The translations under genes were made by a program, and so were the position numbers. Under the pieces are notes generated by a model, which worked only from the letters and a program-made list of their open reading frames with translations, was not told the origin of the DNA and did no database searches. From Candidatus Auribacterota bacterium (GTDB lineage: Bacteria; Auribacterota; UBA6266), in the NCBI GenBank assembly GCA_023136205.1, contig JAGLRQ010000029.1, forward strand, positions 1 to 24,201: a DNA stretch of 24,201 bases, given 5' to 3'. The first letter of the stretch is position 1; each line of letters starts with the position of its first letter. Positions 1 to 24,201 of this stretch are shown here, piece after piece.

Positions 1-43
1 GCGCGGATTAGTATAAAATTCTTTGCGGATTAACAATAACCTT

Positions 44-766
44 CTAAAATTCTTCCAATATCCTGTCTGCCGCCTTAACAGGGTCCGAAGCCTTTGTGAT
101 TGCACGGCCAATAACAATATAATTTGCTCCTTTTTCAAAAGCCTCTCTCGGAGTAACTATCCTTTTCTGGTCATCTTTATCTGACCACACAGGCCTTATC
201 CCGGGAGAAAGAACAACAAAATCTTTTCCACATTCGGCTTTTATAAGTTCTATTTCATGAGCAGAAGCAACTACACCATCAAGCCCGGACTGTTTCGCCA
301 GGATTGCAAGCTTCACCACATGTTCGTTTACATTTTCCCTTATACCACATTCGCCCAGATCATCATCAGACATACTTGTAAGAACAGTCACTGCCAGAAC
401 AAGCGGCCTATTTTTAAATGCGCCTGCGGCCTTCGCGGCCGCTTCCATCATCCTCTTTCCGCCGGAGGCATGAACATTAAAAATTTTCACTCCTAAAGAA
501 CACGCGGATTTTGAAGCTCCCTCAACGGTGTTGGGTATATCATGGAATTTTAAATCCAGAAAAACCTCACCGCCAAGAGAAACAACCTCCTTCACAATAG
601 AAGGCCCATACTTTGTAAAAAGATGGCTCCCTATTTTAAAAAAGTTTAATTTCCCCTTTAATTTATTAACAATTTCAAGAGCTTTACCCTGATCGTCAAA
701 ATCAAGAGCCACAATTATTTTATCTCTTTTTTCCATATTTTTATCTCTGTTACTCCTTGATATCAT
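44..766 (-). CDS. pyrF: Orotidine 5'-phosphate decarboxylase
   Basis: 240-aa ORF with KIIVALDFDD, FFKIG and DLKFHDIPNT motifs typical of OMP decarboxylase. It is the last gene of the pyr operon. The second ATG at 736 (MEKRDKIIVALD) fits homolog N-terminal length better. Neither start has a well-spaced SD. Confidence 0.95.
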   Translation of the reverse strand: MISRSNRDKNMEKRDKIIVALDFDDQGKALEIVNKLKGKLNFFKIGSHLFTKYGPSIVKEVVSLGGEVFLDLKFHDIPNTVEGASKSACSLGVKIFNVHASGGKRMMEAAAKAAGAFKNRPLVLAVTVLTSMSDDDLGECGIRENVNEHVVKLAILAKQSGLDGVVASAHEIELIKAECGKDFVVLSPGIRPVWSDKDDQKRIVTPREAFEKGANYIVIGRAITKASDPVKAADRILEEF

Positions 767-798
767 CTGAGTTATATAAATTCTTAAAAACCCTTTTT

Positions 799-913
799 AA
801 CCACAAATCACACACCTGTCCCATTCTGGAGGGAAATCTACACGAATAAATAACTTAGTATTTTTTTAATTTGTGAAAATTCCCTCCAGAGAACAGGCGT
901 GTAATCTGTGGTT
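799..913. repeat. Long imperfect inverted repeat (arms 799-835 and 880-913, 44-nt AT-rich spacer) in the pyrD-pyrF intergenic region
   Basis: Hand alignment of the arms gives an 11-bp perfect block (825-835 pairs with 880-890). Further paired blocks of 5, 4, 2 and 7 bp are separated by single mismatches and one small internal loop, about 29 paired positions in total. No copy was seen elsewhere in the window. Confidence 0.8.
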
Positions 914-943
914 ATAAATATTTTGATTTTTTATTTTTACTTC

Positions 944-1858
944 TTACAAAACTGCCGCTCCTATTAATTCTTCCATTGATTTTATCCCGTTCTTAATAAA
1001 ATATTCCTCAAACCCCTTAATTATCTCCGGCATAACATTTGGATTATAAAAATTGGCAGTCCCTATCTGCACAGCACTGGCACCCGCCATAATAAATTCC
1101 AGGGCATCTTCGAAGCTCTCAATACCGCCAACCCCGATTATTGCCGCGCCTGTTGCCTTTTTAACCTCATATACCATTGCTAAAGCCACCGGTTTTATGG
1201 CAGGCCCGCTTAAACCCCCTGTAATATTCGGAAGAAGGGGCTTTTGATTAGCTGTATCGATAGCAATACCTTTAAGAGTGTTTATAAGCGTTACAGCATC
1301 CGCGCCGGCATCAAGACAGGCTTTTGCAATGCTGACTATGTCTGATACGTTAGGGGTAAGTTTAGCAATAACGGGTTTTGGGCATTCCTTTCTCACAGCT
1401 TTAATAACACGGGCCGCTGAATCCGGATTTACCCCAAAGGAAATCCCTCCTTCTTTCACATTAGGACAGGATATGTTGACTTCAATTGCCGAAACAGGCT
1501 TTTCATCTTTCAAGGCGGACGATATCTTTCTGTAATCGTCAACAGTATTACCGGCAATATTTACTATTACAAAAGCTTTTCTTTCTTTAAGAACAGGTAA
1601 TTTTTCTTTTATAAATTTTTCCAACCCTACATTCTGCAAGCCTACACAATTAAGAAGCCCTGCCGGAGTTTCGGCGAGCCTGGGAGGAGCGTTGCCTTCA
1701 CGCGGTTCAATCGTTGTCCCTTTCACAACTACTGCCCCTAATTCTTCAGGCACGACAAAATCAAGATATTCTTCACCATACCCCCACGTCCCCGAAGCAG
1801 GCATAACGGGATTCTTTAAATGTAACTTACCAACTTTTGTGGATATATCCATTCTCAT
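944..1858 (-). CDS. pyrD: Dihydroorotate dehydrogenase, class 1B catalytic subunit
   Basis: LKNPVMPASGTWGYG N-terminus, NISCPN active-site Cys motif and GGI..G FMN-binding C-terminus. It sits immediately downstream of pyrK. Start is ambiguous: TTG at 1870 (4-nt overlap with the pyrK TGA), ATG at 1858, or ATG at 1852 (MDISTKVGKLHLKNP aligns best with known PyrD N-termini). Confidence 0.94.
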   Translation of the reverse strand: MRMDISTKVGKLHLKNPVMPASGTWGYGEEYLDFVVPEELGAVVVKGTTIEPREGNAPPRLAETPAGLLNCVGLQNVGLEKFIKEKLPVLKERKAFVIVNIAGNTVDDYRKISSALKDEKPVSAIEVNISCPNVKEGGISFGVNPDSAARVIKAVRKECPKPVIAKLTPNVSDIVSIAKACLDAGADAVTLINTLKGIAIDTANQKPLLPNITGGLSGPAIKPVALAMVYEVKKATGAAIIGVGGIESFEDALEFIMAGASAVQIGTANFYNPNVMPEIIKGFEEYFIKNGIKSMEELIGAAVL

Positions 1859-1866
1859 AATATTTT

Positions 1867-2670
1867 TCAATAAACAACCTTATGCCCGTCAAAAACAGGG
1901 CCTTCTTTACATACTCTCAGGTACTCTTCCCCATTTTCCGTTTTAATCTTCGCCACACATCCGAGGCACGCGCCCATTCCACAACCCATTCTTTCTTCAA
2001 GAGAAACAAATAATTTCGCGTCTTTACCGAGTGTAAAAACAGAGACAGCCTTTAACATCGGCCGCGGGCCGCAGGCATAAACAACCTTTTCACCATTAAA
2101 ATTCTTTTCCAGAATTTCAACTACATTTCCTTTTTCCCCCAGGCTGCCGTCATCGGAACAAACCAGGACATTGCTCATAAGACTGCCGAATTTTTCAACA
2201 TAAAAAGCTTCCGCTTTATTTTTAAAACCGATTATTGCTTTAACACCCTTATCGCCAAATTCAGAGTTAAGCTTTTTTGCCAGCAAATAAAGCGGGGATA
2301 CCCCGAGTCCCCCTCCCACAAGGACGGAAGGAGCTGTAATAGTTTCAAAACCTTTACCGAGAGGCCCCATAAGAGACAGGTTCTCACCTTTTCTAACCTC
2401 CGCGAGATATCCGGTCCCCCTGCCTTTAACCTTAAAAATCATCTTAAGAGAATTTTTATCAACGTCAACTATACACAATGGCCTTGGCAGCAAAATCCTT
2501 TTCTGGACTTTCGGCATTATATAGACAAATTGTCCGGGGGCCGATCCCGCAAGCTCCGGGGATAAAGAAACTTCTAAAATATAGGTATTAAGGGAAATTT
2601 CCTTAATTTCTATTACTTCTCTGAAGCCGAAAAATATTTTATTTTTCTGCCGCTCATCATGATAATTCAT
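1867..2670 (-). CDS. pyrK: Dihydroorotate dehydrogenase electron-transfer subunit (FAD / 2Fe-2S)
   Basis: Ferredoxin-reductase-like fold motifs plus a C-terminal cluster motif CGMGACLGCV...C. It is adjacent to pyrD. ATG at 2670 is preferred; the ORF track start at 2679 is a TTG. It overlaps the pyrC 3' end. Confidence 0.92.
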   Translation of the reverse strand: MNYHDERQKNKIFFGFREVIEIKEISLNTYILEVSLSPELAGSAPGQFVYIMPKVQKRILLPRPLCIVDVDKNSLKMIFKVKGRGTGYLAEVRKGENLSLMGPLGKGFETITAPSVLVGGGLGVSPLYLLAKKLNSEFGDKGVKAIIGFKNKAEAFYVEKFGSLMSNVLVCSDDGSLGEKGNVVEILEKNFNGEKVVYACGPRPMLKAVSVFTLGKDAKLFVSLEERMGCGMGACLGCVAKIKTENGEEYLRVCKEGPVFDGHKVVY

Positions 2671-3940
2671 TGTAAACAACTTTTCCGCTTACGACCGTAA
2701 CAACCGCCTTCCCCTTCATTTTCCATCCGACGAAAGGAGAATTAGCGCTCCTGGAAACAAAATCTTCCTCTTTAACAGTCCACTCTTTGTCAATGTCCAA
2801 TACGGTAACATCACCATCAGCCCCCTCGGATAAATGCCCCTTATTTTTAAAATTGAGTATCCCGGCCGGGTTGAGGCTAAGCCTTTCCGCGAACTGCATA
2901 AGAGTTAATATCTTTTTATGATAAAGAGATGTCATAGACAGGCCTACTGAAGTCTCAAGCCCTATTATCCCGAAAGGAGCAAAATTAAACTCTACATCCT
3001 TTTCATGTTTTACATGAGGGGCATGGTCCGAAGCAATAGCATCTATGGTTCCGTCTTTTAGGCCTTTAAGTATGGCCTTTCTGTCTTTTTCTGTTCTCAG
3101 CGGCGGCTTCATTTTAAAGTTGGTATTAAAGGTTTTCAGGCTTTCGTCTGTCAATGTAAAGTAATGGGGCGCGGTTTCTGCCGTAACGTTTATGGATTTA
3201 GCTTTTGCCTCCCTGATAAGGTCAACTGAACCAGCCGTACTGATATGAGCAAGATGCACATGAGCCCCCGTCATCGCGCTCAAAATGATATCTCTCGCCA
3301 CAATAACTTCCTCCGACGCCGCGGGTATGCCTTTAAGCCCCAGGCGCACTGACTCACTGCCAAAATTCATTACTCCATCTCCTGAAAGTGAAACATCCTC
3401 ACAATGATCAATAACGGGGATTTTGAACATTGAAGCATATTCAAGCGCCCTCCGCATAAGATTGCTGTTCATAACACAGTTTCCGTCATCTGAAATAGCC
3501 ACAGCTCCGGCTTTTTTTAAAGATCCTATTTCCGTCAGAGTTTCCCCTTTTTTCCCCATCGTGATACAGGCCGCGGGAAAAACATTAGCGCTTCCGGTAT
3601 CTCTCGCCTGAGCATAAATAAGGCCTACAATGCCTTCGTTATCTACAGGAGGTTCAGTATTACCCATGCAAACAACCGAAGAAAATCCGCCTTTAACAGC
3701 CGCTCTGGTTCCTGTTTCAATGGTTTCCTGATCTTCCCTTCCGGGCTCTCTCAGATGAACGTGCATATCTATAAGGCCGGGAAAAACAACGTGCCCTTTT
3801 ACGTTGAGCACTTTACATCCGGTTCCCTTAATAGATTTCCCCAGCTTCGTGACTACCCTATTTTCGATTAAAATATCAAGGTTATCATCAATCACGCCTT
3901 TAGGATCAATTACCCTTCCGCCTTTAATTAACAATTTCAC
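2657..3940 (-). CDS. pyrC: Dihydroorotase
   Basis: 427 aa with the [10 protein letters not shown] metal-binding motif, a later DHAPH motif, and an [11 protein letters not shown]-terminus. GTG start forms a GTGA overlap with the pyrB stop. Confidence 0.95.
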
Positions 3941-4884
3941 AGCATACTCCTGATTTTACTTCCGCCATTCACGAGAAAAAATACAGCCATTCTTACAGCG
4001 AGGCCGTTAGTAACCTGATCAAGAATAACAGAAAACGGGCCGTCAGCAACGGAAGCCGACATTTCTATCCCTCTGTTAATAGGCCCCGGGTGCATTACAA
4101 TAGCATCAGGCCTGATCTTTTTAATCCTTCTATCATCAAGGCCAAAGAGGTTCGAATACTCTCTGAGTGACGGGAAAAGATTTTTGTTCTGACGCTCAAG
4201 TTGAATTCTGAGCATATTTATTACATCAACCTCACCTATTACATCATCAAAGTTATGAACTATTTTCACACCCATATCTTCAAATTCCCTGGGCACGAGA
4301 GTAGGAGGCCCTACCAGTATAATCTCAGCGCCAAGTTTTGAGAGCCCCCAAATGTTCGAGCGGGCCACCCTGCTGTGAAGAACATCTCCAACGATAGCGA
4401 CTTTAAGCCCCTCTATTTTTCCTTTTTTCTGCCGCATGGTAAAGATATCAAGGAGCCCCTGCGTTGGATGTTCGTGCAGGCCGTCGCCGGCATTTACAAT
4501 AGAAGCGTCAAGCCTCTTTGCCAGCATGTGAGGCGCTCCGGAAACAGAATGTCTAATTACAAGTATGTCTATTTTATAGGCGGCAAGATTTTTAACTGTG
4601 TCAATTAATGTTTCACCCTTTGTTAAACTGCTTCCCAATGCCGCGACATTAACTATGTCAGCGCTCATCCGTTTTTCGGCAATCTCAAACGACGTTCTCG
4701 TCCTGGTACTCGGTTCAAAAAAGAGATTAACTACAGTTTTACCTCTGAGTACAGGAACCTTTTTGATTGAGCGGGTGGATATCTCTCTAAATGACTCCGC
4801 AGTATCAAGAATATGAATAATTTCACCAGCCGAGAGTTCTTCAAGCCCGAGTAAATTCTTTCCATTCCAAACTTTTTTAGCCAT
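3937..4884 (-). CDS. pyrB: Aspartate carbamoyltransferase catalytic subunit
   Basis: 315 aa with [13 protein letters not shown] (carbamoyl-phosphate site), HPTQ and HPGP motifs. Confidence 0.97.
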
Positions 4885-4888
4885 TTAA

Positions 4889-5425
4889 TCACTTCTCCAC
4901 TATAACTTCATCTTCTTTCCCATCAACTTCCGTAATACGCAGTTTTATCTTTTCCCTCCTGGATGTAGGAATATTTTTACCGACATAATCCGCTTTTATC
5001 GGCAATTCCCTATGTCCTCTGTCAATCAAAACAGCCAGCTCAACCTTTTTCGGCCTTCCAAAGTCCATAAGAGCATTGAGCGCCGCCCTCACTGTCCTGC
5101 CCGAATAAAGGACATCATCAGCAATAATAACAACCTTATCTGTAAGGTCTAAATTTATTTCGGTGCTGTGAACAACCGGCTGTTCATCTATTTTATCTAA
5201 ATCATCCCTGTAAAAAGTTATATCAAGAACACCAAAAGGTATTTCTATTTTTTCAAGCTTTCCAAGTTTATCTATCAACCTCTTTGCCAGGTAAACACCT
5301 CTTGTCCTTATACCAACTACGACTACATCACGAAGAGTCTTATTCTTCTCAATTATTTCATGAGCCATCCTCGTAACCGCACGGGAAATATCACCTTCAT
5401 CCATTATTTTAACAGCGCTAACCAT
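4889..5425 (-). CDS. pyrR: Bifunctional pyrimidine operon attenuation regulator / uracil phosphoribosyltransferase
   Basis: 178 aa with the PRTase PRPP loop [14 protein letters not shown]. It is the first gene of the pyr operon. SD AGGAGAAGGG lies upstream of the ATG. Confidence 0.93.
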
Positions 5426-5447
5426 GCACCCTTCTCCTGTTTTTCAC

Positions 5448-5482
5448 AAAAAAACCCCTCCTTTGCCTTGTAGAAGGAGAGG
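5448..5482 (-). terminator. Intrinsic terminator of the pyrR leader attenuator
   Basis: Minus-strand RNA reads CCUCUCCUU-(loop CUACAAGGC)-AAGGAGGGG followed by UUUUUUU. That gives a 9-bp stem with one G-U pair. It lies between the predicted promoter and the pyrR SD. Confidence 0.7.
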
Positions 5483-5506
5483 TATATATGTATTTTATAA
5501 ACACAT

Positions 5507-5533
5507 CTTGTCCTTTTTCGGCTTCTCAGAACC
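5507..5533 (-). promoter_or_regulatory. Candidate PyrR-binding stem-loop (anti-antiterminator) in the pyrR leader
   Basis: Minus-strand RNA reads UUGGUU-CUGAGA-AGCCGA, followed by the purine-rich AAAAAGGAC. The hexaloop CUGAGA fits the CNGNGA loop I recall for B. subtilis PyrR binding loops (UCCAGAGAGGCU-like). It matches 8 of 12 positions of that motif. Confidence 0.5.
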
Positions 5534-5560
5534 AATTTAAAAGGTTAAATCCTAAACAGA

Positions 5561-5589
5561 ACTCTACCTCATAAAAGCCCTGCCGTCAA
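5561..5589 (-). promoter_or_regulatory. Sigma70-type promoter of the pyr operon
   Basis: Minus strand has TTGACG (5589-5584), a 17-nt spacer, then TAGAGT (5566-5561). It sits about 135 nt upstream of the pyrR ATG, leaving room for the attenuator. Confidence 0.5.
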
Positions 5590-5626
5590 GATTAATTTAT
5601 GAGGACACTTCTATTTTGTTACTTTA

Positions 5627-7531
5627 TCATCTGACTTTTATGACAACCATTGTCATATCATCATGCTGCGGCATTTTCCCGATAAACTTTTTTATTTCTC
5701 TTTCAATAACCTTTAAAATTTCCAGGCTGCTCTTTTCGGCTCCACACATTTTTAGTGTATTTACCAATCGCTCTTGCCCGAACTCTTCCTTCCTGGAATT
5801 TTTAGCTTCAGTTATCCCATCGCTATAAAAAACAATTACATCGCCGGATGAAATCCGGAATTCTTTTTGGCAAAAATCTACCTTTTCCATTAAACCGAGC
5901 GGCATACCGCCGTCCACTTTCAAGAATATCACTTCTTGAGTATCTTCTTTTTTCAAAAGAACCGGCGGATGGCCTCCGTCGCTAAGTGTTATTTTTCTTT
6001 CTTTTTCGTCTATTACGGCACAAGATACGGTTACAAAAAGGCCTGTTTTTGATTCAAGGCAAAGAGAAGTATTTAAGTTAGATAAGGTCGCAGAAGGGCT
6101 TATGGTATCTTTAGTTTGAAATTTCAACTCACTTATTATCTTAGCCATAAAAAGCGCGGCCGGCACGCCCTTTCCGGAAACATCGCCGACAACAATCCCC
6201 ATTCTCTCCTGTCCATAATCAGAAAACTGATATAAATCACCTCCCACATGACGGGCGGGGCGCATTATAGCCGCTATAGAAAGAGTTCTTCTCCTAGGCA
6301 ATTCACATGGAAGAAAACTATTCTGTATTTCTCTGGCCAAATCCAGCTCTTTCTCTACCAACTGGCGCTTGTGCAGCTCCAGGATATATTTTAAAAAGAT
6401 AAGCGACAAATATAATAAAATACAAACGAAAAGAGGATAAAATAAATCTATCCATATGCCGCAAAAGATAAAGAGAATAAAGCCGGCAATTATGTAAGCG
6501 ATGAGCACAACTGACACTAAATAGACTGACAAAGAAGTTCTGGTTTTTAATGTCAGGAAACTAATAGTCATCAGAACGGCAAACAGGATAATCAAATTTA
6601 TAAATTTATTTACTCTGAATAGGAAGGTATTTTCAAGGATACTATTAAATATGTTGGCGTGCACGCCCACATTGGGATATCTGGACTCAAGAGGCGTCAG
6701 GCTCAAATCATGTAAGCCCGCCGCGGCTGTTAAGCCAATAAAGCAAACTTTACCCTTAAGGCTGTCTAAATTTATTAACGGCTTCTTGCCCTTTTCTATC
6801 TGCGAATATGACCTGAATATATCAACATAAGAATAATGCGTGAAGGCCTCTTTCCAGGAACCGGCATAATTAATCATCATCTGGTATTTATTATCAACTG
6901 GTATTTTAACCCGGGGAGTTATCTGGATAAACTTGCCCTTTTTGATTAAAACCTGATCCTGAGAGACACCAAGATAATCGCAAACAGCCAGAAAAGTCAG
7001 GTGGGGAGAATATTTATTTTCGTATTCAAAATACAGAGGTACTCTTCTGTTCTTGCCGTCTAAGTCCTGAATAATATTAATATGACCGCTTCCGTAACCT
7101 GCCTGTTCAAGTTCCCTTAAGGGTTTGGCTTCAAGCCTTAAAGGCTTCTTGTTTTCATCCAATCTAAATACATAAGGATAATAAACACAGCCGGCTTTTT
7201 CAGTTGAATCAATTAAAGCCCCGTCATTCTCGCTTCTATCTGAAAATAAGACATCAAAGACAATCAACCTCACCTGGTATTCAGCCAAAATGTCTATCAG
7301 AGCGGCGTGGAAATCTCTATCAAAGGGCCAACGGCCTATTTCCCTGATAGAATCTTCACTAATTTCTATAATGACGATATCCTCATTTTGTTTTTGCGCG
7401 GGCCGGGCCTTGAATCTTAAATCCAGGGTTTCAAGTTCAAATACATCAAAAATTCTAAAATAAGAAGTTAATCCTACAGCAGCAAATACGAATAATAGAA
7501 ATAAGATTTTAAGAACTTTTGTCTTCTGCAT
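5627..7531 (-). CDS. CHASE2 sensor domain - 3 TM - PP2C/SpoIIE-family serine phosphatase (RsbU-like)
   Basis: 634 aa. It has an N-terminal TM helix and a CHASE2-like periplasmic region (IVIIEISEDSIREIGRWPFDRDFHAALIDIL...LIVFDVLF). Three hydrophobic helices follow at about aa 310-385. The PP2C motifs are GGDLYQF, VVGDVSGKGVPAALFMA, DGITEA and DDMTMVVIKV. Confidence 0.85.
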   Translation of the reverse strand: MQKTKVLKILFLLFVFAAVGLTSYFRIFDVFELETLDLRFKARPAQKQNEDIVIIEISEDSIREIGRWPFDRDFHAALIDILAEYQVRLIVFDVLFSDRSENDGALIDSTEKAGCVYYPYVFRLDENKKPLRLEAKPLRELEQAGYGSGHINIIQDLDGKNRRVPLYFEYENKYSPHLTFLAVCDYLGVSQDQVLIKKGKFIQITPRVKIPVDNKYQMMINYAGSWKEAFTHYSYVDIFRSYSQIEKGKKPLINLDSLKGKVCFIGLTAAAGLHDLSLTPLESRYPNVGVHANIFNSILENTFLFRVNKFINLIILFAVLMTISFLTLKTRTSLSVYLVSVVLIAYIIAGFILFIFCGIWIDLFYPLFVCILLYLSLIFLKYILELHKRQLVEKELDLAREIQNSFLPCELPRRRTLSIAAIMRPARHVGGDLYQFSDYGQERMGIVVGDVSGKGVPAALFMAKIISELKFQTKDTISPSATLSNLNTSLCLESKTGLFVTVSCAVIDEKERKITLSDGGHPPVLLKKEDTQEVIFLKVDGGMPLGLMEKVDFCQKEFRISSGDVIVFYSDGITEAKNSRKEEFGQERLVNTLKMCGAEKSSLEILKVIEREIKKFIGKMPQHDDMTMVVIKVR

Positions 7532-7553
7532 TTTTATAAAACCTTATTATTTC

Positions 7554-8591
7554 TTAGAAGGAATAATGCAAACCAACTGAAAAAATGGTCTCGGTATATT
7601 CATCACGAGGTTCATTGGAATCATTTTCCCTATAGGTAAGGTTCAGGCTAATCGATGTGGAAGGCGTAAAATCGTAAAGGAAAGCGGTATTTATAGTAAA
7701 CATCTCATCTTCCTGGACTCGGCTATTATCAAAAGTAGTTCTGTGTCCGTAATCCTTAAAGGCCTGGGCAAAGCTTAGCAGTCCAAAAAATTTCTCACTA
7801 AAGATATGGATGGCGGTTAAACTAATTTTATGGGACGAGTAATCATAATAATCGTAATATGAGTCATTCGAATCGTTGATATAGTATTGTCCTCTTAATT
7901 TCAATAAGGTCTTCTCCCATAAATAATAGCCGGCTTCCAATTCGGCTATATGCCTGTGATCCGTTCTCTCGGAGCCTGACTCTGTGCCATTCGCGTATCT
8001 TGCCTTCCTGTCATCATATTTCTTATGCAAATAACCATAGCCCAGGCGCCCATAGAATTTAGACGTTAAATAGTTTTTAAAACCCAGAGAAACTCTGTTG
8101 GCTCTATGGCTGCCGGGGCCATACTTAGGATAATCAATTAGGCCAAAATTGTAATTAAATTCTAAAATGTTTTTCCCCACCAATCTGTTTTGAAGATTAA
8201 AATTAAAATTATTATTAATCATACTGGCATCGGTAATTTCAGGATAAGCTATGAAATTAAAATTGTAATCCAATTTTAATTTCATATCCTGCCAGAGCGC
8301 GAATCCTAAGTAAAAAGGCTTTTCTATGCCAAATTTAAATCTGGTTTCAAAAAAAACATCACCTTCCTTTGAAGAATTGAGGTTGACATTGTTATCGTAG
8401 CCCATATTTTGGCTAATGGAAGAATTTAATTTCGGTTTTTCGGTTGGATATTCCCTGGCATAAGCCTGAATTACAGATTCCACAGTCTGCATATTGTATC
8501 TTTCCGCGGGCTCCAATTTCTCATCCGCGGAACAAGCAGTAAGGCCAAAGAATAAAACCCCTAATATTGCGGGTAAAAATTTGCTTCTCAT
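7554..8591 (-). CDS. Putative outer-membrane beta-barrel lipoprotein
   Basis: 345 aa. A signal peptide ends in the lipobox LTAC. The body is rich in Y/N/G/D with alternating amphipathic strands (LKLDYNFNF, VSLGFKNY, LEAGYYL, ISLNLTY). The C-terminus ...VGLHYSF ends in Phe, which is typical of BAM substrates. I did not recognise a family. Confidence 0.6.
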   Translation of the reverse strand: MRSKFLPAILGVLFFGLTACSADEKLEPAERYNMQTVESVIQAYAREYPTEKPKLNSSISQNMGYDNNVNLNSSKEGDVFFETRFKFGIEKPFYLGFALWQDMKLKLDYNFNFIAYPEITDASMINNNFNFNLQNRLVGKNILEFNYNFGLIDYPKYGPGSHRANRVSLGFKNYLTSKFYGRLGYGYLHKKYDDRKARYANGTESGSERTDHRHIAELEAGYYLWEKTLLKLRGQYYINDSNDSYYDYYDYSSHKISLTAIHIFSEKFFGLLSFAQAFKDYGHRTTFDNSRVQEDEMFTINTAFLYDFTPSTSISLNLTYRENDSNEPRDEYTETIFSVGLHYSF

Positions 8592-8634
8592 TTTTCCCCT
8601 GCCATTTTTAATAAATCGCCATGAAGAATTAAGG

Positions 8635-9492
8635 TCATCTTTTCAAGTAGTGTTCTTCTATGTCTTCTTCTCTTTCTTCTTCGTTCCCTTCGTCTCTTCC
8701 TTCTTCTTTTATCCTATCTTCAATGTCTTCCATTTCTCTAATCTCAAAAAAGTCTTCTCTTTCTCCAATCTTTGATTCAATCCAACCCTGCTCTCGCGCG
8801 GCTCTATCCATCTGCTGAACCAGGGGCTGCTTTTTTTGAGTCTCAGTTAAAAATTTTCTCAAACCCTTCCTCCATAAGTCCCATGACCGCCGCTCTTTAT
8901 CTGTCACCTCTAAAGTTTTTTGTGGTTTCTGAAATTTTTTCACAATAGTTTTAAAGTTTTGATTAACGATCAACTCTCCGCTCATTGCCTGGCCATTTTT
9001 ATCAAGACCCTTTACGAAAATAAAGTTTTGGTGGCAGGCAGCCGTCGTGTGGGAATCAAAGTCCACTCCCCAGCCTGTTCCCCGGGCGCCGCAGATAGCC
9101 GTGGGCGTACGAATTTCAAAACTTGATTTGTCTCCCAATGATTTAATTAGAGAATAGACTTTGCCCTTATCTAAATTTACATTAACTATTGGGCGTAAGT
9201 CTTTGAGAACTATACTGGTATTGCTGAAAACCTTTATTATTTGTTCTGTTTCTCTTGAAAAAGAGAGTTCCGCGTATGAGCCCCATCCTCCGGTCTTTAT
9301 TCTGTCATCTCTAAATAACTTCATGCCCGCTTTGGCATTCATCCATTCGGCTTCGTCTGCCTGCAGAATTGTAACCCGCCCTTTGAGCCGCAAAATCAGA
9401 GCGTAATCTTCTTCCGCGTAAACAAAATCGCAAATAAAAAAAGAAAGGACAGCTGCACTCAAGATAAAAAACCTAAAAGTTTTACTCCTCAT
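8635..9492 (-). CDS. Secreted FecR-domain protein with an acidic C-terminal tail
   Basis: 285 aa with a signal peptide (MRSKTFRFFILSAAVLSFFICDFVYAEE). FecR-like segments are LKGRVTILQ...W..AKAGMKLFRDDRIKTGGWGSYAELSF and IRTPTAICGARGTGWGV. The last ~35 aa are Glu/Asp-rich (EDIEDRIKEEGRDEGNEEEREEDIEE). Confidence 0.75.
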   Translation of the reverse strand: MRSKTFRFFILSAAVLSFFICDFVYAEEDYALILRLKGRVTILQADEAEWMNAKAGMKLFRDDRIKTGGWGSYAELSFSRETEQIIKVFSNTSIVLKDLRPIVNVNLDKGKVYSLIKSLGDKSSFEIRTPTAICGARGTGWGVDFDSHTTAACHQNFIFVKGLDKNGQAMSGELIVNQNFKTIVKKFQKPQKTLEVTDKERRSWDLWRKGLRKFLTETQKKQPLVQQMDRAAREQGWIESKIGEREDFFEIREMEDIEDRIKEEGRDEGNEEEREEDIEEHYLKR

Positions 9493-9523
9493 AATTCTTC
9501 ATCTCCCTTTCTAATGGGATTAT

Positions 9524-9859
9524 TCATTTGAAACTCTCAACAGCCTGCCGGGCCTCTGGATAAAATTCAAACATCTGCTCCAGTTTTGTTATTTCAAAAA
9601 CACTCTTGACCATTTCCTGGAGATTAGCTAACTTAAGCTGGCCGCCGGAACTCTTTAGTTTTTGCAGTATTTCGACTAAAGTAGCTAACCCGGAACTATC
9701 CATATAGGTTACTTTCTCTAAATCCAGAATCAGTTTTCTGGCTTGCTCATCAATCAGTTTAATAAAAGATTTCCTTAATTCAGGAGAATTACTAAAGGTA
9801 ATCTCTCCTTTTAACCTGCATATAAAAACATCGCCATCCTTATCTATGTTTATTTTCAT
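9524..9859 (-). CDS. STAS-domain anti-sigma-factor antagonist (RsbV/SpoIIAA-like)
   Basis: 111 aa with the YMDSSGLATLV motif, identical in its core to the phospho-serine site DSSGL of SpoIIAA/RsbV. Its ATG forms an ATGA overlap with the upstream kinase stop. Confidence 0.9.
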   Translation of the reverse strand: MKINIDKDGDVFICRLKGEITFSNSPELRKSFIKLIDEQARKLILDLEKVTYMDSSGLATLVEILQKLKSSGGQLKLANLQEMVKSVFEITKLEQMFEFYPEARQAVESFK

Positions 9860-10269
9860 TCTTGAATCACCTCTCCTAATTTTTTAATCATTGTAATCAT
9901 GCTGCCTTTCTGGTTAAAACAAACTTTATCCATAAAGTTTTTGATTAAAAAAACTCCCCGTCCGGTAAGCTTATTAATACCTTCTTCAAAGGTAGGGTCC
10001 GGGGTATGTTCATAGTCAAAACCATTCCCTTCGTCTTCAATCGAAATTTTAAATTGTTCCTTATCTATTTCAAAATCTACTTTAATTTTTGCTTCAGGCC
10101 TGAGATTACTGCCATGTTTAACAGCATTAATTAAAGCCTCTTCCACACAAAGCCGAATTTTAAATTTTTTCTCCTCATCAACATTCAGCTCTTTTAAAAT
10201 ACGCAGGATCTTTGAGCTGACAAAGTTAATATTTTTATACTCGCTGTTAATCCGCAATTTTTCTTCCAT
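9856..10269 (-). CDS. Anti-sigma regulatory factor / serine-protein kinase (RsbW/SpoIIAB-like HATPase)
   Basis: N-box EEALINAVKHG, G1 box DEGNGFD and G2-like GRGVFLI. ATG at 10269 lies downstream of AAGGAGG. The ORF track start at 10281 is a GTG too close to the SD. Confidence 0.88.
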   Translation of the reverse strand: MEEKLRINSEYKNINFVSSKILRILKELNVDEEKKFKIRLCVEEALINAVKHGSNLRPEAKIKVDFEIDKEQFKISIEDEGNGFDYEHTPDPTFEEGINKLTGRGVFLIKNFMDKVCFNQKGSMITMIKKLGEVIQE

Positions 10270-10321
10270 CGGTAATCTCACCCCTCCTTGTCACCTCTCG
10301 TATAAGCTAAACTTTTTCATA

Positions 10322-10350
10322 TTTATAGACGATTCGATAGTGTTTATCAA
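10322..10350 (-). promoter_or_regulatory. Sigma70-type promoter of the partner-switching operon
   Basis: Minus strand has TTGATA (10350-10345), a 17-nt spacer, then TATAAA (10327-10322). It lies directly after the PMI stop codon and about 50 nt upstream of the kinase start. Confidence 0.5.
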
Positions 10351-10366
10351 GCTCCCGGACTCCCTC

Positions 10367-11356
10367 TCAAATAGAAGCGTCCCCTTTTCCGGTAACGACA
10401 ACCGCGGATTCTACCGGACGGATATTTTTAAGGAAATAGATTCCTGCTGAGGCCGGGATAACACAGGAATAGGCTTTTGATATTCTTTCAACTACACCGC
10501 CGGCGTATATTTCTACTTCCCCCTCAACACAGGAAACTATATTGAAACTGTCAGATGTCCGCATCTCAATTTTGTCTTTTACATAATAGACGCTGTTGGA
10601 AAAGTACCCGCATTTCACCATATCTCTTTTTTTATTATTCCCTTTTGTCTCATAATTTCCAGCAATAACAGGTTTTTCAGAGTCTTCAAAATTTATTACA
10701 TCAAGAGCTTTCTTTATATGAAGTTCCCTCGGTTTCCCATCAAAGCCAGCTCTGTCCCAATCATAAATTCTGTATGTTATATCCGTATTCTGTTGAATTT
10801 CCAGGAGAACTATCCCCTCGCCAATAGCATGTATTCTTCCTGAAGGTATAAATATCACATCACCGGCGCTCACAGAGAAAGTGTTGAGGGTTTGCGCGAT
10901 CTTATTGTCTTTCATCGCGGAAATAAATCTTTCCCTGTTTATACCGCCCTTAAGCCCCGCGGTAATTTTCGCGCCTTTATCAGCTTCCATAACATACCAC
11001 ATCTCGGTTTTTCCATCACTTCCACCCTCATTCCGGTTCGCGTACTCATCGGCGGGATGAACCTGAACGGAAAGAACGTCCCTCGCGTCTATTACTTTTA
11101 GAAGTATCGGGAAACGATCAACATTAATATTCCCTAAAAAATCTTTGCCGAAACGATGCACCAGCTCAGAAAGGGGCATATCTTTATATTCACCGTTTTC
11201 AACCATAGACATACTGTCTTGCCTGTCGCTTATCTCCCATGACTCTCCAATTTTAATATCCAGGGGAAAAGGTTTTTTATATTTTCCGGCAAGGACAGAA
11301 CCTCCCCACACCCTCTTCTTAAAAACCGGCTTAAATTTAATCGGATATATTTTCAT
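10367..11356 (-). CDS. manA: Type I phosphomannose isomerase (mannose-6-phosphate isomerase)
   Basis: 329 aa with the zinc/cupin motifs LSVQVHP and GKTEMWYV, plus the later IHAIGEG motif. The size is typical of short bacterial class I PMI. Confidence 0.85.
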   Translation of the reverse strand: MKIYPIKFKPVFKKRVWGGSVLAGKYKKPFPLDIKIGESWEISDRQDSMSMVENGEYKDMPLSELVHRFGKDFLGNINVDRFPILLKVIDARDVLSVQVHPADEYANRNEGGSDGKTEMWYVMEADKGAKITAGLKGGINRERFISAMKDNKIAQTLNTFSVSAGDVIFIPSGRIHAIGEGIVLLEIQQNTDITYRIYDWDRAGFDGKPRELHIKKALDVINFEDSEKPVIAGNYETKGNNKKRDMVKCGYFSNSVYYVKDKIEMRTSDSFNIVSCVEGEVEIYAGGVVERISKAYSCVIPASAGIYFLKNIRPVESAVVVTGKGDASI

Positions 11357-11365
11357 ATTTTATTA

Positions 11366-12121
11366 TTATACAACTTTATTGGATAATGTTCCAATTCCTT
11401 CTATTCCCACTTCAAGTACATCACCTTTTTTAACAGGCCCCACACCCGAAGGCGTCCCCGTAAGGATTACATCTCCGGGCAAAAGAGTCATTATTCTTGA
11501 AATGAAACTTACTATGTAACTTACTTTAAATATAAAATTACTTGTTGAAGAACTTTGAACGGCCTTGCCATTTAAGCGCGTGGAAATCTTCAGATTATCC
11601 GGATCAATATTGTCAACACAGCAGGGCCCAAGAGGACAGAATGTATTAAAAGATTTAGCTCTCGTCCACTGTTTGTCTTTTTTTTGCAAGTCCCTCGCGG
11701 TCACATCATTCGCGCAGCAATAACCAAGGATATGCTGAAGGGCATTTTCTTTACTAACGTTAAAAATTTCATGTTTTATTATAATCCCGAGTTCCGCCTC
11801 ATAATCCACTCTCTTTGACATTTCCGGGTAAATAATTTCATCTCCGGCAGCAATAACCGCGGTTGGGGGCTTAAAAAATATTATGGGCTCTTCAGGCAAA
11901 GCCATGTTTAATTCTTCCGCGTGTTTTTTATAATTAAGGCCAACCGCTATTATTTTAGAAGGCAAAGAAGGAGAAAGAATTTTCACATCTTCTTTTTTAT
12001 ATTCTACACCCGTTTTCTCAAATTCCCCAAAAGGAGAACCCTTAATTACAGCCAGGGCACCTTCCTTATCTTCTACTCCGTAGAACTCTCTGTCTCCACG
12101 TAGAAATCTGTACAGTTTCAT
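11366..12121 (-). CDS. Fumarylacetoacetate hydrolase (FAH) family protein
   Basis: 251 aa with VGLNYKKHAEE, the VDYEAELGIII metal-binding motif, and GDVILTGTPSGVGPV near the C-terminus. Its ATG overlaps the rluD stop by 1 nt (TAATG). Confidence 0.88.
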   Translation of the reverse strand: MKLYRFLRGDREFYGVEDKEGALAVIKGSPFGEFEKTGVEYKKEDVKILSPSLPSKIIAVGLNYKKHAEELNMALPEEPIIFFKPPTAVIAAGDEIIYPEMSKRVDYEAELGIIIKHEIFNVSKENALQHILGYCCANDVTARDLQKKDKQWTRAKSFNTFCPLGPCCVDNIDPDNLKISTRLNGKAVQSSSTSNFIFKVSYIVSFISRIMTLLPGDVILTGTPSGVGPVKKGDVLEVGIEGIGTLSNKVV

Positions 12122-13050
12122 TATGATACCCTCCCGTCCAAATAATCAATGGCTTCCGCCATATCCTCCGGAACAGGCGCTTCAAATTTGACAATTTTCT
12201 GTGTCGAAGGAAGGTAAAGCTCAAGCTTTTTTGAATGGAGCATCTGCCTTTTTATTTCAATATCCCCTATTTTATGTCTTCTTGAGCGGGCATAAACACT
12301 GTCCCCCACGATTGGGAAACCTTCGTTGGAAAGATGAACCCTTATCTGATGAGTCCTTCCGGTATGAATAACAGCCGAGACAAGAGAATAACCTTCCCAT
12401 CTCTTTAAAAGGTTAAACGCGGTGCGTGCTTCCTTTCCGGAGGCAACAACAGCCATTTTTTTTCTGTCCCTGGGGCACCTGCCGATAGGTAATATCACTT
12501 CAAATGAGGCCCTGACAACCCTTCCGAAAACAAGAGCGTAATATTCTTTAAGCAGCTTTTTGTCTTTAAACTGCTCTGATAAATATTTGTGCGCTCTATC
12601 ATTTTTCGCGACAACCATAACGCCGGATGTATTCTTATCCAGCCTGTGAACTATTCCCGGCCTTAAAATACCGTTTATACCCGAAAGATCTTTTATATGG
12701 TAAAGAAGAGCATTTACAAGAGTGTGTTCATAATTTCCCGCGGACGGATGAACTACAAGGCCGGCAGGTTTATTCACCACAACGATGTCTTCATCCTCAA
12801 AAATAATATTCAATGGAATATTTTCAGGCAGGACATCCAGAGGCTTAACATCAGGAATTTCGACTTCAACAACATCCCCTTCGGAAAGCTTTTCGCCTGG
12901 TTTGCAAACTAAACCTTTTATTCTTACTTTCTGTTCATCTACAAGCTTTTTTAAAAATGACCGGGAAAAATTCTCTACATTCAAAGATAGAAATTTATCC
13001 ACTCTTGTGCCGGAATTTTCAGCATCAACAATAAGCTTAAATGTTTTCAT
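12121..13050 (-). CDS. rluD: RluA-family 23S rRNA pseudouridine synthase (RluD-like)
   Basis: 309 aa with an N-terminal S4-like domain (RVDKFL...). The catalytic motif is HRLDKNTSGVMVVAK, followed by a later GRTHQIRVH motif. Confidence 0.93.
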   Translation of the reverse strand: MKTFKLIVDAENSGTRVDKFLSLNVENFSRSFLKKLVDEQKVRIKGLVCKPGEKLSEGDVVEVEIPDVKPLDVLPENIPLNIIFEDEDIVVVNKPAGLVVHPSAGNYEHTLVNALLYHIKDLSGINGILRPGIVHRLDKNTSGVMVVAKNDRAHKYLSEQFKDKKLLKEYYALVFGRVVRASFEVILPIGRCPRDRKKMAVVASGKEARTAFNLLKRWEGYSLVSAVIHTGRTHQIRVHLSNEGFPIVGDSVYARSRRHKIGDIEIKRQMLHSKKLELYLPSTQKIVKFEAPVPEDMAEAIDYLDGRVS

Positions 13051-13061
13051 TTTCTACAGCT

Positions 13062-13847
13062 TTATTTTTTTCCACTCTTCACCTTCAGTTTCTTGTTTTT
13101 TCTGATAACCGCCATCATTATTACTCCGGCAATGAAAAGAAAAATACTCATTATCTGAAATACTGTTAATCCGGCAAATGCTTTCTCGTTGTCACCCCTT
13201 AAAAATTCCATACCAAACCTCAAAATCGGGTGCAAAATAAGGTAGAAAGCAAACACTTCGCCTTTTACCTTTCTCTTTTTAAAAATATACGAAAGGAAGC
13301 AGAAAAGAATTAAATTTCCAAATGTATTGTATAACTGAACGGGGTGAAGCGGTATCCCCCAGTATTCTGCCGGCATAAAATCGCGCGGGGGGAAACAAAC
13401 CCCTATCGGAAGGCCCGTAGGAATTCCCCAACAGCATCCGTTAAGGAAACAGCCCAACCGCCCTACTGCCTGCCCCAGGGATAAAGAAGGAGCCACAATA
13501 TCAGCGATATCAAAGGGATCAAGCCTTTTTACACGGCAATAGATATAAACGATGATTATGGATACTATAACTCCGCCAAGGACAACAAGCCCCCCTTTAT
13601 CCATCCTTATAATTTCAGCGGGGTTTTTCGCGTAATAACTAAAATTGAGCAAAACAAAAAACAGCCTCGCTCCCAAAACCCCGGAGAGTATAACAACAAT
13701 TCCAAGGTCAAAAATAACCTGGCTGTCTATTTTAAGTTTTTGAGCCCTGAAAACTGCTGTTACAATAGCCAGTAAAAAGGCAAGCGCGAGCATTGCTCCG
13801 TATGAATAAACTGTAAGCCCGTAAATTTTAAAAATGACCGGATACAT
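13062..13847 (-). CDS. lgt: Prolipoprotein diacylglyceryl transferase
   Basis: 261 aa polytopic membrane protein with YGAMLALAFL, GARLFFVL and the signature GRLGCFLNGCCWG. Confidence 0.93.
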   Translation of the reverse strand: MYPVIFKIYGLTVYSYGAMLALAFLLAIVTAVFRAQKLKIDSQVIFDLGIVVILSGVLGARLFFVLLNFSYYAKNPAEIIRMDKGGLVVLGGVIVSIIIVYIYCRVKRLDPFDIADIVAPSLSLGQAVGRLGCFLNGCCWGIPTGLPIGVCFPPRDFMPAEYWGIPLHPVQLYNTFGNLILFCFLSYIFKKRKVKGEVFAFYLILHPILRFGMEFLRGDNEKAFAGLTVFQIMSIFLFIAGVIMMAVIRKNKKLKVKSGKK

Positions 13848-14403
13848 TTTTCACGTCCTCAGCAGAGTTGCTCTTGCCGATATCATGTCTCCACAGATAG
13901 AACAATATTAGAAACGTACCGGCACATATACAACTATCGGCAATATTAAAAACAGGCCATCTATCAAGAAAAATGCCCGCGAATTCCACATTTATATCAG
14001 GAATATCTACATCTATAAAATCTACAACATAACCCCGAAAGATTCTATCTATAAGGTTGCCAATCGTTCCGCCGGCAAGAAAAGATACACCCATAAAAAA
14101 GTACAGCGGCCCTTTAAGAAAATACTTCTTGAAGAAAAAGACGGCAAACAACGCGGCTAAAGAAAAAAAGATAAAAATAACCCTGAAAAAGGGAATCCCC
14201 TTAAATATTCCAAAAGCCGCTCCGGTGTTTTTTACAAGTGTGATGGAAAAATTCCCGCGGGCAATCAGAAAATTTTCCGCGGGGCCATAGAATTTTAAAA
14301 CATAATACTTGGTGAGCTGGTCAAACAAAATTATAAGAATGACAATTATTATAAAAGATACTATGGATTTATCTTTCTGGCATTTTGTATCCGAAGTCTT
14401 CAT
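13828..14403 (-). CDS. lspA: Lipoprotein signal peptidase (signal peptidase II)
   Basis: 191 aa with the NTGAAFG and FNIADS catalytic Asp motifs and four hydrophobic segments. Its 3' end overlaps the lgt start by 20 nt. Confidence 0.92.
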   Translation of the reverse strand: MKTSDTKCQKDKSIVSFIIIVILIILFDQLTKYYVLKFYGPAENFLIARGNFSITLVKNTGAAFGIFKGIPFFRVIFIFFSLAALFAVFFFKKYFLKGPLYFFMGVSFLAGGTIGNLIDRIFRGYVVDFIDVDIPDINVEFAGIFLDRWPVFNIADSCICAGTFLILFYLWRHDIGKSNSAEDVKNVSGHF

Positions 14404-14474
14404 TCGGCCCTTACCTGAAATATCTAAAGCTGCTTTCAGGTTCTCTTAAAATACATTCGTCTCCGCGTAGATAT

Positions 14475-14861
14475 TTACTTTGTCTTTTTCTCGCTCTTTT
14501 CTTTACAGCTAATACAATATCTCGCGTACACCTTTGCTTTAAGCCTGGTTTTTCCTATAGCAGACCCGCATATCTCGCATTTACCAAACTCTCCGCTTTT
14601 AATTCTTTCCAGCGCGTCATGTATCTCATAAAGAATATCCTGCTCCTTATTCATAAGGTCAAGAGTAAATTCTCTATCATAATTATCAGAACCCGCGTCC
14701 GCGGGATGCAGTGAGTACCCGGATAAATCCCCGGATAAATCTCTCTGTGAATTTTTGAGAATCTCTCTCTCCATGGAAGAAACATCGCCATTAATTCTTG
14801 TCTGTTCTTCTATCAACCTTTTCTGATAAAGGTCCCCTTCTTTCTTTGTTAACTTCGCCAT
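14475..14861 (-). CDS. DksA/TraR-family C4 zinc-finger protein (YlyA-like)
   Basis: C-terminal CEICG...YCISC zinc finger preceded by a coiled-coil region. It lies between ileS and lspA, as ylyA does in B. subtilis. I trimmed the start to the ATG at 14861, which has a strong AGGAGG SD 6 nt upstream. The ATG at 14900 has none. Confidence 0.85.
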   Translation of the reverse strand: MAKLTKKEGDLYQKRLIEEQTRINGDVSSMEREILKNSQRDLSGDLSGYSLHPADAGSDNYDREFTLDLMNKEQDILYEIHDALERIKSGEFGKCEICGSAIGKTRLKAKVYARYCISCKEKSEKKTK

Positions 14862-14913
14862 ACAAATCCTCCTGATTAGACCTCTTCGTACTGCCAACAT
14901 ATTTTTTATGTTT

Positions 14914-17703
14914 TTATCCTGTCTCTATAGTTTTTATAACTTTGTGGCATCTTTCGCAAATTTCAGGATGTTCACTGAAACTGCCAACCCCGCTGCCGTA
15001 GTTCCAGCACCTGGCGCACTTGGAACCCTTTGCTTTATCAATCCTTGCTTCCAGGCCCTCAATCTCTCCGGGAAAAGAATCCTTCTTTTCGTCAAAATCT
15101 TTTATTTCTACACCGGAAACAATAAATATCATTTTCAATTTATCGTAGTGTCTTTTAAGAAAATCTGACAGATTCTTATCTTTGACAAACAACACAACTT
15201 CAGCCGCCAGCGAATTACCTATAACTTTTTTCTTTCTCGCGGCTTCAAGAAGCTTATCCACATCAGCTTTCAATTTAATAAGCATGGACCATTGGCCATC
15301 AAGGCCGTCATCAACCCACGCGGGATCGTAATCGGGCCAGGGGCTCAAATGGATACTTTCTTCCTTATCCCCCAAAATGTTTAAATAAGCCCACACCTCT
15401 TCAGAAGTAAAGGAAAGAATAGGAGCTATAAGCTTTGTAAGGCTTAGTAATATGATGTGCATCGCCGTCTGAGACGAACGTCTTTCAGCAGAGTCATTTT
15501 TAAAGGTATACATCCTGTCCTTGAGAATATCCATGTAAAAGGAGCTCATATCAACAGCGCAAAAATTATGTATGGCATGATAAACTTTATAGAATTCACA
15601 ATTATCATAGGCTTTTTCAACGTTTTTTATCAGTCTCCCAAGCCTGTTTAATGCCCACCGGTCAACTTCCGTCATGCTCTTAAATTCAACTTTATCCTTC
15701 GCCATATCAAAATCATATGTATTACCAAGGAGATACCTGAAAGTATTTCTGATTCTTCTGTAAGAATCAGAAATCTGTTTTAAAATATCTTCAGAAAGAG
15801 CAACATCCACCGTATAATCCACGGAAGATACCCATAACCTCAAAATATCAGCTCCGCGCCGGTCAATTACTTTTAAAGGATCTATCACATTACCAATTGA
15901 CTTGGACATTTTTCTGCCCTGTTCGTCAATGGTAAACCCATGTGTCAAAACAGTTTTAAACGGGGCATTTCCATAGAGCGCGGCCGAAGTAAGAAGTGCG
16001 CTCTGGAACCACCCTCTGTGCTGGTCAGAACCCTCAAGATACAAATCCGCGGGGCAATCCAACTCCTTTCTCTGTTTTAAAACAGCTGTATGGCTAACAC
16101 CCGATTCAAACCATACATCAAGTATATCGGTTTCCTTCTTAAGATCTTCAGAGCCGCATTTACATTTTACCCCTTCGGGAAGTAATCTTTCTGTTCCCCA
16201 TTCAAACCATATCTCACAGCCGCCATTCTCCCTCATAAGCCCGGTTATATGCTTTATAATATCTCCGGAAATAATAACCTCACCGCACTTTTCACAGTAA
16301 AAAGCGGGTATTGGAACCCCCCAGTATCTCTGCCTTGAGAGGCACCAGTCCGGCCTGTTTTCTACCATTGAAGAAATCCTGTTTTGCCCAAAAGCAGGTA
16401 TCCACGCGACATCCTTGATACAATTCAAAGCCTTTTTCCTCAAATCTAAATGGTCAACTTTAATAAACCACTGTTCGGTAGCCCTGAAAATAACCGGCCC
16501 CTTACACCTCCAGCAGTGAGGATATGAATGTTGAACCTCTTCGGAGTAAACCAGAACACCTTTTTGCTCCATTAACCCTATAATATCTTTGTTGGCGGCA
16601 AATACATGCTTGCCTGTAAAGTCTTTTACATCCGCGGTAAAACACCCTTTTTCATTAACAGGAGAATATATCTTAAGGCCGTATTTAAGCCCGGTTTTAT
16701 AATCATCCTGTCCATGTCCGGGTGCTGTATGGACACAACCGGTTCCCTGTTCAAGCGTCACGTAATCCGCGAGAACAACCACTGACTCCCTATCCACAAA
16801 CGGATGTCTAGCCTTCTTACCCTCAAATTCTAACCCTTTAAAACTCTTCAGAAGCTCAGGCTTCAAACCGATTTTAGAGAAAAATTCTTCTGAAAGAGCC
16901 TTTGCCACAATAAATACCTCTTCCCCGATGTCATACGCTCCATAATCAAATAAAGGATGCAGTGCCACCGCAAGGTTCGCGGGAAGTGTCCATGGCGTAG
17001 TTGTCCAAATAATAAAATATGTTTTCTTATCTGTCTTTATCAAATCCTTAACATCATGCCCTTCAAACTTGACAAAGATTGAAGGTGACTTTTTATCTAA
17101 ATATTCAACCTCAGCCTCAGCAAGAGCAGTTTCACACTTACCGCACCAGTATATAGGCTTTAAGCCCTTATACACATAGCCCTTTCCTACAAGCTCTCCA
17201 AAAGATTCGAGAACACCTGTCTCATATTCAGGATCAAGAGTATAATAGGGATTTTCCCAATCCCCAAAAATTCCCAGTCTCTGAAATTGTCCGGACTGTA
17301 TCTTCGCGAATTTCATCGCGTAATCATGGGCTTTCTGCCTGAATTCACCCTGGGAAATATCACGCTTTGAAACTCCAAGATCTTTGAAAAGCTGGTGCTC
17401 AACGGGCAATCCGTGGCAATCCCAGCCGGGAACATAAGGAGCATCGAATCCCCTCATATTCTTATACTTAACAATTATATCCTTAAGAATCTTATTGAGA
17501 GCGTGCCCAAGGTGGATATCCCCGTTAGCATAGGGAGGGCCGTCGTGAAGAATATACTTCGGCTTAGTTCCTGAATTAGACCGGATTTTCTTATAAATCC
17601 CCATATCTTCCCATTTGCGGAAAATATCAGGCTCCCTCTGAGATAATCCGGCTTTCATCGGAAAATCGGTTCTTGGCAGATTTATTGTACTTTTATATTC
17701 CAT
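14914..17703 (-). CDS. ileS: Isoleucyl-tRNA synthetase (type 1, C-terminal zinc finger)
   Basis: HIGH motif PPYANGDIHLGHALN, KMSKS motif GRKMSKSIGN, and C-terminal CARCWNY...CERC. I trimmed the start to the ATG at 17703, because MEYKSTINLPRTDFPMKA matches the conserved IleS N-terminus. The 24 extra residues in the ORF track overlap the predicted promoter. Confidence 0.98.
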   Translation of the reverse strand: MEYKSTINLPRTDFPMKAGLSQREPDIFRKWEDMGIYKKIRSNSGTKPKYILHDGPPYANGDIHLGHALNKILKDIIVKYKNMRGFDAPYVPGWDCHGLPVEHQLFKDLGVSKRDISQGEFRQKAHDYAMKFAKIQSGQFQRLGIFGDWENPYYTLDPEYETGVLESFGELVGKGYVYKGLKPIYWCGKCETALAEAEVEYLDKKSPSIFVKFEGHDVKDLIKTDKKTYFIIWTTTPWTLPANLAVALHPLFDYGAYDIGEEVFIVAKALSEEFFSKIGLKPELLKSFKGLEFEGKKARHPFVDRESVVVLADYVTLEQGTGCVHTAPGHGQDDYKTGLKYGLKIYSPVNEKGCFTADVKDFTGKHVFAANKDIIGLMEQKGVLVYSEEVQHSYPHCWRCKGPVIFRATEQWFIKVDHLDLRKKALNCIKDVAWIPAFGQNRISSMVENRPDWCLSRQRYWGVPIPAFYCEKCGEVIISGDIIKHITGLMRENGGCEIWFEWGTERLLPEGVKCKCGSEDLKKETDILDVWFESGVSHTAVLKQRKELDCPADLYLEGSDQHRGWFQSALLTSAALYGNAPFKTVLTHGFTIDEQGRKMSKSIGNVIDPLKVIDRRGADILRLWVSSVDYTVDVALSEDILKQISDSYRRIRNTFRYLLGNTYDFDMAKDKVEFKSMTEVDRWALNRLGRLIKNVEKAYDNCEFYKVYHAIHNFCAVDMSSFYMDILKDRMYTFKNDSAERRSSQTAMHIILLSLTKLIAPILSFTSEEVWAYLNILGDKEESIHLSPWPDYDPAWVDDGLDGQWSMLIKLKADVDKLLEAARKKKVIGNSLAAEVVLFVKDKNLSDFLKRHYDKLKMIFIVSGVEIKDFDEKKDSFPGEIEGLEARIDKAKGSKCARCWNYGSGVGSFSEHPEICERCHKVIKTIETG

Positions 17704-17725
17704 ATGAAAACCTTTTGGATTGCGA

Positions 17726-17754
17726 ATAATAACAATTTGAATTTTGAAAGTCAA
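17726..17754 (-). promoter_or_regulatory. Sigma70-type promoter upstream of ileS
   Basis: Minus strand has TTGACT (17754-17749), a 17-nt spacer, then TATTAT (17731-17726), about 22 nt upstream of the ileS ATG. Confidence 0.5.
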
Positions 17755-17840
17755 CACAAAAAAGGCCTGTGTCACGCTTCAAAATTATACGGAATAATTA
17801 CCGGCGCGGACACGGCAATTCGGGGCAATCGCTCGTAGGG

Positions 17841-18128
17841 TTAAAGGGGACAGCGCCTTTTAAAAAAAGGCGCTGTCCCCTTTAACTTTACAAACACGGT
17901 TTTATTCGCGGAAGTTTCTCCCCTTTCGATACTTACGCTATTTTTAGGTATTCCGAGTTTTTTAGAGAGGAGCTTGACAAGTTCTTTGTTTGCTTTTCCT
18001 TTTACCGGAGCTGACATCAAATTTACTTTCAGTTTATCGCCTGTTACACCAAAAAATCCGGATTTTGATGACCTGGTTACAACCTTTATTTCCAGAAGAA
18101 AACCGTTTGGGGCCTTCTTATAAAACAC
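17841..18128 (-). CDS. yggU: DUF167 (YggU-like) protein
   Basis: 95 aa with LEIKVVTRSSK......LKVNLMSAPVKGKANKELVKLLSKKLGIPKNSVSIERGETSANKTV, matching the DUF167 pattern. It lies downstream of yggT as in E. coli. It has a GTG start with an AGGAG SD 8 nt upstream. Confidence 0.85.
   Translation of the reverse strand: MFYKKAPNGFLLEIKVVTRSSKSGFFGVTGDKLKVNLMSAPVKGKANKELVKLLSKKLGIPKNSVSIERGETSANKTVFVKLKGTAPFFKRRCPL
17843..17883 (-). terminator. 41-nt near-perfect palindrome (19-bp stem, 3-nt loop); possible terminator or RNA-stabilising hairpin
   Basis: AAAGGGGACAGCGCCTTTT-(3-nt loop)-AAAAGGCGCTGTCCCCTTT. It covers the last ~14 codons of the DUF167 ORF up to its stop. There is no extended U-tract after the stem on either strand, so terminator function is uncertain. 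Confidence 0.4.
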
Positions 18129-18139
18129 CGGGGCATCTC

Positions 18140-18958
18140 CTATATCAGCTTGTTTATTATTCCCTGCAGAAAACTAATTAAAAACCAGAGCACCAGCAGT
18201 GCCGCGGCCGGGCCAAAATCAATGGGACCCACAATCAATCTGGCTCTTTTAAAGATCGAAAGATACGGCTCAGTTACATTGAAAACAAACGCGTATAGAA
18301 AATTATTGCCATAGGACGGCCCAAACCAGGAAAGAAGAATCCTTATAAAAATTATATAACTGTAAATTCTCAAAGCACCGATAACTTCCCCAAATACATT
18401 AACAGTGGAAAAAGAGAGCAAAGCTAAACCCGGCATAACTTTGGAACCAATCCCCATCAGAATCGTGGAGATAATAAAAACAATGAGAACAAATATACCC
18501 ATTAACGTTCCAAGGGCGATCGATGAAATCACTTTTTCATTACCTGAAAACCTTCTGCCGAACAAAACAAACGGCTCAACCATGTCTTTTAATATACGGG
18601 AAATATTGTCGAAGGAGAGCCTGAATCCTCTAAAACAACGAAGTGTAAGCACAAGGAAATAAATTTTAAAAATAAGGCCAATCAGTTCATAAAGGCTTGC
18701 GACTACAATCAGGCCGACAGGAACACCGGAATGAAAAACAGTTTTCAGAAAAACCTTAATAATAAATACAAGTAATAATCCAATCAAAGGCACAAATCTG
18801 GAAGAGGTGTTGAAAGACAGGTGCTTCGTCATCTTTATTACGGGCCCGGTTATTTTTACCAGGGCCTGGTACGCCGGATTAAAATACATCTGGCCTGTGA
18901 ATGGAACAACAAACCTCATTAACAAAAGAAAACAATATATGTCAAATAATATCAGCAT
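18140..18958 (-). CDS. yggT: YggT-family integral membrane protein (multi-repeat)
   Basis: 272 aa and hydrophobic. The clearest YGGT repeat is at the C-terminus (IRILLSWFGPSYGNNFLYAFVFNVTEPYLSIFKR...GPIDFGPAAALLVLW). Weaker repeats occur at the N-terminus (LLLMRFVVPFTG..NPAYQALVKITGPVIKMTK) and mid-protein (LRCFRGFRLSFDNISRILKDMVEPFVLFGRR). Confidence 0.85.
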   Translation of the reverse strand: MLILFDIYCFLLLMRFVVPFTGQMYFNPAYQALVKITGPVIKMTKHLSFNTSSRFVPLIGLLLVFIIKVFLKTVFHSGVPVGLIVVASLYELIGLIFKIYFLVLTLRCFRGFRLSFDNISRILKDMVEPFVLFGRRFSGNEKVISSIALGTLMGIFVLIVFIISTILMGIGSKVMPGLALLSFSTVNVFGEVIGALRIYSYIIFIRILLSWFGPSYGNNFLYAFVFNVTEPYLSIFKRARLIVGPIDFGPAAALLVLWFLISFLQGIINKLI

Positions 18959-18968
18959 TTTCCCCTCT

Positions 18969-19772
18969 TCATGCCATTGAAGACAACTTTTTGCCCTTCT
19001 TCTTCGCGGCTATAACCGCTTTTTTTACTATGGAACTGAATTTATTCTTATAAAATATTTTCAGGGCTTCCTCGGTCATACCTCCCGGGGAAGTTACCTT
19101 AATCCTCAATTTTTCAGGAGACATGCCGGATTCTTCCATCATTTGAGCAGCTCCGGAAAAAGTCTGCTTAACCAGCTTTTCGGAATCCTTTTTTGAAAGC
19201 CCGGCAGAAATACCAGCCTTAATCATCAATTCCGCGAGAAGAAACACATACGCGGGGCCGCACCCGCTAACCGCCGTAAAAGCATCCATCTGTTCCTCAT
19301 CAGCGGCCAAACACTCTCCAACAGTAGAAAATATCTTTTTAGCCGTTTGAAAATCTCTTAAAAGACTGTTCTTCCCCCTGCACAATACACTCATTCCTTT
19401 CCCAAGAAGCGCGGGAGTATTGGGCATAACCCTGATAACACGTGCTCTCTTAAGACTTTTTTCTATGGTGGAGGTTCTGACACCGGCGGCAATTGTTATA
19501 ATCAGCTTTTTCCTCAAATCAATCGCGGAGAATTCTGACAAAAGCTTCTTCATATCCTGCGGTTTTATACATAGAATAACAATGTCAACATTCTTCAGGC
19601 ACCGGCTGTTGGATTTACACGTTTTTACCTTATATTTCGCGGAAATATATTTTACCCTTGCTAACTTTTTATCCGATATCATTATCGAGGAAGGAGAAAT
19701 CAATTTCGCGCTTATTAGCCCGCGCATTATTGCTTCTCCCATATTTCCCGCGCCTATAAAACCAATTTTCAT
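18969..19772 (-). CDS. proC: Pyrroline-5-carboxylate reductase
   Basis: 267 aa with the Rossmann motif IGFIGAGNMGEAI, RVMPNTPALLGKG, and the C-terminal SPGGMTEEAL motif. Confidence 0.93.
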   Translation of the reverse strand: MKIGFIGAGNMGEAIMRGLISAKLISPSSIMISDKKLARVKYISAKYKVKTCKSNSRCLKNVDIVILCIKPQDMKKLLSEFSAIDLRKKLIITIAAGVRTSTIEKSLKRARVIRVMPNTPALLGKGMSVLCRGKNSLLRDFQTAKKIFSTVGECLAADEEQMDAFTAVSGCGPAYVFLLAELMIKAGISAGLSKKDSEKLVKQTFSGAAQMMEESGMSPEKLRIKVTSPGGMTEEALKIFYKNKFSSIVKKAVIAAKKKGKKLSSMA

Positions 19773-19790
19773 ATTTTCCCTCCCCTTACC

Positions 19791-20465
19791 CTATCTGTCA
19801 CTCCTAAAAATCGCGCTCCCGACTCTAACAATATTAGCGCCTTCTTCAACGGCCACTTCATAATCCTGGCTCATACCCATGGAAAGATAACGCATCGGGT
19901 AACTATTAGACAATTCATCAAAAAATTCTTTAGTTTTCTTAAAAACAGACCTCACATCTTCAGGGTTGCTGACAAAAGGAGCCATTACCATAAGGCCGCG
20001 TACCCTTATTCCTTTCAGAGAAACAATTTCATCAATTGAGTTTCTTAAACTTACATGAGAAAAACCATATTTTTGAGGTTCTCCGGAAGTATTAACCTCG
20101 ATAAGGATATCACGGATTAAACCCTCCGCGACACACCTTTTGCCTATTTCACCGGCAAGCCTGGCAGAATCAACTGATTCTATCATATCAAATATAGAAA
20201 CAGCATTTTTTGCTTTCCTTGACTGCAAATGGCCAATCATATGTAATTTAATCTGAGATGGAAGAGCAGAAACCTTTCTACTCGCTTCCTCAACCCTGTT
20301 CTCACCAAAAACAGTGTGACCCAAATCATAAAGCTTCAGCATTTCATCAACACTAACTGTTTTTGAAACAGCAACAAGCGTTATGTCTTCAGGATCGCGC
20401 CCGGATTTTCCGGCGGACCGCGCAATTCCTTCTTTTACACGATAATAATTTTCTTTAAGGCTCAT
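19791..20465 (-). CDS. yggS: YggS-family pyridoxal-phosphate homeostasis protein
   Basis: 224 aa with the PLP-lysine motif LVAVSKT, FGENRVEE, HMIGHLQSRK and the C-terminal LSMGMSQDYEVAVEEGANIVRVGSAIF. Confidence 0.92.
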   Translation of the reverse strand: MSLKENYYRVKEGIARSAGKSGRDPEDITLVAVSKTVSVDEMLKLYDLGHTVFGENRVEEASRKVSALPSQIKLHMIGHLQSRKAKNAVSIFDMIESVDSARLAGEIGKRCVAEGLIRDILIEVNTSGEPQKYGFSHVSLRNSIDEIVSLKGIRVRGLMVMAPFVSNPEDVRSVFKKTKEFFDELSNSYPMRYLSMGMSQDYEVAVEEGANIVRVGSAIFRSDR

Positions 20466-20548
20466 AGGATTAATTATATCCCAACATAATCTTCCTTCTT
20501 ACACTTTTTTTCTCTGTGAAAATCCTCTGCGGCTGATTTTTTTACTTC

Positions 20549-22066
20549 TTACTTTTCTCCAAATGCTTTCCCTCTTTCTTTCCATAACAACCCTTTATCG
20601 CATCCGGTAATAATACTATCCCATGGCAAAGCATATTCAAATTCATATTCCCTTGTCGCGAGCGCCTCGGCTTCCTTGCTGCTCATTCTACCGGCCATAA
20701 CAGCATGAAATACTTCCCTGCCGGACCTGCTCAAAGCTCCCTGAACAAGGGAACTCTTTATATCTTCCCCGCCAAAATCTTTTATCCTCAAGGACTTTAC
20801 AGAAGACTTAATCTCATTAAACAAAGCCTTAAGTTTTGTTTTAGATCTCATACCATTCCACTGTAAAGGAGTATGCGGTTTCGGAACAAAAGGAGAACAG
20901 CTTACGGAAATATTTATTATTTTCCCGGCTTTGGAAATAAAGTCACCAAACCCCGCGGCATCTTCTTCAAACGGAAACCCATACATGAAATATAATTTTA
21001 CACTTTCGATACCCGCTTGTGAACATATATTCAAAGCATTGAAAACCTTTTCGTCTTCAAATTTCTTGTTCAACTTTTTCCGTGCGGCGCAATCAGCAGT
21101 CTCAGGAGCTATTGTTATCTGTCTAATTCCACCGCTGACCAAAAGGCTGACAAGGTTCTCGGTTAACCTTTCCACTCTGGCGCTGGAAATAGAAAATTCT
21201 CCATTAATCCTGATAATTCCCTCACAGATTTCCTCAATATAAGGATGATCCAGGATAGAAGGCCCCACCAAACCTATTTTAAGGCCTCGCGAAAGGCCTT
21301 CCCTTATATCAGCAAGAATAAATTTTTTATCCCTGTATCTCGCGGCACCGCATACCCACTTCACCGCGCAAAACCTGCAGCCCCAACTACACCCTCTGCT
21401 TACCTCAACAAGCCACATTTTAAACTGGGCTCCATCTGAAATAATAGAAGAACAGGAACTTTCCATATTTTCAAAACCAGCTCTGATTATTTCATATTTC
21501 TTTTTATCATTAACGGAAGGAACAAGGCAGCCGGGAATTTCAGATACGCGTTTTAATCTCTCTCCGCGGGAAAGCCCTTTTGACTTTAGCAATTCATGGT
21601 AAAGTTCCAGGCCCTTTGATTCAAACTCACCTATCCAGAACACATCTACAATATCATACAGCGGTACAGGATTCATAAACATGCATATACCGCCGGCAGT
21701 AACAATCGGATCCCTGTCACCTCTATCATTTACTGAAACAGGAATGCCTCCACTTTTAAGAATTTCGGCAATTTTAAGATACTGCAGTTCAAAACAAACC
21801 GAAAAAGATACTACGTCAAAAAAACAAAGCCTCTCCGCTCTTTCCAGTGAATATCCTTTTGAGGGGAAGGTAAATGCCCTTTCACACCTGAAAATATCCA
21901 CAAGGTTTAGTTCCCTGTAAATCTTCTGGAATCCAAGGCCGCTCATTCCCGCGGAGTAATTTCCCGGGTAAACCAGGGCTATGGACAGGTCTCCAAATTT
22001 TTTGGAAAAGCTCCCAACCTCACCTTCGAGAAATGTTTTATTTCCTGATTCTTCTTTCCAGCCCAT
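20549..22066 (-). CDS. Radical SAM protein with an N-terminal B12-binding-like domain (resembles the uncharacterised TIGR03960-type family)
   Basis: CxxxCxxC cluster motif SRGCSWGCRFC. The N-terminal ALVYPGNYSAGMSGLGFQKIY resembles the conserved start of that family as I recall it. The start is either the ATG at 22066 (2 nt after the pilT stop) or the TTG at 22072 (4-nt overlap). Confidence 0.8.
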   Translation of the reverse strand: MGWKEESGNKTFLEGEVGSFSKKFGDLSIALVYPGNYSAGMSGLGFQKIYRELNLVDIFRCERAFTFPSKGYSLERAERLCFFDVVSFSVCFELQYLKIAEILKSGGIPVSVNDRGDRDPIVTAGGICMFMNPVPLYDIVDVFWIGEFESKGLELYHELLKSKGLSRGERLKRVSEIPGCLVPSVNDKKKYEIIRAGFENMESSCSSIISDGAQFKMWLVEVSRGCSWGCRFCAVKWVCGAARYRDKKFILADIREGLSRGLKIGLVGPSILDHPYIEEICEGIIRINGEFSISSARVERLTENLVSLLVSGGIRQITIAPETADCAARKKLNKKFEDEKVFNALNICSQAGIESVKLYFMYGFPFEEDAAGFGDFISKAGKIINISVSCSPFVPKPHTPLQWNGMRSKTKLKALFNEIKSSVKSLRIKDFGGEDIKSSLVQGALSRSGREVFHAVMAGRMSSKEAEALATREYEFEYALPWDSIITGCDKGLLWKERGKAFGEK

Positions 22067-22068
22067 GG

Positions 22069-23163
22069 TCAACTGTTTAAAATGCGTTTTGTTTCATCAA
22101 GGAATATTCCCTGCCGCTTCATATTAAGCATCTCAGGTGAATCGGATTTGGCAAGCGCTTCTTCAAGCGTTATCTTTTTTGACTGTAAAAGTTTTATAAG
22201 GGCCAGGTCAAAAGTTTGCATCCCGTCTTCCTGTCCAAGTTCAATCGCGTCAGGAATTTTGTCAAGCTCATTTTCGACTATCAGTTTCTGAATTGTTCTA
22301 TTGTTCAACAACACCTCTACCGCGGGAACTATACCTTTCCCGTCAGCAGTATTAACAAGCCTCTGGCAAATCACCGCTTTAAGGTTAAAAGCCAGCTGCT
22401 GCCTCACCTGTTCCCTTTCGGATGAAGGGAAACAATCCATTATCCTTCCAAATGCCTGTGAGGCATTCGCCGTATGAAGGGTGCTTAATACCAGATGGCC
22501 GGTATCAGCAGCGGAAACCGCGGCTGAAAAGCTTTCCGCGTCCCGCATTTCTCCTATAAGAATGATATCCGGATCCTGGCGCATCACATTCTTTAAGGCA
22601 GAAGCAAAATCCGTGGTATCAAGGCCTATTTCCCTCTGGTTTATTACACTTTTGTTATCCCTATGCAGAAACTCTATAGGGTCTTCCAGTGTCATTACAT
22701 GCTTCCTCTCATGGGTATTAATATAATCCACCATAGAAGCGAGTGTAGTAGATTTCCCGCTGGAGCTTGCGCCGCAAACAAGAATAATTCCTCTCGGAAT
22801 TAAAGATATCTTTTCAAAGACTTTAGGCAAGCCAAGTTCCTCAAAGGAAAGGATCTTCGATCTTACATTCCTCATAACTATTCCAATAGACCCTCTCTGG
22901 TAAAAAATATTTGTCCTGAACCTGCCTATCTTTGGCGCGCTGTACGCGAAATCAACTTCATGATTTTGCACTAACTGTGCCCACTGCTCCTCAGTAGTAA
23001 TTGATTTCGCGATCTCCCGCGTATCTTCAGGAGTAAGTGATTTGCTATCCACAACTTCAAGAATTTTGTTAACCCGGATAATGGGGGCATTTCCCACTTT
23101 AAGATGAAGATCCGACCCGTTCCGCTCAATTGTTTCAATTAAAAGCTGTTTTACATCTATCAT
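22069..23163 (-). CDS. pilT: PilT-family type IV pilus retraction ATPase
   Basis: 364 aa with N-terminal GSDLHLKVGNAPIIRV and Walker A GASSSGKSTT. Further motifs are the Asp box EDPIEF, Walker B DIILIGEMRD and His box GHLVLSTLHT. AAGGAGG SD lies upstream. Confidence 0.92.
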   Translation of the reverse strand: MIDVKQLLIETIERNGSDLHLKVGNAPIIRVNKILEVVDSKSLTPEDTREIAKSITTEEQWAQLVQNHEVDFAYSAPKIGRFRTNIFYQRGSIGIVMRNVRSKILSFEELGLPKVFEKISLIPRGIILVCGASSSGKSTTLASMVDYINTHERKHVMTLEDPIEFLHRDNKSVINQREIGLDTTDFASALKNVMRQDPDIILIGEMRDAESFSAAVSAADTGHLVLSTLHTANASQAFGRIMDCFPSSEREQVRQQLAFNLKAVICQRLVNTADGKGIVPAVEVLLNNRTIQKLIVENELDKIPDAIELGQEDGMQTFDLALIKLLQSKKITLEEALAKSDSPEMLNMKRQGIFLDETKRILNS

Positions 23164-23223
23164 TTAAACCTCCTTAGATAAGTAAGAAATTAAATAATAC
23201 GGAATACGCAAAACTTCCCTGAC

Positions 23224-23252
23224 ATTCTAAGCTATATAAGGCTATCTCTCAA
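23224..23252 (-). promoter_or_regulatory. Sigma70-type promoter of the pilT / radical-SAM unit
   Basis: Minus strand has TTGAGA (23252-23247), a 17-nt spacer, then TAGAAT (23229-23224). It lies immediately downstream of the PilZ-gene terminator. Confidence 0.55.
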
Positions 23253-23253
23253 C

Positions 23254-23284
23254 AAAAAAAGGGTGAATCCCAATTGATTCACCC
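23254..23284 (-). terminator. Intrinsic terminator after the PilZ-domain gene
   Basis: Minus-strand RNA reads GGGUGAAUC-(AAUUGG)-GAUUCACCC followed by UUUUUUU. The 9-bp stem is perfect. It sits 26 nt after the stop codon. Confidence 0.78.
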
Positions 23285-23309
23285 GTAAGAAAGTCCTTTT
23301 ATCCCGGCT

Positions 23310-23672
23310 TTACCTTACAAAATTTTTAATCTTTGTCCTGTCTCCAGCTCCCATATTCAAAAAATAAAGAGCAACCGCAAACTTATGCGAATTTTTATCA
23401 ACTTTCCGCCTGTCAGGAACTGAACGCACAACTATCCCGGAACACAAAATTGAATCTTTCTTATTTCCTTTGGGAAGGGAAACCTCCATCTTCATTTCAC
23501 TTAACTCAGGTAGTTTATTGTCCATCAAACAATTCAATCCAGTGGGAGTAATATCAAGTGCTTCTATCGCAACATCAATCCCACTTACCTGAAGAGAAAA
23601 ATCTTTTTTAATTCTCGGCTCTCTTCTTCTCTCAAAATCGCCGGAGTGCTTATTCATTTTATTTTTCCCCAT
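23310..23672 (-). CDS. PilZ-domain protein (putative c-di-GMP receptor)
   Basis: 120 aa with an N-terminal RxxxR motif (RREPR) followed ~25 aa later by DITPTG, a D/NxSxxG-like motif with Thr in place of Ser. The C-terminal half is rich in beta-strand-like segments. An alternative start at ATG 23657 has a GGGGA SD-like element 8 nt upstream. Confidence 0.7.
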   Translation of the reverse strand: MGKNKMNKHSGDFERRREPRIKKDFSLQVSGIDVAIEALDITPTGLNCLMDNKLPELSEMKMEVSLPKGNKKDSILCSGIVVRSVPDRRKVDKNSHKFAVALYFLNMGAGDRTKIKNFVR

Positions 23673-23752
23673 ATAAAAAAGTGGTAACCCAGCTCATAGA
23701 CACAAAACATAGAAAAAATCTCCCCCTAAACCGGCTAATCTTCCCCAAACTT

Positions 23753-23895
23753 CATGCTTGCCATAGTTAATAAATCCTTGATTATTAGCTGACACATAAT
23801 GCTAAAATTGTCATACCAAAACAAGCCTAAACCCCACGCTTGCCACAGTTAATAAACCCTTGGTTATTAATTAACATGTAATCCTGAGATTGTCA
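23753..23895. repeat. Diverged tandem direct repeat: two ~61-nt cores (23753-23813 and 23835-23895), period 82 bp
   Basis: An ungapped hand alignment of the cores gives roughly 78% identity. Each core holds an AT-rich imperfect palindrome (TAATAAA-YCCTTGR-TTATTA) and ends in ATTGTCA. The reverse complement of that end is TTGACA in the distal copy and ATGACA in the proximal copy. Confidence 0.8.
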
Positions 23896-23904
23896 AGATA
23901 AAGC

Positions 23905-23956
23905 AAAAAAAATGTTACCAGAGAAATTCATACTTTGTTTCTAATTTTTAACATTT
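23905..23956 (-). terminator. Weak candidate intrinsic terminator of the upstream partial gene
   Basis: Minus-strand outer stem AAAUGUUA...UAACAUUU (8 bp) encloses an inner AGAAA/UUUCU stem and is followed by UUUUU. It is AU-rich with a large interior loop, so it is marginal. It overlaps the stop codon at 23941-23943. Confidence 0.35.
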
Positions 23957-24201
23957 ACCGAAAATATTTCAGGGGCGTTATAAACCTCTATTTTAGATGA
24001 ATGGTTTTTTCTGAAAATTCCGGCAGGGCAAGAACAGGAAACCTTTGCTTTTTCCGGAACAATCAATTCGATAACCGATGGATTAACCTTTTCAGAGCTA
24101 AAAACAAGTTCTATTTCTCCACTTGCATCCTTTACTTCAAGCAGTTCAGCCAGGGCGTATTTTATGCTTACTTCGGGGGTAATATTCTTTTTTACCGGAC
24201 A
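23941..24201 (-). CDS. Hypothetical protein, 3'-terminal fragment (gene continues beyond the window)
   Basis: My manual translation of the minus strand gives 86 sense codons with no stop, from the window edge to TAG at 23943-23941 (...VSCSCPAGIFRKNHSSKIEVYNAPEIFSVNVKN*). It is absent from the ORF track because it has no internal Met. I recognised no family. Confidence 0.5.
   Translation of the reverse strand, partial: CPVKKNITPEVSIKYALAELLEVKDASGEIELVFSSEKVNPSVIELIVPEKAKVSCSCPAGIFRKNHSSKIEVYNAPEIFSVNVKN

Follow-up and report, generated by a model that had tools for sequence, protein, structure and literature searches.

The five genes at positions 5627-10281 of the 24,201-nucleotide stretch of DNA analysed here (the window) form an operon. 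We lean, if only slightly, towards reading it as the part of a widely conserved eight-gene operon that senses and switches, left without the Mla transporter genes that make up the middle: an envelope-sensing phospho-switch that has become unlinked from the transporter it would act on. In most relatives, mlaEFD lies between the STAS gene and the FecR gene, so the likely output is the Mla lipid transporter and not a sigma-like target; what is controlled is probably outer-membrane lipid transport, through phosphorylation. If this reading is true, the missing output that a preliminary description of this DNA singled out amounts to a lineage-specific unlinking of a lipid transporter from its switch.

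Operon architecture

ORF calling placed five co-directional, tightly packed genes on the minus strand, with gaps of 31 nt (STAS/FecR-domain), 43 nt (FecR-domain/barrel) and 22 nt (barrel/CHASE2-PP2C) and a 4-nt ATGA overlap at the kinase/STAS junction. In order of transcription, the features are:

10322..10350, minus strand: sigma-70-like promoter, TTGATA-N17-TATAAA (direct sequence reading)
9856..10281, minus strand: RsbW/SpoIIAB-type serine kinase; starting at GTG 10281 it has 141 aa (Pfam HATPase_c_2, 4.7e-27)
9524..9859, minus strand: single-domain STAS protein (Pfam STAS, 2.9e-27)
8635..9492, minus strand: secreted FecR-domain protein, its C-terminal tail highly charged (PF04773, 2.6e-6)
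7554..8591, minus strand: 14-stranded outer-membrane beta-barrel, BBP2_2 family, 345 aa, C-terminal HYSF
5627..7531, minus strand: CHASE2-PP2C membrane phosphatase (Pfam CHASE2, 4.8e-50; SpoIIE, 8.4e-49)
6566..7480, minus strand: CHASE2 domain of the phosphatase, residues 18-322
5630..6211, minus strand: PP2C domain of the phosphatase, residues 441-634
5448..5482, minus strand: terminator-like hairpin followed by T7, in the spacer that separates pyrR from the phosphatase gene

The kinase has an alternative ATG start at 10269, which would give 137 aa; its GTG start is an ATG in the relatives L168 and L182. The whole window is dense with genes on one strand.

The promoter is kept in L179, L182 and L168, reading TTGACA in the latter two, and in L168 it persists across an insertion breakpoint, the DNA 5' of it being unrelated to that of the window. 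Promoter-like matches numbered 14 against 13.9 expected in shuffled sequence, and the operon promoter taken alone is statistically unremarkable. At the other end, the 201-nt spacer between the phosphatase gene and pyrR folds with a z of -3.7. An Rfam search of this hairpin-bearing spacer 3' of the phosphatase gene gave no match, and the hairpin may have a second role as a PyrR attenuator.

One could hold that the adjacency is meaningless, i.e., that five independent envelope and signalling genes were packed together in a compact genome, and both the dense packing on one strand and the chance frequency of promoter-like matches fit such a view. We consider it very improbable, however: the gene set recurs in relatives with only 40-50% protein identity and survives rearrangements (the components stay together in shuffled order in L148 and L167), the promoter is retained across a breakpoint, two of the genes overlap by 4 nt, and a terminator follows the last one. 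The operon structure first proposed for this DNA is supported.

The kinase, STAS protein and phosphatase

All motifs quoted in the preliminary description were found in the translations, and its five domain assignments were upheld by Pfam profile searches, the marginal FecR and barrel calls at the family level. The kinase retrieved SpoIIAB (2.4e-8) and RsbW (1.1e-6) from the PDB, and its N-box, G1 and G2 motifs are conserved across 38 relatives. The position of its gene ahead of the STAS gene had been called an oddity; the order is conserved in the family and is a minor oddity. The same kinase-STAS order is found in btrW-btrV of Bordetella.

In the STAS protein, the predicted phospho-serine is S55 (codon 9695-9697), located in a DSSG motif; this serine is at least 95% conserved among 39 relatives. 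The top PDB matches were TM1442 (1.8e-15), RsbV and SpoIIAA, with MlaB of P. aeruginosa (6.7e-4) and of E. coli (0.07) as weaker ones, and by sequence the protein is far closer to anti-sigma antagonists than to MlaB. Nevertheless, when STAS residues 43-90 are placed without gaps against MlaB residues 40-87, S55 falls on Thr52 of E. coli MlaB. In MlaB, Thr52 sits centrally in the contact surface with MlaF, and binding is weakened by the phosphomimetic substitution T52E; whether MlaB is regulated by phosphorylation was left as an open question by the authors (PMC7367683).

For the phosphatase, AlphaFold2 returned a model with a pLDDT of 86.5 and helices at residues 2-24, 309-329, 332-357 and 364-406. 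Hydropathy agrees with the model: the periplasmic CHASE2 domain is preceded by a single transmembrane helix and followed by three, as the membrane-flanked arrangement described earlier would have it. All 24 sequences compared keep the PP2C metal-binding aspartates D432, D450, D571 and D624/625 unchanged, and structural matches of the domain include RssB, SpoIIE, Rv1364c and SiaA. The catalytic motifs assigned to the kinase and the phosphatase are conserved across relatives.

The FecR-domain protein and the outer-membrane barrel

The FecR-domain call is marginal for the window protein (28.2 bits against a cut-off of 24), and PF04773 was matched by 30 of 30 FecR-like relatives, the best at 7.8e-14. 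The protein begins with a signal-peptide-like sequence and has FecR as its sole domain, and no membrane-anchored anti-sigma region was found in it.

Similarly, the barrel matched Pfam BBP2_2 just above the cut-off (1.3e-5; 24.7 bits against 23.7), with a weak LamB match besides, and 16 of 25 barrel relatives matched BBP2_2. AlphaFold2 predicts a barrel (pLDDT 73.8) whose 14 strands span residues 55-344, the first 50 or so residues being unstructured. Foldseek retrieved outer-membrane porins, with the best TM-score for the 14-stranded OmpG (0.67), followed by CymA and FadL, and 28 of 29 relatives end in F. Pfam detected no plug or signalling domain, and a tblastn search with the barrel returned no hit among plasmid records. 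The lipobox noted earlier is present in the window's lineage, but it occurs in only one of 29 distinct family members; lipidation is therefore not a family trait.

Linkage to mlaEFD in relatives

Among relatives of the CHASE2-PP2C gene with at least 6.5 kb of upstream DNA (36 Omnitrophota loci), 29 carry a co-directional kinase-STAS-MlaE-MlaF-MlaD series. Kinase and STAS genes also lie directly upstream of mlaE in all seven MlaE lineages inspected, and the STAS gene therefore occupies the position of MlaB. It is the only STAS gene within the co-directional operon of the relatives, some loci having a second one just downstream on the opposite strand. PDB searches with the transporter proteins of relatives retrieved MlaF structures for MlaF (5e-75 to 9e-66) and gave matches for MlaE (6e-36) and for MlaD, which contains an MCE domain. 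No mlaC or mlaA was found in these operons. When the 72 loci offering 0.9 kb or more of upstream sequence are considered, the phosphatase gene directly follows mlaD in 29 and the barrel gene in 28. Of the 29 Mla-containing operons, 18 also have a FecR gene, be it alone or together with the barrel gene. Read from these gene orders, the ancestral form of this Omnitrophota system has eight genes: kinase-STAS-MlaE-MlaF-MlaD-(FecR-barrel)-CHASE2/PP2C. The linkage itself, like gene content, domain identity and the conservation of catalytic and phospho-site residues, is observed directly; functional coupling of the switch to Mla is what gene order, and gene order only, suggests.

The FecR and barrel genes thus lie between mlaD and the phosphatase gene, in operons that have neither mlaC nor mlaA, and this placement invites a different assignment, in which their products form the end of an Mla-like lipid route in the periplasm and outer membrane, replacing MlaC and MlaA, and CHASE2 senses something else. 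Also in its favour, L185 keeps FecR and barrel with mlaEFD though no CHASE2-PP2C gene closes the operon there, and a Slam-type translocator barrel family was matched by 2 of 25 barrels (2.6e-10). We nonetheless regard this assignment as unlikely. Both genes stay with CHASE2-PP2C where Mla is absent (the window's lineage, L085 and the distant L164 and L166), 11 of the 29 operons that contain Mla genes lack them, and in Proteobacteria and Campylobacterota FecR adjoins CHASE2-kinase, CHASE2-cyclase and CHASE2-PP2C genes with no Mla involved (PMC9239204). Because of those 11 operons and of L185, the role of FecR and barrel as input accessories is likewise not secure.

A lineage without linked Mla genes

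In the window, no mla gene was found in the operon or elsewhere in the 24 kb, and the sequences indicate that mlaEFD was lost from the operon in this lineage. This arrangement is present on 17 contigs with an identical STAS protein (one contig of 538 kb) and in a sister lineage at 88-95% identity. Purifying selection acts on all five genes that remain, their dN/dS being 0.19-0.33. The preliminary description was right that the window holds no output gene, yet this is a peculiarity of the lineage, most relatives having mlaEFD between STAS and FecR. Among the best 120 MlaE homologues, none was matched to the three long contigs of the lineage (538, 94 and 59 kb) and none had the roughly 80% identity expected for it, so that something other than Mla may be the target here.

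The operon could accordingly be taken for a stand-alone partner switch whose kinase inhibits a sigma factor or other regulator encoded elsewhere, the adjacency to Mla reflecting co-regulation or a shared envelope function. Purifying selection on five genes that have no linked mla genes is consistent with this, as are the PDB and NCBIfam matches, which put the STAS protein nearest to TM1442, RsbV and SpoIIAA and the kinase nearest to SpoIIAB and RsbW. In contrast, no sigma factor gene was found in the 24 kb window, and neither a sigma nor a transcription factor gene in the window or in those relatives' loci that have Pfam annotation; mlaEFD comes straight after STAS in the great majority of loci and in every MlaE lineage inspected; and non-sigma outputs of partner switches are already well known (PMC8457831, PMC13555669). 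We find such a switch improbable.

Proposed mechanism

Returning to the reading of a phospho-switch on an Mla transporter, we infer a scheme in which the binding and phosphorylation steps, the direction of regulation and the nature of the signal are all proposals. The RsbW-like kinase would phosphorylate the STAS protein on S55, and the CHASE2 domain, on receiving an envelope signal that the FecR-domain protein and the 14-stranded barrel probably relay to it, would have the phosphatase strip the phosphate off again. The unphosphorylated STAS protein, acting like MlaB, would then bind the MlaF ATPase and switch the MlaFED transporter on. Alternatively, as in a classic partner switch, STAS might titrate the kinase and so draw it off MlaF. 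For the window's lineage, the target of the switch would be encoded at another locus, and an Mla transporter that has been relocated is the simplest candidate.

Comparison with known systems

The operon shares three components with RsbU-RsbV-RsbW and SpoIIE-SpoIIAA-SpoIIAB: a GHKL serine kinase, a STAS protein whose predicted phospho-serine lies in a DSxG motif, and a phosphatase of the PP2C type, all with conserved catalytic motifs. It differs from them in having no sigma factor, in the kinase gene coming first, in its periplasmic CHASE2 input and in its likely output, an ABC transporter. Within the 24 kb, neither a sigma factor nor another candidate target of the kinase or the STAS protein is encoded, and in relatives MlaFED is the candidate. 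MlaFEDB of E. coli, A. baumannii and P. aeruginosa is comparable in that the relatives' STAS gene adjoins mlaE, mlaF and mlaD and in that S55 falls on Thr52; in contrast, a kinase and a phosphatase are encoded here, whereas none is known for MlaB, the STAS protein is of the anti-sigma-antagonist type, there is no linked mlaC or mlaA, and the window itself has no mlaEFD.

Phospho-switches with a non-sigma output are also found in SiaABCD of P. aeruginosa, SypA/SypE of Vibrio and the HenR module of Anabaena, where the phospho-switch protein directly controls an enzyme or envelope process (PMC8457831, PMC10120452, PMC13555669). In the literature searched, a lipid ABC transporter ATPase is not described as the target of a partner switch.

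On the input side, the resemblance to FecA-FecR-FecI that had been drawn is loose, being confined to the FecR domain and the idea of a signal passing from outer to inner membrane. The TonB-dependent transducer, the membrane-anchored anti-sigma region and the ECF sigma factor are all missing here; instead, there is a small barrel with no plug or signalling domain and a FecR-domain protein with a signal peptide. Nor is a barrel feeding a CHASE2 sensor without precedent: according to the available text of two reports, the NsrA barrel of Sinorhizobium meliloti is genetically required upstream, for signalling via the CHASE2 sensors CyaK and CyaD1/D2 (PMC7529298, PMC13001267). The likeness, an outer-membrane barrel with an inner-membrane CHASE2 sensor, would be a functional analogy; the NsrA output is cAMP, and that text mentions no FecR-domain partner.

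Papers on Burkholderia and Campylobacterota (PMC5192318, PMC9239204) already document the neighbourhood of FecR and CHASE2 genes that the preliminary description mentioned, and our survey shows it too, FecR adjoining CHASE2 across phyla and output types. Both the Burkholderia RR/LysM-FecR/CHASE2-kinase/DUF4136 operon and the Campylobacterota CHASE2 cyclase cluster likewise have a secreted FecR-domain gene directly upstream of CHASE2. Their output, however, is a histidine kinase or an adenylate cyclase, and they have no such barrel and no STAS/kinase pair.

The five-gene operon and its boundaries

The operon spans positions 5627-10281 and consists of five co-directional ORFs on the minus strand, with intergenic gaps of 31, 43, and 22 nt and a kinase/STAS overlap of the form ATGA. 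The preliminary description had proposed a tightly packed operon with its own promoter, and we found the ORFs, gaps, overlap, and promoter as described, plus a terminator hairpin. Pfam also confirmed the domains assigned to all five proteins.

Features of the operon (all minus strand)
10350-10322, minus: promoter TTGATA-N17-TATAAA (direct reading and conservation in relatives)
9856-10281, minus: RsbW-like kinase (Pfam HATPase_c_2, 4.7e-27)
9524-9859, minus: STAS protein (Pfam STAS, 2.9e-27)
8635-9492, minus: FecR-domain protein (Pfam FecR, 2.6e-6)
7554-8591, minus: barrel protein, 345 aa (Pfam BBP2_2, 1.3e-5)
5627-7531, minus: CHASE2-PP2C protein, 634 aa (Pfam CHASE2, 4.8e-50; SpoIIE, 8.4e-49)
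5448-5482, minus: terminator-like hairpin followed by T7, 3' of the last operon gene and 22 nt before the pyrR start

The two marginal Pfam calls, FecR and BBP2_2, both stand at the family level: PF04773 was matched by all 30 of the 30 FecR-like relatives (best 7.8e-14) and BBP2_2 by 16 of 25 barrel relatives. A FecR-family profile searched against solved structures gave no match by sequence. The frequency of the promoter match is not statistically unusual, so significance from statistics alone was rejected, and the promoter is supported instead by its conservation in relatives, including its retention in the sister-lineage locus L168 despite an unrelated 5-kb insertion directly upstream. That insertion (L168 3337-7904) lies between a manA-like gene and the kinase promoter and encodes an S8 peptidase, a Y1 transposase fragment, LemA, and a TPM-domain protein.

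Ahead of pyrR, the 201-nt spacer (5426-5626, minus) folds unusually well (z = -3.7), and its hairpin may serve as a PyrR-type attenuator besides being the operon terminator; an Rfam search of the window, this spacer included, returned no match. In one bin of the window's lineage, a TPS-domain (two-partner secretion) gene replaces pyrR after the phosphatase gene (L182 9422-10277). The other ORFs of at least 100 aa scanned in the window also lie on the minus strand and have housekeeping functions; they include no sigma factor or mla gene. All long non-overlapping ORFs of the window (1-24201), every Pfam-matched one included, lie on the minus strand, and GC skew is negative across every 1-kb block (-0.05 to -0.31).

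Structure of the barrel and the phosphatase

AlphaFold2 modelled the barrel with 14 strands over residues 55-344 (pLDDT 73.8), and its best structural matches are outer-membrane porins, notably the 14-stranded OmpG, then CymA and FadL. An aromatic C-terminus is nearly universal among barrel family members. The barrel had also been described as a lipobox protein, but a lipobox occurs in only one of 29 distinct members, that of the window's lineage, and we rejected lipidation as a family feature. The Slam-type surface-lipoprotein translocator family (PF04575) was matched by two of 25 barrel relatives (2.6e-10), which hints that the barrel could export or display the neighboring FecR-domain protein.

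For the phosphatase, the model is of high confidence (pLDDT 86.5) and runs from one TM helix through a periplasmic alpha/beta CHASE2 domain and a further three TM helices to the PP2C domain, which matches RssB, SpoIIE, Rv1364c, and SiaA.

Linkage to mlaEFD in relatives

CHASE2-PP2C homologues number more than 1,300, and the best 120 all have the identical two-domain architecture; the named sources among those 120 are Omnitrophica/Omnitrophota genome bins. The window's organism is a member of the Omnitrophota. In L001, which encodes a 71%-identical orthologue, in the complete genome CP070655.1 (L002), and in others, the gene order is kinase-STAS-MlaE-MlaF-MlaD-FecR-barrel-CHASE2/PP2C, while some loci keep MlaEFD with FecR and the barrel absent. 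The earlier statement that the switch has no output gene holds for the window, but relatives carry mlaEFD in the same operon.

The generic PP2C motif swamped a genome-wide scan, and metagenomes were then scanned with a CHASE2-only alignment, which yielded 80 further loci. Loci with 6.5 kb or more of upstream sequence numbered 36, and 29 of them had co-directional kinase-STAS-MlaEFD. Among these 29 operons, 13 have FecR and the barrel, five FecR only (by the models used), and 11 neither. Where at least 0.9 kb of upstream sequence was available (72 loci), the gene adjoining CHASE2-PP2C on that side was MlaD at 29 loci and the barrel at 28. A search seeded with the L001 MlaE found kinase-STAS directly upstream of mlaE in all seven MlaE lineages inspected, two of them taken from lower ranks. 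The Mla linkage is therefore reciprocal, seen from the phosphatase side and from the MlaE side. By sequence, these genes are firmly identified as Mla: the MlaF proteins hit solved MlaF structures with values of 5e-75 to 9e-66, MlaE matches a solved structure at 6e-36, and MlaD has an MCE domain. The parts also stay together in the rearranged loci L148 and L167 and in L112 and L166, where kinase and STAS are fused.

The STAS protein as a proposed MlaB counterpart

In relatives, the STAS gene occupies the position of MlaB in proteobacterial mla operons and is the sole STAS gene within the co-directional operon. Its sequence is that of an anti-sigma-antagonist-type STAS (TM1442, 1.8e-15, versus 6.7e-4 to 0.07 for MlaB). 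The serine of its conserved DSSG motif, S55, aligns in an ungapped stretch with residue 52 of E. coli MlaB, and the catalytic residues of the kinase and PP2C are conserved across relatives. We know of no MlaB kinase. Thr52 has a central place in the MlaF-MlaB interface; the T52E substitution weakens binding and T52A abolishes function, and the authors of the MlaFB structure considered phospho-regulation at Thr52 an intriguing but unsupported possibility (PMC7367683).

On the basis of the MlaB position, the S55/Thr52 alignment, and the conserved kinase and PP2C residues, we propose that the kinase would phosphorylate S55 and inactivate the STAS protein, that CHASE2-PP2C would reactivate it upon an envelope cue, and that active STAS would control MlaF; each binding and phosphorylation step here is inferred. 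A tentative joint reading, which we consider a real possibility if slightly on the doubtful side, is that barrel, FecR, and CHASE2 sense outer-membrane disturbance while PP2C and the kinase set the phosphorylation of an MlaB-like STAS protein, switching MlaFED post-translationally. If true, the phospho-regulation long hypothesised for MlaB would exist in Omnitrophota in a natural, self-contained form. The system would then close a feedback loop in outer-membrane lipid homeostasis and provide the first functional context for CHASE2/FecR input. Post-translational regulation of the Mla lipid transporter becomes a testable question, as these operons put kinase, phosphatase, and MlaB-positioned STAS beside mlaEFD, all small enough for in vitro work.

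Every part of the operon belongs to a known family. In the literature searched, no paper links MlaB or MlaE with RsbW-, SpoIIE-, or PP2C-type proteins or CHASE2, and nothing there describes a CHASE2/FecR/barrel-fed partner switch within an mla operon. For the preliminary description as a whole, the observation was confirmed and the interpretation partly supported.

In L002 (9994-10359), L088, L090, L092, L093, and L096, CHASE2-PP2C is followed directly by a second STAS gene on the opposite strand; the window has none.

The proposed input side: FecR, barrel, and CHASE2

The adjacency of FecR and CHASE2 genes, raised in the preliminary description, is published for a Burkholderia operon (PMC5192318), where annotated records confirmed it, and for a Campylobacterota cyclase cluster (PMC9239204). 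FecR-domain genes adjoin proteobacterial CHASE2-PP2C genes too. Genetic work on the S. meliloti protein NsrA has shown that an outer-membrane barrel acts upstream of CHASE2 cyclases (PMC7529298, PMC13001267). Seeking a link to NsrA, we searched the barrel against plasmid records and obtained no match, and pSymB was not retrieved with a CHASE2 query.

A live alternative is that FecR and the barrel are part of the transport route itself, since L185 (6238-11290) reads kinase-STAS-MlaEFD-FecR-barrel and then spoVG, keeping both genes with Mla while CHASE2-PP2C is absent from the operon end. The L185 MlaE was found on 20 contigs, and its phosphatase must be encoded elsewhere or missing. Against a transport role, FecR and the barrel accompany CHASE2-PP2C at loci where Mla is absent. 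Under the sensory reading, the recurring barrel/FecR/CHASE2 trio, with its ties to an outer-membrane lipid system, points to envelope state and not a soluble ligand as the signal, which makes what CHASE2 domains sense a second testable question.

Loci without operonic FecR and barrel have a separate cluster 3-8 kb downstream (L003 14290-17935, L086 14687-20885, L008 3417-7266, and L126 downstream of 11116), comprising a ~445-aa outer-membrane protein, a SurA_N-like protein, two ~196-aa proteins, and an 800-900-aa FecR/TSP3 protein. This cluster may be a substitute input module.

The Mla-less operon of the window's lineage

On 17 contigs, of which the longest measures 538 kb, the STAS protein is identical to that of the window, as it is in two NCBI genome bins; the same five-gene operon is present at all eight places shown, and the sister lineage, at 88-95% identity, has the same Mla-less operon. 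The arrangement is therefore not an assembly accident. Comparing the two lineages gives dN/dS of 0.19-0.33 for each of the five genes, so the module is being maintained. L085, an 84%-identical relative, breaks differently, as serS-FecR-barrel-CHASE2/PP2C.

Parsimony favors loss of mlaEFD from the operon, or its relocation, in the window's clade. A search with a relative's MlaE did not find the lineage's own MlaE among the closest homologues, which is weak negative evidence; the nearest (83%, 71%, and 69% identical) all come from other lineages with complete operons, and no match was traced to the lineage's three long contigs (538, 94, and 59 kb). The window itself is the regulatory half only, and our claims for it are limited accordingly. 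As a natural "uncoupled" variant, the lineage could tell if there are further targets for the switch.

Further variation among relatives

A downstream neighborhood of an ACT-domain protein, M23 peptidase, aldo-keto reductase, and tyrosine-phosphatase-like protein recurs in relatives (L001 9968-12628, L003 9943-13749, L086 12078-14613) and is absent from the window. Two tandem FecR-domain genes occur in the operons of L114, L116, L122, L131, L143, L145, L151, and L186, and both of those in L186 also match PF24045 (DUF7354/MtxA_N). In a distant subfamily, a fused kinase-STAS protein is encoded downstream of CHASE2-PP2C (L112 2454-3200; L166 12008-12754), and upstream, in L164 and L166, are giant FecR-domain proteins of 1,800-2,100 aa and a ~500-aa barrel.
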